Source of the DNA: Promethearchaeia archaeon
GTDB lineage: Archaea; Asgardarchaeota; Lokiarchaeia; Sigyniarchaeales; SOKP01
Direction of reading: 5' to 3'
Length of the DNA: 64,000 nt
NCBI GenBank assembly: GCA_029856155.1
Contig: JAHQWL010000023.1
Location: forward strand, 96,001 to 160,000
A model generated the notes under the pieces. The model made no database searches. It was not told where the DNA came from and saw only the letters and a list, made by a program, of their open reading frames with translations. Shown here piece by piece: positions 1-64,000 of this stretch (positions are counted from its first letter, which is position 1; every line of letters begins with the position of its first letter). Both the position numbers and the translations under genes were made by a program.

Positions 1-286
1 ATGCTAAGATGGAATTGGGATTTCGGTTAAGAACATTCTGACCAAGTGCTATTGTAGGTCCTAAACCAGTAATTGACTTTACATTCGCAGGGTTCAGTTT
101 CATCTCTTCTTTATTGACTGAAAATGCTTCTAAAAATCTGCGGCGAGCTTCTTTATATAATGTATCGAAAATTAATGAGGTTTTTCCCGATCCAGAAACA
201 CCTGTTACTACAGTAAGCCCATCCTTGATATTAACATCAATATCTTTTAGGTTATTTTCTTGTGCGCCTCGAATTTTAATTTCCAT
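1..286 (-). CDS. UvrA-like ABC ATPase, N-terminal part only (runs off the window edge); not in the ORF track
   Basis: Manual translation from the ATG at 286: MEIKIRGAQENNLKDIDVNIKDGLTVVTGVSGSGKTSLIFDTLYKEARRRFLEAF...GLGPTIALGQNVLNRNPNSILA. This is the UvrA N-terminus with Walker A GVSGSGKT and no stop before the edge. Confidence 0.9.
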   Translation of the reverse strand, partial: MEIKIRGAQENNLKDIDVNIKDGLTVVTGVSGSGKTSLIFDTLYKEARRRFLEAFSVNKEEMKLNPANVKSITGLGPTIALGQNVLNRNPNSILA

Positions 287-303
287 GGTTATTAAAGAAT
301 TTT

Positions 304-2811
304 TTAATTAAGATAGGGACCTGTTCTGGACTTTTTATTCATTTTAATTTGATATGGAGTGCCCTCTGCGATGATTTCTCCTCCTTTTGGACCTCCTTCA
401 GGTCCTAACTCGATTACATAATCACAATACGAGAGAATTTCTGGATCATGCTCAATTATAAGCACAGTATTTCCTTCTTGAACTAATTTTTCAAGTAAAT
501 CTATTAGTTTAATTGCATCATAAAAAGATAATCCAACAGTAGGTTCATCTAAAATATAGAGGGATGAACCCTTTCTGATTTTCCCTAATTCTTTTGCTAA
601 TTTTACTCGCTGTGCTTCTCCTCCACTCAGTGTAGGAGCTGGTTGTCCAAGCTCAATATAGCCCATTCCAATATCATCCAATATCTTCAGCACTCTTGAA
701 ATGCTTTCCTGCGATTTAAATAAATCTGCAGCCTCGGTGACAGTCATTTCGAGTACATCTGATATAGATTTTCCTTTATATTGAATTTCTAAGATCTCTG
801 GTCTATATCTTAGTCCCTTGCACTCCTTACATGGAATTTCAAAGCTAGTAAGGAAAGAGACTTGAAGATCTTGAACTCCCTGACCTTTACAAGCAGGACA
901 ACGACCACGATCAGAATTATAAGAAAAATGTCCAGCGGTATACTCTCGCTTTTTAGCCTCACCTGTCTTTGCAAATAAGTTACGAATCTTATCCCATATT
1001 CCTATAAAGGAACAAGGGGTTGAAGTACGAACACGTGAGATGGGTTTTTGATTAACAACAACGACTCCATCAATCTTTTCCCATCCTTCTACTTGTCCAG
1101 AATACTCTAACAGATCTCCCCCGTTTTCCTCCTCCTCTTCACCATTTTCTCCCATTTTTTGTTTTTGATTTTTTGCCCCTCTTTTAAAGTAAGGTTTTAA
1201 TAAGGGAACTAAAGTATCTAAAATAAGAGAGCTTTTTCCAGAACCAGATACACCAGCAATACCCACCATCAAACCCAAAGGAAATTTAACGGTCACATCT
1301 TTCAAATTATTTGTAGTAGCATTCTTGAGTATTAGATATTTTATGTCACCACCAGTTTCTCTATTAACACTAGAATCTTTGTCTGGTAATGAAATATTTC
1401 CTGCAAGAAACTGTCCTGTATATGATTCCTTAATCTCTTTAATGCCTTCAAGTGATCCTTGATATACAATATTACCTCCATCAACACCTGCACCTGGTCC
1501 TATATCAATTATTTCATCTGCCATATCTATAAAATGCTTATCATGTTCGACAACAATAACAGTATTACCTAAATCTTTTAATTGTTGTAAAATATGAACT
1601 AATGAATCTTTCTCTTGCTCGTGCAAACTCATGCTGGGTTCATCTAAGATATAAACCAATGAATCCAATCCTCCATCTAGATGAGTCATTAGTGAAAGCC
1701 TTTGTAATTCTCCTCCGCTTAGTGTAGGTAAGGAACGATGTAAATGTAAATAAGATAATCCAACGTTTATCATTCGGTTTAAGCCCTGTTTGACATTATC
1801 TAGCATTGATCTCCCCTGTGGACTTTGAATATCTTTATCGGTTAATTTTTCAAAGAATTGTTTCACTTGATCAATTGTCATTGTGGCAAGTTCTCCTATA
1901 TGTCTATCTGCAATTTTAACATCTCTTGACTCTTCATTTATGCGAAATCCATGACATTCTTCACACTTTTTCTTTGACATATACTCCTTAGTGATTTTAT
2001 TCTTTCTATATGCACTCTTACCTTCCGTCATCGCGCGTTCCATATGGGGGATAATCCCTTCAAACACTCTTTCTAATTCCCCTTGAAATGTTTTGGACTC
2101 CCACCAAAACTTGAACTTCTTACCTTTACTCCCATAAATGTATAAATCTTTAATTTCTTGTGGTAAATCCTTGTAAGGAGTCTTAATATCAAAATTAAAG
2201 AAATTTGGAAGTTGTTCCACGAACCTAATTTGGTCTGCAAAGCATCCTGAACCCGCTTTAGTAATCTGTATTAAATTCCTATTATAATCTTGAACAATCA
2301 TTTCTTCTATAAAGTGCATTTCATATCCTCGACCCTTACATGCTAAACACATCCCAGAAGGCTCATTAAAGGAGAAATGTTTAATTTGCTTACGCTCGAC
2401 AATCATCCCACATGAATCACATTCTAAAGATGATTGATTTACTGGTTCTTTACAAATTGGGCAGATAAGGATACCCTCTGTTGCGTATAACATCCGGATT
2501 AAACCATAAATACCTGTTTTTGTACCCACTGTTGATCTAGGGTTAAATACTCTTGTAGTCCTTTGCTCAACAGCAACGGTTGGACTTAATCCTTCAATCA
2601 TATTAAAGGGTTTTTCATCTTCAAACTTGGGTGGGAAGCCAATAGATTGAAGATATCGGTTCATCCCTTCGTCAAATATAATATCAAAAGCTAAACTAGA
2701 CTTTCCTGAACCAGATACACCCGTAATAAGGATCATCTTACCCTTAGGAATGTCGACATCTATATCCTTTAAATTATGTATTCTTGCTCCTCTTACTTTT
2801 ATAACATTCAT
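304..2811 (-). CDS. uvrA: UvrA-family protein, short (class II/DrrC-like) type
   Basis: Two Walker A motifs (GVSGSGKS), two LSGGE signatures, two YILDEP Walker B motifs and CxxC zinc modules; 835 aa, shorter than canonical ~940-aa UvrA. Confidence 0.9.
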   Translation of the reverse strand: MNVIKVRGARIHNLKDIDVDIPKGKMILITGVSGSGKSSLAFDIIFDEGMNRYLQSIGFPPKFEDEKPFNMIEGLSPTVAVEQRTTRVFNPRSTVGTKTGIYGLIRMLYATEGILICPICKEPVNQSSLECDSCGMIVERKQIKHFSFNEPSGMCLACKGRGYEMHFIEEMIVQDYNRNLIQITKAGSGCFADQIRFVEQLPNFFNFDIKTPYKDLPQEIKDLYIYGSKGKKFKFWWESKTFQGELERVFEGIIPHMERAMTEGKSAYRKNKITKEYMSKKKCEECHGFRINEESRDVKIADRHIGELATMTIDQVKQFFEKLTDKDIQSPQGRSMLDNVKQGLNRMINVGLSYLHLHRSLPTLSGGELQRLSLMTHLDGGLDSLVYILDEPSMSLHEQEKDSLVHILQQLKDLGNTVIVVEHDKHFIDMADEIIDIGPGAGVDGGNIVYQGSLEGIKEIKESYTGQFLAGNISLPDKDSSVNRETGGDIKYLILKNATTNNLKDVTVKFPLGLMVGIAGVSGSGKSSLILDTLVPLLKPYFKRGAKNQKQKMGENGEEEEENGGDLLEYSGQVEGWEKIDGVVVVNQKPISRVRTSTPCSFIGIWDKIRNLFAKTGEAKKREYTAGHFSYNSDRGRCPACKGQGVQDLQVSFLTSFEIPCKECKGLRYRPEILEIQYKGKSISDVLEMTVTEAADLFKSQESISRVLKILDDIGMGYIELGQPAPTLSGGEAQRVKLAKELGKIRKGSSLYILDEPTVGLSFYDAIKLIDLLEKLVQEGNTVLIIEHDPEILSYCDYVIELGPEGGPKGGEIIAEGTPYQIKMNKKSRTGPYLN

Positions 2812-2823
2812 TTTATTACTCCT

Positions 2824-3495
2824 TTATATCTTGGTTTTTATTTTTTGTAAAATATAATAAGCACAATCACTTTCATTAGGATTGGCTTTTACCCATCTAA
2901 TTTCAGCTTCAATGGCTTCAATATTTTTGAATAGATGAGGATCTTTTTTTTCTTTACGAATCTCCTTTATTTTATTATCCAATGGTTCATAATATTCCGT
3001 CCACCAGCAACCCTCAGGCCAGTTCAATTGTTTGATCAGATTGAATCCATACTTGGTTATCAAATCCCGATTTTTATCCATAGTTTTGATAGCCTGTCCA
3101 AGCACTAAATACCCTCCAACCTTTAGGATTCGATGGCATGCTTCGAAGCTTTTCTTAAAACCAATTATCTGCACCACGCCCGCCTCCCAAACTATATCAA
3201 AGTAGTTTTCTGGAAAATCATTTTTTAAAAGGTCCATTCTTTTAGTAAGGATTCTACTTGTAAGGTTTCTTGCCTTTATTTTTTTGTTTAATCGATCTAA
3301 AAGCACTTGGTCAATATCTATAGCAATGATATCACCATTGGACAATTTCGCAAACTCGATGGTAAGAAGACCAGATCCACAACCTAAATCAAGTATTTTC
3401 GGTTTTTCCATCTCTGGAAGCAATTCAAACGCCTCCTTCATGTATTTAAGGAATTTTTCCCTTAACCGTTCAGTATATAGTTCCTTATATGACAT
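2824..3495 (-). CDS. Class I SAM-dependent methyltransferase
   Basis: ILDLGCGSG motif I, IIAIDID motif II, FDIVW, and RILKVGGYL. Confidence 0.9.
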   Translation of the reverse strand: MSYKELYTERLREKFLKYMKEAFELLPEMEKPKILDLGCGSGLLTIEFAKLSNGDIIAIDIDQVLLDRLNKKIKARNLTSRILTKRMDLLKNDFPENYFDIVWEAGVVQIIGFKKSFEACHRILKVGGYLVLGQAIKTMDKNRDLITKYGFNLIKQLNWPEGCWWTEYYEPLDNKIKEIRKEKKDPHLFKNIEAIEAEIRWVKANPNESDCAYYILQKIKTKI

Positions 3496-3503
3496 TTTTT
3501 TTC

Positions 3504-3935
3504 TTAATTTTTTATATTTGGATTAATTCTATTTCCACAATCAAAACATTCAGCATCATGAACACAAATCTCACCTCCACATTCGGGGCAAGTATAGAGT
3601 TTTTGTTGCTCATGAAGCCACTTCTCGGCTCCGATTTCTTGAACTCTCTTTAAATTATTAATTATGTTCACGGAATATCTATCTTGATATTGAGAATCAA
3701 TTTTTTGTAGCTTTTGACACGGAAATTTATCACATTCATAACAAAAATCTATTTCTTTTTTCAATAAGGCTGGACAATCCCTTCTAATAAATGCACATTT
3801 CTTAAATCTGATTCTGCAACCATCACAACCTTGTTTATACCCTCTCTTCTCCAATTGATCCTTCTTCTTAAGAAGAAATGCACGGCAAGCACCGCAATAT
3901 ATACCACAAGGCGCAGCTAAATTATTATTTACCAT
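3504..3935 (-). CDS. DUF3795-like Cys-rich metal-binding protein (start corrected to ATG 3935)
   Basis: APCGIYCGAC...CDGC...C...C...FCYECDKFPC plus a C-terminal CPECG...CFDCG. The track's extension to 4049 overlaps the upstream gene. Confidence 0.8.
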   Translation of the reverse strand: MVNNNLAAPCGIYCGACRAFLLKKKDQLEKRGYKQGCDGCRIRFKKCAFIRRDCPALLKKEIDFCYECDKFPCQKLQKIDSQYQDRYSVNIINNLKRVQEIGAEKWLHEQQKLYTCPECGGEICVHDAECFDCGNRINPNIKN

Positions 3936-3946
3936 TTTATCACGAT

Positions 3947-5083
3947 CTAATTTTTTATTTTTGATAGTCTTGTAAATAAATCTTCTTCTTTTGAGAGGAT
4001 TTGTAATGCGATATTGTGTAGCTCCCCAAAATCTACATGGTTTATACAATCATCTTTATATTTATCTGCAGCATTCTTCAACCTTTCTGCGATCAGGGTC
4101 CAATTCTTAGCGGATTCCCCAATTATCGGAATACACTCCCCAAGAATCTTGAATTCATTGATTTTCCATGCTCTGGTACCCTCTTTAAGCTCAGGATGTG
4201 TTAATAATTCCTCTAAAAATGATTTATAAAGCTTTCTGAAAGATGCTCCTCCTGTACCCCATGTTTCAATATATCCATAAGTAAGCTCAAACATTAGGCT
4301 TGCTAAGGAAATTTCATTACCTTTAGAGTTTGTTATGCTTTTATTTAATTTATCTTCCCATGTGAGGATAGAATTAGCAAATCCCTTTAATCCTTGGATG
4401 CCGTTATAATTCATCGAGGGTCGTAGCATATTATTAACGACTCGTTGAATCGCTAATCTAACTCCCCCAGTTAAAGGTGGGTGCTTACCATCGGGGCGAG
4501 GAGTCATAGAGAACTGAGTATTACTTGGATGTAAAAATTTAGGTCCATATGTAGAGCTTCTTGCTGTCTTCAATATATCAATTGGGACTTTTTGAAATCC
4601 CTCAAATTCGGTATCTCCTATAAATGCTAGTCCTTTCTCCTCATCATATCCAGCTAATGTTATTGCATGCCCACCAAAATGAGCTTCGTCAAGTCTTTCA
4701 TCGAAACCTTCATAAGGCATATATGCAATATCTACTTTTAAAATAAGAGGTATATTTTGAGTTAGCATCCTTTTTGATTCTTCCCAAGCTTTATCTGCAC
4801 TTGTGAATGATTGTTTTCTGAATGTAATGCCTAACAAACGACACGCCAGACTATTAGGCTCAATGGTGCCTTGCTTTCCTCCCAAGAAGAAAGGGATATC
4901 AGAATCTGGTATAAATGAAATTTGACCTGCTGTATCAAAATAACCGAAACCCATGGTACCATCCAGACCGAATGCCATAGCCTCAGACATTGGAAATCCA
5001 TAATACTCGAAAAGATCTCTCATTGAAGAAGACTCGCAGTGATATCCGTTTCTATGTACGAAATTCTTAACAATATGTTTCAT
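3947..5083 (-). CDS. BtrH N-terminal domain/DUF4872-type protein (papain-like Cys-His-Asp fold)
   Basis: GYHCESSSMRDL, SEAMAFGL, HFGGHAITLAGYD, FIGD and GTGGASFR motifs. Confidence 0.8.
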   Translation of the reverse strand: MKHIVKNFVHRNGYHCESSSMRDLFEYYGFPMSEAMAFGLDGTMGFGYFDTAGQISFIPDSDIPFFLGGKQGTIEPNSLACRLLGITFRKQSFTSADKAWEESKRMLTQNIPLILKVDIAYMPYEGFDERLDEAHFGGHAITLAGYDEEKGLAFIGDTEFEGFQKVPIDILKTARSSTYGPKFLHPSNTQFSMTPRPDGKHPPLTGGVRLAIQRVVNNMLRPSMNYNGIQGLKGFANSILTWEDKLNKSITNSKGNEISLASLMFELTYGYIETWGTGGASFRKLYKSFLEELLTHPELKEGTRAWKINEFKILGECIPIIGESAKNWTLIAERLKNAADKYKDDCINHVDFGELHNIALQILSKEEDLFTRLSKIKN

Positions 5084-5709
5084 TTTTCCTCTACTTCGTT
5101 TGCTTCATAATCATTAGGATTGATTTGACCTCTAACTTTTGTGATTTCGTCTAAAACCAATTTGAAAAATTCCTCATCAGTTTTAAGAATTTTAATAGGG
5201 TGTATAAAGAGTCCTGTTACGTTAATTGGCATTTTTGAAAAATTTGATAGGATTTCATCCAACATAATTTTTAATTCCTTTCTATGTTTCTTTATAATTT
5301 CTAAAGAATGGTTAAATACTTCAATTTGCTCTTCGGGACTTAGAATTGGAAACATTGAAAAAGCAACATAGAAGTCTTCATCATTTTTTCCTGTATAATT
5401 ATATAACACCTCATAAACTTTAGTCCTCAAGACTTCATATCCATAATTCTTGATCTTATAGATTTTTCGAGTCCTACCATCTATTTCTTCTTCATAACTT
5501 TCTACTAATTCATCATTTTCAAGCCTTTCTAAAGTTCTATAAATTGTTGAAAATGAAAAATCAACTCCTATGTTCGTCCAATCCCGCATTCCTCTCTCTT
5601 CAATCCTTTTATTGATATCATACGCATGGCAACCACCTTCATGCATTTTCTCGTTAATTAAGCCCAATAAGACAAAAGCTCGATGTTTTAAGGTATAATC
5701 TTCAGTCAA
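5080..5709 (-). CDS. PadR-family transcriptional regulator
   Basis: HAYDINKRIEERGMRDWT...FSTIYRTLERLE...GRTRKIYKI winged-helix pattern. The stop overlaps the next start (ATGA). Confidence 0.85.
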   Translation of the reverse strand: MTEDYTLKHRAFVLLGLINEKMHEGGCHAYDINKRIEERGMRDWTNIGVDFSFSTIYRTLERLENDELVESYEEEIDGRTRKIYKIKNYGYEVLRTKVYEVLYNYTGKNDEDFYVAFSMFPILSPEEQIEVFNHSLEIIKKHRKELKIMLDEILSNFSKMPINVTGLFIHPIKILKTDEEFFKLVLDEITKVRGQINPNDYEANEVEEK

Positions 5710-5732
5710 GATTGTTCATTATTATTTGCATT

Positions 5733-5759
5733 TTTAAATAATTGACAATATTATTTAAA
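5733..5759. promoter_or_regulatory. Inverted repeat upstream of padR, candidate operator
   Basis: TTTAAATAAT-tgacaat-ATTATTTAAA, perfect 10-bp arms, 24-50 nt upstream of the padR start. AT-rich, so it could arise by chance. Confidence 0.35.
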
Positions 5760-5927
5760 TGAAAAATAAGAAAGTTGTATATTTAAATATTTGCAAAAAA
5801 TAAAAAATGACAATATGAATAAAAAATGTGAAAACTTGACATTGAAAGATTAAAAATCCCTACTAAAGATGAATAATCCTTAATTAATTATTATTAATTT
5901 ATCAAAATAATATTAGGTGTTAAATAT

Positions 5928-6260
5928 ATGGATATGAAGGAAATTATAAAAAATTGTCAATTAACTGAGGAAGAAATGCAAGAATATTTACGAGTAACTA
6001 AAAAAATTGACCATAAAGAAGATCATAGACGAGCTTATAGAACTATGATGAATAAGACGAGGAGAAAATTATTAAAATTCATAGGAACAAATATAAAAAC
6101 ATCTGAACAAATAAAGAATACATTTCATGAAGAAGAGGGCCAACTAATATATCATTTATCAATGTTAGAACAATTATTATACATAATGAATACAAAAAGC
6201 GGTTGGAAAGCAACCCCAAGAGGGATAGGTTTTTTGAATAATGCAATTATGGGAGATTAA
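5928..6260 (+). CDS. ArsR-like winged-helix protein
   Basis: NKTRRKLLKFI...QLIYHLSMLE...GWKATPRG. Confidence 0.7.
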   Translation: MDMKEIIKNCQLTEEEMQEYLRVTKKIDHKEDHRRAYRTMMNKTRRKLLKFIGTNIKTSEQIKNTFHEEEGQLIYHLSMLEQLLYIMNTKSGWKATPRGIGFLNNAIMGD

Positions 6261-6301
6261 GACTGTAGCAGAAAAATAAGTTTCCAATTTTTAATTTTTT
6301 C

Positions 6302-6399
6302 AATTTTGGAGTACACTTACCTATTATCATACCTGCCGCTTTACTATCGAGTTTTATCTATGTTCCTATATATAAGAAAACAGGAAATGTAATCTCAAG
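6302..6399 (+). repeat. Diverged 98-bp copy of the 3' end of the downstream hydrolase gene (8104-8201); gene relic
   Basis: Ungapped manual alignment gives 10 mismatches in 98 nt. It translates NFGVHLPIIIPAALLSSFIYVPIYKKTGNVIS versus NFGVYLPITIPTTLLSSFVYVAIYKKTGNIIS. Confidence 0.9.
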
Positions 6400-6546
6400 A
6401 GAAAAATATAAGAGAAAATTTGTTCTCTTATATTGAGATTTGAAAAGGTAAAAATGATGAAAAATTACTCATAGTAGTTCATTAAATTTATAAAAGGAGA
6501 AATCAAAACAAAATATATACTTTTTAAATTTTAACAAAAACTGAAT

Positions 6547-8259
6547 GTGAAAAACAATATGAGCAGAATTATTACGAAAAAAAGAATAATTTTGATTTTG
6601 GTTTTCCTCTCTGTTTTTATATTGGGAACCGTTTTAATCTTTACAGTCCCTTTAAGTGTTAAAAGCACTTATGGGCTTACAACGCATACTTCAGATGGAG
6701 TAATGATTTATTTTAATGTCTTCGAACCACAAGAAAGTTATTATCAAAAGTATAATGGCAACAATCCTAAAAAAGCTGTTATAATAGGGCATGGGCACAT
6801 GGCAAATAAAGAAATATTGAAAGGGTACGCTATTGAATTGGCTAATGCGGGTTTTGTTGCCGTAGTGTTTGATTTCAGAGGACACGGACAAAGCCTCGGG
6901 GAAATCGATCGAGGGGCGATAATTGATGAGGTTCGGGCTATTAAAGGGTATTTAAATTCTAGAGATGATATCGACATAAATAATCTTGGATATATAGGTT
7001 ATTCTATGGGGGGCTTCCCAGGAAATCAAATTATTTCAGAAGATACCGATTTTAAGTGTTTCATTGGAATTGGAACGGGGCTGCCCACAGAAGATTATCA
7101 CCCTGAATATTCAATAAAAGCCAGTTCTAATCGAAGCTTAAATATCCTCATGATTCAAGCTCGATTTGACGAGGCAGTTACTGTATCAAGACTAAAAGAC
7201 GGTATGGCATTAAGACTCAATATGACTCCTGAGGATATCGATGTAAATAAACTTTATGGAAGCTTTCAAGACGACAACGCTTCAATGATCTTCCTAGACG
7301 ACAACACTAATCATTTATTACTCGCGTGGGATCAAGATTTTATAAGAGAAGCTAGAAATTGGGTGATTAGTACATTTCCAGATGTAAGACAACCCGACGA
7401 GAATTTTTATGTAAATCTTAGGGTAATTATTCTAATAATTCAATTATTTGGCGGTATTGGTTTGTTTTTTTTAATAATTGATCCTCTTTACGAATCAATC
7501 TTGAAAATTAGAAAAGTAAATCGAGAGGAAGAAGCAATTTTAAAAATAGATTTGCCTGATGTGTCAATAACTAATTTAGCATTACGAACAGTTGCATATT
7601 CTTTAATCCTTGGCTTACCTGGAATACTTATTTTTATGCCTTTATACTTCTTTCCTTTATTTACAGCTGGAAATGTTTTAATGCTCTTATGCGGTCAAAT
7701 GTTTGCAATTTTAATTTTACTTTGGAGAATTGGGAAGAAAGCTGACACTTCTTTAAAACACATCTTAATTGGGCCTTTTAAGAGTAGAAAGACTTTCATT
7801 AACCAAATACTATTAGGAGTAATCTTAACAACCATTTTGTATATAATCATCTATTTATCAATAGGACTAAACTATTTTGCTATACTACCATCTCTCACTA
7901 AACTAGTATACATTCCAATTTGCTTTGTGATTTGTTTCTTTGTCTTTCTCATATACAGCTTACTAAACCAAACAGTGCTCCAAAATAAAATCAAGGATGG
8001 CCTTAAAGGACAGATAATATCAGGAATGATTACTTTTGGCGTACAAATTTTGTACATGATATTATTTCTTCTACTTTTTAGCTTTTTATTAGGAAGTTTT
8101 TTTAATTTTGGAGTCTACTTACCTATTACCATACCTACCACTTTATTATCGAGTTTTGTCTATGTTGCTATATATAAGAAAACAGGGAATATAATCTCAA
8201 GTACATTAATAAACAGCTTTATCGTTACAATGATAACCATTACGGTATCAGTTATTTAA
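6547..8259 (+). CDS. Membrane-anchored alpha/beta hydrolase with a multi-TM C-terminal domain
   Basis: N-terminal TM, IGHG oxyanion region, FDFRGHGQS, nucleophile elbow GYSMGG, and several C-terminal TM helices. Confidence 0.85.
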   Translation: MKNNMSRIITKKRIILILVFLSVFILGTVLIFTVPLSVKSTYGLTTHTSDGVMIYFNVFEPQESYYQKYNGNNPKKAVIIGHGHMANKEILKGYAIELANAGFVAVVFDFRGHGQSLGEIDRGAIIDEVRAIKGYLNSRDDIDINNLGYIGYSMGGFPGNQIISEDTDFKCFIGIGTGLPTEDYHPEYSIKASSNRSLNILMIQARFDEAVTVSRLKDGMALRLNMTPEDIDVNKLYGSFQDDNASMIFLDDNTNHLLLAWDQDFIREARNWVISTFPDVRQPDENFYVNLRVIILIIQLFGGIGLFFLIIDPLYESILKIRKVNREEEAILKIDLPDVSITNLALRTVAYSLILGLPGILIFMPLYFFPLFTAGNVLMLLCGQMFAILILLWRIGKKADTSLKHILIGPFKSRKTFINQILLGVILTTILYIIIYLSIGLNYFAILPSLTKLVYIPICFVICFFVFLIYSLLNQTVLQNKIKDGLKGQIISGMITFGVQILYMILFLLLFSFLLGSFFNFGVYLPITIPTTLLSSFVYVAIYKKTGNIISSTLINSFIVTMITITVSVI

Positions 8260-8326
8260 ATTCCAACTTCTTTTTTTTTTGTAAATATTATTGAGATTAA
8301 TTAAAAATAGAAAATTAATTAAATAT

Positions 8327-8701
8327 ATGGAAAAAAAATTAATTTTTATTCGTTTTACCTTCTGGTATGGTGCTATTCTTGATTTTTTGGTTTTCCTGGA
8401 TATGATTATTTCAATAATATTTGAATTTTCAGTTTCACTGAAGAATGTAAGCACAGATGTCTCTTATAATTATCAAACGGGAACGGGAGCATTTTTAATG
8501 TTAGGGTGGACAATTCTACTTATATGGGCTGATCGTAATCCAATCGAGCGGAAAGATGTTCTACTTCTTACAGCAATACCGGTTGTTATTGGTATTACCT
8601 TTATAAATATCCTGTATACTTACTTCTGGTTTCTTTCACTTATTACTCTCTTTATTTTCATAATTGCTTATTTATTAGCAAGATCAATTGATTCAAGGTA
8701 A
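8327..8701 (+). CDS. Small membrane protein (likely start ATG 8327)
   Basis: Hydrophobic helices; LMLGWTILLIWADRNPIERK motif. Confidence 0.7.
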   Translation: MEKKLIFIRFTFWYGAILDFLVFLDMIISIIFEFSVSLKNVSTDVSYNYQTGTGAFLMLGWTILLIWADRNPIERKDVLLLTAIPVVIGITFINILYTYFWFLSLITLFIFIIAYLLARSIDSR

Positions 8702-8847
8702 ATTAAGTATATTAATTAGAAAATTGCTTAATGAAATTAGATACAATAAATTTCATCAAATAAGTGTTTAATTAAATTTATATAATAACATCACATATTC
8801 ATTCTTAACATTCAATTTATCTTATAAATTAGAAGGTTGAATTAAAA

Positions 8848-9267
8848 ATGAGCGAAAAAAAAAAAGATTCAAATGAGTTATTAAACTTTTTGATGATAAT
8901 AATTGGACTTATTTTCGTTATTAAAGCAATCATGGAATTCTTAGCCTGGGCGGGTATTTATACACCAAGTTGGGCTGTTACCGATGCAGTACTTTCTGTT
9001 TTTGGGGGGCAAGCTATCATTTCAATGTTATTAGGATTCTGGTGTTTAGTCGCCGGTATTGGATTGTTTAGAGAAGAGGAATATGCATTGGGAATGGGAT
9101 TGGTTGTACTAAGCATAATGGCAGCATCGGGGATTATGACAATGATTGGATGGGTTGGAGGCTCTTTTGATGTAGCATATTGGCCCAATTATTTAATAAT
9201 TGTTGCTACAATCGTCGGTGTCTTAGGATTTTTATGGTTACTTTTTACTTACAAGAGATATGATTAA
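8848..9267 (+). CDS. Four-TM hypothetical membrane protein
   Basis: Four hydrophobic stretches; followed by a T-rich tract. Confidence 0.75.
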   Translation: MSEKKKDSNELLNFLMIIIGLIFVIKAIMEFLAWAGIYTPSWAVTDAVLSVFGGQAIISMLLGFWCLVAGIGLFREEEYALGMGLVVLSIMAASGIMTMIGWVGGSFDVAYWPNYLIIVATIVGVLGFLWLLFTYKRYD

Positions 9268-9494
9268 ACTGACGATTTTTACCAATTTTTAATTATTAAT
9301 TCTTTTTTTTAATATTTCGTATTATTTTTTAAATTTTATCTTAATGAAAAAAAAAAATAAAATGTAATTTTAGTTTTTCATCTAATTTTTAACTTTATCT
9401 CAAAACAATATACAAAACCTTTTCTCAATAAATTAAAATTTCAAATCTCATTTTACATACCATCTTTGGAATAAAATAATGCAAGCTTAGGAAA

Positions 9495-10913
9495 ATGGCT
9501 AAGGGCATAAAAACAAATTCTAAAAAATCATTCAATAGGATATTTTGGCCCCTTTATATTTTAAATGGATTTCAAAGTGTAGCATATGGGGCAATGATTG
9601 TACTTGTGGTTCCCCTTGCTCTAATTATTTGGCCGAATGATCCAGCAGATATTCATGCGTTGGAAATGGGAATACTCTATACAACTTTATCTTGGAGTGG
9701 TTCTTTTGCGGGTCTACTTTTTGGTAGACTTATTGATAAATACTCTCGAAAAAAAATTATCATCATTATTTCTCTGTTCAGAGGAGTTTCAATGTTTTTT
9801 TTAGGATTTGCTGTTTATGGTGGTGAAGATAAGACATGGTGGTATTTTTTTACTTTCATTGCTCTTTTTGGCTTTTTTGCTGGAGGCTCATGGCCTGTTA
9901 TTAATTCATTATCTAATGATGTCGTCCCCCGAGCTTACCGCTCTCGGTTTTTTGGTGTATATCAAATTGTACTTAATACAACAAACATAATAGGTTGGTT
10001 AATAGCTACATTCCTTGTCCAAATTGGTCTTTGGAGGATTTTTTTTTGGGGTATTGGAATATTTATTCTTCTCGGAGGTTTAATTTTTGCACTCCACAAT
10101 GAAGAGCCTAAAAGAGGTGCTCAACAAGAAGAATTATATAATTTACTTCAAGATGATTCTATTGAGTATGATTTTCAGATAGATAAAAAAATGATGCGGA
10201 AAACTATGCTTAGCAGAACTAATATTGTAGCTCTTATTGAAGGAATTTTTACTTGCATTCTTATGAGTAGTCTCAATTTTTTAATTTTAAATTATGTTCA
10301 GAATCCCCCTTATAATTTAGCCCCATTTTCAATAGGAGTTTTTATGGTTTTTTTTGGATTAACAGGCGGATTGGTGGGACAAATATTTCTATCCAGAGTT
10401 AGTGACAAAATAGCTCTAAAAGACCCAGTAAGAAGATTACCAATTATAGTTATTGCTATAATAGGGGGTTTAATTACTTTCGCTCTTTTCTTTTTCTTTC
10501 CCTGGGTTCCATTAAGCCCAGAACAGGGTAAGAATATTGCCTATATTATGACAATACCTACTATGTGGCTGATGGGTGCGTTATTCTTCACCTCGAGAAG
10601 TATCTTTTCACTTTATATTGTGAATCAAAGCCCGGTAATACAACAGATCAACCTACCTGAAGCACAAGGTCAAATAGTTTCTTGGAACCAATTTTTAGAA
10701 CAATTTGGGCGCGGTATTGGCCCCTTATTATGCGGAATTATGTTAGCTTTTACAAGTACAAATTATCAAATAACAGTCTTAATTGTTTGTTTATGTATTC
10801 TGCCCGGAGTAATACTCTGGATTTTAGCAATGAAATGGTTTCCTATGGATAGAGAAAATATAAAAACTATTTTAGCTGATCGCGCAGAGATTCTAAACTC
10901 TAGAAAAAAGTAA
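9495..10913 (+). CDS. MFS transporter
   Basis: About 12 TM helices; motif A-like FGRLIDKYSRK. Confidence 0.9.
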   Translation: MAKGIKTNSKKSFNRIFWPLYILNGFQSVAYGAMIVLVVPLALIIWPNDPADIHALEMGILYTTLSWSGSFAGLLFGRLIDKYSRKKIIIIISLFRGVSMFFLGFAVYGGEDKTWWYFFTFIALFGFFAGGSWPVINSLSNDVVPRAYRSRFFGVYQIVLNTTNIIGWLIATFLVQIGLWRIFFWGIGIFILLGGLIFALHNEEPKRGAQQEELYNLLQDDSIEYDFQIDKKMMRKTMLSRTNIVALIEGIFTCILMSSLNFLILNYVQNPPYNLAPFSIGVFMVFFGLTGGLVGQIFLSRVSDKIALKDPVRRLPIIVIAIIGGLITFALFFFFPWVPLSPEQGKNIAYIMTIPTMWLMGALFFTSRSIFSLYIVNQSPVIQQINLPEAQGQIVSWNQFLEQFGRGIGPLLCGIMLAFTSTNYQITVLIVCLCILPGVILWILAMKWFPMDRENIKTILADRAEILNSRKK

Positions 10914-11136
10914 CATCTTCATTTTCGGTAAAAGAAGAAAGTTTATCGAGGCTCATACTAGAATTACTTTTATATGATTATATTCAAATATATTGAATTA
11001 GGATATATATATTTCTATAGAGCTTCTAATAAATAATTACCAAAGTCTTAAAAAACTTAAAATCAAATAATTCATAAAATAGAAAAAAATCTATTCAAAA
11101 TCTATTTGAATAGAAAAAAAAGAGCGAAAAAAAATA

Positions 11137-11913
11137 ATGATATCCTTTATTTTACTTGCAATTTTTGGTATTTGGGTATTAGTTAATCGCTTTAGCCAAG
11201 GCGGTAAAGTCGAAGGACATCCACTTGGTATGCCACGAGGAACTATTCGAGGTCTTAGCGCCTTACTACTGGTCGCGTTTCCATTTGGGTACATTTTAAG
11301 TGGTAAAGATATCCCTGGTTTGATAGTAAATGTGATATTTGTTGTTGTTGCATTCTACTTTGAGGCAAGAAGAAGTGAGCACGAAAAAATAAAATGTATT
11401 GTCGAAGAAATGGAAAGACCTGATTTATATATCCAAGATTCAAGAAAGGAGAAAATGCCTTTATACTTACCTAGATATTCTGTTAGATTTCTTTTAGTAT
11501 TAATTTTGATCATAACTCTACTTGCTATTTATTTTGGACGACAGGTTACCTTTGAAGCTACCAACACTATATTTGATCTATTAATAATAATCATATTGTT
11601 TATCATTGGTGCCTCTTTTAGGTCTATTGCAAATTCTAGAGAAAAGAAAAGAATGAAGAATCGAATTGCCAATATGGATGCTTCCCTCTCAGAAGTTGAA
11701 ATTATAGAAAAACTAATATTAGAAGAAATTAACTGGTGGAAACGAAAAGGAAGAAATATTCTCTCAGTTATCATGTTTATAATAGTAGTAATATCATTAA
11801 TTTGTTTTTCTTTTGAATGGGATTTAATAATATTTGACTTACGTGATTACTCTTTGACTCTAGTAGGGTTTTTATTATTACTTATCAACGCATATTATGG
11901 TTTCAGAGATTAA
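11137..11913 (+). CDS. Hypothetical membrane protein with an internal repeat
   Basis: HPLGMPRGTIR and MPLYLPRYSVR each precede a TM pair. Confidence 0.7.
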   Translation: MISFILLAIFGIWVLVNRFSQGGKVEGHPLGMPRGTIRGLSALLLVAFPFGYILSGKDIPGLIVNVIFVVVAFYFEARRSEHEKIKCIVEEMERPDLYIQDSRKEKMPLYLPRYSVRFLLVLILIITLLAIYFGRQVTFEATNTIFDLLIIIILFIIGASFRSIANSREKKRMKNRIANMDASLSEVEIIEKLILEEINWWKRKGRNILSVIMFIIVVISLICFSFEWDLIIFDLRDYSLTLVGFLLLLINAYYGFRD

Positions 11914-11994
11914 CTATCTAATAATAACTTTTATTTTTTCTTATTTTGAGACTTAACATACTTAAAATTCAAGCAAAATAATTTAAGTTTATTA

Positions 11995-12528
11995 ATGGTA
12001 GAAAACTTAGGTATCCAAATGATAACTTTTGAAAAAGATGGCAAAGTTTTTGTTTACAGGGTTGCGGGGGTAGCTATTTATAATAATAAAGTACTTGTAC
12101 ATAGGAGTATCATTGATGATTTCTGGTCATTACCCGGAGGACGATGTGAAATTTTAGAACTTTCTAAAGATGCACTTATAAGAGAGATGAAAGAAGAAAT
12201 TGGTATAGAAATAAAGGTAATTAAGCCTCTTTATTTTGTAGAGAATTTCTTTTATTTTGAGGGTAATGATTTTCATGAAATATCTATTTTTTATCTCATG
12301 GAATTTCCTCCAGATTCCAAACAGGTTTTTGAAAATGATACTTTTTATGGAAGAGAAACTGAGATGGGGTTTGAAAGTGATAAACGCTATGGAAAAGAAC
12401 TTGAACTAATTTTTAAATGGGTTAATCTTAATCAGTTAGAGGAATTGAGATTGTATCCCTTATTTCTACGTAAATCACTGAAAAATATTAAACCATATCC
12501 AGAACATATAATAAATAGAGATGATTAG
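11995..12528 (+). CDS. NUDIX hydrolase
   Basis: WSLPGGRCEILELSKDALIREMKEEIG Nudix box. Confidence 0.9.
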   Translation: MVENLGIQMITFEKDGKVFVYRVAGVAIYNNKVLVHRSIIDDFWSLPGGRCEILELSKDALIREMKEEIGIEIKVIKPLYFVENFFYFEGNDFHEISIFYLMEFPPDSKQVFENDTFYGRETEMGFESDKRYGKELELIFKWVNLNQLEELRLYPLFLRKSLKNIKPYPEHIINRDD

Positions 12529-12603
12529 ATTAAAAAATATTTAACAATAGACTTACATACAATAAATTATTTGTAAATTAAATAATATTAAACTGAATAA
12601 AAT

Positions 12604-13734
12604 ATGGCTACTAAAAGTTTAAGTGAAGATTCTGACATTTATAGAAAATTACAGGAACATCTTGATCAAATGCCAATTGGATTCCCCGCTGTTAAATCGG
12701 GTGCAGATATACGTTTACTAAAACATCTTTTTACGCCCGATGAGGCAAAAATTGCTAGATTTTTAAGATTTGGATGGGATAGAGATTTAGAACCATTAGA
12801 TATTATTTTTGAGCGAGCAAAAGAAACTGGAATCGCCCTTAATGAGTTAGAAATGATCTTAGATAAGATGGTTTCAAATGGCTCAATAATGAGTAAAAAA
12901 GAGGGAGGAAAAAAATATTATGGAAATGCTCTTCTTGCGGTGGGTATGTTCGAATTTCAAGTTAATAACCTTACGAAGGAATTTATTAAAGATTTTGAAG
13001 ATTATTATGTCCAAGGATATTTACCAGAAGCATTTAAGGTGAAAGCTGCTCAAATACGTACGATTCCAGTTGAAAAAAGTATAGAACTCGAACATAATGT
13101 TAGTAATTATGACAATATTACTAAAGTTCTTGAATCATCAGAAGGTCCCTTCGCAATAATGAATTGTGTGTGCAGGCAACTAAAAGATATCTTAGGAGAT
13201 CCATGCAAAGTTACTGATAGAAGAGAAGTTTGTATGGCATCGGGTGTAATTGCTCAATTAACTATTGATCAAGGGAGGGGACGATCGATAACTAAAGAAG
13301 AAGCTTTCGAGATTTTGCAGAAAAACCAAGAAGAAGGACTTGTATTGCAACCAGACAATTCACAAACTTTTTCATTCCTTTGTAGTTGTTGTAGCTGCTG
13401 TTGTGAAAACCTATCGAAATATAAATTATTGCCTAATCCCGCTGACGTAGTAATAGCAAATTTTTATGCAGAAGTGGATTCAGATTTATGCACTGGTTGT
13501 GGGACATGTGTAGAGATATGTCCCATGAAAGCAATAAAGCTTAAAGATGATATTTCTTCAATAAAAAGAAAACGCTGTATAGGATGTGGAAATTGTGCTG
13601 CTAAATGTCCTTCAGAAGCTATTAGGATGCTAAAAAGGGAAAGACAATTTACCCCTTTTCCATCAATGGATGAATTATTTGATAAAATCATGCAAAGAAA
13701 AATCAATTTAAAAGAAAAAAGTATTAAAAGGTGA
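12604..13734 (+). CDS. Multi-cluster 4Fe-4S protein (wHTH-like N-terminus, Cys-rich middle, C-terminal 2x[4Fe-4S] ferredoxin), paralog 1
   Basis: NCVCR, CSCCSCCC, CTGCGTCVEICP and CIGCGNCAAKCP. Confidence 0.9.
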   Translation: MATKSLSEDSDIYRKLQEHLDQMPIGFPAVKSGADIRLLKHLFTPDEAKIARFLRFGWDRDLEPLDIIFERAKETGIALNELEMILDKMVSNGSIMSKKEGGKKYYGNALLAVGMFEFQVNNLTKEFIKDFEDYYVQGYLPEAFKVKAAQIRTIPVEKSIELEHNVSNYDNITKVLESSEGPFAIMNCVCRQLKDILGDPCKVTDRREVCMASGVIAQLTIDQGRGRSITKEEAFEILQKNQEEGLVLQPDNSQTFSFLCSCCSCCCENLSKYKLLPNPADVVIANFYAEVDSDLCTGCGTCVEICPMKAIKLKDDISSIKRKRCIGCGNCAAKCPSEAIRMLKRERQFTPFPSMDELFDKIMQRKINLKEKSIKR

Positions 13735-13744
13735 GTTATAAATA

Positions 13745-14842
13745 TTGACTGAAGATGAGATTTATAGAAAATTGCAGGAACATCTTGATCAAATGCCAAT
13801 TGGATTCCCTCGCGCTGAATCTGGTTCAGATATCCGAGTTCTAAAACACCTTTTTACTCCTGAAGAAGCAAAAATCGCTACATTTTTAAAATTTGGATGG
13901 TATAGAGATATTGAGCCATTAGATCAAATTTATAAACGAATCAAAAATACAGGAATAACTTTAGAAGAATTAGAACAAATTTTAGATAACATGGCAAAAA
14001 AAGGGTCCATCATGTCTAAAAGAGAGGGAAAAAGGAAATTTTACGGCACCGCAGCATTAATTATCGGTATATATGAATTCCAAGTTAATAAACTTACAAA
14101 AGACTTTTTAAATGCCTTAAATGAATATATTGGTGAAATTTGGGGCGCAAAAGCTAACCCTACAAATTATGATCAGATGCGTATTATTCCAGTTGATATT
14201 AATGTTGTACCGGAAAACTTTATCACCCCTTTTGATAATGTAAAAAAAATTATAGAAGAAAGTCAAGGTCCTTTTGTAAAAGTTAATTGTGTCTGCCGTC
14301 AAGATATGGAAATCCAAGGTGATCCATGCAAAATGACTAATCATAAGGATAATTGCCTAGGAATTGGAGATATGGCTCAACAATATATTGATCATGGATG
14401 GGGTATTCAAATTAGTAGGGAAGAAACTCTTGACTTATTACACCAAAATCAAGAAGAGGGTCTGGTTTTTCGACCAAACAATGCTCAAAATATAGACTTT
14501 ATATGTAGTTGTTGCTATTGCTGCGATGGAGGAATAGGGAAATTAGCGAAATTACCTGATCCAGCTAATTATGTAATATCCAATTATTTTGCCGAAGTAG
14601 ATCCTGATTTATGCACTGGATGCGGCACATGTATAGACCGATGCCAGATGAAAGCAATTACCCAAACAGGTGATATCTCCTCAATAGAAAGAAAGAGATG
14701 TATCGGTTGCGGAAATTGTGTTGCTATATGTCCTTCTGAAGCTATAATACTCCAAAAAAAGGAAGAACAGTATATTCCTCTTCCAACTATGGATGATCTT
14801 TATGGCAAAATTCTAGAAGAAAAAACTAAACAAAAAAGTTAA
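13745..14842 (+). CDS. Multi-cluster 4Fe-4S protein, tandem paralog 2
   Basis: Same architecture: NCVCR, CSCCYCC, CTGCGTCIDRC and CIGCGNCVAICP. The N-terminus is nearly identical to paralog 1. Confidence 0.9.
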   Translation: MTEDEIYRKLQEHLDQMPIGFPRAESGSDIRVLKHLFTPEEAKIATFLKFGWYRDIEPLDQIYKRIKNTGITLEELEQILDNMAKKGSIMSKREGKRKFYGTAALIIGIYEFQVNKLTKDFLNALNEYIGEIWGAKANPTNYDQMRIIPVDINVVPENFITPFDNVKKIIEESQGPFVKVNCVCRQDMEIQGDPCKMTNHKDNCLGIGDMAQQYIDHGWGIQISREETLDLLHQNQEEGLVFRPNNAQNIDFICSCCYCCDGGIGKLAKLPDPANYVISNYFAEVDPDLCTGCGTCIDRCQMKAITQTGDISSIERKRCIGCGNCVAICPSEAIILQKKEEQYIPLPTMDDLYGKILEEKTKQKS

Positions 14843-14874
14843 GAAATAAAGAATAAGTAAAGTTTTGGTTGATC

Positions 14875-16191
14875 TTATTCTAACTCTATTTGAAGGTATT
14901 TTTTTTGCAATTCTAACATTTCTTCCAAAATTTTTTTTGCCTGCCAAGTTGTTTCTATAATAGGGTTAGCAAGTAATGCTTGTAATGCAATATCTTTTGA
15001 TTTTGTAAGTATAGCTTCAACTATCAATTCTTGAACTGAAGCTTGTGTCCTTAAAAATGCTAAAAGACCTTTAGGGTATTCACCTAGCATTATACCGTGA
15101 ATCCCTTCTTTATTTATTATTGCTGGACATTCTACAATAAGATCACTGGGTAAATTAGTTATGATCCTATCATTTGGGACGTTCACCGAAGGCTCCTCAT
15201 AGTTAGCATCACATATAATCCCTTCAATAATAGGTATAGCGCTCTCATCATCAGGTTGCACAAATTTTGATCCTTTTCCTTTTTCTATGTGCTTCATCAA
15301 TCTTTTCGAATTCTTATTTAGAACTGCTTCATAGTTTCTAATAAATCTACGTACTGCAGAAATATCCGCTTTTTCCCATGCCCAATGAATATATTCCCCA
15401 TAATGTGAATCTGGTGTATATGGTAAATACCCATATGTTTCTAATATAAAAGAAATTAAATCATATCCATCATCGAGATAAGGACCATACTCTATAGATT
15501 TAAGTATTTTTGGGCCATTTTTCCGGATATCAGGGTATGCATCTTTACCTGTATCTTTATAATTGATATTTAGTATAATACCAAAATGATTAAATCCTCC
15601 TGCTTTAATTTCTAAATTTGAAATTGGTGTGTTAAGAATCTTATTAAGTATTGGGTAGAAATGCTGGAATTCATGACAAAGCCCAACAAATTTTAACGAA
15701 GGATATTTTCTTCTAATTGCTAGACAAATTATACTCATCGGATTAGAATAATTAATAATCAAAGCATTAGGGCAGATATTTCTAATATCTTCACAGATAT
15801 CTAATATTGGTGGTATTACTCTAAGTGAATGAAATAAACCCCCTGGACCGCCATTCTCTCCGGTAATTTGTTTATTACCAAATTGTTGAGGTACTCGATA
15901 ATCCATATCCAATAATTCAAATCTGGGAGGAACTTCAATAGAATTAATTATGAAATTAGCATTCTTTAATGCATCTTCTCGTTTTGTAGTAGATTCTAAA
16001 GTGAAATCTAAATTTTTTTCACATATGGCAGATTGGCATACTCCGTATGCTATATCAAGTTTTTTAGCATTAATATCATGCAAGGAAATTATAGAACCTT
16101 GTAAAATTTCACTATTCAATATAGATCCTACCGTTCCTAATCCAAATTGAAGTGATCCTGCTCCTATTATTACTATTTTCTGTTTTAACAC
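14875..16191 (-). CDS. Glycoside hydrolase family 4 (NAD-dependent alpha-galactosidase/glucosidase)
   Basis: IIGAGS Rossmann motif, GENGGPGG, NYSNP, VGLCH and GFNHF. Confidence 0.9.
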   Translation of the reverse strand: MLKQKIVIIGAGSLQFGLGTVGSILNSEILQGSIISLHDINAKKLDIAYGVCQSAICEKNLDFTLESTTKREDALKNANFIINSIEVPPRFELLDMDYRVPQQFGNKQITGENGGPGGLFHSLRVIPPILDICEDIRNICPNALIINYSNPMSIICLAIRRKYPSLKFVGLCHEFQHFYPILNKILNTPISNLEIKAGGFNHFGIILNINYKDTGKDAYPDIRKNGPKILKSIEYGPYLDDGYDLISFILETYGYLPYTPDSHYGEYIHWAWEKADISAVRRFIRNYEAVLNKNSKRLMKHIEKGKGSKFVQPDDESAIPIIEGIICDANYEEPSVNVPNDRIITNLPSDLIVECPAIINKEGIHGIMLGEYPKGLLAFLRTQASVQELIVEAILTKSKDIALQALLANPIIETTWQAKKILEEMLELQKKYLQIELE

Positions 16192-16210
16192 TTTTTTATC
16201 GCTCTTTTAA

Positions 16211-17236
16211 TTAGAAATTAGTATCTTTTATTTTAAATAAATGGTCAAATTTGAAAAGTCTACATACCTTAGGTACTAATAAGGCAATTGTTAGAAGAAC
16301 AAGAAATGCAATACAACATAGAATTAGCTCTACTAAAAAATTTGGGCCAATATTAATCACTATGAAAGAAAATAATGAATTGCTAAATCCATGATATATA
16401 ATTGGAGCTGTTAGACTATTCGTTTTTTCATAAAGTGCACAACAAATTAACCCAAAAGGAAATGTGTTTATAACTCTCCATATTACATATGGTATATATA
16501 AATTTAACGTAAAATTAATACTGATTAGCCATGGAATATGAAAGATCATAAATCCAAAAGATGTAATAACCGCACTATGCCAAAAAGATTTTCCAGATTT
16601 TCTAAATTTCGTAAAAAAATACCCTCTAAAGAAAAGTTCTTCGCTAATACCAACTGCTATAAGTTGCCATGGAAAAGTGATGAATTGAGTAGTATCAAAT
16701 AATTCCAGACTTGAAAGAATAGTTGAGCCTTCAATAAATATAGGAATTAATATATTAAATACTGTCATTATTGAAATATCGATTAACGCGATTAAACAAC
16801 CAAGAATAATATTTTTTATAAGGTACTCTCTTTTTAATCCATATTCTGTTAACACAATACCCTCAAGAAGTACAATCTGAGTCACTATCAGATATAAAAG
16901 AGGTATTTTTTCAAAAGTTACCCCAAACTTCCAAATCATAAATTGTCTTGGAAACCAAATTATTGCTAAATAAGTTACAAACAATATCCAGGTGTTGTTA
17001 TAACTGATTTTAGAAGATAACTCAACTAAATCCTTTCTAGACTTAATGTATTTTAGCAGAATTACTAAAATTATAAATAAAATCAAGGAATAAACTATTG
17101 GCATTATATAAAATCTAGGATATTCAACAGATCCTTCAATCCATATATTAAAATCCAGTAGTAATATAAAAGCACAGAGTCCAATATAAAGAATAGAAGG
17201 TAAAATTCTAATTAGCTTGTCTCGTGGGAAAACCAT
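16211..17236 (-). CDS. CPBP (CAAX/Abi-type) intramembrane metalloprotease
   Basis: SEELFFRGY, FMIFH and IIYHGFSN motifs in a multi-TM protein. Confidence 0.85.
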   Translation of the reverse strand: MVFPRDKLIRILPSILYIGLCAFILLLDFNIWIEGSVEYPRFYIMPIVYSLILFIILVILLKYIKSRKDLVELSSKISYNNTWILFVTYLAIIWFPRQFMIWKFGVTFEKIPLLYLIVTQIVLLEGIVLTEYGLKREYLIKNIILGCLIALIDISIMTVFNILIPIFIEGSTILSSLELFDTTQFITFPWQLIAVGISEELFFRGYFFTKFRKSGKSFWHSAVITSFGFMIFHIPWLISINFTLNLYIPYVIWRVINTFPFGLICCALYEKTNSLTAPIIYHGFSNSLFSFIVINIGPNFLVELILCCIAFLVLLTIALLVPKVCRLFKFDHLFKIKDTNF

Positions 17237-17305
17237 TTTATACAGTCTATTATTTTTACTATAATATATTACAAATTTGGGATTTTTGAATATTTATAGT
17301 TATTT

Positions 17306-17674
17306 TTATTGATTTACTTGCATTTCTTTCCGAATAAAATGTCGTAAACTTTTACCTTTTATCCAATACCATTCAAATAACTCTTTAATCCAGTTTATAA
17401 ATACTTCATGATTATCAATTAAACATTGGCTATAATCAATTTCACCATCTTTACTTAAAAAGAGTATCGCTCCTTTATCAGAAACTATCAGTGAGATTTC
17501 AATTTCGTCCAAAATTCGAATATTCTCTAACATCTCTCTAAAAAATATTTTTGGATCTTTAAATAATTTTGACCAGCCATCAGGTATATTATAGGATTTT
17601 AATAGATTTTTGTTTACTAAAGCTCTTATCTTAATTGATTGGGCTCTCATTTTTTTCTCAGCTTCCTTCAACAA
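17306..17674 (-). pseudogene. Orphan C-terminal domain resembling DUF1724/FilR1-type regulators, without the N-terminal HTH
   Basis: SLIVSDKGAILFL..DGEIDYS...FINWIKELFEWYW. TTG start, and the upstream frame is closed by stops. Confidence 0.45.
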
Positions 17675-17787
17675 TTTTTCTTTATATTTTTTTGTATTAT
17701 GTCAATTTAGACCCTAATAATAAATTCTGTCAATAAAATAACTCAATTTTAACATTATATTAAAGAAAGGGAGAATTATAATTTATT

Positions 17788-17925
17788 ATGCTGAAAAGAT
17801 GTTTTAATTGCGGAATGATTCGTTCAATAAAAGACTTAGTGTTATTAGAAGATGATAATTACATTTGCTTTTCTTGTTGGAATAATCTTATTAGAGATAA
17901 AAGCAAAAGTATTAAGGAGGAATGA
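17788..17925 (+). CDS. 45-aa zinc-finger microprotein (below the ORF-track cutoff)
   Basis: MLKRCFNCGMIRSIKDLVLLEDDNYICFSCWNNLIRDKSKSIKEE*, with two CxxC pairs. A purine-rich AGGGAGA lies upstream. Confidence 0.7.
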   Translation: MLKRCFNCGMIRSIKDLVLLEDDNYICFSCWNNLIRDKSKSIKEE

Positions 17926-17950
17926 ATCTTCTACAATTACTCATTAAAAT

Positions 17951-18172
17951 TCAGTCATAAGAAATAAGGAATGTGTACTTTTCAAGATTAAACTTTTTTA
18001 TTTTAATTTCGTCTTTTGGTTCCTTTCTGGGAACAAGAGGCATCTTGATTACGATTTTATAGTTATCTAAGTAAAAATTATTATAAAAAACACTCTCGAA
18101 TTTATCCCAATCAATAAACTTTTGTATTGAAATCTGATTATTTTTTATTGTTGGGAGTAATGACATAGCCAT
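17951..18172 (-). CDS. Hypothetical protein
   Basis: 73-aa ORF filling an otherwise empty gap. Confidence 0.5.
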   Translation of the reverse strand: MAMSLLPTIKNNQISIQKFIDWDKFESVFYNNFYLDNYKIVIKMPLVPRKEPKDEIKIKKFNLEKYTFLISYD

Positions 18173-18550
18173 TTTTCTAATTATTACAGATTTTTATTCA
18201 ATTTTAATTTAAGTATAATATATACATTATAAACCATTTAGAATGCTGAAATTGTTCTGAAATAACAAATAAAGGGTTATTTCTGAATGATCGCGTTAAT
18301 TGGTACCATCTATTATATAATAAATTGTATATTTAAATGTTTCTTTAATACTAATTAAAGCAAAATTAATCCCTTAACACTAGCTATGAACTTGTTATTA
18401 ATAAGACTTATATCTCCATTCGATCTTTTAATAAAAATAAATTTTAACTCGGATTTTTCAATATGAATGACAAAATAGTATAAATATGAAAACTTTTTTC
18501 GATAACTTTTTTAAATCTGATTCTATTAAAATTTAAAAGAAATCTAAAAG

Positions 18551-20521
18551 ATGACTATGAGAACCGGTTTTTTTGGAAAAGTTTTATGGGTTGATCTTAC
18601 AGAAGAGAATTTTAAGGAAGAATCATTAACCGAAGAGATTTATCGTCAATATCTTGGAGGATATGGATTAGGTGTAAAATTGATTTATGAAAATATGCCC
18701 GCTGAAATTGATCCATTAAGCGCTGAATCTGTTTTTGGTTTTTTTCCGGGATTATTAACGGGAACTGCAGCACCATTTTCAGGAAGGTATATGGTAGCAG
18801 GGAAATCTCCTTTAACAAGGACTTGGGGGGATTCTAATAGTGGAGGAACATTTGGCCCTGAGATAAAGAAATGTGGATATGATGCAATTATAATTAAAGG
18901 TATTGCAAATACACCTAAATATATTTCGATAATTGAAGATGAAAAGGAAATTTTGGATGCTTCAGAGATTTGGGGTTTAGATATAATCGAAACAGAGTCA
19001 AAAATGAAGAAAAAATATGGTAAATTTATTAAGGTTGCAGGAATTGGACAAGCTGGTGAGAAAATATCCTATATTTCTGGAATTGCTAATGATAAGGGAA
19101 GAATTGCCGCTAGAGCGGGATTAGGGGCTATAATGGGTTCAAAAAAATTAAAAGCACTTGTTTTAAAGGGAAATAAGAAAATTTCACACTATAATCGAGA
19201 AAAGTTTTTAGAATTAGTTAAATTCTATAATGAAAGCGGAACACAAGAGGCACCTAATAAATTAATAAGATCAATCTTAAAAAATGTCCCTCGGTTAGCT
19301 AAAACTATTCGTAGATTTAGAGTAGGGTTTGCGGGACCTCCTAAAATGATAAGAGAAATCTACAAGTCTTTTGGAACTAGTGTTGGAAACACAATTTCTG
19401 CAGAATCAAACGATTCTCCGATTAAAAACTGGAATGGAATTGGGATGTATGATTTTCCATATAAAATATCTAAAAGTTTGTCAGCACTAGAGATTCAAAA
19501 ATACAAGATCAGAGAATATGGATGTTTTAGTTGTCCAGTTCAATGTGGTGGAATTCTAAAAGTTCCAGAAATAAATTTAGACGAAACTTATATTCCAGAA
19601 TATGAAACTTGTTGCTCATTTGGCGCTCTTTTACTTAATCATGATTTACTCTCAATTTTTGAGATAAATGAATTATGCAATAGAGCCGCAATAGATACAA
19701 TATCTACTGGTGCAACTATTGCGTTTGCTATGGAGTGCTTCGAAAATGGAATTTTAACTGAAGAAGATACTGACGGTTTAAAATTAACTTGGGGAAACTC
19801 AAAAGCTATTGTTGAAATGGTAAAAAAGATAATTAATAGGGAAGGAATTGGAGATGTTTTAGCTGATGGAAGTAAGATTGCTGCAGAAAAAATTGGAAAG
19901 CAGTCTGCAAGATATGCTATTACATCTCTAGGTTCAGAAATCGCAATGCATAATCCAAGAGTGTTTCCTTCCTTAGCATTCACATATAATTATGATCCCA
20001 CACCAGGAAGACATACTGCTGCAAGTATTGATTTTGTTGATATCGGCCCTATTAATAAATTTCAAAAGGGTTTTAAACTACCAAAAGGATGGAAAAAGAA
20101 TGAGAAAAAAAAACAAATCGGGCAAATGTTAGTTACCTCTATTCATCAAGTTATAAATAGTGCTGGTTTATGTATGTTTTCAACTTTGTTTGGTTCCTAT
20201 CCACTTATCGATCTGATTAACAATTTTACTGGTTGGGATTTAAATATAGATGAGTTGATAAAAATTGGACTTAGGATTCAAACTCTACGTCAAGCATTCA
20301 CGTTACGTGAAGGGATAGATATTGCGGGTAATAAACTTCCTGGCAGAGTTACTGGTCACCCTCCAGATAAAAGGGGTCCGACAAAAGGTACATCCATTGA
20401 GTATGAAGATTTCTATAAAGGATACTGCAGTGAAATGGGTTGGAATCCTGAGAATGGATATCCATTAAAAGAAACTCTTAAAGACCTTGATTTGGAATTT
20501 GTTATTAAGGATTTATATTGA
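18551..20521 (+). CDS. aor: Aldehyde:ferredoxin oxidoreductase family (tungstopterin)
   Basis: KSPLT, DSNSGG, AARAGLGAIMGSKKLKA, GCFSCPVQC, PEYET and CNRAAIDTIS. Confidence 0.92.
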   Translation: MTMRTGFFGKVLWVDLTEENFKEESLTEEIYRQYLGGYGLGVKLIYENMPAEIDPLSAESVFGFFPGLLTGTAAPFSGRYMVAGKSPLTRTWGDSNSGGTFGPEIKKCGYDAIIIKGIANTPKYISIIEDEKEILDASEIWGLDIIETESKMKKKYGKFIKVAGIGQAGEKISYISGIANDKGRIAARAGLGAIMGSKKLKALVLKGNKKISHYNREKFLELVKFYNESGTQEAPNKLIRSILKNVPRLAKTIRRFRVGFAGPPKMIREIYKSFGTSVGNTISAESNDSPIKNWNGIGMYDFPYKISKSLSALEIQKYKIREYGCFSCPVQCGGILKVPEINLDETYIPEYETCCSFGALLLNHDLLSIFEINELCNRAAIDTISTGATIAFAMECFENGILTEEDTDGLKLTWGNSKAIVEMVKKIINREGIGDVLADGSKIAAEKIGKQSARYAITSLGSEIAMHNPRVFPSLAFTYNYDPTPGRHTAASIDFVDIGPINKFQKGFKLPKGWKKNEKKKQIGQMLVTSIHQVINSAGLCMFSTLFGSYPLIDLINNFTGWDLNIDELIKIGLRIQTLRQAFTLREGIDIAGNKLPGRVTGHPPDKRGPTKGTSIEYEDFYKGYCSEMGWNPENGYPLKETLKDLDLEFVIKDLY

Positions 20522-20593
20522 AGTTATAATTTTTATAATGTATAATTATTTAGAATTAATATTTTAAAAGTAGACAGACTAACAACTTAAAAA

Positions 20594-21064
20594 ATGCATA
20601 ATTCATCCCAAACAGATTTGAAATCCTTCATCCAAAATGAACTTATTAAAAACATTAAGAAAGTAAGAGGGAAACATGCTCCAATTTCTGAGATTGTCAA
20701 TAGTGTTCCTAAAACTTTAATAGTCGAAAAGATTTACGATTTAAGAGAAAATTATAAAAATTTTTTTTTATTTATAGTAAAAAATTATTCTAAAGTACCA
20801 AAATTAAGGTATTTTTTAGCTCTTTCACTGGCATACACTAGTTCTGATTTGTTAGTCCAACTTGCAATGGAATTTGCAGTCAAAAATGACTTGAAATTAA
20901 TTCAATATTCAATCTTTCCAAAAACTCTTAGGATTCAATTATTATTACTAAAAGAAATTGTAGACATTAAAGATTATGCCAATTCGATTGAAAAATTGAA
21001 ATCCTATAGAAAAGAATTTCGTCATAAATTGGGACAAGTAAAGAATTTAGTAGAAAATGAATAA
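20594..21064 (+). CDS. Hypothetical protein
   Basis: 156-aa ORF, co-directional between aor and pyk. Confidence 0.65.
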   Translation: MHNSSQTDLKSFIQNELIKNIKKVRGKHAPISEIVNSVPKTLIVEKIYDLRENYKNFFLFIVKNYSKVPKLRYFLALSLAYTSSDLLVQLAMEFAVKNDLKLIQYSIFPKTLRIQLLLLKEIVDIKDYANSIEKLKSYRKEFRHKLGQVKNLVENE

Positions 21065-21158
21065 TTTTTAAGCATAAACACAATAATTATATTAATCACC
21101 ATAATAGTTATGATTTTAGATTCCAAATTAGTTTTAAAATAAAATATGGGTTAAAATA

Positions 21159-22628
21159 ATGTCATTTAGAGAAAATACGGTGAAAATTGTAAGTACTCTT
21201 GGTCCAGCTTCGAGTTCAAAAGAGATGCTCGAAAAATTAATTAACACAGGCGTTGATATTTTTAGATTAAATTTCTCACATGGAACTCATGAGGAAAAAA
21301 GAGAATTATTTGGAAGAATTAGAGAAGTAAGTGAATATACTAAACACACGGGAATTTTAGCTGATATTCAAGGACCGAAAATTAGGGTAGGAAAATTTAA
21401 AGAAGATCTAGCTTACAGTTTAGGAATAGGTCAAGAAGTAAATGTCTTTGAAAAAGAAATTGAAGGGGATCAAAAACAATTTTCAATTCCTTTGAAAGGT
21501 TTTCTTAAGTCAATGAGAGTTGGAGATATTTTTTTTGTTAATGATGGAATTATTAAAATTAAAGTCATAAGGAAAGAAGCTGATCACGTTGTTGGAGAGG
21601 TTTTAGCTGGAGGTTTGATTAGTAATAGAAAAGGGGTTAATATCCCTGCTGGAGAATTGTCTCAAAAAGTCCCTACTGAAAAAGATGTTAAGGACCTTGA
21701 ATTCATAGCGAAACTTGATCCTGAATATGTTGCTATCTCATTTGTATCGGGAGGAGATGATGTTTTACATGTCAAACGAATTCTTGAAAATTATGGAAAT
21801 TCCAAAATTAAATTAATTTCAAAAATCGAACGGCCTATAGCATTAACCAATTTTGACCAGATTTTAGACGTAAGTGATGGAATCATGGTTGCCAGAGGAG
21901 ATTTAGGTGTTGAGATCGATCCGGATAAAGTACCTTTATGGCAAAAGGAAATGATATATAAGTGTAATCGAGAAGGCAAACCTGTTATTGTTGCGACCCA
22001 AATGCTTGAATCAATGGTCTCTAATCCCATCCCTACAAGAGCAGAGGCAAATGATGTATATAATGCTGTTATGGATGGAACTGATGCTGTTATGCTCTCA
22101 GCAGAAACAGCAGTTGGGAAATATCCGATTAATGCCGTTCAATATATGAATCAAATTGCAAAAACAGCAACTGAGAACATGCCTAAAAGGATTCCAGATG
22201 AATATGATTCTGATAGATTAACTCACACACAAACTCTAGGACATGCTATATATTCACTAGCCTCAGAAATGGAAGCATTAAATTTTAGAGGTAAAATTTT
22301 AGTGATCACAAGGAGAGGTTATGGCGCAAGAATGATCGCTAAGTATCGACCACCCTTACCCATTATTGCTATAACACCTTATAAAAGAACAGCTAGAGAA
22401 CTAAATTTGGTATGGGCCGTCCAAGCAATGCAAATTGACAGTAGTGATTTCTTCAATATGGATGCTGAAGAAATTATAGAGCAATCTGTTAAAAACGCAG
22501 TTGAAAAGAAAATGTTAGATGAGAATGAACATGTAATTATATTATTGGTTTCAAGAAAATTTGAACGAAGAGGAAATCTCGTGGGGCTCTATTATGTAGG
22601 GGAAATTCTCGAATCTGAATCTAAATAA
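21159..22628 (+). CDS. pyk: Pyruvate kinase
   Basis: KIVSTLGP, RLNFSHG, DIQGPKIR, SKIE, MVARGDLG, ATQMLESM and DAVMLSAET. Confidence 0.97.
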   Translation: MSFRENTVKIVSTLGPASSSKEMLEKLINTGVDIFRLNFSHGTHEEKRELFGRIREVSEYTKHTGILADIQGPKIRVGKFKEDLAYSLGIGQEVNVFEKEIEGDQKQFSIPLKGFLKSMRVGDIFFVNDGIIKIKVIRKEADHVVGEVLAGGLISNRKGVNIPAGELSQKVPTEKDVKDLEFIAKLDPEYVAISFVSGGDDVLHVKRILENYGNSKIKLISKIERPIALTNFDQILDVSDGIMVARGDLGVEIDPDKVPLWQKEMIYKCNREGKPVIVATQMLESMVSNPIPTRAEANDVYNAVMDGTDAVMLSAETAVGKYPINAVQYMNQIAKTATENMPKRIPDEYDSDRLTHTQTLGHAIYSLASEMEALNFRGKILVITRRGYGARMIAKYRPPLPIIAITPYKRTARELNLVWAVQAMQIDSSDFFNMDAEEIIEQSVKNAVEKKMLDENEHVIILLVSRKFERRGNLVGLYYVGEILESESK

Positions 22629-22796
22629 AAAAATCTTGATACTTTTTTTACAAATTTTTCAATTTGAATAAGAATATTTAGTTTTTCCTCAAATTTATCA
22701 ATAAAATTATAAATCTTAATAAGTCAAAGAATTTTTTTTACATCTAAGAAGTATTAATTTTACTTCTTTAAAGTTAAGGTTTGAGGAAAAAAAAAG

Positions 22797-23227
22797 AGTG
22801 AAGAATGGAAATATGCATCTTAGGTATCAACTCTGGGGAAATGGGCTTGGGTAATAGGAATTGTAAGTGGAATTATTGACATTTTAATAGTTCTTCCTAG
22901 TCTAATGCTCCTTGCATCTTTACCATACGGTATTGGGACGGCTGGTATAGGATATCCTATTTGGTGGATCATAGCTGGAATATTAGTAATATTAATCTCT
23001 TTTGTTATTATAAAGCCTACTTCTCAAGTAAATGTGCCAATAAAGATTGGGATGGTCTCTATAATTGGGTTATACCACTTGGAAGTATTAGATTCCCATG
23101 GATGCTTTTTTGGGGAATAGTTGTAGAAGTGTTAGGATATGGATGGGGGGGATTTGCAATAATAATACCAGCATTGGTCTTAATATTTGCTGGTCCAAAA
23201 CCATATGAATGGAAAGCTATAAAATAG
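22797..23227 (+). pseudogene. Decayed four-TM membrane protein gene
   Basis: Reads SEEWKYAS*VSTLGKWAWVIG...IIKP, then after a frameshift FSSKCANKDWDGLYNW...FPWMLFWG...AGPKPYEWK. There is no ATG at the apparent start, an in-frame TAG at 22821, and a 1-nt shift near 23018. Confidence 0.75.
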
Positions 23228-23348
23228 TCAATAATCTCTTATTCTATTTTTTTTATTATCAATAAATCTTGAGACTTTTTTTATATTTATATTAACCTAT
23301 TTTTTTGATTCATAATATTTCACAAAATATTTTAAATTTGAAATAAAG

Positions 23349-23777
23349 ATGTACAATTCATATAAAATATATGATAAAAAAATTTATACCGGTATGAGAG
23401 TAGGGGGCTCTCACTATTGGATTTATAATGATGGGAAATGGTTTGAAACTAAAAAAGCCCCTGATAAATGGAATTTTAAATTTGAGAGTTTAAAAACTAG
23501 ATTAACTCCGGCTCCTTTGAATACAGGAGCTAGTATTAATACAAAATTTCATTGGTATATATTAGCAGATCAAATTGCAACAAAAATAGATAGTAATTCA
23601 TACAGAACTTCAATGAAAGGGGTTAAATTTAAGATTGGACATAAAAGACCTTATTGGAAAAGTTTTAGTTATAATTATCCAAATCAAATTTCATACAAAG
23701 AAAGAATTATACAAATTTTAGAAGCAATTCTGATAGACTTAAGAAGTAAAAACAATTTTTATGTAAAAGATTTATAA
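23349..23777 (+). CDS. Conserved hypothetical protein (Trp/His-rich, basic)
   Basis: YTGMRVGGSHYWIYNDGKWFETK...HWYILADQ...MKGVKFKIGHKR. Confidence 0.75.
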   Translation: MYNSYKIYDKKIYTGMRVGGSHYWIYNDGKWFETKKAPDKWNFKFESLKTRLTPAPLNTGASINTKFHWYILADQIATKIDSNSYRTSMKGVKFKIGHKRPYWKSFSYNYPNQISYKERIIQILEAILIDLRSKNNFYVKDL

Positions 23778-23800
23778 AATCTCATACATATCTTGATAGT

Positions 23801-24082
23801 TTAACTAATTTTTCCAGTACTTTGAGCTTTTATATGCTTTCTAATCTTTGAATCTTCTTTATTGAATTGTGTTTGCGTATTGTCTCGATGAATAATAATC
23901 TCCTTTATATCAGCCCTTAAAATTGGGGAATTGTATTTTTCTTTAAAAATTATAAAGTCATTTGAATTTGTTGAATACATTCTTAACTGAAATTCATTAA
24001 CCATTCCTATTCGACTCGCTAAATGTCCTAATATATGATCTGCGAAGATTATTTCACATAAAACTTCCAAATTTTTTTTCAT
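23801..24082 (-). CDS. Hypothetical ORF, possibly a fragment
   Basis: 93-aa ORF downstream of a frameshifted gene; no recognisable motif. Confidence 0.35.
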   Translation of the reverse strand: MKKNLEVLCEIIFADHILGHLASRIGMVNEFQLRMYSTNSNDFIIFKEKYNSPILRADIKEIIIHRDNTQTQFNKEDSKIRKHIKAQSTGKIS

Positions 24083-24141
24083 GAAATATCTTCTAGGTAC
24101 ATCTATTTAAAGAAAAAGTATTCAAATATCAATAGTATTGC

Positions 24142-24353
24142 TTAATTTGTCTTTAAATATCTAATTTTTTGTTCCTCATCGATGTTTGGTTGATATTTCG
24201 TTTTAAAGCAATAACAATGACAACAATAAAATTCAATATAATTACAGTTCCAAATTTTGGTTAAATGTTCGATATCTTTAGAGGACTAATATTTTTAACA
24301 TAACTTTCATAATCCAAGTCCTTTCCACATCTAAAACACTTTCTTACTCTCAT
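24142..24353 (-). pseudogene. Frameshifted small Zn-binding protein (CxxC...W...CCxC)
   Basis: Frame 1 from ATG 24353: MRVRKCFRCGKDLDYESYVKNISP. It continues in another frame from 24279: KDIEHLTKIWNCNYIEFYCCHCYCFK...KTN*. Confidence 0.65.
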
Positions 24354-24376
24354 ATTTTAATAAAATAAAAATTGAT

Positions 24377-24892
24377 TTAAAATTGTTCATAATGAACTAT
24401 TTCATCAATAGGCTTTCTTTCTTTAACTTCACCTTTCGGTTTAATTGGATAACCTAGCGGTGTTAATCCCAATACATTATACTTTTTAGGGATTTTTAAT
24501 ACTTTTTTAACCTCTTCCTCATTAAACCATCCTATCCAACAAGTCGCTAACCCTTCAGCTGTCGCAGCTAAAATTAAATGCTCAAAACAAATTCCAAAGT
24601 CTACACCATAATATTTTTCACCGCTTTTATTTATCCCTGATCCATCTGTGGAAATTATGCCAATAACAAACACAGGAGCTTCAATAAACTTTTCTTCTTG
24701 TCCGATCGCTTTCCAAACAGCTTTAATGTTATCTGGTTTTTGTACTATGATATAATGGACGCCTTGTAAGTTTGCCCATGTTGGTGCTAAACGCGCTGCT
24801 TCTAAAATCCTTTCGATTTTTTCTCTTTCAGGCATTTCTGGTTTATATACTCTATAACTTCTTCTCTTTTTTACTACTTCGTAAAAATCCAT
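24377..24892 (-). CDS. Nitroreductase family protein
   Basis: KRRSYR, ILEAARLAPTWANLQ, LAATAEGLATCWIG and PLGYP. Confidence 0.93.
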   Translation of the reverse strand: MDFYEVVKKRRSYRVYKPEMPEREKIERILEAARLAPTWANLQGVHYIIVQKPDNIKAVWKAIGQEEKFIEAPVFVIGIISTDGSGINKSGEKYYGVDFGICFEHLILAATAEGLATCWIGWFNEEEVKKVLKIPKKYNVLGLTPLGYPIKPKGEVKERKPIDEIVHYEQF

Positions 24893-25004
24893 ATTGATAC
24901 TCTCTAAATTATATATTATTTCATAATTTTAATGGTAGTAAAATTTTTAATTTTTTCATTATATAATAAAATTCAATTAAAAATTGGTGATTTCTAAGTT
25001 TTAA

Positions 25005-25805
25005 TTAATCATCTATCATTCTTTTATGTCCATTTGGGCATTCCCCATAAGTACAATCATAAAAACCATCATCAAATTCTTCTCTAGCATTATAATGCTC
25101 CCAACAATAAATTTTATCACATTCGGGGCAGTAAGCATCTAATCCTTCAAATGAATGATGCCTTTTCATAAAATTATGGACTCCTAATAAATCCTTTTCT
25201 TGCAAAATTCTAAATAAATTATTTGCGAGATTAATATTCATCGATCTTTCATGTGTAATTCCTCTAAAAACTAACGCTTCACTTTTATCAAATCTTCCAT
25301 ACCCAATCTTAAATTCCACTGCATTCTTACTACACACTGAACATGGTAAATGATACTCTAAATCAGAAACTTTAATAACTCTTTCGGTTGGTTTCAAAAT
25401 TTCTTTTTCATTTAATACTCTCTGAAATACAAACCAAAACGCATCCCAACACTCCTTAAAAGTTTCTTCAGCTTTTTTAATAAGTTTAGATGATTTATCA
25501 TTTTGGAAAATTCTAAGTTGACTAATAATTTTGGACAAAAAATTTCTCGCAACATATAAGAAACCCTTTGAATTCTCAATATTCTTAAATTCTATGTCTT
25601 TAGTTGGTCTTAACATCTCCCACGCAGAAAAAGTATTATAATAAAATTCTTTTACATCTGAAATCCACAAGTTTCTAGTTGAATCATCTAATTCTTTAAG
25701 ATAATTTAAATATTCAATGATATCATCTTTAATATCCTCGAGTTTTTGAATATAATTTCGGATATTCCAAATTTTTTCTTTTAATTTATCATTTTTACCA
25801 TTCAT
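25005..25805 (-). CDS. Hypothetical protein: helical N-terminal domain plus a Cys/His-rich C-terminal domain
   Basis: PCSVC...YCPECDKIYCWEH...DCTYGECPNGHKRMIDD. Confidence 0.75.
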   Translation of the reverse strand: MNGKNDKLKEKIWNIRNYIQKLEDIKDDIIEYLNYLKELDDSTRNLWISDVKEFYYNTFSAWEMLRPTKDIEFKNIENSKGFLYVARNFLSKIISQLRIFQNDKSSKLIKKAEETFKECWDAFWFVFQRVLNEKEILKPTERVIKVSDLEYHLPCSVCSKNAVEFKIGYGRFDKSEALVFRGITHERSMNINLANNLFRILQEKDLLGVHNFMKRHHSFEGLDAYCPECDKIYCWEHYNAREEFDDGFYDCTYGECPNGHKRMIDD

Positions 25806-26079
25806 TTCGAATATAATTATGATTGCTTATTAATTTATCAATATCAAATTTAGAAAAAAGAAATTAAGATTTCATAATTGTACCTTAAACTGAAAATCTT
25901 CAGGTTAATTTATAATCTTTATTTTATAAATTAAGAATAAGAGAATCTTATCTAATCTTTTTGTTATTACAAATTCTTTAATAATTTACAATTATAATAG
26001 ATAAATATTTTGTAGTGATTAAAATTATTAGATAATTCTTATTTATCTAAAAACTATTAAAAAAAGGTTTTATTATAAA

Positions 26080-26853
26080 ATGTTAAAAAAAGAATTACTA
26101 CAGATTCTTAATCTTATTGGATTCATTGCCACAGTGATTGTTAATTTTCTGGCAGTTATCTTGCCAATTGGACTTGGTACTACTCAAGAGTTATCTGATG
26201 CGATCCCAAACTTATTCGTTCCAGCGGGAATTACTTTTTCAATTTGGAGTATCATATATATCTTTTTAGGACTATTCTCTATTTATCAAATGAGAGATAT
26301 TTTTAAAAGCAACAAGATTGAAATGAAATACTTAGATAATATCGGATATTTCTTTATTATTGGGAGTTTAGCTAACGTATTATGGATAATTGTATGGCAT
26401 TATAAATTGGTTCCTTTATCTCTAGTTTTTATGATAGTTCTATTAATCTCTTTATTACTTATCTATACTAAACTAAATATCGGAAAATCAAATGCCTCTA
26501 AAATGGAAAAAGTTGCTGTACATATACCATTCAGTATATATCTTGGTTGGATATCTGTTGCAACAATAGCAAATGTCACTGCAGTTTTAGTCGTTCTTGG
26601 AGTGAGCAGTTTTGGATTATTAGCAGAAATCTTAACAATTATGGTAATAATTGTGGCCGTGCTCATAACTTTTGCTATGCTATTATTACGAAACGATTAT
26701 ATTTACAGTTTTGTAATAGTCTGGGCGCTATTAGGGATTTTCATTAAACAAATAACTGATAACTTAACAATAGCAATAACTGCGTTGATCTCAGGTGTTT
26801 TAATCCTTGTCGGAATTGTATATATAATTATTCGAAAGAAAAAATTGCCTTAA
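26080..26853 (+). CDS. TspO-like tryptophan-rich sensory membrane protein
   Basis: FVPAGITFSIWSIIY, NVLWIIVWHY and PFSIYLGWISVATIAN. Confidence 0.8.
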   Translation: MLKKELLQILNLIGFIATVIVNFLAVILPIGLGTTQELSDAIPNLFVPAGITFSIWSIIYIFLGLFSIYQMRDIFKSNKIEMKYLDNIGYFFIIGSLANVLWIIVWHYKLVPLSLVFMIVLLISLLLIYTKLNIGKSNASKMEKVAVHIPFSIYLGWISVATIANVTAVLVVLGVSSFGLLAEILTIMVIIVAVLITFAMLLLRNDYIYSFVIVWALLGIFIKQITDNLTIAITALISGVLILVGIVYIIIRKKKLP

Positions 26854-27090
26854 AACACATTTTTTTTCTATTTTTTTTTAAAGATAATCAGAAATTAGGA
26901 TTGTTATTATCTCCTTAATTTCATAATTTTCATCAATTAATTTTTATATATTTTACATAATCCATATTATAATGACATCAAAATCTATTTTTTAATAAAA
27001 CCTCTAAAATGTATAGAAAAAATCTTTCTCAAGGCTATAATTTAAAAGTCATAAGCTAAATTTTAAAATGTAAACTCACTAATTACATCA

Positions 27091-27558
27091 ATGAGATCAA
27101 ACAAGTTAATTATAAGAATAATTCAGCACAAAAAGGAAATTTATTATCCTATATTTACTATTTCAATAAGTTATTTTTTAAGTTGGCTTATAACCTTATT
27201 TGTTAGTTTTGCAGATAGTCAAGTGGCTTTGCCTTTTTTCTTTTGGAATATAGCTACTTTAATTTTAATATACTCCCTTGATGTTTATCGTATATCTAAG
27301 AAAAGAGAAGATTCTCTTTCAAAAAAGCTAATATTTTTCTTACTCCTTCTCTCACTGACTATTCATTTCATTGTTGTGCTTAGATTAGTATCGTTGATTT
27401 TTACCACTATTTATTATCTAATTCCTATCGGTATCTATATTCTTGTATCAATTTTAATTTTTTTTGTCCTACGCAAAGAAGTAATAAAATATTATTTGAA
27501 AAAAAATAAACAGATTAAAAATAACTTAAAAACCGCTATTAAAGAACAAAAGATTTAG
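27091..27558 (+). CDS. Hypothetical membrane protein
   Basis: Four hydrophobic helices; 9 nt before the next gene. Confidence 0.6.
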   Translation: MRSNKLIIRIIQHKKEIYYPIFTISISYFLSWLITLFVSFADSQVALPFFFWNIATLILIYSLDVYRISKKREDSLSKKLIFFLLLLSLTIHFIVVLRLVSLIFTTIYYLIPIGIYILVSILIFFVLRKEVIKYYLKKNKQIKNNLKTAIKEQKI

Positions 27559-27567
27559 AGAGTAATC

Positions 27568-28518
27568 ATGAATTCAAATGAACTGACTTTCAGTAAAGAA
27601 AAGAGAGAGTCATACATTTTAATGTATATTCTTATCATTATCTTCATCACTGCAGTTCTAGTTGCTCTTAGAATTATCTTTTCATTTTTTCAAGAAGAAT
27701 CCCCAGGATTGTTTATTATTGATTTGTTAATGAGAAATAGAGATCTAAATTTTAAAACCAATTACAATCTAATGTATAACGGGATCATTAATTATTACGG
27801 AGATAATCCTTTTATTAGTGAAAAAGCAATATATCTCTATTTTTGGTATTTTATCTTTTACCCGTTTTACATTATACCTATAGAAATTTCTATTTATATC
27901 TGGGATCTTTTAAGGATCATTTCTACGATTTATATTGCAATTAATATCAGCAAGGTAATTAAAAATAGAAGAGACCTACTATTTTTCTTCCTATTTTCTG
28001 GTATTGGATATTTTGCTGACATGTATTTAAATAATACGAATTGGATAATTCAACTCTTCTTATATGAATCATATATTCAATTAGAGAAAAATAATAAGCC
28101 TTTATCAGGATTTTTTTTTACTATTTGTACGTTTAAAATAATCCTGATTATAATTCCGTTTATTTTTATTCTTATAAAGAAAATTAAAGGCAAAGATTTA
28201 ATTTTTTATTTTTTACCTTTTTTGGTAATCTGTATACCTTATATAATTTTTCCAGAGTATTTTTCAATGATGGTTTCTAATTGGTTCCTAAGTATAGAAA
28301 CAACATCTGGATTCTCAATCATAAGTATATTCTTAATATTTTGGCGTGTAATTCAACCCGCGCAATTAATGTTTTTAAGTATTATACTAGTAATTATTAT
28401 TGTAAATATCAAAAATGAGAATGAAAAAACAAGAATTGGTTCTTTAATCTATATATCTGTATCTATTTTATGGGTTTTAATTTGGTTAATATTCTTAGGA
28501 TTTGCTCTTTTCATGTGA
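27568..28518 (+). CDS. GT-C fold (GT87/DUF2029-like) membrane glycosyltransferase
   Basis: Multi-TM, with IYLYFWYFIFYPF...IYIWDLLR, DMYLNNTN and CTFKII patterns typical of GT87-like proteins. Confidence 0.55.
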   Translation: MNSNELTFSKEKRESYILMYILIIIFITAVLVALRIIFSFFQEESPGLFIIDLLMRNRDLNFKTNYNLMYNGIINYYGDNPFISEKAIYLYFWYFIFYPFYIIPIEISIYIWDLLRIISTIYIAINISKVIKNRRDLLFFFLFSGIGYFADMYLNNTNWIIQLFLYESYIQLEKNNKPLSGFFFTICTFKIILIIIPFIFILIKKIKGKDLIFYFLPFLVICIPYIIFPEYFSMMVSNWFLSIETTSGFSIISIFLIFWRVIQPAQLMFLSIILVIIIVNIKNENEKTRIGSLIYISVSILWVLIWLIFLGFALFM

Positions 28519-28523
28519 ATTTA

Positions 28524-28934
28524 TCAGATTTTTTCATGATTTTGAATGATAATCAACACAAACGAAATATATATAAATATCATACATGAGAAACTATATA
28601 CTGGAGTAAAACAGGCAGATCCATAAAACCTTATTAAAAAAATTATATTAAAACCAATTCCAAAAAGCAAGGCTGTTATTATAGGGACTTTAAATTTTCT
28701 ATCAATTATTTTAATTCTTACCACAATTATCCCAGATATAACCATTATTAAAATTTTTATGGGCTCAAACAATGCTAAAAATAAATAAAAACCCATTAAA
28801 ACTAATTGATTTAGAGATATTAATTGTTGTATCCGTAAAATTAGAATAAGATTAATTATAAATGATATTATTGTTATTAAAACAATAAAAATAACTAATC
28901 TGATTAATAAATTATATCTTTTTCTAATATTCAT
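28524..28934 (-). CDS. Hypothetical membrane protein
   Basis: Four hydrophobic helices; very low complexity. Confidence 0.55.
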   Translation of the reverse strand: MNIRKRYNLLIRLVIFIVLITIISFIINLILILRIQQLISLNQLVLMGFYLFLALFEPIKILIMVISGIIVVRIKIIDRKFKVPIITALLFGIGFNIIFLIRFYGSACFTPVYSFSCMIFIYISFVLIIIQNHEKI

Positions 28935-29138
28935 TAAACCATTTTGTTTTAATCTAATTATAATAGATATCCAGATATTTAAAGCCTAAATCTTTACACT
29001 TAGAATAATTATTAATATTATTTGGTTTCAACATAAATATTTTTATATTTAATTGAATTAATAAAGATTGGTTTATCCTTAAATGAAAATAGAATTGAAA
29101 TCCTTATTATTTGAAATAAATAATTGATGTGATTATTA

Positions 29139-29876
29139 ATGTCTGAAGATGAAGTAATTTGCAATAATTGCAGGAAGCTAACTAAAAAAAGTCATAAATA
29201 CTGCATGCATTGCGGTAGTTTATTAACACCATACTCGCCATTTCCATCGCGAGAAACTCAAGAAAGCTTACGCGATCCATTCGATACCACATCTATACCC
29301 TCAGATAAATTAGGTAAATTTCACATAAGTGAACTTAGTACTGGCTATAAAGTATTAGCATTTTTTATTATTGTCGCTGTAGTAGATTTAGTAGCATCAT
29401 TTATATTCGTGTTTGGCTACCATTTACCATTAAATACTTATTTTATGTTATTTGTAGGATTTTTTATTTTATTTATGATAATCGTTGGTTTAATATGGGG
29501 TGTAGCGGCAGGTTCAGATTTTGCTAATGCAGCATTGAAAGGTTGTGCCGCTATATTTGGTATTATCCTCCTCCTAGCAATTATTATACCGATCTATGTT
29601 ATATATGCTTTACCAAGTATTGTTGGGTCATTTTCTTTTTCTTCACCCGCGCTTGAAGAATTAGGGCAACGGATAACAGATGCCATTAGCAATGCGTTAA
29701 ACAATTTTATTGGATCAATATTTCGAGAAATTGGGGATAATATTAAAACTTCTTGGGAAAATGCGTTTGCAGATGTCGAAGTTCCTGGTTTTGAGCCATT
29801 CTTATTTCTTGGCTTATTTATTTCACTTTCTATAATTCTTATATATAAGTACCATTTAACTATTAAAAAAAAATAG
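29139..29876 (+). CDS. Zinc-ribbon + 3-TM protein with a C-terminal PGF/Loki-CTERM-like sorting signal
   Basis: CNNC...CMHC at the N-terminus. The C-terminus VPGFEP-FLFLGLFISLSIILIY-KYHLTIKKK has the motif/TM/basic-tail layout. Confidence 0.8.
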   Translation: MSEDEVICNNCRKLTKKSHKYCMHCGSLLTPYSPFPSRETQESLRDPFDTTSIPSDKLGKFHISELSTGYKVLAFFIIVAVVDLVASFIFVFGYHLPLNTYFMLFVGFFILFMIIVGLIWGVAAGSDFANAALKGCAAIFGIILLLAIIIPIYVIYALPSIVGSFSFSSPALEELGQRITDAISNALNNFIGSIFREIGDNIKTSWENAFADVEVPGFEPFLFLGLFISLSIILIYKYHLTIKKK

Positions 29877-29943
29877 GATTAATTACTAAGATTATTTTTA
29901 TTTCCTTTTTTTTAAATAGCAGTAATTTAAACTGAATTTCAAT

Positions 29944-30621
29944 ATGCTATATGACGAAAAAATGAAAGAAAACCAAAATAAAAAGTTGTACCCTCCTAGA
30001 CCAATACTCCAATTGAATGAAAAAATATACAAATTTTCAAATCTTCAATTTGTTTATTTAATTATTGGTAGTCCATTATTGACTATTTTCATTTATTATT
30101 TTCTAAAACTTAGATTTAATTATTGGATATATGAACTTACATCTATGCAGATATCCTTTTTCCTAAATTCATTTTTTAATCTAAATTCAGAAGTAATTAT
30201 CTATACTGATCACAATATATTTCCTACTATTTTTATACCTAACCACCCTTTTGAGGGAAGCTATGCTATTAGTACAAATTGTATCGCAGCTCATATTTTT
30301 AGCATTATGATTGGAATCATTCTGTTTATACCATCATCAAAAGAATCTTTAAATAAAAGAAATTTTATATGGAGAAAAATAAAAACTTTAATAGTTACGG
30401 TTGTAGGTATTTACATATTAAACATCTTTCGAATTGTATTTCTGCTATTTTTTAATTTTAAAGGAATACCATTTGAATTCATCCATGAGTCCTTATTTTT
30501 CTTATCTGCTGTAATTGGAGCTTTGTTTGTTGTTATCGTTCTTAAAAATTGGTTACCAGAATTGTTTATATCAATCTATTACATATTTTTCTTAATTTCT
30601 CAAAAAAAAAAAAATCAATAA
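29944..30621 (+). CDS. Archaeosortase/exosortase family transpeptidase
   Basis: Multi-TM, with the Cys-Arg-His triad in the expected order: ISTNCIA, LNIFRIV, FIHE. Confidence 0.85.
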   Translation: MLYDEKMKENQNKKLYPPRPILQLNEKIYKFSNLQFVYLIIGSPLLTIFIYYFLKLRFNYWIYELTSMQISFFLNSFFNLNSEVIIYTDHNIFPTIFIPNHPFEGSYAISTNCIAAHIFSIMIGIILFIPSSKESLNKRNFIWRKIKTLIVTVVGIYILNIFRIVFLLFFNFKGIPFEFIHESLFFLSAVIGALFVVIVLKNWLPELFISIYYIFFLISQKKKNQ

Positions 30622-30786
30622 TATGATTCCATTTCAACAGTTTTGAATACTCCTATGTACATTCGTAATTTATAAACTTAAACAAAATAGTCATAATTTG
30701 CTTATTTTTAAAAAAATAGAATCCCCATTTTAACCACTTTAACCATACTTCCAGCTTGGTTTCATTTATTTTTCAAAAACGTAACC

Positions 30787-30857
30787 TTTAAATAGGCAAA
30801 TTAATATTGTTATATTAAAGTATGTAAACTTTTCATTGACAACAAAAGATTACATAC
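30787..30857 (+). promoter_or_regulatory. TATA-like box and 14-bp inverted repeat upstream of grpE
   Basis: TTTAAATA at ~30787, then GTATGTAAACTTTT-cattgacaac-AAAAGATTACATAC at 30820-30857 (1 mismatch). Confidence 0.6.
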
Positions 30858-30892
30858 AAAAAAATGGGGTTTAAAACTCAAAAAATTAAAAA

Positions 30893-31621
30893 ATGACGTA
30901 TATGTTTGAAAATGAAATGGGAGATGGGAGAACTATGGCATTTGAAGAATATTTTGATAGATTTATGAATAATCGTGATGTTTCACGTGGTGTATCAAAT
31001 CAGATTTCGATTAAACGAAGTGATTATGAGGTTCTTAAAGCGAAAGCAGAAAAGTATGAAGCGTTAGTGGAAGAACATAAAAAGATTAAGACTCAAAATG
31101 ACCGTTTACTCAAAGAACTTGATGACATGAAAGATGATGGTCGTAAATATAAGGAATTATTGGAAGAGAAGGAAAAATATTTGAATTCACTTTTACGAGT
31201 ACGCGCTGATTTTGAAAATTATAAGAAGCGTTCAGAACAAGAGAACAGTAGATACAAGTCATATGTCATGGATGTAATACTAAAGAAGTTAATAGATCAT
31301 TATGATGATTTAGTGCGAGCTTTGAACTTGCTTAAAACGCTTGAAAACATGGATGGCATTAAGAATGGATTTGAATTGATAATTAAGAATTTTGAAAAGC
31401 TATTAGCGGAGGAGGGAGTGAAACCGATGGATTCAGAAGGTGAGAAATTTGATCCATATAAGCACGAAGCTATAATAATTGAAGAGGGTAGAGATGATCT
31501 CCCAGAAAATACGATATTAGAAGAAATAACTAAAGGTTATTATATAAAAGAAAAGATTTTAAGACCTGCGAAGGTCAAAATCTCAAAAAAATCAAAATTA
31601 AAAAATATAAATGAAAATTAA
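30893..31621 (+). CDS. grpE: Nucleotide exchange factor GrpE
   Basis: LRVRADFENYKKR, GEKFDPYKHEA and KGY...ILRPAKVKIS. Confidence 0.95.
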   Translation: MTYMFENEMGDGRTMAFEEYFDRFMNNRDVSRGVSNQISIKRSDYEVLKAKAEKYEALVEEHKKIKTQNDRLLKELDDMKDDGRKYKELLEEKEKYLNSLLRVRADFENYKKRSEQENSRYKSYVMDVILKKLIDHYDDLVRALNLLKTLENMDGIKNGFELIIKNFEKLLAEEGVKPMDSEGEKFDPYKHEAIIIEEGRDDLPENTILEEITKGYYIKEKILRPAKVKISKKSKLKNINEN

Positions 31622-31661
31622 AAAAAAAATACAAATAAATATAAAAATGGAGTGATGAAAT

Positions 31662-33575
31662 ATGGGAAAAATAATAGGAATTGATTTAGGAACGTCAAAT
31701 TCAGCAGCAGCAGTATTAATTGGCGGCAAACCAACGATTATTCCAAGTGCTGAGGGTTTAACCTTGGGTGGAAAGGCATTTCCCTCTGTGGTTGCTTTTA
31801 CTAAGGATGGTCAGAGATTAGTTGGAGAACCTGCAAGAAGACAAGCAATCTCAAATCCAGATCGTACAATTACAGCTATTAAAAGGAAGATGGGTACATC
31901 TTACAAGGTAACAATTGATGGAAAAGATTATTCACCACAAGAGATTTCCGCAATGATTCTGAGAAAAATCAAAGAAGATGCCAGTGCTTATTTAGGTGAA
32001 CAAGTTTCTGATGTGATTATTACAGTTCCAGCATATTTTAATGATAATCAAAGACAAGCTACAAAAGATGCAGGAAAGATTGCAGGATTGAATGTGAAAC
32101 GTTTAATTAACGAACCTACTGCCGCAGCAGTAGCTTATGGATTAGATAAGAAAAATGCAAGGCTAAAAATCGCGGTACTGGATCTTGGCGGTGGTACTTT
32201 TGATGTCACGATAATGGAAATGGACAATCAAGTTTTTGAAGTGATTTCTACAGCAGGGGATACTCAGTTAGGAGGTACAGATATGGATAAAATTCTTGTT
32301 GATTATATAGTTTCTGAGTTTCAGAAAGATCAAGGTGTAGATTTAAGAGGAGATTCTATGGCAATGCAACGAGTTAAAGAAGCAGCAGAAAAAGCTAAAA
32401 TTGAATTATCTACATCGATTACAACTGATATTAATTTACCTTATATTACCGCAACTAAAGAAGGTCCAAAGCATCTTAATATGTCTCTAACAAGAGCCAA
32501 ATTGGAGCAACTCATTGAACCGGTATTAAAAAGGTTGGATACTTCAATCTTAAAAGCTTTACAAGACGCTGGAATGGCAAGAGGAGAAATTGATAAGATT
32601 ATTTTAGTTGGTGGACCAACTAGAATGCCCATTATACAGAAGAAATTCGAAGATTTACTAGGTAAAACTCCAGAGCGCAGTATTGATCCAATGGAATGTG
32701 TTGCGATGGGTGCTTCAGTTCAAGGTGGAGTATTAACTGGTGAGGTTGAGGATTTATTATTACTCGATGTTACACCTTTATCATTAGGAGTTGAGACTTT
32801 AGGTGGAGTTTTTACGAAATTAATTGAAAGAAATACCACAATTCCTACCAAAAAGGCTGAAACTTTCTCAACTGCAGCTGATAATCAACCCGCAGTAGAA
32901 ATTCATGTACTACAAGGTGAAAGACCAAGAGCAGTAGATAATATAACATTAGGAAAGTTTCATTTGAATGGTATTCCACCAGCTCCAAGGGGAATACCAC
33001 AGATCGAAGTCACATTTGATATTGACCAAAATGGAATTCTTAATGTTTCAGCGAAAGATAAAGGCACTGGAAAAAGTCAGTCAATAACAATTACTGCATC
33101 TACTAAGATGTCTGATAATGATATTGAACAAAAAATTCGAGAAGCAGAGAGAAACGCTGAAGAAGATCGAAAATTTCAAGAATTAACTGAAGCTAAAAAC
33201 CATGGAGAATCATTAATATACCAAAGTGAAAAACTAATGAAAGAAAATGAAGCTGTAATTGGAGATTTAAAATCAACAATACTTAACAAGATCTCTGATT
33301 TAAGAAGTGCGATGGAATCTGAGGATGTAAGTCGAATTAAAAATGCTACAGAAGCTTTACAGAATTCATTACATGAAGTTTCATCTCGAATATATGGACA
33401 ACAACAAGGTTCTTATCAAGGAGCATATCAAGGTGCACCACCTGGAGGTATGGGAGATGTCCCACCGGGTGCAGCATATGGATCTCAAGGAAAAACTCAA
33501 GATGAAATCGAAGAAGAACAATTCAGAAGAGCAACAGGCCAAGATGACAATGTAGTAGACGCTGAGTATGACTAA
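31662..33575 (+). CDS. dnaK: Chaperone DnaK (Hsp70)
   Basis: [27 protein letters not shown] and [11 protein letters not shown]. Confidence 0.98.
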
Positions 33576-33580
33576 CTTAG

Positions 33581-33606
33581 GTTTTTTTTTTATTTTTTTA
33601 TTTTTA
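33581..33606 (+). terminator. Oligo-T archaeal-type terminator after dnaK
   Basis: gTTTTTTTTTTaTTTTTTaTTTTT run directly after the stop codon. Confidence 0.5.
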
Positions 33607-33660
33607 CAAATTCACATTTATCAAATTATTATTCACGTATATAAGAAAAGGTTGTAAAAT

Positions 33661-34671
33661 ATGGCAAAGGATTATTATAAATTATTAGGAATAAATAAAG
33701 GTGCTTCAAAAGAGGAAATTAAAAGAGCCTTTCGAAAAATGGCTCGTAAATATCATCCTGATGTTAATCCAGACGAATCAAAATCGGGAGAGAAATTTAA
33801 GGAGATCAACGAGGCATATACAATTTTAAACGATGATAAAAAAAGGGATATGTATGATAGATTTGGTGTTGTAGAAGGTGATACTTCTACATATCAGAAT
33901 AGGGGTGGATCTCCTGGAAGTGATAGAGTTCGTCAAAGTCCAGACGGTACAACCTATTATTATTCTACATCGGGTTCACCTGGAGGATTTGATTTTAGTG
34001 AAATTTTCGGAAATCATAATAATTCAGGGAGTAGGAGTGGTGGATTCGATTTTTTTAATGATTTAGGCGATATTTTTGATGTTTTTAATAGGGGGGGTCA
34101 AGGGAGTACAAGAGCAAGATCTCCCAATTATAATAATACTCCAAGAGAAGGAGATGATTTAAGATACGATATGGAAATAGATTTTATGGATGCCTTTAAT
34201 GGAGGGAAGAAAACAGTTCAATATAAGGATCCCACAACTGGTCAAATGAAGTCGTTAAATGTAACCATTCCAAGAGGTATAAAGGACGATCAAAAATTAC
34301 GTCTAAAAGGGAAAGGTATGCTTGGAGAAAATGGAGGTTCTCAAGGAGATCTCTACATAGCTATACATATAAGAAATCATCCAAAATTCGAAAGAAAAGA
34401 TGATGATATATATATTGAACAAGAAGTTCCTTTTACAACCGCAGCACTCGGAGGAAAAATTCAAGTCTCTGGTGTTGAAAATTCTTTAAATGTAACAATT
34501 CCTCCGGGAACTAATGATTCATCATTATTAAGATTAAAAAATCAGGGTTTTTATAAAATAAATTCAAATCAAAGAGGAAATTTAATGGTTAAAATCAAAA
34601 TTAAGGTCCCAAAGAAATTGAATAGGAATCAGAAGGAGTTATTAGAAAAATTACAAATTTTAGGTGTTTAA
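33661..34671 (+). CDS. dnaJ: DnaJ, class B (J domain + G/F region + CTD, no zinc finger)
   Basis: KYHPD, G/F-rich linker with DIF motifs, and no CxxCxGxG repeats. Confidence 0.9.
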
Positions 34672-34772
34672 TCATTATTAAGAAAAGAAAAAGTGAAAAT
34701 ATTGATATAATAATAATTGGTCTACAATTGTTTTATAATTTTAAATAAAATTAGTATATTGAGGTTATTAAA

Positions 34773-35672
34773 ATGGGGTTAAATACTAAAAATAACGTTT
34801 TATTAAATCTTTGTCCCGAATGTGGGGGATCAATAATTCCATTGATGAATACTGGAGATATTGTATGTAATCAGTGTGGATTAGTTATTAATGAAAAAAG
34901 TGTTGATTTTTCGCATAAAGGGAGGAGAGCATATACTAATCAAGAAAAAAATAATAGAGAGCAAACTGGTGCTCCAATTTCGGTATTATTACCAGATATG
35001 GGATTAAGTACTGTTATAGACAGAAATAAAATAAGTAATCCTGATTTAAAAAGAGCTGCTAAATGGAATACGCGTATAACCTGGCAAAAGAGAAATTTAT
35101 TAATAGCATCTACAGAATTAAAAAGAATTAGCACTAATTTGAATTTACCAAATTATGTAAGAGAGGATGGAATGCGCTTATATAAGGAAGCTTTTAAAAA
35201 AAAATTGTTACGAGGAAGATCCATCAATGCAATGGTTGCTGCGTGCTTATATTTAGCATGTAGAAGAAAGCAAATTCCAAGAACACTTCAAGAAATAACA
35301 AATGAAGCATCAGCAAATGCTAAAGATGTAAGGAGAAGTTATACTACCTTAATTAGGGAATTTAATTTAAAATCTCCATCAACAGATCCATTATCTCTTA
35401 TTCCAAGATATATCAATGAGTTAGGATTAAATTCAGAAATAGAACAATTAACAACTAAAATTTTAAAAGCTTATAGTTTAAAATTTTCAATTAGTGGAAA
35501 AGACCCAAAGGGCTTATGTGCTGGGGCAATATATTTAGCTTGCAGAATTAAGAATAAAGAAATTACACAACAACAAATTGTAGAATCAGTCCAGGTAACA
35601 GAAGTAACTCTTCGTTCAAGATATAAAGAACTGAAAACTAAATTAAAAATTACTGTACCCACATTAAATTAA
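34773..35672 (+). CDS. tfb: Transcription initiation factor IIB
   Basis: CPECG...CNQCG zinc ribbon, LLRGRS...AACLY, GKDPKGLCAGAIY and VTEVTLRSRYKEL. Confidence 0.95.
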   Translation: MGLNTKNNVLLNLCPECGGSIIPLMNTGDIVCNQCGLVINEKSVDFSHKGRRAYTNQEKNNREQTGAPISVLLPDMGLSTVIDRNKISNPDLKRAAKWNTRITWQKRNLLIASTELKRISTNLNLPNYVREDGMRLYKEAFKKKLLRGRSINAMVAACLYLACRRKQIPRTLQEITNEASANAKDVRRSYTTLIREFNLKSPSTDPLSLIPRYINELGLNSEIEQLTTKILKAYSLKFSISGKDPKGLCAGAIYLACRIKNKEITQQQIVESVQVTEVTLRSRYKELKTKLKITVPTLN

Positions 35673-35898
35673 AAAAATTTATTTTCTATTTATTCGTTTA
35701 TTTCATAGTTTTTTCTAATTCAGGTACAAATCAATAAAGAAACACATTTTTTTATCCAATTTCTTCTCATATATTCTTTTTAATGCTAATTTCAATATTA
35801 ATTTTAAATTATCTTTAGGCATCCATATTTATACTAGTATAGATATTTCATTATCAATACATAGTTTAAGTTTTAACTAAACTCATTTTGATAGAACC

Positions 35899-36879
35899 AT
35901 GGTTTCTTATAAAGAATTAGGATTATTAAATACAAAAAAAATGTTTGAAGTTGCTCTAGAGAGAAAGTTTGCGGTACCCGGATATAATTTTAGCAATTTA
36001 GAACAATTGCAGGCTATTATTATAGGTTGTGGAGAAAGTAAATCCCCGGTGATACTTCAAAATAGTCCCGAAGCAGGAGAGTACGCAAATCGCGTAATGG
36101 TTAGATATTTAGTAGAAGGCGCAGTAGCGATGGCAAAGAGTTTGGGTTATGATATCCCAATTGCATTACATCTGGATCATGGAAATTCATTTGAATTAGC
36201 AAAAATCTGTATAGATAATGGTTTTTCAAGTGTCATGTTTGACGGAAGTCATTTAGAATATGAAGAAAACATTAACATCACAAAAAAAATTGTTTCTTAC
36301 GCTCACGAAAGAGAAATAAGTGTAGAATCAGAATTAGGAGTTATTGCAGGTATTGAAGGACATGTAGAAGCGACCGAACATTTCTATACTGACCCCGATC
36401 AAGTAGAAGATTTCGTAAATAGTACTGGTTGTGATTCACTAGCAATTGCTATTGGAACTTCTCATGGAGCCTATAAATTTAAAGTAGAAAAAGAGGAAGA
36501 TATCCCAGAATTACGATTTGATATACTTCAAGAAGTTAGAAAACGTTTAGGAAAGTTTCCAATCGTTCTGCATGGTTCATCATCCATACCTCAAAAATAC
36601 GCTAACATAATTAATGAATTTGGAGGGACTTTATCAAAAGCATTTGGAATACCTGAAGCTCAATTAAGGAAAGCAACTCAATATGGGGTCTGTAAAATCA
36701 ATATTGCCACAGATAGTCGAATGGTTTTTACAGCGATGATAAGAAAATATTTAGCAGAGCATCCAGATCAAATTGGTCCAAGAAAATATTTAGGTTTAGC
36801 TCGTCAAGAGCTTATCGAAATGATAAAACAAAGAAATAGAGATACATTAGGATCAGCAGATCAAGCAAATTATATTTAA
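35899..36879 (+). CDS. fba: Class II fructose-bisphosphate aldolase
   Basis: LHLDHG, SVMFDGS, GTSHGAYK, VLHG and KINIATD. Confidence 0.92.
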   Translation: MVSYKELGLLNTKKMFEVALERKFAVPGYNFSNLEQLQAIIIGCGESKSPVILQNSPEAGEYANRVMVRYLVEGAVAMAKSLGYDIPIALHLDHGNSFELAKICIDNGFSSVMFDGSHLEYEENINITKKIVSYAHEREISVESELGVIAGIEGHVEATEHFYTDPDQVEDFVNSTGCDSLAIAIGTSHGAYKFKVEKEEDIPELRFDILQEVRKRLGKFPIVLHGSSSIPQKYANIINEFGGTLSKAFGIPEAQLRKATQYGVCKINIATDSRMVFTAMIRKYLAEHPDQIGPRKYLGLARQELIEMIKQRNRDTLGSADQANYI

Positions 36880-36890
36880 GAAAAAAATTT

Positions 36891-37160
36891 TTACCCTTTT
36901 TCAATAACTATTCCTGTACCACCTTTAGGATATTGAAATTGAATTGCACCAGCATCACATACTTGATAACAAGCAGCACATTCTAAGCATTTCGATTGAT
37001 AGTCGTCCATAATACAGATTTTTCCTTCTCTTTTTCGCCATAAATTCATAACGCATATAATTAAACAACGTTCACAGTTATTACATTTATTATGATCTAT
37101 CGAAATGAAGTTCCCTGTGCCTAAAATTCGTTTAGTTAAGCCTTCTAATTCTATATTCAT
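36891..37160 (-). CDS. FixX-like ferredoxin
   Basis: CNNCERCLIIC and CLECAACYQVC...YPKGGTGI. Confidence 0.85.
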   Translation of the reverse strand: MNIELEGLTKRILGTGNFISIDHNKCNNCERCLIICVMNLWRKREGKICIMDDYQSKCLECAACYQVCDAGAIQFQYPKGGTGIVIEKG

Positions 37161-37165
37161 TTTTG

Positions 37166-38587
37166 TTAAACACCTTTTTTTTTCTTTTTCTGTGGTAACA
37201 TATCCAAAAGTTTAGGTAGCACTTTCATAATCTTCTTAGGATCCATTAATTTATCTAAATCATCTTCAAAAACCTTTGTTAATAGAGGAAATATATATGC
37301 CATTATAAATGGCGTCGCTTTAGGCATATATGACCTTATATGACTTATTATTTGACGCACCCTTAAAGCGTGAGGTTGTGACCAGTCAAATATTCCTCCA
37401 AGAATTTCCATTATCATTGGTACAAACCAAGACATAGTTTCTTTTGGACTAAATGGTAGGGCTTTCCAAATATTCCATAACTCAAACCCAGCCTCAAACT
37501 CTTGTCCAATACTAGTTTGTTGCCACTTCTCATCAAATTTTTTGAGTGTTGATTTAGACACATCTTCGGATGATATTACTTCAGAAGCTACTTCTGCTGC
37601 AATCTTTCCCGTAACCATAGCGGGATATATCCCTTCAGCCTCCAGAGGACATGGAAACCCACCAGCATCTCCAATTAATATAACACCATCAGCATGAGTA
37701 TTATTAGGAAAATCTAACCAAGGAAGTAGATGAACTTGAAGTTCACGTGGTTTAGCATCGAGAATCTTTAATAATCTTTGATAGTATTTTAGATTAATTA
37801 CACGATTTAAATAATATAATGGATTACTATCCCACCAATTCATCCAGTTTCCTAATCCTTGATGAAACCCATCATTAAAGAAAACTTGATATGAAGCTGG
37901 AAAGTTTGAACCCCACCATACACCTAATGTTTCATCACCCATAATATCATCAATTCTGTCCGAAGGTGCTTGAAAATCGTATTGCGGTACTAATGTAACT
38001 TGATTTTGAGCCCATTTATTTCTCAATCCAGATTTTTGCGCTACAGTTGATATGACTCCGTCTGCTCCAATAACAAGTGGAGCTCTATATTTCTCTCCGT
38101 TTTCATCAATTACACCACACACTTTGCCACTATCCTTTAATAAATCAACAATTAATGTTGAAACTGTTAATTTTGCGCCAGCATCCGTTGCAAATTTAGC
38201 AATCCAAGGATCAAACTCACTACGATAAACATTCATAGTAATCCAGGATTTTGCGGGTTCATATGAAACGGATTCTGTCGGTCTTGCCATAATATAACCC
38301 GCTACAATGTCATCTTTATTTACAAAATAATTACGCGAGGCAGTTCCAGCTCTCATTGAAGGACATTTATCAGGAGTTAATTCATTCATCATTTCAGGAA
38401 AGTCTCTAAACATGCGTGGTCCTAAACCGCACCCTGAAGAATTTTTTTCGCCTGGTTTACGACTTCGTTCAAAAAAAATTGTTTTTAATCCTTTTTCTGC
38501 TGCAGTTTTCGCCGCCATCGAACCTCCAGGTCCAGCACCAACTATTATTAAATCAAAATCTTTCATTTGAATTTCCTTTTTAAACAT
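37166..38587 (-). CDS. FixC/geranylgeranyl-reductase-family FAD oxidoreductase
   Basis: IVGAGPGG, PGEKNSSG, RSEFDPW, IGADG and LIGDAGG...EGIYPAM. Confidence 0.85.
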   Translation of the reverse strand: MFKKEIQMKDFDLIIVGAGPGGSMAAKTAAEKGLKTIFFERSRKPGEKNSSGCGLGPRMFRDFPEMMNELTPDKCPSMRAGTASRNYFVNKDDIVAGYIMARPTESVSYEPAKSWITMNVYRSEFDPWIAKFATDAGAKLTVSTLIVDLLKDSGKVCGVIDENGEKYRAPLVIGADGVISTVAQKSGLRNKWAQNQVTLVPQYDFQAPSDRIDDIMGDETLGVWWGSNFPASYQVFFNDGFHQGLGNWMNWWDSNPLYYLNRVINLKYYQRLLKILDAKPRELQVHLLPWLDFPNNTHADGVILIGDAGGFPCPLEAEGIYPAMVTGKIAAEVASEVISSEDVSKSTLKKFDEKWQQTSIGQEFEAGFELWNIWKALPFSPKETMSWFVPMIMEILGGIFDWSQPHALRVRQIISHIRSYMPKATPFIMAYIFPLLTKVFEDDLDKLMDPKKIMKVLPKLLDMLPQKKKKKGV

Positions 38588-38713
38588 CTTTTAGATAGAA
38601 TATTTATTTTATAATGCTCATAAGATATTTAAAAATTTAGTTTTCTAGATGAAAACATCTTAATAGAGAGAAATATTTTAAGAAGAAAGGATTTTTTTTC
38701 TTACTTTATAAAT

Positions 38714-40177
38714 ATGAGTGAAGAACAGATTTATCAAGAATTAGTTAAAATCTGCGGTTCCAAGTTTATTTCAAATGAGCCAGAGTTATTGAATGATTAT
38801 TCTGTTGATTTAAGTTTGGTTGAAGGGAAAAAGCCAAAATATGTAGTATGGTTATCAAAAGCAAAACAAATTAAAAAAATCTTAAAATTAGCAAACTCAC
38901 TAAGATTTTCAGTTATTCCAGTAAGTTCTAGCTCACCAATACGTTATCATGGAGATACAATTCCACAAAAAGATAATTGTATTATTGTTGATCTTTCCAG
39001 AATGAATAAAATCCTCAATATTGATAGAAAAAATAGAGTTATCATGGTTGAACCTGGTGTGGTATTTGGTCAATTACTTCCAATTCTTAAAAAGAAAGGT
39101 TTAAGGTTAATTCAACCCCTTCATCCACGAGATGGTAAATCTGTACTAACAGCAGCTCTAGAAAGAGTACCAACCACAATTCCTCGTTATCAATGGGATA
39201 GTTCAGATCCTTTATTATGTACTGAGGTCATTTTTGGAACGGGTGATCTTTTTAGAACTGGTACTGCCGCGGGTCCCGGAACTATTAAGGAACAGAGAAA
39301 GTCTGGTCAAGCTCAAGTTAATCCAATGGGCCCAACACAATTCAGCCCTTACAGATTGGTTCAAGGAGCTCAAGGAAGTTTAGGAATAATCACATGGGCT
39401 ACTCTCAAATTAGAATTAAAACCCACGATTCAAAAAGTTTTTCATCTACAATCGGATAATCTGCTAGATTTATTGAATCTTCAACATCAATTATTAAAAT
39501 ACCGATTAGGTGATGAAATGTTAATTTTAAATAACATTAATTTAGCATGTTTAGTTAAACAGAAATTGGAAGATATTAAAGAGTTAACCAATTCATTAAC
39601 TGAATGGAACTTAATTTTTATTTTAGCAGGTCGTGGTAAATTAGCAAGTGATAAAATATCTTATCAAGAAGGAGATATACAACAGATTATTGAAGATCTT
39701 AAACTTGATCATTTGAAAAGAGTAAGTCCTATTACTGATAGTGAAATTAATTATGCTTTAAATGAGTCAATTTCATATCCATGGCGAAAGAGATTAAAGG
39801 GTAGCTTTCAAGATATTTTCTTTATCACTAGTTATGAAAAAATTTATAAGTTTATCAATATAGTTCAGAATGCAATTTCTGGAGATCTCGGTATATATAT
39901 TCAAGCTATAAATCAAGGAACCTCTTATCATTGCGAATTTGATCTTTATTACAATCCAAATAATAAAGTAGAGTCAAGTTTGATAAAAGAAAAGTTTTTA
40001 AAACTTAGTTTAGAATTAATGGAATCAGGAGCATTTTTCAGTCGTCCCTATGGTGTTTGGGCAAAAGAAGTATTTAAGAGACATGAAGATTCTACTCGAA
40101 TTGCCTTAAAAAAAGTAAAAAGAATTTTTGATCCTAACAATATCTTAAATCCTGGAGTTTTATGTTTTGATGAGTAG
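38714..40177 (+). CDS. FAD-binding oxidoreductase (GlcD/VAO superfamily)
   Basis: IVDLSRMNKI, VEPGV, EVIFGTG, GAQGSLGIIT and KRIFDPNNILNPG. Confidence 0.9.
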   Translation: MSEEQIYQELVKICGSKFISNEPELLNDYSVDLSLVEGKKPKYVVWLSKAKQIKKILKLANSLRFSVIPVSSSSPIRYHGDTIPQKDNCIIVDLSRMNKILNIDRKNRVIMVEPGVVFGQLLPILKKKGLRLIQPLHPRDGKSVLTAALERVPTTIPRYQWDSSDPLLCTEVIFGTGDLFRTGTAAGPGTIKEQRKSGQAQVNPMGPTQFSPYRLVQGAQGSLGIITWATLKLELKPTIQKVFHLQSDNLLDLLNLQHQLLKYRLGDEMLILNNINLACLVKQKLEDIKELTNSLTEWNLIFILAGRGKLASDKISYQEGDIQQIIEDLKLDHLKRVSPITDSEINYALNESISYPWRKRLKGSFQDIFFITSYEKIYKFINIVQNAISGDLGIYIQAINQGTSYHCEFDLYYNPNNKVESSLIKEKFLKLSLELMESGAFFSRPYGVWAKEVFKRHEDSTRIALKKVKRIFDPNNILNPGVLCFDE

Positions 40178-40262
40178 TAGAACTAATATAAAAAAAAATT
40201 AAATTCAATTTAAGGAAGCTTTAAATAAGTTAAATGTAATAAAAAGAGGAGTTTAAAGATTT

Positions 40263-41567
40263 TTGAATGAACAAGAATATAAACTGATGATAAAACGATG
40301 TCTTCGGTGCTCGATATGTAAATGGATACCACAGCTACAAATAAAAAGTCAAAAATATTCTACTATTTGTCCTTCAATAGATATGTTTAACTTTCATGCA
40401 TATAGCGCTGGAGGGCGTATAATTATAGCTTTAGCATTGGAAATGGGAAGAATTAAACCCTCCAAAGACTTAATGGATATCGTTTATAAATGTACTGAAT
40501 GTGGAGGTTGTGCTGTCGCTTGTAAGTTTTTAAATACTTTAGAACCCCTTGAAATCATAGTTAAACTCAGAGAAAAATTGGTTTCTTTAGGATATGGACC
40601 AATGCCAAAACAGCAACAATATATCGAATCTATTAAAAATTATAATAATCCTTATAATGAACCTCATGAAAAGAGGTTAGATTGGTTACCAAATGATATC
40701 AAGATTGATCCTAATGCAAAAACCTTATATTTTGTAGGATGCACCTCATCGTACAGGAGAAAAGAAATAGCGATTGCTACTGCTCGTGTAATGAATGCCG
40801 CGAACTATCCATTTAAAATTCTTGATGGGAATGAATATTGCTGTGGAAGTCCAATCTTGAGAACTGGAGATAAAAAATCATTTAATGAACAAGTACACAA
40901 AAATATTAATATTATTAAAAAAGAAGGAATAGACACTATCGTTTTTAGCTGTGCTGGCTGTTATGACACCTTTAAACTTGAATATACTTTAGAAAAGGAG
41001 TATAATTTTAGAGTATTACATACAACGGAATTATTTAATGAATTAATAGATACTGGAAATTTAAATCTAACAAAAGAACTATCTTTAACAGTAACCTATC
41101 ATGATCCATGTCATTTAGGACGAAACTCCGAACCACTTGTAGAATGGGACGGTGATGCATTACAAATGATGCCTCTTGTATCTATTAATATGCCTGAAAA
41201 ACCAAAGAGATGTGGGGCATTTGGAATTTATGATGCTCCAAGATATTTGCTAGAAAAAATACCCGGGCTCAAGTTAATAGAAATGGAAAGAATTAGAGAA
41301 TATTCCTATTGTTGTGGTGCTGGAGGAGGTGTAAAATCGGCATTTCCAGAGTTTGCTCTCAAAACTGCTATAACTCGGATTGAAGAAGCTGAAGAAACTG
41401 GAGCAGAAATAATTGCTTCTGCATGCCCTTTTTGCTCTACAAATTTAAATGATGGAATTGTTGAAAAAGGCTCTAATCTAAAGTTTCATGATATAAGTGA
41501 GTTATTATTAATGGCAATAGGATCACCAAATAAATCTGTTAAAGAATCTTCGATGGAGGTTGCTTAA
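40263..41567 (+). CDS. (Fe-S)-binding CCG-domain protein (GlcF/HdrD-like)
   Basis: CLRCSIC and CTECGGCAVAC clusters, plus two CCG domains (FVGC..YCCG..CAGC; HDPC..YCCG..ACPFC). Confidence 0.9.
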   Translation: MNEQEYKLMIKRCLRCSICKWIPQLQIKSQKYSTICPSIDMFNFHAYSAGGRIIIALALEMGRIKPSKDLMDIVYKCTECGGCAVACKFLNTLEPLEIIVKLREKLVSLGYGPMPKQQQYIESIKNYNNPYNEPHEKRLDWLPNDIKIDPNAKTLYFVGCTSSYRRKEIAIATARVMNAANYPFKILDGNEYCCGSPILRTGDKKSFNEQVHKNINIIKKEGIDTIVFSCAGCYDTFKLEYTLEKEYNFRVLHTTELFNELIDTGNLNLTKELSLTVTYHDPCHLGRNSEPLVEWDGDALQMMPLVSINMPEKPKRCGAFGIYDAPRYLLEKIPGLKLIEMERIREYSYCCGAGGGVKSAFPEFALKTAITRIEEAEETGAEIIASACPFCSTNLNDGIVEKGSNLKFHDISELLLMAIGSPNKSVKESSMEVA

Positions 41568-43136
41568 TTGGTCTTAGAGAAAGAAGCATTTAAAGAATTT
41601 CAGAACGTAGTTGGTGTAGGAAATATCGAAGATGGTAATGTAATAACTAATGTATATGCTTATAACTGGTGTATGGAAATTTTTAATTATATGGAAGGTA
41701 AAGATCCAGTTCCCTTTTCTCCAATTCCTAAAGCGGTTGTTTTACCATCAACTACCGAAGAAGTTCAGCAAGTAGTAAAATTATGTAATAAATACGGCAT
41801 TGTATTCAAAGCTCAAAGTACGGGACTTGGTCCTTGGAATCAACCCTCTGTGGATAATTCAATAATTATAGATCTTCGTAGAATGAATAATATTGTGAAA
41901 ATTGATGAGAAAAACCTATATGCTGTAATTGAACCATATGTGAGTGGATCACAGCTACAAGTTGAAATAATGAAATACGGGCTCAATTGTCACATGCCCG
42001 GTGCAGGACCCCAAGTTTCTCCTCTTGCTAGTGCAACATCTATGAATGGTCCGGGGTTTACATCTCCTTCTACAGGACATAGTGCTAGAAACGTTTTAGC
42101 AGTTGAATGGGTATTACCAGATGGAGAGATTATGAGATTAGGGGCTTACGGTCAAAAAAACAATCCTGATTTTTTTTACGGAGATGGCCCAGGACCGAGT
42201 TTACGTGGCATTATGAGAGGTTGGGCGGGCACAAAATCAGGACTTGGAGTTTTTACTAAAGTTGCAGTAAAGTTATTTCCCTATCCATGTAGTACAGATT
42301 TTAATATTAAAGGTAATTCTCCCGACTATGATTTTGATATTCCTGACTTTATGAAATTATATGTTATGGATTGTGGAAATTTCAAGAAACTAGAAAAAGT
42401 TATGTTGAGGATAGAAGAAGAAGAAATATCATTTATGTGCAGTTATTTATCTGGTTTTGCTGTGATGGCAATTTTTTCCAATTCAATCGAAAGTTTAATG
42501 GATAAAATACCAATAGGGCAGATGAAAACTCCTTTGGTGGTAATAATAACAGCCCGTACAACGCGAGAATTTGCATATAAACAAAAAGTAATGGATTTCT
42601 TACTTAAAAAATTTAAAATAGAAAACATTATTGGAAAAATTTATACTCCAAATCCAATTTTTTATGCTGAAGCACTTCGTTCAAATTTAGGGCTACATGG
42701 TTTTATAGCTACTGGAGGTTTTCAGTCTTCTAAAGGCGTGGCAGATACTGCAGCTGTATGTCTTCGAAGCACTAAATCAAATATTCCCTTGAAGCAGGAA
42801 TTTATCAAGAAAGGAGCGATTGCTAACGATTTTGGGGAGGGTACTTGGATGACATCATATGAATCGGGGCATTATTTTCATATGGAATCCCCTACGATGT
42901 TTGATCAAACTGAAGAAAATAGTGTAAAAGGAATGGCTGAATATATGGAGAAGAGCAATCAATTAGATTTATTAAAACATCTTGGTGCTCCATTCTTCGT
43001 AGAAGGCACACGTATGCATGAGTTGTTTGGACCTCATATGTCTAACTATCATCTATGGTTAAGAAAAATTAAAGAAACTTTTGACCCAAATAATATATCT
43101 GATTCCGGATTTTACATTTCACCACAAAATAAATAA
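41568..43136 (+). CDS. FAD-binding oxidoreductase (GlcD/VAO superfamily), second paralog
   Basis: VLPSTTEEVQ, IDLRRMN, IEPYV, EWVLPDG, GLGVFTK and KETFDPNN. Confidence 0.9.
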   Translation: MVLEKEAFKEFQNVVGVGNIEDGNVITNVYAYNWCMEIFNYMEGKDPVPFSPIPKAVVLPSTTEEVQQVVKLCNKYGIVFKAQSTGLGPWNQPSVDNSIIIDLRRMNNIVKIDEKNLYAVIEPYVSGSQLQVEIMKYGLNCHMPGAGPQVSPLASATSMNGPGFTSPSTGHSARNVLAVEWVLPDGEIMRLGAYGQKNNPDFFYGDGPGPSLRGIMRGWAGTKSGLGVFTKVAVKLFPYPCSTDFNIKGNSPDYDFDIPDFMKLYVMDCGNFKKLEKVMLRIEEEEISFMCSYLSGFAVMAIFSNSIESLMDKIPIGQMKTPLVVIITARTTREFAYKQKVMDFLLKKFKIENIIGKIYTPNPIFYAEALRSNLGLHGFIATGGFQSSKGVADTAAVCLRSTKSNIPLKQEFIKKGAIANDFGEGTWMTSYESGHYFHMESPTMFDQTEENSVKGMAEYMEKSNQLDLLKHLGAPFFVEGTRMHELFGPHMSNYHLWLRKIKETFDPNNISDSGFYISPQNK

Positions 43137-43161
43137 AAATGATGAATTCAAGAGCAATAAT

Positions 43162-43578
43162 ATGGTAGAATCAAACCAAGAAAATAAAAAAATAAGAGGT
43201 TTCGCAGTGCTAATCAATAGTATTCTAGCACCTCTAAGTGAAAACAAGAGGTTTCAAGATAAATTTAGAAATGTTAATACTAAAATTCTTTTAAATGCTT
43301 CGAATTTAAATCATGCGGCAATTATTATAGTTGATAAGGGATTTGTCAGAGTCGAGAGCATTCCAAATAAACCAAAGGAAAATTTGAATAAGAATAAGGT
43401 TCGTTGGAATGCTTTTTTAGAGATGGATACGCAAACTTTCCTTGCTATTGCTTTGAATCGGCTTTCACTATTTGGAATTGCAAAAAAGTGGTTAACCCGT
43501 GAAATAAAAATGCGTGGAATCAGAAAGTTACTTATTTTATTGAAAATGTTTAGATTTTTAACAAGTTATAACGAGTAG
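43162..43578 (+). CDS. SCP2 (sterol carrier protein 2)-like lipid-binding protein (likely start ATG 43162)
   Basis: AIIIVDKGFVRV...AFLEMDTQTFLAIALNRLS...WLTREIKMRG matches the SCP2 pattern. Confidence 0.6.
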   Translation: MVESNQENKKIRGFAVLINSILAPLSENKRFQDKFRNVNTKILLNASNLNHAAIIIVDKGFVRVESIPNKPKENLNKNKVRWNAFLEMDTQTFLAIALNRLSLFGIAKKWLTREIKMRGIRKLLILLKMFRFLTSYNE

Positions 43579-43621
43579 ATTTTATATTAATTAAAAGTAA
43601 GTATTGAGAAAAAGATTAATT

Positions 43622-44668
43622 ATGAGTACAAAAATTAAAGAAGCCTGGTTAGGACCCGGTAGAAAGGATGGCCAAATTAAACCAATCAAACCTAAAGATG
43701 ATGCATTACACATCGATATGGAAAAGAAAGGAACCAGAGAATGGTGGTATTTTGATGCTCGTTTTGATAATGGATATACAGTAGTAGGATTCTTTCGAGC
43801 AAAACACGAACGGACGGGTAAAACTGGAGTAGAAATTACGGTTTATAAGCCCAATGGAGAAAAAACACAGAATGTAATCGATTACCTTCATTCTGACTTT
43901 ACAGCTTCTCAAGATTTACCCGATGTGCAAATTGGTAAAAACTATATAAAAGTTGATTATTCTAATAAAGAGTTACCAACCTATGAAATTTTCTTAGATG
44001 AAGGTGAATATGGACTTCATTTAAAATATACGGCATTAGTTCATGGTTGGAAACCCGGAAAAGGCTATATTGAGTTTGGAAAGTCAAATGAATTCGGTTG
44101 GGTTATAGCTCTACCTCGAGCAGACGTTGTAGGAACTATTAAGGTTAATAATGAAACAATTCAAGTAAAAGGAATTGGATATCACGATCATAATTGGTTA
44201 AATTTCAATTTCGCGATGATAATTGACTATTGGTACTGGGGCAGGATATATTCTGAGAATTTTACTGTGGTTTTTGCTTATATTAAATGCAACAAGAAAA
44301 TGGATAATTATCCAATACAAGTCCTAATGCTTGCAAAAAATGAAAATGTAATTCTCAGTACGGGTGAATATGAATTAGTTCAAGATAATTTTGAATATAA
44401 TGAGAAAGCGGGAAATAAGTATCCGAAACTCTTAAAATTTAAAGTTGATAATCAGCATGAATTTATTCTCGAAGTTCAAGAGATCATTGATGCGGAGAAT
44501 TTACTTTATGAATTAGGACCTATCACACGTTTCTTAGCGAAAAATCTCTTAAAATTAAGACCAGGCTATTTTCGATTAAATTCTAAATTTCAACTTACTA
44601 TACTTTATGAAGCGAACTCGTATATAGAAAAAGGAAGCACACTTCACGAGATGGTAATTACTAAGTAA
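43622..44668 (+). CDS. Lipocalin-like CrtC/AttH-family protein (hydratase/cyclase fold)
   Basis: EWWYFDA, GYHDHNW and YWYWGR motifs. Confidence 0.75.
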   Translation: MSTKIKEAWLGPGRKDGQIKPIKPKDDALHIDMEKKGTREWWYFDARFDNGYTVVGFFRAKHERTGKTGVEITVYKPNGEKTQNVIDYLHSDFTASQDLPDVQIGKNYIKVDYSNKELPTYEIFLDEGEYGLHLKYTALVHGWKPGKGYIEFGKSNEFGWVIALPRADVVGTIKVNNETIQVKGIGYHDHNWLNFNFAMIIDYWYWGRIYSENFTVVFAYIKCNKKMDNYPIQVLMLAKNENVILSTGEYELVQDNFEYNEKAGNKYPKLLKFKVDNQHEFILEVQEIIDAENLLYELGPITRFLAKNLLKLRPGYFRLNSKFQLTILYEANSYIEKGSTLHEMVITK

Positions 44669-44692
44669 GAAGAAAGCAATTTATCAGAGCTT

Positions 44693-45388
44693 TTATTTTT
44701 TTTCATCCAATGCTCTTTTTGGAAATAAGCGTTTTTTTAATTTAACCTTGCTTGTGTCCATATCATATTCTACTAAGCCGACATTTGCTAATTCTTGAAC
44801 TGAATGTAATACAAAAGCACCTCCAATACCAGTTGTAGTTTTTATTTGATCTCTCGTCATTTCTTCCTTTTCTCCATGTAAAGTCATTAAAATTCGATAA
44901 TGTGGTTGGCCTTGCCATATTTCTGACACTAAGACCGTGTAAATTGAAAGCAATGCACGAACTCTCTCAAAGTTATATTCTGCTTCTTCTGCTTCTGATG
45001 CTGCTTGCATAAATTTCTCTAACTCAACCTTAACTTTCTGATACTCATCTAGTAATTTCATTTGATCTTCTGTTAATGACCCTATTTTTTGATCTTTTTC
45101 TCGTTTTTCAAGCTCAAGCTTTTTTGTTCCCTCTTCTAATTTCTTTTTCTCTATCTCTAACTTTTGTTTCTCATTTTCTACCTTAGACTTTGCTTCTTCT
45201 AATTGTATTTTTTCATTTTCGAGTTTTTCTTTTTCTTTACTAAGCTCCATTTTATCATTCTCAAGATTTAATAAAGCAGTTCTTGATGTCTCTAATACCT
45301 CAATAAATTCCTTAAAACTTGATTCAGCAGCTTGAATTGTTTTATCAATAACATTTAACGTTTTTTCTTCATCTGACATTGGAATCAC
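44693..45388 (-). CDS. Coiled-coil protein with a C-terminal winged helix
   Basis: Heptad series LENEKIQ/LEEAKSK/VENEKQK/LEIEKKK, then MTRDQIKTTTGIGGAFVLHSVQELANVGLVEYD. Confidence 0.7.
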   Translation of the reverse strand: MIPMSDEEKTLNVIDKTIQAAESSFKEFIEVLETSRTALLNLENDKMELSKEKEKLENEKIQLEEAKSKVENEKQKLEIEKKKLEEGTKKLELEKREKDQKIGSLTEDQMKLLDEYQKVKVELEKFMQAASEAEEAEYNFERVRALLSIYTVLVSEIWQGQPHYRILMTLHGEKEEMTRDQIKTTTGIGGAFVLHSVQELANVGLVEYDMDTSKVKLKKRLFPKRALDEKK

Positions 45389-45455
45389 AATTTATTTTAT
45401 TCAATTATATTTATTATATTTATTCTATTTATTCTATAAAAAAATTTATCAAATT

Positions 45456-46688
45456 ATGATAGAAAAAGATAGCTCTAATTACAAGAGAAATCTAATTTTA
45501 GGAGTTTCAGTTCCCGTTTTTATAATGGGCCTTGTATCTTTTTTTACAGATGTCTCAAGTGAGATGATCCAGAGCATTTTACCCTTATTTATTATAGATC
45601 TAGTAGAAAAAAATCCTACATTTATTTTAGGTTTAATCGCGGGAATTACAACAGCTCTAGCGAATATTTTAAAAGGAGTATCTGGTTGGATGAGTGATAA
45701 AATCAATAAAAGAAAACCTTTTGTAGTAGCAGGATATACCGTCTCAAATCTTTCTAAACCATTCATAGGTTTTAGTCCATCATGGGAATTTGTTTTAGGA
45801 TTAAAAGCAACTGATAGATTTGGCAAAGGCCTCAGAACATCTTCCAGAGATACACTTATATCTTATTATGCGGTTGAGAAAGGAAAGGCGTTTGGAATGC
45901 ACCGTGCAATGGATACATTAGGCGCCGTTGTTGGTTCTCTTCTTGCCTTCTTATTTCTATTTTGGGCGTGGAGTTATTCTGAAATTATATTTTTCTCTAT
46001 TTTTCCAGGACTGTGTGCGATTGTATTGATTTTTTTCGTCAAGGAAGTTGATCCAACAAAAATGGATGAAACAAAGTTGAAATATCATGGTGAATCAAAA
46101 GTAGATAAAATTGATAGAAATTTTATTAAGCTTATAATTATTCTTGGAGTAATTGAATTTGCTAGCTTAGATATTGCATTCCTCCAAGTTAGATCAAGAG
46201 ACTATATTTTTTCTGGATTAATCTTTTTAATACCTGTTTTTTATTTACTAACAAACATCGTTTATATGATTTTATCACCAATAATGGGTTCTTTATCAGA
46301 TAAAATCGGGCGTAAACCGATTATTGTTAGTGGGTTATCAATTCTTTTAGTTTCTACTATATTTTTGGCATTTCCAATTGAATCTTCAACTTTTTCTCTT
46401 ATCTCAATCATAATAATTTATGCATTTTATGGGTTCTATTTAGCATCAGTAGATCCCATCTCAAGGGCATATATTGCAGATTTAGCTGGAAAAAATAAGA
46501 GAGGCCGAGCATATGGTTATTATTATCTCTCTGTAGGGATAATTTCCTTGGGTGAATCACTGCTTTTTGGATTAATATATGATTTATTCTCTTTTTTTTG
46601 GGCTTTTCTCTACGTTTCAATTCTATTACTTATATGTATAATAGTGTTTATTATCACTGATTTCTCTAAGATACTACATAAGGCGTAA
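45456..46688 (+). CDS. MFS transporter
   Basis: SFFTDVSSEM, GWMSDKINKRK, DRFGKGLR, FGMHRAMDTLG and LSDKIGRK. Confidence 0.9.
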   Translation: MIEKDSSNYKRNLILGVSVPVFIMGLVSFFTDVSSEMIQSILPLFIIDLVEKNPTFILGLIAGITTALANILKGVSGWMSDKINKRKPFVVAGYTVSNLSKPFIGFSPSWEFVLGLKATDRFGKGLRTSSRDTLISYYAVEKGKAFGMHRAMDTLGAVVGSLLAFLFLFWAWSYSEIIFFSIFPGLCAIVLIFFVKEVDPTKMDETKLKYHGESKVDKIDRNFIKLIIILGVIEFASLDIAFLQVRSRDYIFSGLIFLIPVFYLLTNIVYMILSPIMGSLSDKIGRKPIIVSGLSILLVSTIFLAFPIESSTFSLISIIIIYAFYGFYLASVDPISRAYIADLAGKNKRGRAYGYYYLSVGIISLGESLLFGLIYDLFSFFWAFLYVSILLLICIIVFIITDFSKILHKA

Positions 46689-46761
46689 TTATTCGGTAAA
46701 TTATGAATTGGTGTAGAGTCTACCTAAACAATTAAATAGACTAGATTATTGGTTAACTGCG

Positions 46762-47556
46762 GTGATACAAAAAATGAAAGAAGATTATTGCCTCACTTCA
46801 AAGGACGTGGTTCTAGCAGCTATACAATCATCTAACAAAAATATGGAAGATTTTAAAGTTGATCCTAATGTTTTGATTATTTTCTCTGGAGCTTTATTAA
46901 ATTATTTAAAACAAAAAGCCGGCTTAGAACAATCAGATTGGTTATTACCGTTTCACCCCTATGGCTCTGAAAGATTGCATCGTGGTAAATATGAACACAT
47001 TCCTTTAACCGTAATTATTCCCCCGATGGGAGCATCAACAATGGCTTCAGTGACAGAAGATTTAATCTTTTGTGGAGCAAAAGTAATTCTTCTCGTTTGT
47101 GGTTCATGGGGCATTGGTGAAAAAGTAAAACTACTTGATTATATTATACCTACTCATAGTTTAGGGCCAGATGGCACAAGTATACATTATGGAAGAAAAT
47201 TAAATGAAGAGATTGAATTAAATAAAGAGATTGTAAATATAGTTATAGAGGAAACAAAAAAAAGAACCAAAAATTACCATATAGGAAAGAATTATTGTAA
47301 AGAAGCATTCTATAAGATTAATAAATCAGAAATTCATGGACTGCAAAAGAAAGGTTGTATTTCAATGGAGAATGGAGAAATCAATGTTCTCGCAACAATA
47401 TGTAAACAAAATCAGATAAAATTTGGTGTAATTTTTTATAGCTATTATAGTCCTCTTGAGGGGTGGAATATTTCATGGAAGGAAGACCGATATAAAGAAT
47501 GTGTAGATCTTGAAGGAGATATTGCTCTAGCTACAATGTTAAGAATAAATAGATGA
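46762..47556 (+). CDS. Nucleoside phosphorylase family (PNP/UDP)
   Basis: PMGAS, DLIFCGAK, DGTSIHY and ISMENGE; several motifs are divergent. Confidence 0.75.
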   Translation: MIQKMKEDYCLTSKDVVLAAIQSSNKNMEDFKVDPNVLIIFSGALLNYLKQKAGLEQSDWLLPFHPYGSERLHRGKYEHIPLTVIIPPMGASTMASVTEDLIFCGAKVILLVCGSWGIGEKVKLLDYIIPTHSLGPDGTSIHYGRKLNEEIELNKEIVNIVIEETKKRTKNYHIGKNYCKEAFYKINKSEIHGLQKKGCISMENGEINVLATICKQNQIKFGVIFYSYYSPLEGWNISWKEDRYKECVDLEGDIALATMLRINR

Positions 47557-47573
47557 TAATTGAATTGTTTTCT

Positions 47574-48845
47574 CTACTTAGATTGGATCCATAAGTTAGC
47601 TAAATATATCAAAACTTCAGTAGCTTTTTGAAGAGCTAAAGTTGGGATGTATTCTTTTCTAGAATGAAATAATAAACCTCCCGCAAAAATATTTGGCGTT
47701 GGAATTCCTTTCGCACTTAACCGAGCTCCATCTGTACCTCCCCTTATAGGATGAATTTTCAATTCTAAACCCGATTTTTCGATTGCTTGTTTAGCTAGAT
47801 CGATAACTTTTGGCGTTTTTTCTAGGTAAATAAACATGTTTTGATATTGATGTTTAAAATTTATTTCAATTTTTAATCCTGGATAACGAATTTCATATGC
47901 TTTCTTTAGTTTTTTTAAATAATCCATCCGTCTATGGTTATTTTCTTCTAAAAAATCTCTAATAAACATTCTTGAGTTAGCTTCTTCTGCATTACCTTGT
48001 AGTTTTGATAAATGAAAAAATCCTTCCCGTTCCTCAGTATGTTCAGGTGACTCAGATTCAGGAAGCTCACTAAAAAACCTGCTCGCAATCTGTATGGCAT
48101 TAATCATTTTATTCTTAGCTTCTCCAGGATGAACATTTAAACCTATAAATTTAGTTTGAGCTAACCATGCATCAAAACATTCAAATTCTAATTCACCCAT
48201 TTCACCACCATCTACTGTATAGCATACTTTAGGAAGCTTTTTCATATCAACTTTATCAATTCCTAAACCAATTTCTTCATCTGTACTAAAACAAACAAAT
48301 ATTGGCCCGTGCTTTAATTCATCAAACTCTTTCCAAGAAGCACACGCAGCCATTATTTCGGCAATACCTGCTTTATCGTCTGCCCCCAACAGTGTATCTC
48401 CCTCAGATGTGATTATATCAAGACCTATATATTCTTCTAAATTAGGAGAATCTTCAATGTTTAAAACTAAGCCCTTATTTTGAGTGAATTTTATTTCTTT
48501 TCCATCATATTTTCTATGGATTACAGGTTTTACATTCTTTCCACTAACTGCAGGTGAAGTATCCATATGAGCTAATAATCCAATAGGGGTTACTTTTTCA
48601 AAACCTTTACTTGGTGGCAAATAAGCATAAACAAATCCAAATTCATCATGAATAATATCTTCAAGACCTAGTTCTTTTAATTCCTCAACCAACAACTTAC
48701 CCAGATCTAATTGTATCTTTGTTGAGGGAACAGTCTCTACACTTTCATCTGAAGTAGTCCAAACTTTTACATACCTTAAAAATCGTTCTAATGCTTCATT
48801 TAGCAAAAATTCTTTTATGTCTATTGAAAGATCCATATCAATCAA
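47574..48845 (-). CDS. pepT: Peptidase T (M20B tripeptidase)
   Basis: AHMDTS, LLGADDKAG, TDEEIG, NVHPG, IRGGTDG and FHSRKE. Confidence 0.95.
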   Translation of the reverse strand: MIDMDLSIDIKEFLLNEALERFLRYVKVWTTSDESVETVPSTKIQLDLGKLLVEELKELGLEDIIHDEFGFVYAYLPPSKGFEKVTPIGLLAHMDTSPAVSGKNVKPVIHRKYDGKEIKFTQNKGLVLNIEDSPNLEEYIGLDIITSEGDTLLGADDKAGIAEIMAACASWKEFDELKHGPIFVCFSTDEEIGLGIDKVDMKKLPKVCYTVDGGEMGELEFECFDAWLAQTKFIGLNVHPGEAKNKMINAIQIASRFFSELPESESPEHTEEREGFFHLSKLQGNAEEANSRMFIRDFLEENNHRRMDYLKKLKKAYEIRYPGLKIEINFKHQYQNMFIYLEKTPKVIDLAKQAIEKSGLELKIHPIRGGTDGARLSAKGIPTPNIFAGGLLFHSRKEYIPTLALQKATEVLIYLANLWIQSK

Positions 48846-48896
48846 AATTAATCCTAAATTTTAAAGTTAAATAATCTTACAAAAACATATGAATTC

Positions 48897-49709
48897 TCAT
48901 CTACCTTTGAATTTTGGTTCTCTCTTCTTGATGAATGAATTCATTCCTTCGCCAAAATCATAAGTTCTTATATTTTTACAATATAATCGAAATTCATTTT
49001 GTAAAGATGGAAACAATTCGTTAAATTGAGAAAAATTTAACATAGCTTTATTATATCCAAGACATTTCGTCGGCATCTGTACGATTTTTCGAACAAATTC
49101 AAATGATTTTTCTTTAAATTCGTCTATCGGGTAAACTTTAGTAATTAGACCTATATCTAAAGCCTCTTTTGCATCAAGATGACGTCCAGTTAAAATAATC
49201 TCTGTTGCTCTTCCAAAACCAACAATTCTGGGCAGAAACCAACTTGCTCCGCTTAAAATACAATGAGCTCTATTTGTACGATGATCTCCAATTTTCAAAT
49301 TATCTGCTGCTAATCGAAAATCACATGCAAGTGCAATATCAAATCCTGCACCTAAGCAATATCCTTTTAACAAAGCTATCACAGGTTTTTGAATTTCTCG
49401 TATTAAACGGACAACTTTATGATGGGGCATTCGTGAACCATCTTCTAATGGTGTGAATTTAACCCCTTCTGGCCCCATACTTTTCATATCATCACCAGAG
49501 GAGAAATTTTCACCTGCTCCTTCAAGAATAACAGCACGGAGTAACTTTTTTTTCATGATAGACTTAAATACTTCTACAATTTCCATTAATAATGGGTACT
49601 GTAATGCGTTAAACTTGTCTGGACGATTAATAGTAATTTTACCAATACCATCCTTAAATTCATATAATATATACTTAAAATTAGTACTTAGAATTAGAAT
49701 CCTCTCCAT
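48897..49709 (-). CDS. Enoyl-CoA hydratase/isomerase family
   Basis: INRPDKFNA, FSSGDD, KPVIA, GAGFDIALACD and LPRIVG. Confidence 0.92.
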   Translation of the reverse strand: MERILILSTNFKYILYEFKDGIGKITINRPDKFNALQYPLLMEIVEVFKSIMKKKLLRAVILEGAGENFSSGDDMKSMGPEGVKFTPLEDGSRMPHHKVVRLIREIQKPVIALLKGYCLGAGFDIALACDFRLAADNLKIGDHRTNRAHCILSGASWFLPRIVGFGRATEIILTGRHLDAKEALDIGLITKVYPIDEFKEKSFEFVRKIVQMPTKCLGYNKAMLNFSQFNELFPSLQNEFRLYCKNIRTYDFGEGMNSFIKKREPKFKGR

Positions 49710-49796
49710 TTTAAATTATTAAAATAAATATGTCTAGATCTTTCAAAAAAATTATATATTTGTTGTTTTACAAAAAAAGAAAGTAAATAAAAATGT

Positions 49797-50414
49797 TTAC
49801 CAAATCTCGAATTTTTGGTCAAGTTTGGAAGTAAAAACAAGTAGGTAAGGAATTAATAAATCCCAAAGACTCGTTAAGGCATTAAGCAGAATTACTAATA
49901 TAGTCCAATATTCTAATCCTTCCGACCCATAAAAAGCCAAATAAACAATAATATTTAGAATCACCATTACGATTATTCTAACTAATATACCTAATGCACC
50001 ATAAACTACGTAAGTTTTCGGTCTTTTTAATTTTTGACTTTTCCTCCCACCTTCTTTCCGATTAATAAGATATAACAGCATTATTGGGACAATCATTAAT
50101 GAAAAAGTAGCTGAAAACTTCATAAGAGGACCAATTGGAGTAAATGGATCAAAAGGAAAAAGCACTGTCATTCCAATGACACAGCATAAAACTCCTGCTA
50201 ATGGACCAAATATTAAAAAACATGTAAACCATATAATTGAAACAGGGTCAAAATAAGCAAAACCTTGTGGTGTTCTGGGTAAATATGGGACTACAAAGAG
50301 AGATAAAATTAAAGATAATGCGCCAAAAATAGCAGCACCAACAATTTGAAGTGTTAATCGAGTTCTTTTGGACAAAAAAGATTCTTTTTCTTCAACAAAC
50401 TCTGCTACAGTCAT
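49797..50414 (-). CDS. ECF transporter S component
   Basis: AAIFGAL, YFDPVSI, IFGPLAG and IGPLMKF in a 5-6 TM protein. Confidence 0.75.
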   Translation of the reverse strand: MTVAEFVEEKESFLSKRTRLTLQIVGAAIFGALSLILSLFVVPYLPRTPQGFAYFDPVSIIWFTCFLIFGPLAGVLCCVIGMTVLFPFDPFTPIGPLMKFSATFSLMIVPIMLLYLINRKEGGRKSQKLKRPKTYVVYGALGILVRIIVMVILNIIVYLAFYGSEGLEYWTILVILLNALTSLWDLLIPYLLVFTSKLDQKFEIW

Positions 50415-50671
50415 TTTTACTCATTAATAAAGAATTTTCATTTTATATTCCTAGGATAATGTGTGTTTTGGTATTTAAAATGTTTTAGGTAAAATATATT
50501 TAATAAATTACAATTTACAAATTAAATTAAAATAGATTTTTATAATTATTATTAAAGATGGGTTAAAAATTTTAACTAGTTCATTAATTAAGGCTCTAAA
50601 TTATTTGTATTTCAATTAATATCTTGTTATCTTTATTATTCAATCTACTCATTTTTGGAGATATAGAAAGT

Positions 50672-51856
50672 CTAAGAAAACCTTTTTCCAAGACCCCTAT
50701 ATGTAAAATATTTATCTATAAATTTTCCTTCTGAATAGATATTTATTTCATTAAAATGTTCAAGAGGTTCACCAGCTTTTCCAAATCTACAAAAAATTGG
50801 GTCACCCAAATTAAGATTTATTTTTTTTGGATTAAATTTAAAAGGCGTTTGAACTTCTCCAAACTCTTCATTTTTATAGGTTTTTAAATGATCAGGTATA
50901 ACTACAATTGGAAATGCTCTTATAGAACCAGAGCTAACATAACCTCCCGAAAATGTGGTTATTATATTATGCCTTGGCTTTCTTACAACTTGAAGTACAA
51001 AGAACAGAGATGGTATAAAATCTTGCAATGAATTAATTGAATCAAATATATGAGATTTAAAAAGTAAAGATCCAATACCAATTTCTGTAATTGATGGTTC
51101 TTCCGCGGTTTCTTGAAAACAACCTGATCCTCCTCCATTCACTACTGCTGGTTCTAATCCTTCTGAAATTAAACTGTTAACAACCTCTTGACGCAGTTGA
51201 TTCACATGTTTCCGAGAACGCTTTTTAATCCATCTCATAAAAGCGCTATTATCTCCTATACTTGCATTTTGAGCTTCATAGCCCATGATTCCTCTATATT
51301 GAAGATTCTTTCTTTTTTCTGTCTCTCTTGCTAGCATAATTATATCTTCTGATTTTCTTAAAGGACTTCTAAGAACACCTATATTTACACCAAAAAATCG
51401 ATCTGCTATATCAAGTTCTATTAAAATTTGAAATTTTACATTATGTTTATTTGCTGCTTTCTCTAATTGATTTATATGAAAAATAGAATCAACCATTACA
51501 GATATCTCTACTCCTTCTATTGAAGCTGCTTTACATAATTCCGCTATATCAACGGGAGAAGTCGTAGGATATCCTAATAGTATATCTTTAATATTGTAAT
51601 TTTCAGCAAAAAATAGTGCTTCAGCGGAATTATACACAAAAATACCATTCACAAAATCTTTTTGTTCTACAATTTTTATTAATTCTGGCACTCTTACTGA
51701 TTTTGTACATAATCTTAGATTTTTTTTTGCCTTGTTTAAATAATTCCCCACTCTGTCTAAATTTTGGTTAAAAGCTTCAATATCACAAATAACTAGTGGA
51801 AATTTTCTGTTTCTAACTAATTCTTTTAATTCCTCATAAGATAATGATATCAACAT
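50672..51856 (-). CDS. PLP-dependent alanine-racemase-fold enzyme (D-serine dehydratase/D-threonine aldolase-like)
   Basis: LRLCTKSVR (PLP lysine), GIMGYEAQ, VNGGGSG and FGEVQTP. Confidence 0.85.
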   Translation of the reverse strand: MLISLSYEELKELVRNRKFPLVICDIEAFNQNLDRVGNYLNKAKKNLRLCTKSVRVPELIKIVEQKDFVNGIFVYNSAEALFFAENYNIKDILLGYPTTSPVDIAELCKAASIEGVEISVMVDSIFHINQLEKAANKHNVKFQILIELDIADRFFGVNIGVLRSPLRKSEDIIMLARETEKRKNLQYRGIMGYEAQNASIGDNSAFMRWIKKRSRKHVNQLRQEVVNSLISEGLEPAVVNGGGSGCFQETAEEPSITEIGIGSLLFKSHIFDSINSLQDFIPSLFFVLQVVRKPRHNIITTFSGGYVSSGSIRAFPIVVIPDHLKTYKNEEFGEVQTPFKFNPKKINLNLGDPIFCRFGKAGEPLEHFNEINIYSEGKFIDKYFTYRGLGKRFS

Positions 51857-51934
51857 TTAAATCCCCCATTTTATTAAGAAATGAAAAAAACATTAATTTA
51901 TATATATTACAAATAGTATTTATAAGAGTATAAT

Positions 51935-53290
51935 TTATTTTAATAACTTCTTCTCTTTAGCATCTAATTCTAGCCAATCACTTACGTTCTTTAATTGTTT
52001 TCTTGAAGCTCCACATAGTATTTTTAAAAACGGAAGGAAATTTTGAATGAAATCAATTTGGGAAATTTCATATTTTCTTTTAAGCTTTTCTACAAATTCT
52101 TTTTCAATATTCGTCAAAGAATAATAAGTTCCTGAAGTGTATCTTGGAAATACAACTCTCTGAAATCCTTTTGATAAAGGTGTATCTTTTCTAGATAAAG
52201 CAACACCACCCGCAAAGAGGTCAAAAAAATAGGGTAATAGACCCCAATATTGAGTAGTACGAATTCTACCAAAAATTTCATCAGCTAATGAAAGGTTCTC
52301 AAAAGCGGTAGCAAGGTCTCTATTTGATTTCATGAATGTAAGGAGATTTTCATTGATCCATTTATATAAGAAGTTATAATCAACATCAGATTTGTTAGTT
52401 AAATTTTTAGCTTCTCGCAAAGAAGATACTTTAAATAAATCTCTAATTAAGGAAAATATTTCTTCTAGACTATCGCGATGTAGACTAAGGATTAATTCCT
52501 TTACATCGCCCTCAATCTTACCTTGACCAATTCCTTGAAGATCGTTGATAACTCCTCTCAAATCACCATTATTTTTTTCAATAATTAACTCTAAATCATC
52601 ATTTTTAAAACTTGTAATATTCTCCTTCTTTAGGATGTTTATTACTATTTTCATTACTTCATTCTTGGGTAAAGGAAGAACCTCATACCTTTTAATCTTA
52701 TTATATAATGGTTGTAGATTTGTTTTATATTCATTAGAACACATTATGATGGGGAACTGCGTATCCTGAATTAAATCAATAACAGTAGGAATTGCCCCTC
52801 TATCTTGAACTCCATAAATACCATCAATCTCATCAATAAGTATTAATTTCTCCTTTGACTCAGTAATAAAATCCATTATTCCACGAGATTTAGTAGTTTC
52901 TTTCAATCTCCTTTCTAATGTACTCCTCGTTCGTGTATCAGATGCGTTAGTTTCAATTACTTCCATATTGAAATCATTTGCTAGTGCATAAACAATAGAG
53001 GTTTTGCCAATTCCAGGTGGACCCTCTAATAAAACAGCAGCTTCATCAGGAGATATTTTTTTCTCTTCTTTTTGCTCCTTTTCAATAACACTTCTATTAA
53101 ATTCTCGAATTTCTTTATTCTCAGTATTAACTCGTTTTCGTTCTTCGAAGAAGTTTTTTACAAAATTCTCTAATTCTTCACTCAAGTTAACTCTTTGTCT
53201 GCCCAGTCTAGCAGTGGGTAAAGCCATTTCCTTGATGCTCTTTGGGCGAAATTTCTCAACCCAGGGAATATCTGAATACTTTTTTGGCAT
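51935..53290 (-). CDS. rfcL: Replication factor C large subunit
   Basis: PWVEKFRP, GPPGIGKT, IETNASD, LILIDEID, GDLRGVINDLQ, WINEN and LSLADEIFGR. Confidence 0.92.
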   Translation of the reverse strand: MPKKYSDIPWVEKFRPKSIKEMALPTARLGRQRVNLSEELENFVKNFFEERKRVNTENKEIREFNRSVIEKEQKEEKKISPDEAAVLLEGPPGIGKTSIVYALANDFNMEVIETNASDTRTRSTLERRLKETTKSRGIMDFITESKEKLILIDEIDGIYGVQDRGAIPTVIDLIQDTQFPIIMCSNEYKTNLQPLYNKIKRYEVLPLPKNEVMKIVINILKKENITSFKNDDLELIIEKNNGDLRGVINDLQGIGQGKIEGDVKELILSLHRDSLEEIFSLIRDLFKVSSLREAKNLTNKSDVDYNFLYKWINENLLTFMKSNRDLATAFENLSLADEIFGRIRTTQYWGLLPYFFDLFAGGVALSRKDTPLSKGFQRVVFPRYTSGTYYSLTNIEKEFVEKLKRKYEISQIDFIQNFLPFLKILCGASRKQLKNVSDWLELDAKEKKLLK

Positions 53291-53303
53291 TTGCTTTACT
53301 CAC

Positions 53304-54350
53304 CTACATATATTCTGAAAACAAACAGATTTTTGATAGAAGAGCAGATATTTGAATATCTATATCTCTCCCATCAAGGGTTCTGAAGTCAGAATCGGCA
53401 ATTAAATTAATTAATTTAATCCTTGTAAATTTACTTATCGGTAATTTATTAATTTCATTAAGTAAAAGTTTATAAAATTCATGAGCACTAAATTTATAAT
53501 TCGAAAGGATTTTTCGTGATAATTCCCTCGCTTTTGGGAAATCTCCTTTAAAGGTTACTAATAAGAGACTTCTAATAAGTTCATTATGAAATTTCTGAGC
53601 GTTTTCATATAAAATTTCAATAGATATATTGTTTCCATTAATACTGCTCAATTGTAAAAGATCAATTGCTTGAGAGATTCTACCCTCTGAAATTCGATAT
53701 AAAATTTTTATACATTCATCTGAAATTTCTAATGACTCTTGTTTAGTGATATAAAGAATCAGTTCTTTAAATTCAATAAATTTAACTCGAGAAATCAGAA
53801 TAATATGACATCTACTAACAATGGGATTAATAATACTTGAAATTTTGGTAGTGATTAAAATCATCCTACAATTAGTGCCATAGATCTCCATTAACCTTCT
53901 AAAACCTTGTTGGTTTGACTCTAAGGCTTCGAAATTCTTCACAACCAGAATTTTAAAAGGAGCTTTTCCCAATACTTTTAATTGAACAAAAGGTTTTACT
54001 TTTGCTTGAATAAATGCAGGTGTTGTAATTCTTTTTCCAGCACTGCTACCAATTTTATTTGTAGAAACGTAAGCCTCAGATCTTGCTTGTTTTCTTTCTT
54101 CATCAGTTAAAGGAACATCTGCATATACTAATTTAAAATTGGCGTCATAATCTTTATCTAGAAATTCCTTTGAAAATAATTGAGCAATCATCGTTTTTCC
54201 AATACCCTTTGACCCGACAAATAATAAATGTGGAAAATTACTTTGCTGAATTATATTTTTTAAAGCCTCTTTAACTCTTTTTCTTCCGCAGATTTCATCC
54301 AAACTTTTTGGATGATACTTTATTCGCCAAATAGGAATTTCTTCAGTCAA
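53304..54350 (-). CDS. Replication factor C small-subunit paralog with a degenerate ATPase site
   Basis: WRIKYHP, PHLLFVGSKGIGKT, QQGFRRLME and IVSRC are present. Walker B reads ILVVKNFE. Confidence 0.88.
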   Translation of the reverse strand: MTEEIPIWRIKYHPKSLDEICGRKRVKEALKNIIQQSNFPHLLFVGSKGIGKTMIAQLFSKEFLDKDYDANFKLVYADVPLTDEERKQARSEAYVSTNKIGSSAGKRITTPAFIQAKVKPFVQLKVLGKAPFKILVVKNFEALESNQQGFRRLMEIYGTNCRMILITTKISSIINPIVSRCHIILISRVKFIEFKELILYITKQESLEISDECIKILYRISEGRISQAIDLLQLSSINGNNISIEILYENAQKFHNELIRSLLLVTFKGDFPKARELSRKILSNYKFSAHEFYKLLLNEINKLPISKFTRIKLINLIADSDFRTLDGRDIDIQISALLSKICLFSEYM

Positions 54351-54391
54351 ATTTGAATACCTTAAGATCTGTATATTTTTTCAATAAATCG

Positions 54392-55360
54392 TTAAATTTG
54401 AATATATTCTATGATATTTGCTAAAAGTGCTGAAATCTGTATATATTCATCTGCCCCTTGACTTATTCGATAATCTATTTCTCCAATATATGTCCTTAAA
54501 TTAATTATTTTACTGGGATCTAGGTCTAAAATTGGTAACATTTCTGATAATTGCCTTATGAAATTTCGACTGTCAAGAATTTCAACAGCATCTATTATTT
54601 CTTTTGAACTTATAAAATCCTTTCTTTTGATAGCCGAGATTAAATTTTTTAAAGTTAATTTATCTAAAAATCCAGAAATTCTTAATATTTCATTAATATC
54701 TAAATTTTCCAAAAGTTCAAGAGCCACTGCCATCTGGAGAGTATTTATAGCTTTTCTTAAATCCCCTCCTGAAATAAAGTAAATTTGATTGAAAAATTGC
54801 TCTGACTTATTCGAGGGTATTTTCAAGTTCTCTTTTTCAGTTATATATTTTAATCTATCTATTATCTTTTTTTTTGGTAAACTTGTAAATCTAAACACTG
54901 CACATCGAGACACAATTGGATCGATTATTCTGTTTATATAATTGCATAAAAGTATGAATTTTATATTATCTGATGTTTTTTCAATAATTCTTCTAAGAGC
55001 TTGCTGGACTTGTCCGGGTATATTATCAGCCTCATCTAGGAGAACAAATTTTAAAGACCCATTTTTAGTAAAAGATTGATTAACAAAATTTTTTAAAATA
55101 TCTCTTACAAAATCTATTCTCACGGTGTCGGAAGCATTCAATTCCAAAAGATTGGTATCTAACTCTTCTTCTTTCAGAAAATGCCTTGCTATAATCAAGG
55201 CAGTACTTGTTTTTCCGGTTCCTGCTGGACCAGTAAAAATGAGATGAGGTATATTAGTATTTTTTACGAATTCTCTTAGATTATTTATCGCAATATTCTG
55301 GCTTACGATATCATCGAAATTTTTAGGTCTGTATTTTTCAGTCCAAGGAATTTCCAACAT
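54392..55360 (-). CDS. rfcS: Replication factor C small subunit (canonical)
   Basis: PWTEKYRP, GPAGTGKT, LELNASD, LLDEAD, QQALRR, VSRC and GGDLRKAIN. Confidence 0.95.
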   Translation of the reverse strand: MLEIPWTEKYRPKNFDDIVSQNIAINNLREFVKNTNIPHLIFTGPAGTGKTSTALIIARHFLKEEELDTNLLELNASDTVRIDFVRDILKNFVNQSFTKNGSLKFVLLDEADNIPGQVQQALRRIIEKTSDNIKFILLCNYINRIIDPIVSRCAVFRFTSLPKKKIIDRLKYITEKENLKIPSNKSEQFFNQIYFISGGDLRKAINTLQMAVALELLENLDINEILRISGFLDKLTLKNLISAIKRKDFISSKEIIDAVEILDSRNFIRQLSEMLPILDLDPSKIINLRTYIGEIDYRISQGADEYIQISALLANIIEYIQI

Positions 55361-55390
55361 AACGCTAATCCTATTACTATTATCAAAAAA

Positions 55391-55867
55391 CTAAACTTTA
55401 GAGTTCTTTTCTGTTAGATCTAACTCTAATACTTCATAAACTTTTTTGAAATTCATTTGTTCATAAAGCTTAGAAGCTTCTAGTGCTCTTTTTTTAATAT
55501 TCACTTTAATTTTTTCCACCTTAATCTTCTTCAAATGTTCTAAAGCTTTTTCTAATAAAAGACTCCCTACTCCTTTTTTACGATATGGTTCCTTTAGAAA
55601 AAACTGCTTAATATATCCTTCAGAAGAGCCAAATGGATCTATTCTAAGCTCAGCGATAATCATTCCTATAACTTCATTAGAATCTTCATCTACAGCTATA
55701 AGCATACCATGACGTTGAAGAGGATCGAAAATACGACGTCGTATTCCCCAATCAAAACGTTTAGGATCAAATTTTTGCCCCAGTCCTTCCACTAATTCTT
55801 TAGTTAAATCTTTTAAGTCTTCTATGTGTTCAGGATTTGCGACTTCAACTTTTATATTCGAACTCAT
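55391..55867 (-). CDS. GNAT-family acetyltransferase
   Basis: YRKKGVGSLLL acetyl-CoA loop and KLYEQMNF. Confidence 0.88.
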   Translation of the reverse strand: MSSNIKVEVANPEHIEDLKDLTKELVEGLGQKFDPKRFDWGIRRRIFDPLQRHGMLIAVDEDSNEVIGMIIAELRIDPFGSSEGYIKQFFLKEPYRKKGVGSLLLEKALEHLKKIKVEKIKVNIKKRALEASKLYEQMNFKKVYEVLELDLTEKNSKV

Positions 55868-56049
55868 GGTTAATCATCATAAATGACATATACTTTCTTA
55901 TTAAAATAATAATTGCTATTTTAAAATTTAAATTTTCTTGACTCAAATTTAATAAAATAACAAGTGAGGTGTTTATTAATATATCTTTTAATTAAAACAA
56001 TAGCATTTCAAAAAAATTAAAATGATTTTGGCATCTATAAATAAAAATG

Positions 56050-56334
56050 CTAAAAATGGCGAGCAGATGTCCCATCCCAAGCCCTAACACTTTCATTTAC
56101 CCATCCACACTTTGGACATTTATCTGGAAGCTCCCAATTTTCAAGTGCAGGATGAATACGGCAATATAGTCCACCACAACTAGCACATACTAGATATTTT
56201 GCACCACAACCGGAACACATTTTTAATTGACCCTCCTCAACAAAAAGAAAAGCTCTTTTCATCCATTCATCCGATACTAAAGAGAATTCATTCTTTCCAC
56301 AAACGACACAATGAACCCCATCATCTTGAGACAT
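56050..56334 (-). CDS. Small multi-zinc-finger protein
   Basis: CVVC, CSGC, CASC and CPKC in 94 aa. Confidence 0.75.
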   Translation of the reverse strand: MSQDDGVHCVVCGKNEFSLVSDEWMKRAFLFVEEGQLKMCSGCGAKYLVCASCGGLYCRIHPALENWELPDKCPKCGWVNESVRAWDGTSARHF

Positions 56335-56503
56335 AAAAAATCACCAAATAATAATAAAAATTTGTTTAAATTGAATTAAATTCATTTACTAAGTAAATAT
56401 ATAAAATTAATAATAAAACTACAAATTAAATATTTTGTTATAAGTAAGTATTAGTTAAAAAATAAATTGTAAATTGGAGAAATATCAAAAAAATTTCTTA
56501 TTT

Positions 56504-56827
56504 TTACATTTGTAATTTCTTTGCAGCTCCAGCTCCAGTGACTTCAGGATTGACCTCTTCAACGTTTTGAATTAATGTATATATTGCATCTTCCTCTAAA
56601 GCTTCTTTAAAAGCAATATACATCTCTTTACTCCCAATAAATAATCCTTTTCGTTTCATTGGTTTACCATCGTTTTTTAAAGGATTTACCTCTAGAAAGA
56701 GTAAAGCAGGTCTCGTTTTTGTTGCAGGAACTTTAACTACAAATACACCAGGGACAGGAGTCTCCATTTTTTCCCAATCTTTTCCATTTTTCAAATGATC
56801 TTTTAATTGTGCTTGAATGTCTGCCAT
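56504..56827 (-). CDS. Conserved archaeal hypothetical protein
   Basis: KDWEKMETPVPGVFVVKVP...LEVNP...KRKGL. Clean 107-aa ORF with an upstream TATA-like element. Confidence 0.75.
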   Translation of the reverse strand: MADIQAQLKDHLKNGKDWEKMETPVPGVFVVKVPATKTRPALLFLEVNPLKNDGKPMKRKGLFIGSKEMYIAFKEALEEDAIYTLIQNVEEVNPEVTGAGAAKKLQM

Positions 56828-57092
56828 TTTTGTTCACATAACAAATTTGTATTATGCGTTACATGTTACATTTAATACTTGTATAAAAATTTTTGGATCG
56901 AGATATAATTTTTATCCTACCTAAAAGTTTAATAGAGTAATCATTTATCAAATATCTAAGAAAATCTTGTTTCAAACTAAGATTCAGAATTATAATAGCA
57001 TTTTGTCGGATTTCTTGGGGTCATTTTCCACTAAACCTTTAAATATATCACTCTCGTATATATTTTTATCGATTAAAACAAAAAAGAAATAG

Positions 57093-57323
57093 ATGTTTGA
57101 TATGAAATTAATTTCAGTAAACTTACCGGAATCCTATCTTAAAGTTTTAGAGATACTAGTAGTTGATGGTAAATTCCCTAATAGAAGTGAAGCGATTCGA
57201 GTAGCAATCCGTGATTTGATTAAAACCGAATATTTGATAGAAGAATCAGTAAATAGAAATCTTGCCCCAAGTCTCATAGAATCTGAAGTAGAAAATGAGA
57301 TTCAAGAAAATCTATTAATCTAA
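57093..57323 (+). CDS. Ribbon-helix-helix regulator, CdrS-like
   Basis: MKLISVNLP...GKFPNRSEAIRVAIRDLI. Confidence 0.85.
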   Translation: MFDMKLISVNLPESYLKVLEILVVDGKFPNRSEAIRVAIRDLIKTEYLIEESVNRNLAPSLIESEVENEIQENLLI

Positions 57324-57373
57324 CCAATTTTTTTTTCTTTTTTTAAAAATAGATTGTTAAAAGAGTAATTATT

Positions 57374-60300
57374 TTATTCTTTGCTCTTTCCTAATAAATC
57401 TAAAACCTTTTTCCTTCTCTCTTCTCTTCGTGCTTTGATTCTTTTTCTAAGTTTTTCCATTTCGTCTTCAGTTGGTTCCTTTTTACCCTTAACTAATTCT
57501 TTAATTGGTTTCTTACTGACTCTAGCTTTTAGTTCATTAATTTTATTATCAATTTCTTTAATGAAATTTTTTCCTATTTTTAGTTCTTTGAGTTGATACT
57601 TAGCTTCATTTAGTTCAGAAATGGCTTTCTTGAATTGACCATCAGCAAAAGATACATGAGCTTCGTCTAAAGCTTTATATGCAGACTCAAATTTTATATT
57701 CTCCAAATCATCGATTGAGATATCTGCAGTTATTAATGGAATTTGCGTTTCAGCTTTAATTTTATTAATTTGCTCAGTAATTCTCTCAAGTTCATCTGAT
57801 CTTTCTAATTTAGTCAATCTTTGGACTTCTTTTCTTATTATCATAATTCCCTCATTATACCTGAAACTATCGATTAATCTATTTGCTTTATCCAATTTAA
57901 TAGAGATCTTTCTATCAAGTTCTTCTTTCGCAAGTTTACGCTTCTCTTCTTTTTTTCTCTTTTCAAGTTTTTTATGTTCTCTCTTTGTTTCTTCCTTTAA
58001 TATTGCCATTTCTTTTTCTTCTTCAATTTTTTTAATTTTAATATCTTCATAAATCTCAGCTTGCTTTTGTTCCCTTTTAAGTTTGAAAAGAAGTTCATTA
58101 TTTATTCGTGAAACTTCTCGTTGCCAAGATACTTTTTCGAATAATTCTCGAGCAGCGATATATTTCTCATACGCCTCAGTGAATTTACTACGATCCATTA
58201 ATGCTGTACCTTCTTCTAAAAGTTCATATGCTTCTTCAGATATTTGTCGTTCCTGTTCTTTTTCTCTCTGAATTTTTAGAAACTCTTTTCTTTTCTCTTC
58301 TTGTTGCTGCTTTTTTATAATTTGAGCCTCAGCTAATTTTTCTTCTAATTTTTCTTCAATAATTAGTTTTTCAGCTTTCCTTTTTTCGATAGCTTCTTGT
58401 TCAAGCTCAAACGCCTTTTTCTTATTACTAATCATTGTAATTGAATCTCGGACCATATTAATTCCTTCTTGCCATTCCAAATCTGAAAATATTTTTTCAC
58501 TATCTTTGTAAATTTCAATGGCATTTTCAAAATGATCTTGTCTTAATTCACGTTTAGCCTGATCCATTAAACGAAATGCTTTATCTTTTTGGGTTTCAAA
58601 TTGGGCCACTCGTTCTTTTTTTAAATGTAAAGTTTCTTTTCGCTTTTTTAATAATTTTTCTTGCTCAACTCTTGCTTGTTCTAATAATTTTTGTTGAAGC
58701 GTTAATTCTTCTTCTCGTTTTTTAACTTTTTCGCCTTCTAAAGCACGTATATTATTGTCTTTTCCTAATCTTTCCTTGTAAAACTTAATTGTCTCGATTA
58801 ATTTAACTGATTCTTCTTTCCAGTCAAGTTTTTCAAATTGCTTCCGTGCGTCGCGATAAATTTCAATAATTTTTTCGTAAGGTGCTTCAAAATCAAAAAC
58901 ACCACCTTTAATTTTTAGTTCGTATTCCTGAGCCATTCTCTCAGCATTCTCAATCATATTAAAAATTCCCGCCGTAATTTTATCAGATTCTTTCTCTTTT
59001 TGTTGAATTTCTAATAATCTTTTTTGTCTTTCAAGAAAATCCTTATCATTATCAAAATCAGAGGCTGCTAATCCAATTTCTGGCTTTTCTAATTTCTTTT
59101 TTTCGAGAATTCTTAAATTGTCATCATTATCTTTTTTATCTTTATAAAATTTAATTGTATTAATTAAACGATTAGCTTCATCATTCCAACCAATTTTCTG
59201 GAATATTTCTCGTGCTTGTTCATAATTAGATATTGCTTTTTCATAAGGACTTTCATATACTAAAATATCTTTTCTAATGCTTAATTCATAACTTTTAACT
59301 TCTTTTTCGGTTTCATCGATAAGATTCATTGCATTGTCTAATAAAACATCTTCTTCTTTTTCAGTTTCAAGTTCTTCTATTTTTTCTGGTTTAAATGGTT
59401 TAACTTCTTTTTTACCTGCTTTTTGCAACTCTTCTAGTTCTTTTTCTCTTTGGGCTTTCTGAGCTTCAACCACGAGTAGCTTTTGATGTTTCTCTAATTT
59501 CTCCTGATAAATTTTAATCTGGTTAGCAAAGACTTCTGCTTGATCTTTCCATCCTCTTGCATAGACTTTTTCTCGTATTTCTTTATATATTTCTATTATC
59601 TCTAGATATGGTGTACTCTCTATTATTTCCCCTTTTTTAATAGTTTTTTTCATGACTGAATCAAATTCTCTTTCAAGTTTCTCTGCTTTGTTGACCTCTT
59701 CTGTAATATATTTTTGAAATTCTTTTTCTTCCTTTTTTCTATCAATAATTGCTGGTTTTTTACGATCTTTTCCAATTTCTCTTTCCATTTTATGCATTTC
59801 TTCGATATCTTGTCCTCTCTGAGCTTTCTGAGCTTCAACTTCGAGTAGATTTTGATGTTTCTCTAATTTCTCTTGATAAATTTTAATCTGGTTAGCAAAG
59901 ACTTCTGCTTGGTCTTTCCATCCCCTCGCATAGACTTTTTCTCGTATTTCTTTATATATTTCTATTATCTCTAGATATGGTGTACTCTCTATTACTTCTC
60001 CTTGTCTATAAGCCTTTCTCAAAGCCATTTCATGGTCACGTACCATTTTTTCGGCTCTGTTTATACTTTCATTAACATAATTTTCAAAATCTTCTTCTTC
60101 CTTTTTCTCCTCAATAACTGCTGGTTTTCTACGATCTTTTCCAATTTCTCTTTCCATTTTATGCATTTCTTCGATATCTTGTCCTCTCTGAGCTTTCTGA
60201 GCTTCAACTTCGAGTAGATTTTGATGTTTCTCTAATTTCTCTTGATAAATTTTAATCTGGTTAGCAAAGACTTCTGCTTGGTCTTTCCATCCTCTCGCAT

Positions 60301-63300
60301 ATACTTTTTCTCGTATTTCTTTATATATTTCTATTATCTCTAGATATGGTGTACTCTTTATTACTTCTCCTTGTCTATAAGCCTTTCTCAAAGCCATTTC
60401 GTAGTCGCGTACCATTTTTTCGGCTCTGTTTATACTTTCATTAACATAATTTTCAAAATCTTCTTCTTCCTTTTTCTCCTCAATAATTGCTGGTTTTTTA
60501 CGATCTTTTTCAATTTGTCTTTCCATTTTATGCATTTCTTCGATATCTTGTCCTCTCTGAGCTTTCTGAGCTTCAACTTCGAGTAGCTTTTGATGTTTCT
60601 CTAATTTCTCTTGATAAATTTTAATCTGATTTGCAAAGACTTCTGCTTGGTCTTTCCATCCTCTTGCATAGACTTTTTCTCGTATTTCTTTATATATTTC
60701 TATTATCTCTAGATATGGTGTACTCTCTATTACTTCTCCTTTTTTAACAGCTTTTTTCATAACTGAATCAAATTCTCTTTCAAGTTTCTCTGCTTTATTG
60801 ACTTCTTCTGTAATATATTTTTGAAATTCTTTTTCTTCCTTTTTTCTATCAATAACTGCTGGTTTTTTACGATCTTTTTCAATTTCTCTTTCCATTTTAT
60901 GCATTTCTTCGATATCTTGTCCTCTCTGAGCTTTCTGAGCTTCAACTTCGAGTAGATTTTGATGTTTCTCTAATTTCTCTTGATAAATTTTAATCTGATT
61001 TGCAAAAACTTCTGCTTGGTCTTTCCATCCCCTTGCATATACTTTTTCTCGTATATCTTTATACATCTCAATGACAACAGAATATGGTGTACTCTCTATT
61101 ACTTCTCCTTGTCTATAAGCCTTTCTCAAAGCCATTTCGTAGTCGCGTACCATTTTTTCAGCACTGTTGACATTATCGGATATATATTTTTCAAAATCTT
61201 CCTCTTCCTTTTTCCTTTCAATAGCTTTTAATCTTTCCTCATCTACTCCAATTTTTTTACCCATCTTATGCATTTCTTCAAGTGCTTTTTCCCTATGAGC
61301 CTTTTTTGCTTCTACTTCTCGTAATTTGTTATCATGCTCTAACTTTTGAGAGTAAAAAATTATTTGGGTACTATATGCTGCTGCTTCTTCTTCACGTCCC
61401 TTCTCAAGTAGCATTCGCTTTACTTTTTCATATATACCAATAATTTTCAAACAAGGGGGGTTTTCTGCTAATTTACCTTTTTTTATGGCTTTTTTCATTT
61501 CAGAATTATATTCACGAGCCATTTTTTCAGCTCGATTTACCATCGTATCGATAATAGAATCAAATTCTTCTTTTTCTTCTTCTATTCTTTTTTGTTCTTC
61601 TAGCAATTTTAATTTTTCAGCATCTAAACCTACAAGAAGTTCTTCTTTTTTGACTCTAAACGTTTCTTCGATCTCTTCCTGTTTTCTTGCTTTATCAGAT
61701 TCAATTTGTCTTAATCGATTATCCTTTTCCAACTTTTGTTTATGAGTATATATCTGACTTGAAAAGATTGTAACATCTGTATCCCATCCTCTCTCTGATG
61801 CCATCTGTAGAGCTTTTTCGTAAATATTGATAATTTCAGAATAAGGACATTTTAATTCAAATTTACCTTTTCTTAACGCTACCTCATACTCTCTTGCTAA
61901 ACGCTCTGCTCTTCTAGTCATTCCTTCAATTTGATTTCGGATATTCTGGATTTCTATTGCCTTTTGACGTTGCTCTTCTAAAACTCCTCGTTGTTCTTCA
62001 CTAATACCTGTTTCTATTTCTTCCTCCTTAACTTTCAATACTTCTTCAGTTTCTTTCTGTTTGCTTACCTTGTCAGCTTCGATTTGTCTTATTTTTTTAT
62101 CCTTTTCAAATTTTTGAATATAGACATCTATTGTATCATCATAAATCGCTGCTTCCTTGTTCCAACCCTTATCAATGAGTAATTCCTTTATGTTTTTATA
62201 AATTTCAATAACTTTAGGATATATACATTCCTCCACTATTTTTCCATCTTTGATAGCTCTCTGCATTTCTAGTTCATAATCATGTGCCATTCTAGCTGCT
62301 TCTGATACCATATTGTCAATTTGTGCTTTAAAGAACTCTTGTTCCATTTTTTGAAATTCTATTCCCTTCAATCTTTCTATTTGTGCAAGTTTTTCTTGTT
62401 CACTGACTTCTTCTACGTATTGATCAATCAGTTTTTCTTTCTCTAACTCGGTTTCAATTTTTTGCTCCATCTCTACTCTTTTTTTCTCAAGCTCTTTAAG
62501 ATGTCTAACTTTTTCTTTTTCTAATTGTTCTATAGTCTCTCGAATTCGTTTTGCTTCATATGTCCAGTTCAGTTCTTCAAATAAACTTACACCTTCGGCA
62601 TATAATTCTATAGCTTGATCATATTCTTGCAATTTAGCCCTTTCTACCGCTTGATCCAATATTTCATATGCTTGAGTTGAAATCTCCTCCTCTCTCTTTT
62701 TAGCTTCAAGAAATTGTTCTAATTTTTTTTCTTTTTCCTGCTCTTCACTTAGTTGTGCGTCTATTTCCATACTAACATCTAGTTCTTCTTTCGTAACACT
62801 ACGTAAATATTCCGCTTTTTTATTATAGCATTCCTCAATCAATGAGAATAATCTTTCTATCTCCTCAGTTTTATTAAGATTTTCAAGTATATTCTCAGCT
62901 GTATCATATTTATCAAGAGCCTCCTCAAATTTACCCGAATTAGTTAATTGGTGGGCTTCCACAATTAATTGGTCTGCTTTACTGATCAAATCAGCTTCAA
63001 TCTTAGGCTCTTCGATTAATTCAGTTTCTTCGCTCACTTCGACTTCTTTAATTTCCTTGATCGCTTCGGGTTCCTCAATTATTTCAGCTTCTTCAATTAT
63101 TTCGGCTTCCTCAACAACTTCCACTTCTCTTTCCGGTTCAGCTTGGATTTCTCGGAATGATTTTTCTTTAAGTATATAAACTTCTGAAATTTTATCATTA
63201 ATGGCTTTAATTTCTTGTTCTCTATTAATTTGTGTATATAATCCGATTGCTTGACGTAAAATTTCAATACCATCATCATAATAATGCGACCCAATTAGAT

Positions 63301-63445
63301 TAATCGCATGCTCAACTAATTCATAAGCCTCAGAAGCAATTTCTTCTTCCATATTCATCATGTCAGAAAAAAATGCTTCTTTTGTAGGATCATATCCATC
63401 CTCATCGAATTCCTGGTCGAAATCTTCCTCCTTTTTCTCTTCCAT
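57374..63445 (-). CDS. Giant helical repeat protein (about 17 TPR/MIT-like three-helix units joined by E/K/R-rich helices); likely start ATG 63445
   Basis: Recurring A..L...A......Y..AI..Y..A...F....W..E....I pattern across ~2,020 aa. No TM segment or signal peptide seen. Confidence 0.85.
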   Translation of the reverse strand: MEEKKEEDFDQEFDEDGYDPTKEAFFSDMMNMEEEIASEAYELVEHAINLIGSHYYDDGIEILRQAIGLYTQINREQEIKAINDKISEVYILKEKSFREIQAEPEREVEVVEEAEIIEEAEIIEEPEAIKEIKEVEVSEETELIEEPKIEADLISKADQLIVEAHQLTNSGKFEEALDKYDTAENILENLNKTEEIERLFSLIEECYNKKAEYLRSVTKEELDVSMEIDAQLSEEQEKEKKLEQFLEAKKREEEISTQAYEILDQAVERAKLQEYDQAIELYAEGVSLFEELNWTYEAKRIRETIEQLEKEKVRHLKELEKKRVEMEQKIETELEKEKLIDQYVEEVSEQEKLAQIERLKGIEFQKMEQEFFKAQIDNMVSEAARMAHDYELEMQRAIKDGKIVEECIYPKVIEIYKNIKELLIDKGWNKEAAIYDDTIDVYIQKFEKDKKIRQIEADKVSKQKETEEVLKVKEEEIETGISEEQRGVLEEQRQKAIEIQNIRNQIEGMTRRAERLAREYEVALRKGKFELKCPYSEIINIYEKALQMASERGWDTDVTIFSSQIYTHKQKLEKDNRLRQIESDKARKQEEIEETFRVKKEELLVGLDAEKLKLLEEQKRIEEEKEEFDSIIDTMVNRAEKMAREYNSEMKKAIKKGKLAENPPCLKIIGIYEKVKRMLLEKGREEEAAAYSTQIIFYSQKLEHDNKLREVEAKKAHREKALEEMHKMGKKIGVDEERLKAIERKKEEEDFEKYISDNVNSAEKMVRDYEMALRKAYRQGEVIESTPYSVVIEMYKDIREKVYARGWKDQAEVFANQIKIYQEKLEKHQNLLEVEAQKAQRGQDIEEMHKMEREIEKDRKKPAVIDRKKEEKEFQKYITEEVNKAEKLEREFDSVMKKAVKKGEVIESTPYLEIIEIYKEIREKVYARGWKDQAEVFANQIKIYQEKLEKHQKLLEVEAQKAQRGQDIEEMHKMERQIEKDRKKPAIIEEKKEEEDFENYVNESINRAEKMVRDYEMALRKAYRQGEVIKSTPYLEIIEIYKEIREKVYARGWKDQAEVFANQIKIYQEKLEKHQNLLEVEAQKAQRGQDIEEMHKMEREIGKDRRKPAVIEEKKEEEDFENYVNESINRAEKMVRDHEMALRKAYRQGEVIESTPYLEIIEIYKEIREKVYARGWKDQAEVFANQIKIYQEKLEKHQNLLEVEAQKAQRGQDIEEMHKMEREIGKDRKKPAIIDRKKEEKEFQKYITEEVNKAEKLEREFDSVMKKTIKKGEIIESTPYLEIIEIYKEIREKVYARGWKDQAEVFANQIKIYQEKLEKHQKLLVVEAQKAQREKELEELQKAGKKEVKPFKPEKIEELETEKEEDVLLDNAMNLIDETEKEVKSYELSIRKDILVYESPYEKAISNYEQAREIFQKIGWNDEANRLINTIKFYKDKKDNDDNLRILEKKKLEKPEIGLAASDFDNDKDFLERQKRLLEIQQKEKESDKITAGIFNMIENAERMAQEYELKIKGGVFDFEAPYEKIIEIYRDARKQFEKLDWKEESVKLIETIKFYKERLGKDNNIRALEGEKVKKREEELTLQQKLLEQARVEQEKLLKKRKETLHLKKERVAQFETQKDKAFRLMDQAKRELRQDHFENAIEIYKDSEKIFSDLEWQEGINMVRDSITMISNKKKAFELEQEAIEKRKAEKLIIEEKLEEKLAEAQIIKKQQQEEKRKEFLKIQREKEQERQISEEAYELLEEGTALMDRSKFTEAYEKYIAARELFEKVSWQREVSRINNELLFKLKREQKQAEIYEDIKIKKIEEEKEMAILKEETKREHKKLEKRKKEEKRKLAKEELDRKISIKLDKANRLIDSFRYNEGIMIIRKEVQRLTKLERSDELERITEQINKIKAETQIPLITADISIDDLENIKFESAYKALDEAHVSFADGQFKKAISELNEAKYQLKELKIGKNFIKEIDNKINELKARVSKKPIKELVKGKKEPTEDEMEKLRKRIKARREERRKKVLDLLGKSKE
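59447..61207 (-). repeat. Five in-frame tandem 369-bp (123-aa) near-identical repeats
   Basis: Unit starts at 61207, 60838, 60469, 60100 and 59731. Shadow ORFs recur at offsets of 369 (60002/60371) and 1107 (59650/60757). Confidence 0.95.
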
Positions 63446-63568
63446 AAATCTCAACTTTTTTTTGGAGAATTAAGAATGAACTTACTAAACAAAAATCTTT
63501 CTACTATATTTCTATTACAAATTAGTTTTAATTTAAAAATCGTTTACCCAAAATAAATATTTAATCGA

Positions 63569-63961
63569 TCACAATTCAAATTTTCCTAGATTCTTATTAA
63601 GATAATCATCACAGATTTTCCCACCTTCAATGGTTAAACTCCACCCATTAGCATCTCTTTTTACAAGATTTAGATCTTCTGTGCTAGCTAAAATTGTATG
63701 TACTTCATCCTCACTTTTACGTATATTAAAATCAACTCTTAAACTAAATACAATTTCATCGATTGGTACAGGACCTCCAAGTTCATCTTCCATTACACCC
63801 AATGCTGCAATTATTTGATTCTGTTCAACCATACCTGCATCCATAGTATTTGAAACTTCATCAAGAAGCCAAGGATTCTTATCTAACATCTTTTTTATTG
63901 CTTTTTCATTACCATCCTTAAAAAGTTTATCGAACTCTTCTCTAATCTTCTTCTTAGCCAT
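63569..63961 (-). CDS. Winged-helix-like hypothetical protein
   Basis: PVPIDEIVFSL...SEDEVHTILAS..LNLVK...GWSLTIEG. Confidence 0.7.
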   Translation of the reverse strand: MAKKKIREEFDKLFKDGNEKAIKKMLDKNPWLLDEVSNTMDAGMVEQNQIIAALGVMEDELGGPVPIDEIVFSLRVDFNIRKSEDEVHTILASTEDLNLVKRDANGWSLTIEGGKICDDYLNKNLGKFEL

Positions 63962-64000
63962 AAAAGTCGCCTATTTTTTCGTTGTATAAGAAAAATTCTA

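Follow-up and report, generated by a model that had tools for sequence, protein, structure and literature searches.

A dedicated pairing of an archaeosortase H-like paralogue with a predicted multi-pass zinc-ribbon protein in a membrane gene cassette of Loki-type Asgard archaea

The window analysed here, a stretch of 64,000 nucleotides from an archaeal contig (JAHQWL010000023.1), is AT-rich (G+C about 26–35%) and comes from a 4.1 Mb genome that is 97% complete. Two of its open reading frames lie on the same strand with 67 nt between them: the first (29139–29876, +) encodes a protein of 245 residues, and the second (29944–30621, +) an archaeosortase-like protein of 225 residues. As described in a first-pass annotation of this DNA, the upstream protein ends in VPGF, a transmembrane (TM) helix and a basic tail. 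For convenience we refer to the two proteins as the target and the enzyme. Because the orthologues of the enzyme begin at the Met7 of the window protein, its true start is probably at position 29962, in which case the gap between the two genes would be perhaps 85 nt.

Target and enzyme are the last two genes of a conserved unit of five, all encoding membrane proteins, that is found together in at least 17 loci and is kept together when rearranged. The first gene, p155 (27091–27558, +), encodes a small 4-TM protein; it is syntenic in at least 15 related genomes and stays with the cassette even in a genome in which the genes are reordered (G213). It is followed by p316 (27568–28518, +), a predicted membrane glycosyltransferase, and by p136 (28524–28934, on the minus strand), which encodes a further small 4-TM protein with an invariant Cys108 and Pro111; at almost every locus, including that of a sister-family genome (G038), this gene separates p316 from the target. 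When every orthologue of p155 and of p136 was scanned against Pfam, no consistent family emerged, nor was there support for the idea that these two proteins might be GtrA-like flippases. The grpE-dnaK-dnaJ genes directly downstream of the enzyme were rejected as a part of the cassette, as they follow the pair in one genus only.

Judged by sequence and predicted fold, p316 is probably a GT87-type glycosyltransferase, with a GT-C fold, and it is a private paralogue. The Pfam GT87 family (PF09594) matches 14 of 16 orthologues, with a best E-value of 1.3e-10, the window copy itself being without a match, and the Atlas features of p316 score 0.99 to GT87 clusters. Its AF2 model (pLDDT 81) could be superimposed by VIA-align on ALG3, PIG-M, PIG-U and PimE with Z-scores of 13.9–12.0 (rmsd 4.4–5.2 over 245–264 aligned residues), and the top 18 rows of that comparison were all GT-C proteins. 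Foldseek returned weak matches, with E-values of 0.38 or worse, the top rows being PimE, PIG-U and PIG-M, and a sequence search of the PDB with p316 matched no solved GT-C structure. The residues N57-R58-D59, placed by the model after TM1 and ahead of the helices that follow, are invariant in 16 orthologues, and D59 is a candidate counterpart of the catalytic Asp of PimE, the acidic residue expected in the first outer loop of GT-C enzymes. The high-scoring clade to which p316 belongs (441–532 bits) occurs in 22 genomes, 21 of which bear the target–enzyme pair, and is present in 21 of the 22 genomes with the pair, the two mismatches falling at contig ends; a housekeeping GT87 paralogue (at most 302 bits) is widespread.

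The target begins with a CxxC...CxxC zinc ribbon (residues 1–30; 29139–29228, +) that is predicted to be cytoplasmic and whose four cysteines show at least 90% conservation among 21 homologues. Pfam zinc-ribbon families match it weakly (E 0.011–0.12, all below their own cut-offs), and in an AF2 model of moderate confidence (overall pLDDT 67) it forms a beta-hairpin with pLDDT values of 75–86, followed by a disordered, lysine-rich linker. Three TM helices come next (residues 68–162; 29340–29624, +), modelled at residues 68–93, 98–125 and 131–162, and then an acidic amphipathic segment, predicted to be extracytoplasmic, with a conserved AISNA..NFF core (residues 163–213; 29625–29777, +). The model continues with an amphipathic helix at residues 170–210, a loop that contains VPGF, and a last helix at residues 219–244. 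The hydrophobic moment of the ecto segment reaches 0.62, a value equalled in 8 of 2000 shuffles, and its length of ~50 residues is found in this species group only, against ~30 in most orthologues; as the segment is acidic, a reading of the amphipathic helix as a secreted antimicrobial peptide was rejected. The architecture originally proposed for this protein, with an N-terminal zinc ribbon, three TM helices and an amphipathic segment of ~50 residues before the PGF motif, is borne out. An Atlas search with the target returned only generic zinc-ribbon membrane clusters at 0.77–0.81, which is chance level.

The first-pass annotation had also placed the N-terminus inside and the PGF motif outside. 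The K+R charge is 5.5 for the N-terminal linker, 0.7 for the ecto segment (where D+E is 3.7) and 3.6 for the C-terminal tail, from which the positive-inside rule would predict just such an arrangement, with both the N-terminus and the C-terminal tail inside, and the number of TM helices before the motif is either three or one in all natural variants and never even. The weak point of this topology is the loop between TM2 and TM3, which is predicted to be cytoplasmic and carries almost no positive charge. The target should be a multi-pass zinc-ribbon protein that is already embedded in the membrane and presents an outward-facing PGF motif, and it differs from ordinary Loki-CTERM proteins in having neither a signal peptide nor a large ectodomain.

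The best-conserved region of the target is its C-terminal tail (residues 214–245; 29778–29873, +), identity to distant homologues being 0.85 in the motif versus 0.33–0.52 in the ribbon and the TM helices. The tail has the tripartite build of the Loki-CTERM type, in which a motif abuts a TM helix and is followed by a basic C-terminus: an E-x-PGFEP-x-L motif, TM4, and Y-x-Y-H-L with a basic end, which in the window protein read E-V-PGFEP, the TM helix and YKYHLTIKKK. Residues E214, P216, G217, F218, E219, P220, L222, Y236 and H239 are invariant in 21 homologues; the PGF motif, on whose conservation in orthologues the first-pass annotation had made its reading depend, is unchanged in all 21. The assignment of the tail to PGF-CTERM did not hold. 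An NCBIfam scan of the tail at E-values of up to 10, with HMMER filters that may drop very weak matches, gave no match to the PGF-CTERM model, and the Loki-CTERM model (NF033507) scored 13.1 bits on the 45-residue tail (E 0.089), below its cut-off of 19.9. Elsewhere in the genome, at least 21 proteins carry ordinary Loki-CTERM tails, of the form IPG[YF][ND]..KKK, that pass NF033507, and one ordinary Loki-CTERM protein of the genome ends in a similar E-V-PGFE motif. When the six-frame translation of the genome was searched with a profile of the tail, the target scored 74.3 bits and the next best match 25.1, and a sequence search with residues 200–245 matched only six close relatives. In terms of its residues, the tail is a private variant of Loki-CTERM and not a PGF-CTERM signal.

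The enzyme is a polytopic membrane protein that passes the 23-bit cut-off of TIGR04178, the exosortase/archaeosortase signature, with 31.8 bits (35.7 bits in the genome search). Its best family is archaeosortase H (ArtH, NF041736; 112.2 bits, E 3e-32), on which it stays below the equivalog cut-off of 200, and the ArtA model (TIGR04125) comes a distant third (E 0.004; 16.6 bits against a cut-off of 75). The codons of its catalytic-type residues lie within 30280–30486 (+) and specify Cys113 (30280–30282), Arg163 (30430–30432) and His181 (30484–30486), which are invariant in 18 homologues and in canonical ArtH; Cys, Arg and His have been named as the suspected triad of the family (Haft, 10.1101/2023.06.07.544157). 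A sequence search of the PDB with the sortase clade found no solved relative. Only two proteins of the genome score above the family cut-off, the window enzyme and, on a different contig, a canonical ArtH (324.5 bits), which is the separate housekeeping sortase that the first-pass annotation had suggested looking for; the two are ~33% identical and their Cys/Arg/His positions match. Across 135 genomes of the same archaeal family, matches to a profile of the enzyme fall into three classes: 284–388 bits (clade A; 22 genomes, one copy being cut by a contig end), 183–203 bits (clade B; about nine genomes) and 125–157 bits (canonical ArtH; nearly all genomes). In a tree, clade A (95/88) and canonical ArtH (100/100) form separate branches, with clade B mixed and between them. 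On family scores and tree placement, the window enzyme is an ArtH-like paralogue in a separate clade, so that its original description as a Cys-Arg-His archaeosortase stands with respect to the family signature and the invariant triad and needs correction in that the protein is not ArtA-like.

Evidence for a functional relationship between the two proteins comes from their distribution. A search of 400 genomes of the phylum with a profile of the target turned up full-length homologues in 22 members of the family and in one genome of a sister family, and the 22 genomes with a clade-A enzyme, out of the 135 of the family, are the same 22 that carry the target. The enzyme lies directly after the target on the same strand in 22 of 22 genomes, an adjacency that persists where the pair is tandemly duplicated (G248 and G195) or the cassette reordered (G213). 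The genomes are kin, so that counts of co-occurrence are not independent and overstate independence; chance pairing is excluded because the pair is adjacent in every one of the 22 related genomes that has either gene. According to Haft, dedicated systems are recognized by regular co-occurrence as neighbouring genes and by conserved TM residues (10.1101/2023.06.07.544157), and the pair described here qualifies as dedicated in this sense, with 22 of 22 genomes having the two genes always adjacent and a single target in this genome. The dedicated one-to-one pairing of sortase and target, which the first-pass annotation had proposed from this one locus, is well supported. The clade-B paralogues adjoin single proteins that have PGF[ED]P tails on other architectures, which indicates that the tail behaves as a portable signal.

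We modelled the complex of the enzyme with target residues 165–245, together with three controls. The score was 0.63, and the best of the controls 0.00; in the calibration set, 58 of 80 solved complexes attain that mark, as do 2 of 110 mismatched pairs, a calibration that is approximate here, as custom alignments were used. Runs share at least 64% of contacts, the pLDDT of the partner is at least 66, and confident contacts connect Cys113, Arg163 and residues 185–216 of the enzyme with residues 215–220 (VPGFEP) and 222–244 (TM4 and YKYH) of the target. It is unlikely that the score reflects a known structure reproduced by the predictor, since the enzyme resembles no solved structure by sequence. 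The model supports binding of the target tail by the enzyme, with VPGFEP predicted to sit on Cys113 and Arg163.

In the interpretation that we favour, and to which we would give a probability of about 0.65, the locus encodes a dedicated sorting system that forms part of an accessory cassette of five membrane-protein genes in Loki-type Asgard archaea and matures one protein by cleavage. The target would insert with its zinc ribbon in the cytoplasm, three TM helices in the membrane, and the ecto segment and E-x-PGFEP outside, and TM4 would return the Y-x-Y-H-L and basic end to the inside. The ArtH-like paralogue would then bind TM4 and the motif within the membrane, as the genomic pairing and the complex model suggest, and its Cys/Arg/His site may, by analogy with ArtA, cleave at or near PGF and remove TM4 and the tail. 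The new C-terminus might, again as in ArtA, be passed to a membrane lipid, and we speculate, from the co-occurrence of the genes and the precedent of pssA/pssD synteny, that this lipid could perhaps be made or decorated by the private GT87 glycosyltransferase. The product would be a 3-TM protein with a small ectodomain held at both ends. As three TM helices would remain and the target is already anchored, anchoring would not be the purpose of the cleavage, and the purpose that we propose is to mature this single protein. Both the cut and the lipid transfer are drawn solely from haloarchaeal ArtA, a distant relative (E 0.004 to TIGR04125), and the strong conservation of TM4 and Y-x-Y-H-L, unexpected for a signal that is discarded, means that the tail could instead be a stable partner.

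It is this last point that gives rise to the main alternative, which we consider unlikely, namely that the tail is a permanent docking element and the zinc-ribbon protein a regulatory or pseudo-substrate subunit, with cleavage absent or rare. Conservation that is highest in the tail and extends to the portion that a cut would remove, the long TM–TM interface that the model predicts along enzyme residues 185–216, and the fact that five membrane proteins travel together would all be in keeping with a stable assembly. A pure scaffold, however, would not need Cys113, Arg163 and His181, which are invariant in all 18 paralogues, nor does it lead one to expect the placement of the motif on Cys113 and Arg163 in the complex model. 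Moreover, conserved TM residues are expected in dedicated systems that have intramembrane enzymes (10.1101/2023.06.07.544157), and the clade-B relatives are paired with unrelated proteins bearing similar tails.

The first-pass annotation had suggested a switch, in which a cut on the outside removes TM4 and thereby alters the cytoplasmic zinc ribbon, so that the cassette would act as a sensor in the manner of regulated proteolysis. The same annotation offered, as another possibility, that the lipidated amphipathic helix might contact or bend a membrane. The switch would suit the conserved zinc ribbon, which is predicted to lie in the cytoplasm on a disordered linker rich in lysines, and the consideration that anchoring cannot explain cleavage also speaks for it, yet the cassette has no conserved transcription factor, kinase or further protease, and natural variants of 163 and 85 residues (L072 and L065) that have no zinc ribbon still keep the tail and the sortase. 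With a glycosyltransferase and small membrane proteins as the conserved partners, which point to envelope or lipid chemistry, we regard a switch as improbable. Finally, the housekeeping ArtH might process the target, the paralogue having another substrate or role and adjacency reflecting co-regulation only, a proposal to which the general Loki-CTERM build of the tail, its weak match to NF033507 (13.1 bits) and the similar E-V-PGFE ending of one ordinary Loki-CTERM protein lend something, but which is very improbable in view of strict co-occurrence and adjacency in 22 of 22 genomes, a tail that scores under the Loki-CTERM cut-off, carries invariant residues of its own and yields a profile that fits no other protein of the genome, and a complex model that passes against its controls.

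The closest known counterpart of the proposed cleavage system is canonical ArtH with its Loki-CTERM substrates (NF041736 and NF033507), with which the pair shares the [IV]PG[FY] motif, the TM helix and the basic end of the signal and the Cys/Arg/His positions of the enzyme. The differences are that canonical ArtH has about 20 or more targets whereas the window enzyme has one, that the window enzyme scores 112 bits where the family cut-off is 200 and belongs to a separate clade, and that its tail has private E-x-PGFEP and Y-x-Y-H elements. We know of no experimental work on ArtH itself. To our knowledge, archaeosortases have been studied only in haloarchaea, and have been seen as tools for anchoring secreted surface proteins; a target that is already anchored by three TM helices means that the proposed reaction must serve something besides retention. 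One of the haloarchaeal enzymes is ArtA of Haloferax volcanii, a membrane-embedded Cys/Arg/His enzyme that acts on PGF-CTERM proteins, in which PGF abuts a TM helix, in a lipid-linked process (PMC6098224). ArtA has many secreted glycoproteins as substrates, the S-layer protein among them, in contrast to the single multi-pass target of the window enzyme, to which it is related only by distant homology. In some archaea artA is syntenic with the lipid-preparing enzymes PssA and PssD (PMC7157517); the partner in the cassette here is instead a predicted GT-C glycosyltransferase. ArtA substrates of the HVO_0405 type, which are likewise atypical and have an internal tripartite signal, give two sizeable fragments after cleavage, one of which stays cytoplasmic (PMC6098224), but HVO_0405 is Tat-secreted and has its cytoplasmic domain downstream of the signal, whereas the additional membrane and cytoplasmic parts of the window target are N-terminal to it.

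A second kind of precedent is provided by the one-to-one systems described by Haft, such as JDVT-CTERM with its adjacent intramembrane protease, which are encoded by consecutive genes and are typically found once per genome (10.1101/2023.06.07.544157). The pair described here resembles these in having one enzyme and one target in neighbouring genes, with conserved residues in the TM part of the signal. It differs from the JDVT-CTERM system, which is bacterial and uses an Rce1-like enzyme, in that the enzyme belongs to the exosortase/archaeosortase group and is Asgard archaeal, and the targets of Haft's dedicated systems, unlike the window target, are not multi-pass zinc-ribbon proteins. Dedicated one-to-one sorting is a known concept; what is new is the enzyme clade, the flavour of the signal, the multi-pass zinc-ribbon target and the GT-C partner. 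Within the titles and abstracts through which we surveyed the literature, we found no account of Loki-CTERM or of Asgard archaeosortases.

If the proposed cleavage takes place, its candidate purposes include maturation as such, a double tethering of the small ectodomain and the release of a membrane peptide. It would widen the known substrate range of the archaeosortase family. The comparison also brings to light an enzyme clade and a flavour of signal, E-x-PGFEP ... Y-x-Y-H, that are both new. The link between a sortase and a private GT-C glycosyltransferase in Asgard archaea also offers a concrete and testable way into the membrane and envelope biology of this group, a little-known field. 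A more far-reaching version of the lipid-transfer step, which we would call a long shot, is that the cassette is a glycolipid-anchoring machine working like GPI anchoring: the GT87/PIG-M-like enzyme and the two small membrane proteins would build a glycolipid, for which the archaeosortase would then exchange TM4 of the target. The logic is similar to that of GPI transamidase, where a (glyco)lipid takes the place of a hydrophobic C-terminal signal, and p316 shares its small GT-C fold with PIG-M, PIG-U and PimE (Z 12–13, rmsd 4.4–4.9, 245–263 residues aligned), although ALG3 scores equally well (Z 13.9), so that the structural resemblance is not specific to GPI enzymes, and PIG-K, the cutting enzyme of GPI transamidase, is caspase-like and unrelated to archaeosortases. 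Were such a version true, the archaea most closely related to eukaryotes would have a counterpart of GPI transamidation that is based on a sortase.

Orthologues of both the target and the enzyme are present at NCBI, where they carry the name "hypothetical protein" and are filed under Promethearchaeota or Hermodarchaeota metagenome-assembled genomes. Among the public sequencing runs listed as containing the locus, none is of RNA; all are of DNA, and come from marine-sediment and salt-marsh metagenomes.

Clade A, the set of ArtH-like paralogues to which the enzyme adjoining the target belongs, consists of the catalytic core alone, whereas canonical ArtH, the housekeeping archaeosortase H, is extended in the window genome (L001:1444-2334) by a cytoplasmic stretch of ~70 aa at the C-terminus, and in other genomes by 130-180 aa at the N-terminus. 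ArtH paralogues of another group, clade B, which score 183-203 bits in the enzyme profile search, likewise adjoin single proteins with PGF[ED]P or PGFD tails, the two genes of each pair lying at L075:3250-3525 with 3555-4454, L078:788-1315 with 1457-2380, L079:64-915 with 918-1658, L081:1711-3240 with 3243-3962, and L077:4621-4995 with 3477-4400. These tailed neighbours have ordinary signal or anchor sequences at their N-termini, and their bodies, of 92 to 510 aa, are unrelated. Private sortase-target pairs seem to be a recurring theme within the archaeal family of the window genome. One clade-B paralogue (G024:C7:1009125-1009736), its reading frame interrupted by three stop codons, is a probable pseudogene.

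The target-enzyme pair of the cassette (p155, the GT87-like p316, p136, target and enzyme) is patchily distributed, being found in 22 of 135 genomes. In the enzyme tree, the sequences from four genomes of another genus (L057, L058, L060 and L074) are placed on a long branch within the group of the window's genus (99/99), compared with the window enzyme, L035 and L047, while further members of that other genus form a distinct subclade. The nesting of these long-branch enzymes, taken together with the patchy distribution, suggests that the cassette may have moved by lateral transfer. The grpE, dnaK and dnaJ genes directly after it (window 30893-34671) are linked to it only within the window's genus, and are therefore bystanders. 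Upstream, a multi-pass membrane protein of 257 aa (window 26080-26853), with no match in Pfam or NCBIfam, is conserved in the cassette's vicinity in several genomes, although its distance and orientation differ among them.

The target has short natural variants, among them a protein of 85 aa that has only one TM helix (G213, L065:120-374) and one of 163 aa with three TM helices and no zinc ribbon (G195, L072:3575-4063); both retain the invariant tail and the adjoining enzyme. The target-enzyme pair is duplicated in tandem in G248 (L074:2911-5358) and G195 (L072:2563-7362), with one enzyme copy among these pairs truncated, and G195 also carries two orphan target copies (L071:3328-4059 and L073:3694-4455), each with a complete tail and no neighbouring sortase.

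Follow-up and report, generated by a model that had tools for sequence, protein, structure and literature searches.

An archaeal rfcS3-rfcS2-rfcL operon encodes an RFC small subunit that has lost its hydrolysis residues and kept its arginine finger

The window analyzed here is a stretch of 64,000 nucleotides from an archaeal contig (JAHQWL010000023.1, positions 96,001 to 160,000). On its minus strand lies an rfcS3-rfcS2-rfcL operon of Lokiarchaeal (Promethearchaeales) type; genes and motifs are listed below.

55391-55867, minus strand: GNAT acetyltransferase gene (PF00583), 30 nt upstream of rfcS3
54392-55360, minus strand: rfcS3 (named rfcS in the initial annotation), 322 aa, ATG start
55208-55231, minus strand: GPAGTGKT of rfcS3
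within 55022-55042, minus strand: DEAD of rfcS3
54902-54910, minus strand: SRC of rfcS3
54752-54766, minus strand: GDLRK of rfcS3
53304-54350, minus strand: rfcS2, 348 aa, TTG start
54192-54215, minus strand: Walker A of rfcS2, GSKGIGKT, residues 46-53, intact
54030-54113, minus strand: insertion in rfcS2, residues 80-107 (PLTDEERKQ...AGKR), after the strand equivalent to ELNASD
53928-53951, minus strand: degenerate Walker B of rfcS2, ILVVKNFE, residues 134-141, replacing hhhhDEAD
53808-53816, minus strand: SRC arginine finger of rfcS2, residues 179-181, invariant (45/45)
53667-53684, minus strand: sensor-2 equivalent of rfcS2, GRISQA, residues 223-228, arginine replaced by serine
51935-53290, minus strand: rfcL, 451 aa, ATG start
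53000-53023, minus strand: Walker A of rfcL
within 52820-52840, minus strand: Walker B of rfcL, DEID
52691-52702, minus strand: NKIK of rfcL
52553-52567, minus strand: sensor 2 of rfcL

Open reading frame coordinates confirm the adjacency of the three RFC genes described in the initial annotation, with intergenic gaps of 41 nt (rfcS3/rfcS2) and 13 nt (rfcS2/rfcL), and profile scores place all three proteins in the RFC family. The TTG assigned to rfcS2 falls in an alignment column that is a start codon in all 44 orthologues (TTG in 34, ATG in 8 and GTG in 2). The order GNAT-rfcS3-rfcS2-rfcL recurs at about 44 Promethearchaeota loci. Of 45 loci, 42 have the GNAT gene upstream of rfcS3, as does L064. 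The GNAT gene is a conserved neighbor of rfcS3, and may share a transcript with the operon.

RfcS3 scores 307.8 bits against the canonical archaeal RFC small-subunit model NF001679, above the cut-off of 303, and retains every catalytic motif. Phylogenetic analysis places it in a clade of its own (support 100/100), apart from the canonical subunit RfcS1. Judged from its sequence, RfcS3 is a divergent but catalytically complete small-subunit paralogue. RfcL exceeds the cut-off of 280 for the RFC large-subunit model NF003229 with 296.2 bits, and, as originally described, it has an ATP site (GPPGIGKT, DEID and GDLRG) and lacks SRC, the corresponding position being occupied by NKIK. Both rfcL and the PCNA gene are present in single copy in the genome.

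The middle subunit, RfcS2, falls below the curated cut-offs of both small-subunit models to which it was compared, with 220.4 bits against NF001679 (303) and 175.3 bits against the euryarchaeal RFC small subunit 2 model NF009067 (317). Alignment and translation bear out the losses that had been listed for it, namely KYRP to KYHP, DEAD to KNFE and GDLRKA to GRISQA, and give KLVYAD in place of ELNASD; the SRC motif and the QQxxRR helix are retained as had been proposed. These substitutions are characteristic of the family as a whole, whose 45 sequences diverge to 51% identity. Position 138 is K in 41 members and N in 4, and never D, position 139 is N in 36, D in 8 and E in 1, and position 226, the site of the sensor-2 arginine, is S in 42, T in 2 and A in 1. 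Walker A is conserved, with G46, G51 and K52 found in 45/45 sequences and T53 in 42/45. The description of RfcS2 as an "arginine-finger-only" subunit is overstated given the intact GSKGIGKT. The retained Walker A is a point absent from the initial annotation. Because this motif is conserved, RfcS2 probably still binds nucleotide. RfcS2 in the window also has the combination of features used to recognize Asgard RfcS2 proteins (Walker A and SRC present, Walker B absent; PMC12680538).

An insertion in RfcS2 had likewise been noted, and its presence is upheld, although its size is a net 28 aa rather than the estimated ~25 aa. The AF2 model of RfcS2 is a complete RFC small-subunit fold (pLDDT 84.5; Z of 23-26 against RFC chains), in which residues 83-92 of the insert form a helix and residues 94-107 are disordered (loop pLDDT <50). 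A search of the PDB with the insert alone gave no significant match outside its flanks. Its site is comparable to that of the eukaryotic E-plug, as E chains, and only these, align to RfcS2 in one stretch over the insert. By raw sequence score, archaeal RFCS sequences are nearest to RfcS2 (277 bits) and E subunits are furthest (102-119 bits, compared with 160-190 for B-D), which counts against RfcS2 as an E subunit. The lowest rmsd to the RfcS2 model is that of E chains (9.4 A), whereas E chains have a Z of 23.5 and B chains and archaeal RFCS have Z values of 25.9-26.5, and the Foldseek and VIA-align fold scores yield no separation of E from B-D chains. Thus, eukaryotic RfcE is the closest relative of RfcS2 neither by profile score, where it is lowest, nor by Z.

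The loss of hydrolysis residues, along with scores under both NCBIfam cut-offs, might be taken to indicate that RfcS2 is a duplicate in decay that takes no part in clamp loading. Relaxed selection had been named in advance as an outcome that would speak against a functional subunit. We found dN/dS values of 0.08-0.14 for RfcS2, matching those of its active neighbors RfcS3 (0.11-0.16) and RfcL (0.07-0.12), and RfcS2 is under purifying selection. Furthermore, the 45 sequences show little or no variation in SRC, Walker A and the QQxxRR helix, and a search recovered 542 relatives, of which all 120 listed match over the full length. All same-family genomes sampled (25/25) contain an orthologue and yield three small-subunit matches each. 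An apparently truncated RfcS2 in one genome (G089) was rejected as such, since the shortening results from masked N bases. Selection and conservation data effectively refute decay, to which we give almost no credence. The 120 matches listed are close Asgard RfcS2 proteins only, and the protein atlas clusters listed are archaeal and giant-virus only.

The operon does not hold all RFC genes of this organism. A fourth, canonical rfcS1, resides on another contig (G000:C72:50415-51368), and its product scores 430.7 bits against NF001679 (cut-off 303). Contamination was considered and rejected for this gene, which has orthologues in same-genus and same-family genomes and groups with them in the tree, and therefore is native. 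Every one of the 25 genomes sampled from the family has kept RfcS1. The initial annotation had proposed a three-gene loader, an L:S1(x3):S2 pentamer. This proposal lacks support in that form, given the fourth gene and the published co-purification of four proteins (PMC12680538); its stoichiometry was drawn from an incomplete parts list, because rfcS1 was missing and the "rfcS" of the window is itself a divergent paralogue.

We consider it likely that the operon and the distant rfcS1 together specify a heteromeric PCNA clamp loader with RfcS2 at position E. The genes, motifs, conservation, synteny, purifying selection, and single PCNA and RfcL are the observations made here; what we infer are the subunit positions and stoichiometry, as well as the binding of nucleotide by RfcS2 and what its insert does. 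RfcL would occupy position A, as suggested by its lack of SRC, with an ATP site of its own but no arginine finger to donate. Positions B to D would be filled by a total of three RfcS1 and RfcS3 copies, which have full ATPase sites and SRC. RfcS2, whose inactive cis site and functional arginine finger point to position E, would close the spiral, and its SRC arginine would complete the ATP site of the D subunit. Its own site, from which the Walker B acidics and the sensor-2 arginine are gone, would face the gap with no neighboring finger. RfcS2 probably binds nucleotide structurally through Walker A and without hydrolysis, as do Rfc5 and RFC3, and its 28-aa insert probably reaches into the DNA chamber, much as the E-plug does. 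The division of labor between RfcS2 and RfcL first suggested for this locus fits the motifs, is conserved across 45 family members, and agrees with published co-purification and AlphaFold3 models.

Other assemblies can be drawn from the same parts. Tight linkage and constant synteny of the three genes, the unlinked position of rfcS1 and the complete catalytic motifs of RfcS3 would suit a loader made by the operon alone, with RfcL, three RfcS3 and one RfcS2, and with RfcS1 outside the complex in vivo. We regard this as unlikely, as RfcS1 is universally retained in the sampled family, has the single RfcL as its sole pairing option, and, when Strep-tagged and used with RfcL-His in a tandem pull-down, was recovered with all the other subunits (PMC12680538). 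Even a little less probable is the existence of two loaders sharing one RfcL, an archaeal-type complex with four RfcS1 and a eukaryote-type complex with RfcS3 and RfcS2, which would divide tasks between them, for instance clamp loading and unloading, or replication and repair. In its favor, selection has conserved both sets of small subunits, and rfcS1 adjoins rfcL in other Asgard families, which suggests an ancestral RfcL-RfcS1 pairing. However, there is only one PCNA gene and one rfcL, and the RfcS1-tagged pull-down also brought down RfcS2 and RfcS3, which indicates mixed complexes. Similarly doubtful is a broader reading with archaeal-type (RfcS1) and eukaryote-type (RfcS3/RfcS2) assemblies on one RfcL, in which the conserved upstream GNAT acetyltransferase would be a functional partner of the operon. 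As a separate point of this reading, the Thorarchaeial sister paralogue would show that the chamber insert emerged in a still active ATPase, ahead of subunit death. If true, two such assemblies in Lokiarchaeales would prefigure the division of labor between RFC and RFC-like complexes.

In evolutionary terms, the likeness of RfcS2 to eukaryotic RfcE could be convergent, reflecting independent degeneration of a terminal subunit that is not ancestral to RfcE, with parallels in Methanosarcina RFCS2 and bacterial delta-prime. We view this as a serious possibility, though one we lean against. The ranking of profile scores described above, with archaeal RFCS at the top and E subunits at the bottom, is consistent with convergence, as are the long branches of both RfcS2 and RfcE (1.12 substitutions per site for the stem of RfcS2) and a second, partial degeneration in L063. 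In an Asgard-only tree, RfcS2 groups with Thor-type paralogues that bear the insert (99/91), and the Thorarchaeial sister paralogue combines this insert with an intact ATPase, which implies that the loss in RfcS2 occurred late, within Asgard. Conversely, published trees and topology tests join RfcS2 with RfcE (PMC12680538), and the uninterrupted alignment over the insert is exclusive to E chains. Long-branch effects may affect the RfcS2-RfcE link, and caution is warranted. The origin of the eukaryotic replisome is a larger question that includes the change from a small-subunit homotetramer to four distinct eukaryotic small subunits, and the locus offers a living example of this clamp-loader transition.

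The caution in the initial annotation that a eukaryote-like RFC might already have been reported was well placed. The Lokiarchaeales RfcL/RfcS1/RfcS2/RfcS3 clamp loader, comprising both the operon and the fourth subunit gene, was described in Ca. Harpocratesius repetitus (Nat Ecol Evol 2025;9:2333; PMC12680538), where RfcS2 is called RfcE-like, the four proteins co-purify, and AlphaFold3 models position RfcS2 at E, opposite RfcL. That co-purification used heterologous co-expression of proteins from this other species, with LC-MS performed once and the stoichiometry not fixed. The two loci share the order rfcS3-rfcS2-rfcL with rfcS1 elsewhere, the lineage Promethearchaeota, an RfcS2 with Walker A, arginine finger, mid-gene insertion and no Walker B, and an RfcL without arginine finger; nothing substantive differs, and the window represents another genome of the same order. 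Since phylogeny, co-purification and AlphaFold3 models are in print, the window adds only this further genome, population-scale figures for conservation and selection, and the long-branch caution. Our additions are small: the selection data, the loss of sensor 2, motif frequencies in 45 orthologues, and the Thorarchaeial paralogue with insert and intact ATPase.

Yeast Rfc5 and human RFC3 share with RfcS2 a non-hydrolyzing ATP site, SRC, the C-terminal collar domain and a similarly located insertion that follows the NASD strand. However, RfcS2 keeps a consensus Walker A, unlike Rfc5 and RFC3, and the E-plug is a beta-hairpin whereas the RfcS2 insert is predicted to be a helix and loop. Methanosarcina and haloarchaeal RFC, with a composition of 3 RFCS1 : 1 RFCS2 : 1 RFCL (PMC2880001), also has a second, fast-evolving small subunit that ends the small-subunit chain. 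RfcS2 aligns to NF009067 in one full-length stretch (6-341 versus 3-336 of 340), but its 175 bits are far below the cut-off of 317, and it is therefore not that equivalog; moreover, small subunits are of two types in the euryarchaeal system and of three types in the genome studied here. Some RfcS2 orthologues have been auto-annotated as delta-prime by JGI. Bacterial delta-prime (HolB) is, like RfcS2, an inactive terminal AAA+ stator subunit with an SRC finger, but the homology is distant (E about 1e-12 to HolB models) and Walker A is kept in RfcS2.

The operon described in the initial annotation as a three-gene clamp loader was found on the minus strand, and the ORF listing reproduces the annotated gaps of 41 and 13 nt between its RFC genes. 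These genes and their neighbor are as follows.

Genes of the clamp-loader locus
55391-55867, minus strand: GNAT acetyltransferase (PF00583), ending 30 nt before rfcS3
54392-55360, minus strand: rfcS3, 322 aa, ATG start
53304-54350, minus strand: rfcS2, encoding the dead subunit, 348 aa, TTG start
51935-53290, minus strand: rfcL, 451 aa, ATG start

Pfam and NCBIfam alike place RfcS3, RfcS2 and RfcL in the RFC family. Among the NCBIfam models, RfcL scores above the cut-off of an RfcL model (296.2 versus 280 bits), and RfcS3 lies barely above the archaeal RFC small-subunit equivalog cut-off (307.8 versus 303 bits). RfcS2 scores below both that small-subunit model (220.4 versus 303 bits) and the euryarchaeal "small subunit 2" model (175.3 versus 317 bits). 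In orthologues, the rfcS2 start column is always a start codon (TTG in 34, ATG in 8 and GTG in 2). Shine-Dalgarno-like sequences, AGGTGA located 10-15 nt 5' of rfcL (intergenic region 53291-53303) and AAGGT located 5' of the rfcS2 TTG start (intergenic 54351-54391), are consistent with polycistronic translation. The GNAT gene lies next to rfcS3 in 42 of 45 related loci, plus locus L064 (51% identity), and because this position is kept, the acetyltransferase gene may belong to one operon with the clamp-loader genes.

Alignment and direct translation bear out every motif that had been named for these proteins. In RfcS2, KYRP is replaced by KYHP, ELNASD by KLVYAD followed by a net 28-aa insert, Walker B DEAD by KNFE, and sensor 2 GDLRKA by GRISQA, and both SRC and QQxxRR are retained. 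RfcL carries Walker A, DEID and GDLRG, with NKIK at the SRC place. RfcS2 also retains a consensus Walker A, GSKGIGKT, that was absent from the initial description, and its conservation suggests structural nucleotide binding without hydrolysis. Each ATP site of a clamp loader is completed by the following subunit's SRC arginine, as the yeast RFC-PCNA structure 1SXJ established. Subunit E, the last, hence gives an arginine finger without receiving one, and subunit A, the first, receives one without giving any. RfcS2 retains the trans-acting elements and collar and has lost the cis hydrolysis residues, and RfcL is the reverse, a motif pattern that fits the A/E logic exactly. An AF2 model of RfcS2 (mean pLDDT 84.5) has the complete three-domain small-subunit fold, with the insert forming a helix (83-92) and then a low-confidence loop (94-107). 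Where each subunit sits, in how many copies, and what the insert does are points that we infer.

Full-length RfcS2 orthologues occur in 44 loci (62-88% identity), almost all titled Promethearchaeota, i.e. Lokiarchaeota. The GNAT-S3-S2-L order recurs in essentially all 44 and in L064, from a same-family genome at 51% identity, and S3-S2-L is also found in L062, from the sister family of the order.

RfcS2 motif positions among 45 family members
Walker A G46, G51 and K52: 45/45
Walker A T53: 42/45
Walker B first acidic position: K 41, N 4, never D
SRC: 45/45
Sensor-2 arginine position: S 42, T 2, A 1
KYRP arginine position: H 20, L 20, others 5

In RfcS3, the neighboring paralogue, every catalytic motif is retained. 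In pairwise comparisons with the eight closest relatives, dN/dS by the Nei-Gojobori method is 0.08-0.14 for RfcS2, 0.11-0.16 for RfcS3 and 0.07-0.12 for RfcL. The RfcS2 values therefore argue against relaxed selection, which the initial annotation had named as evidence that would count against its reading.

A wide protein search returned 542 relatives of RfcS2, the best 120 of which share 71% identity or more with the query and are named "AAA family ATPase", "hypothetical" or "RFC small subunit", with some bearing the JGI label "DNA polymerase III delta prime". A contig titled 'Candidatus Nanopelagicaceae bacterium' (L037, DATKTW010000121.1) bears the Lokiarchaeal GNAT-S3-S2-L cluster, and several MAGs that carry a Hermod-, Thor-, Hod- or Odinarchaeota label (proteins P0007, P0013, P0042 and others) encode RfcS2 77-84% identical to that of the window, which points to mis-binned or mislabelled public records. 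In one relative, at L015:1190-3992 (JAHPZE010000020), an 86-aa ORF that repeats RfcS3 residues 1 to ~66 lies between GNAT and an intact rfcS3, and is followed by two inserted genes, whose products are a membrane protein of 206 aa and an HTH-like protein of 293 aa. Both ORF tails share LFLKYLK.LKNKEKIT, and the arrangement looks like an insertion with partial target duplication.

The proposed parts list and its L:S1(x3):S2 stoichiometry proved wrong. A search of the whole assembly (4.1 Mb, 104 contigs, 97% complete, 5.7% contamination) revealed a fourth RFC gene, rfcS1, at C72:50415-51368 on another contig. It encodes a 323-aa canonical RfcS (430.7 bits) with all motifs intact, and its best PDB match is much stronger than that of RfcS3 (336 versus 225 bits); the supposed rfcS of the operon is itself a divergent paralogue. 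Contamination as the source of rfcS1 was rejected, as three small-subunit hits occur in 25/25 sampled same-family genomes and the C72 gene groups in the tree with RfcS1 from same-genus and same-family genomes. RfcL is single copy, so that the genome encodes one large and three small subunits. The single PCNA gene (C72:35175-35543) lies ~15 kb from rfcS1. Canonical rfcS1 adjoins rfcL in other Asgard families, and thus the Lokiarchaeal operon displaced it.

RfcS2 has been reported as the sister of eukaryotic RfcE (PMC12680538), a relation for which support here is mixed. With an RfcS2-family profile, archaeal RFCS ranks top (277 bits), eukaryotic B-D subunits follow (160-190) and E subunits are lowest (102-119), yet the E chains alone align across the insert without a break. 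In fold comparison, archaeal RFCS has a Z score of 26.5, yeast chain B 25.9 and chain E 23.5; chain E has the lowest rmsd, but these values do not discriminate among chains. Convergence is a live alternative explanation for the likeness, and the RfcS2 and RfcE lineages are both long branches.

In an Asgard-only RFC tree (48 rows, LG+C20, outgroup RfcL), Lokiarchaeal RfcS2 forms a clade (100/100) whose sister (99/91) is a second RfcS paralogue, carried by Thorarchaeota and one further family. RfcS3 forms its own long-stemmed clade beside these two (92/94), a placement prone to long-branch effects.

Sister paralogue of RfcS2
L060:5971-7101 and L066-L076: Thorarchaeotal RfcS paralogue, ~377 aa
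L063:4959-6098: version from the other family, partly degenerate (GPRGSLKT, LRDAD, GDLKLA)

The Thorarchaeotal paralogue does not adjoin rfcL. It carries a larger insert (+50 aa) at the RfcS2 insert site, and Walker A, DEAD, SR[C/S] and sensor 2 are intact in 9/9 sequences. On the simplest reading, the insert was acquired while the subunit was still an active ATPase, and the Lokiarchaeal line lost catalysis afterwards.

As a whole, the observation in the initial annotation is confirmed; its interpretation is correct for the division of labor but wrong for the parts list and stoichiometry. A Methanosarcina-type system has three RFCS1 and one RFCS2 (PMC2880001). According to PMC12680538 (Nat Ecol Evol 2025;9:2333), Lokiarchaeales encode two more paralogues besides RfcL and canonical RfcS1, and by gene order the window genes are RfcS3, RfcS2 and RfcL of this system. 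The clamp-loader finding is thus already known from PMC12680538, where RfcL lacks an arginine finger and RfcS2 has Walker A and an arginine finger without Walker B, "akin to the eukaryotic RfcE". In that work, all four Rfc proteins of Ca. Harpocratesius repetitus co-purify in a tandem His (RfcL) and Strep (RfcS1) procedure, and AlphaFold3 models (1:2:1:1 and 1:1:2:1) put RfcS2 on the far side of the cleft from RfcL, with the RfcS2 insertion filling the DNA chamber like the E-plug. The Asgard-only tree and the Thorarchaeotal paralogue, with its insert and intact ATPase motifs, are small additions to this published work.

Follow-up and report, generated by a model that had tools for sequence, protein, structure and literature searches.

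A giant chain of three-helix bundles with MIT-like short units in Loki-type Asgard archaea: a candidate modular scaffold or tether

Analysis of the window (the whole 64,000-nucleotide stretch of DNA) identified a giant repeat-protein gene that is genuine and conserved in Loki-type Asgard archaea and has a soluble product of ~2,023 residues. The best explanation for this protein, given about even confidence, is a cytoplasmic, all-helical chain of 17 three-helix bundles that serves as a scaffold or tether of adjustable length, with ends for docking. The recurring 3-n-4 layout of its units, the conserved end motifs, the neighbours kept throughout the order and the orthologues in two cultured species are new here. 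No paper mentioning the giant was found in the literature searched (Asgard MIT arrays, spectrin-like proteins, locus tags and accessions). The features of the locus are as in Table 1.

The gene was present as a single intact open frame (57374..63454, minus strand) of 2026 aa counted from a TTG at 63454. Since the N-termini of the orthologues read MEEKKEE..., translation probably begins at the ATG at 63445 (~2,023 aa), so that the gene coordinates of the original prediction (57374-63445) were matched exactly. A search for similar proteins showed 184 matches at E ≤ 0.001 with sizes of 1,114-3,546 aa, and E = 0 for all 120 listed, so the frame is not due to chance. The residue composition was 19% E and 14% K and the whole protein was strongly acidic. 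The net charge was -63 across the first 400 aa and +13 across the last 226 aa, which confirmed the acidic N-terminus and basic C-terminus described earlier. The claim that the protein has no transmembrane segment was also upheld, as the 19-residue Kyte-Doolittle mean peaked at 0.46. A scan against NCBIfam produced noise only. The giant is not predicted to be an enzyme.

Table 1. Features of the giant repeat-protein gene and its neighbours (positions in the window; aa, residue of the giant).
Feature	Position	Strand	Remarks
Winged-helix-like gene P0122, 130 aa	63569..63961	-	upstream, co-oriented
Giant repeat-protein gene	57374..63445	-	stop codon 57374-57376
Acidic N-terminal head, motif ..EFDEDGYDPTKEAFFSDM..	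63341..63445	-	net charge -12 over first 38 residues
Short MIT-like unit 1	63170..63340	-	core aa ~39-95
Short MIT-like unit 2	62819..62989	-	core aa ~156-212; Pfam MIT 24.4 bits (own-genome search)
Short MIT-like unit 3, most MIT-like	62513..62683	-	core aa ~258-314
Array of 10 extended three-helix units	58676..62350	-	aa 369-1593; period ~123 aa; unit starts at aa 369, 502, 626, 747, 870, 993, 1116, 1239, 1366, 1487
Recently duplicated part of array	59439..61223	-	369-nt period, 4.8 copies
Short unit 14	58421..58591	-	core aa ~1622-1678
Short unit 15	58061..58231	-	core aa ~1742-1798
Short units 16 + 17	57524..57892	-	cores aa ~1855-1911 and 1921-1977; 9 aa gap
Basic C-terminal tail, motif ..L(R/K)xRIAARREERRKKVLDLL..	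57377..57502	-	net charge +10
Ribbon-helix-helix (RHH) gene, divergent	57093..57323	+	downstream; Pfam RHH_1, E 2.1e-6
Neighbour gene P0123, 107 aa	56504..56827	-	downstream; conserved across the order

HMMs built for both unit types produced the unit string SSSEEEEEEEEEESSSS: three short units come first, ten extended units follow and four short units close the chain. This reproduced exactly the earlier layout of about 17 units. Comparison of the long frames in the window's own family showed the layout of 3 short, n extended and 4 short units in 20 of 22, with n ranging from 5 to 10. One further frame had 3 short, 5 extended and 3 short units, which is one C-terminal unit fewer. Two frames from genus g11 started within the array interior. 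The last two short units of the giant are possibly a tandem pair. In the middle of the array, five central units had pairwise DNA identities of 73-98%, and this part of the protein is still changing.

The short units shared the pattern A..L...A......(F/Y)(D/E).A(I/L)..Y and formed three-helix bundles of about 60-75 aa. The Pfam family matching most of them was MIT (PF04212), with 16 of the 24 short units scanned singly at E ≤ 0.05. The best one, unit 3, scored 28.7 bits alone (E 1.4e-6, profile positions 3-64 of 66), while the whole-protein scan scored 21.7 bits; the Pfam gathering score of 30 bits was not reached by any unit of the giant. A precomputed PF04212 match was present in many orthologues. 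Individual TPR families matched 2 to 6 of the 24 short units, and the whole-protein TPR matches were below cut-offs. Alignment of the short-unit profile with the profile of the family's own Vps4 MIT domain produced a probability of 78.9% (E 1.6e-5). The aligned part spans 30 columns only, covering helices 1 and 2, which TPR repeats have in common with it. The AF2 model of a short unit was an antiparallel three-helix bundle like that of the MIT domain (about 70-80 residues). It overlaid the solved MIT domains of NRBF2 (Z 10.5, rmsd 2.4 Å over 73 residues), Vps4 (Z 10.2, 2.0 Å over 71 residues), calpain-7 (Z 10.0, 1.4 Å over 67 residues) and Sulfolobus Vps4 (Z 9.7, 1.4 Å over 63 residues), as well as that of MITD1, and the TPR of CHIP/STUB1 at Z ~9.5; overlays at Z ~10 fall within the chance range for helical bundles and are not specific. 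Overall, in sequence (just below the Pfam cut-off) as well as in predicted fold, the short units are similar to MIT domains.

Profile-profile alignment of the extended with the short units (probability 95.9%, E 5.8e-9) showed that an extended unit is the short-unit bundle with an insert of 13-17 residues between helix 1 and helix 2; the original prediction had also described an insert. A conserved KLREIEaqK stretch followed helix 3. Among 1.84 billion representative proteins, this unit type had matches in just 154 clusters. A single extended unit was predicted by AF2 as a compact three-helix bundle (pLDDT 94.3, pTM 0.83) with helices 1 and 3 of 34-35 residues and a helix 2 of 17. None of the 64 extended units scanned matched Pfam MIT, no other Pfam family matched consistently, and hhalign with the Vps4 MIT profile gave a probability of 0.8%. 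The likeness to MIT domains noted earlier therefore stands for the short units and not for the extended ones, which appear tied to MIT only via the short units. Foldseek found no match in the PDB at E ≤ 0.001 for either the single extended unit or a three-unit model. A separate search of ~48,000 PDB representatives showed that the extended unit resembles only generic long helical bundles, namely designed proteins, ferritin-like bundles, the Atg1 tMIT (Z 8.7) and a plectin spectrin repeat (2odv; Z 8.2, rmsd 2.5 Å over 90 residues).

The linkers between units were 39-63 aa long with 55-68% E/K/R/D/Q, the exception being the last two short units, where the gap was just 9 aa. Each linker had 2-12 pairs of opposite charges at i/i+4, about 30% of the linker residues were hydrophobic, and Gly or Pro was present in several linkers. 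Hydrophobic heptad periodicity was absent in 13 of the 14 linkers (z -0.6 to +1.8) and reached z +3.3 in one, which makes a classical coiled coil unlikely. The AF2 model of a three-unit fragment (pLDDT 85.6, pTM 0.35) merged helix 3 of short unit 3 and helix 1 of the unit that follows into one 105-residue helix at a pLDDT of roughly 90 or above, although AlphaFold tends to draw isolated charged helices over-confidently. Between the next two bundles the model had a break with pLDDT < 50. From the secondary structure, the linker lengths and the low pTM, the bundles are predicted to be separate and joined by long helices, without packing against each other. The original prediction of an elongated beads-on-a-string protein and not a TPR solenoid agrees with this, as the three-helix units lie 39-63 residues apart and those residues are predicted helical. 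Its spectrin-like connection is predicted at least once, by the continuous helix, and a break at the next junction. The linkers are charge-rich and may form single alpha-helices as it proposed, although their hydrophobic share, the Gly and Pro residues in several of them and the low-confidence break speak for caution.

Both ends of the giant were conserved. The acidic head carries the motif FDPTKEAFF, and 108 of the 120 orthologues listed had the pattern D[PLI][TS]K.[AT]FF within their first 70 residues. The basic tail carries the motif RIAARREERRKKVLDLL. A strict tail pattern, with its consensus derived from 70 anchored tails, was found within the last 45 residues in 86 of the 120, and the tail helix showed amphipathic periodicity (z +4.2). 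By eye, ExxL(R/K)xRIAARR of the tail fits the MIM1 motif (D/E)xxLxxRLxxL(K/R) at 4 of 6 positions and departs from it at hydrophobic position 11. The tail profile found nothing relevant among PDB sequences, and no MIM peptide among the solved structures, so the likeness to MIM1 remains by eye only.

A survey of the phylum showed matches to the giant in 126 of the 134 genomes of its own family (E ≤ 1e-10), weaker matches in two sister families within its order, and none at that threshold in any further family. The extended-unit profile identified giant orthologues as open frames of 2,275 to 2,551 aa in three closed genomes of one sister family (f3). By exact look-up, the orthologue of Lokiarchaeum ossiferum is UYP47749.1 (NEF87_004034) and that of Promethearchaeum syntrophicum MK-D1 is QEE15784.2 (DSAG12_01611). 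DSAG12_01611 is transcribed in MK-D1 at 254 RPKM (PMC7015854, Supplementary Table 3). Source databases label the orthologues 'tetratricopeptide repeat protein'.

The upstream gene P0122 adjoins the giant gene throughout the order and the RHH gene lies beside it in 18 of 19 loci. Neither P0122 nor P0123 matched a Pfam family, and P0122 gave weak winged-helix matches only. The MK-D1 counterpart of P0123 is most likely DSAG12_01609 (arCOG08221), by gene order only. A weak lead connected one of the constant neighbours, a small protein, with a PUR/PC4-like family. In own-family loci, a proteasome alpha gene was found upstream and a small Rab-like GTPase gene two genes upstream; both were missing from the sister-family loci, including those of L. 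ossiferum and MK-D1. RFC genes were also near the giant in its own family, and this neighbourhood was not kept outside the family. Finally, fusions that could have pointed to partners were single records, namely of a unit with Roadblock/LC7 (one genome only), of a unit with PadR (one 1.7-kb contig) and of units with a wHTH and a Ras domain (one 3.3-kb contig), and were set aside as weak leads or assembly chimeras.

For the scaffold or tether reading, we infer a rod shape, docking ends, peptide binding and any self-association. One docking end would consist of the acidic FDPTKEAFF head and three MIT-like bundles, and the other of four MIT-like bundles and the basic tail. Since the number of extended units differs between species, the lineage-specific extended bundles of the middle would set the length, the valency or both. 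Such differences may, however, be without function, as neutral repeat slippage would be expected to produce them too. Most plausibly, by analogy with MIT and TPR units, the MIT-like bundles would bind short helical peptide motifs of partners, and the acidic head and basic tail could allow molecules to join head to tail. By our own estimate, the fully stretched giant would measure very roughly 100-200 nm, if each helical residue adds ~0.15 nm, each bundle measures 3-5 nm and the linkers have 25-63 residues. A bolder form of this proposal, which we regard as distinctly improbable, would make the giant an Asgard counterpart of spectrin- or golgin-type rods: a chain of that length whose MIT-like bundles capture MIM-type helices (ESCRT-III tails or its own basic tail), and which forms a head-to-tail network positioning or spacing the membrane-remodelling machinery, for example in the protrusions of Lokiarchaeia.

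Other functions would account for parts of the same evidence. The MIT matches of most short units and of many orthologues, the alignment with the Vps4 MIT profile and the overlays with MIT domains would suit a multivalent MIT array for ESCRT, which organises or tethers ESCRT-III polymers; its bundles would bind the C-terminal MIM helices of the two ESCRT-III proteins, or the Vps4 MIT domain would bind the MIM-like tail of the giant. The genome has Vps4 and two ESCRT-III genes whose products end in amphipathic helices (..DQKIAELEKELNRLKSDE and ..DQLKDEIDKLRKELQG), which fits the report of MIM1-like helices in Asgard Vps2/24/46 (PMC7240154). However, the Vps4 alignment is confined to the stretch shared with TPR repeats, the ten extended units carry no MIT signal, the tail departs from MIM1 and finds no solved MIM peptide, and the giant gene lies outside the ESCRT locus, which sits on another contig. 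When short unit 3 was co-folded with the ESCRT-IIIB tail, each supplied as an alignment, the score of 0.00 amounted to no answer and is evidence neither way. Such an array is considered rather unlikely. A TPR-type scaffold apart from ESCRT, such as a co-chaperone-like or proteostasis adaptor with units of 1.5 TPRs binding C-terminal peptides, would explain the TPR matches, the CHIP/STUB1 overlay, the database name and the proteasome alpha and GTPase genes upstream. It is judged quite improbable, as TPRs act in stacked arrays while these units are isolated by long helices, and as the sister-family loci do not have these neighbours.

The conserved, Arg/Lys-rich tail, the winged-helix and RHH proteins and the small protein with its PUR/PC4-like lead as constant neighbours, and the RFC genes nearby might point to a nucleoid- or replication-linked organiser, in which the tail would attach to DNA and the chain would bridge sites on the chromosome or keep them apart. 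We see little probability in this, since no DNA-binding domain was found within the giant itself, which is strongly acidic overall, winged-helix folds also serve protein-protein contacts, and the RFC neighbourhood is lost outside the family. Least probable is a protein that forms coiled-coil filaments, as intermediate filaments and crescentin do, with long helices pairing between molecules: the hydrophobic share of these helices and the opposite charges at the two ends are in its favour, but heptad periodicity is absent in nearly all linkers and each unit is predicted to fold back into its own bundle.

As a modular scaffold or tether, the giant would be of interest because it is very large, conserved and transcribed, and carries as a long modular chain a fold resembling MIT, by which eukaryotes recognise ESCRT-III. 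Localisation and partner searches are feasible now because the giant exists in cultured L. ossiferum and P. syntrophicum MK-D1. Binding to ESCRT-III or assembly into a network would make it a new structural element for Asgard cell biology; as no more than a spacer, it would still show how protein length is tuned in nature through repeat number.

Comparison with MIT proteins (PF04212; Vps4/CdvC, Vta1/LIP5, calpain-7, ULK3, Atg1, MITD1) showed that the short units are three-helix bundles with the same pattern and that the last two lie as close together as in tandem-MIT proteins. Unlike those proteins, which have one or two units, the giant has 17 and lacks any ATPase, kinase or protease part; ten of its units carry the insert and no MIT signal, and long helices separate most units. 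With TPR proteins it shares a helix-turn-helix packing pattern of small and aromatic residues and weak sequence matches. TPR arrays have three or more adjoining repeats of 34 residues, whereas the units here are 1.5 repeats each and do not adjoin, so no superhelix is possible.

Spectrin, alpha-actinin, dystrophin and the plakins are likewise chains of three-helix bundles (~100-120 aa) with helix continuity, which was predicted once in the giant, and they share with it the proposed role, that of a long spacer or scaffold in the cytoplasm; bacterial EzrA is another rod of the spectrin-repeat type to which the giant may be likened. The giant differs from these rods in that its helix 2 has only 17 residues while the three helices of spectrin have ~30, in its extra spacers of 25-63 residues, some with predicted breaks, and in having no actin-binding or membrane-binding end domain; Pfam spectrin (PF00435) was not among its matches at E ≤ 1. 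In myosin VI/X and caldesmon, which have ER/K helix spacers, and in golgins and EEA1, which are long tethers of coiled-coil type, charged helices separate functional modules and the ends are specialised. An ER/K helix is a stable monomeric helix with dense E-K/R pairing from i to i+4 and few hydrophobic residues; the linkers of the giant are less purely E/K/R (55-68% charged or polar), and a Rab-binding element was not identified in it. Long charged helices separate its modules, its ends appear specialised and a Rab-like GTPase gene lies two genes upstream in its own family.

The giant gene formed one open frame on the minus strand (window 57374..63454; 2026 codons from TTG). Its start is likely the ATG at 63445 because orthologues of the giant protein begin MEEKKEE..., and the coordinates of the original prediction (57374-63445) thus proved exact. 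Small plus-strand frames lying antisense within the gene are most likely spurious. The protein contained 19% Glu and 14% Lys. No hydrophobic segment was found, with the Kyte-Doolittle mean over 19 residues reaching a maximum of 0.46, and the first 400 residues carried a charge of -63 and the last 226 one of +13; the lack of a TM segment, the acidic N-terminus and the basic C-terminus were all as predicted.

Ten extended units were located by an HMM of the 123-residue repeat, and a second HMM placed three short units ahead of the extended array and four behind it, giving the unit string SSSEEEEEEEEEESSSS and agreeing with the predicted count. By profile comparison, the short and extended types are related (probability 95.9%, E 5.8e-9, 59 columns), and the profile-profile alignment placed the predicted insert of the extended type between helix 1 and helix 2, where it adds 13-17 residues. 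Linkers between bundle cores were 39-63 residues long, with 55-68% E/K/R/D/Q and ~30% hydrophobic residues; several contained Gly or Pro, and the gap between units 16 and 17 was only 9 residues. The central array repeated every 369 nt over 4.8 copies; five central units, whose DNA is 73-98% identical in pairwise comparison, are recent copies.

For a three-unit fragment (residues 240-625, 22 orthologous rows), AlphaFold2 predicted a wholly helical structure with a pLDDT of 85.6 and a pTM of 0.35, in which helix 3 of short unit 3 continued into helix 1 of the first extended unit as one helix of 105 residues, and the next junction, from the first extended unit to the second, was a break with pLDDT <50. 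Given the low pTM, the length of the linkers and the arrangement of helices, we infer that the giant protein would not pack as a solenoid. The single extended unit (64 rows) was predicted with a pLDDT of 94.3 and a pTM of 0.83, with helices at 2-36, 45-61 and 65-98, and only generic long three-helix bundles were alike in overlays. The predicted short unit overlaid the MIT domains of NRBF2, Vps4, calpain-7, katanin p60, MITD1 and Sulfolobus Vps4 with Z of 9.3-10.5, a score not specific for helical bundles, and rmsd of 1.4-2.4 A.

Pfam MIT (cut-off 30 bits) gave only a sub-threshold match against the whole giant protein. Scanned singly, 16 of 24 short units (7 from the giant protein and 17 from a paralogue) matched Pfam MIT, the best at 28.7 bits over profile positions 3-64 of 66. 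An MIT-model scan of the whole genome ranked Vps4 top (59 bits), followed by giant-protein unit 3 (28 bits) and unit 2 (24.4 bits), and the short-unit profile aligned with the Vps4 MIT profile of the window's own family at 78.9% probability (E 1.6e-5) over only 30 columns. Extended units matched no Pfam family consistently, and their profile gave no alignment with Vps4 MIT. The predicted MIT resemblance held for the short units, in single scans and overlays, but not for the extended units.

A sequence search with the giant protein returned 184 proteins of 1,114-3,546 residues (E <= 0.001). All 120 matches listed had E = 0; source names among them were 'hypothetical' or 'TPR repeat protein', and the named organisms were all Loki-type Asgard archaea. 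The protein was matched in 126 of 134 genomes of the own family (E <= 1e-10) and gave weaker matches in two sister families within its order; genome searches gave no match in other families of the phylum. The extended-unit profile found only 154 matches (E <= 0.001) among 1.84 billion representative proteins, mostly multi-unit proteins or short records, maybe fragments. In three closed genomes of one sister family (f3) it identified giant orthologues with frames of 2,275 to 2,551 residues; exact look-ups gave UYP47749.1 / NEF87_004034 of Candidatus Lokiarchaeum ossiferum, QEE15784.2 / DSAG12_01611 of Promethearchaeum syntrophicum MK-D1 and a protein of Candidatus Harpocratesius repetitus. DSAG12_01611 is entered at 254 RPKM in the expression table for MK-D1 (PMC7015854, Supplementary Table 3), a level that falls among those of the other genes shown from it, and bears no eukaryotic-signature-protein mark there. 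NCBI record titles label some close relatives (loci L014, L019 and L021) Hermodarchaeota, Hodarchaeota or Thorarchaeota. Locus L019 has a 2,012-aa frame and match statistics identical to L023, from a genome placed in the window's genus, so submitters' phylum labels are unreliable for this group.

The own genome also encoded a second giant protein with 18 short MIT-like units, zero extended units, no FDPTKEAFF head and no RIAARR tail, and apparently represents a sister family of such bead-chain proteins. Three single records joined an extended unit to Roadblock/LC7, wHTH plus Ras-like GTPase, or PadR (P0204, P0221, P0233); P0204 was recovered in full from a single genome, P0221 and P0233 lay on one short contig each, and all three may be either genuine, rare fusions or chimeras of assembly.

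The layout of 3 short, n extended and 4 short units was present in 20 of 22 long frames of the own family, with n of 5-10, and one further frame was one C-terminal unit short of it. The three f3 orthologues also ended in four or five short units. A head motif D[PLI][TS]K.[AT]FF, inside ..EFDEDGFDPTKEAFFSDM.., occurred in 108 of the 120 orthologues listed, and a tail motif in the form of a basic amphipathic helix (consensus EDExExL(R/K)ARIAARREERRKKVLDLLKK) in 86 of them. Two frames of genus g11 started within the extended array. In this genus (G169 and G170, loci L038 and L039) the gene seems split or rearranged, with the N-terminal part on a separate frame of ~600-690 aa and the other frame, of 1,606-2,270 aa, starting inside the array; G170 had an additional 2,942-aa frame with matches.

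Across the order, the giant gene was flanked by a winged-helix-like gene directly upstream and a divergent RHH gene downstream, followed by a 107-residue gene, and the MK-D1 gene table gave this same order. Neighbouring genes for a Rab-like GTPase, proteasome alpha, GNAT and RFC were kept in the own family only. The winged-helix-like protein, with the core ..IAALGVMEDELGGPVPIDEI..GW.LT.EGG.., matched no Pfam family at 130 aa in the window and was 86-96 aa in L. ossiferum and MK-D1. The MK-D1 counterparts are most likely DSAG12_01609 (arCOG08221) for the 107-aa protein, by gene order only, and DSAG12_01610, annotated nickel-responsive regulator, for the RHH gene. Similar small proteins occur widely among archaea. 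Divergent from the winged-helix/giant pair, a gene for a ~1,000-1,076-aa membrane protein was present in genus g12 and in the sister family, which includes MK-D1 and L. ossiferum. Two copies scanned matched UPF0182 and the MK-D1 copy is annotated COG1615; no such gene was present in the 35 kb examined around the window's giant gene.

Locations of extended units, neighbouring genes and related genes (L, locus; C, own-genome contig)
Feature	Location	Strand	Remark
Extended units, starts	residues 369, 502, 626, 747, 870, 993, 1116, 1239, 1366, 1487		HMM of 123-residue repeat
Winged-helix-like gene, 130 aa	window 63569-63961	minus	directly upstream of giant gene in every locus examined
107-aa protein gene	window 56504-56827	minus	adjoins giant locus across order
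Divergent RHH gene	window 57093-57323	plus	adjoins giant gene across order
Second giant gene	C35:12201-18581	plus	frame 2,127 aa; loci L002, L005, L007
Membrane protein gene	L097:3730-6945	minus
Membrane protein gene	L034:418-3447	minus
Membrane protein gene	L099:13748-16918	plus

The best-supported explanation, to which we give roughly an even chance, is that the giant protein serves as a cytoplasmic scaffold or tether of modular build: partners would dock at its conserved ends, and its length or valency would be set by the repeat array. The most interesting alternative, an ESCRT-III-binding MIT array, is unlikely. On contig 8 of the own genome Vps4 adjoins ESCRT-IIIB, and ESCRT-IIIA is encoded on contig 57; the C-terminal ends of both ESCRT-III proteins were amphipathic helices, in agreement with published Asgard MIM1-like motifs (PMC7240154); the giant gene lay outside the ESCRT locus. 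The tail motif, compared by eye with the MIM1 pattern, fitted 4 of 6 positions with Arg in place of MIM1 Leu, and its profile found no MIM peptide among solved structures. At the ESCRT locus, Vps4 (417 aa) was divergent from ESCRT-IIIB (211 aa), which was followed by a gene for a 190-aa small Ras-like GTPase.

A TPR-type adaptor is less likely still. The predicted short unit also overlaid 1.5-repeat pieces of TPR proteins, and individual TPR families were each matched by only 2-6 of the 24 short units. A coiled-coil filament is likewise less likely, since 13 of 14 linkers lacked heptad periodicity of hydrophobic residues, which argues against classical coiled coils; so is a nucleoid organiser. 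No mention of the family was found in the literature searched. The protein represents a variation on MIT-like bundles and repeat rods, both of them known kinds, and not a category of its own.
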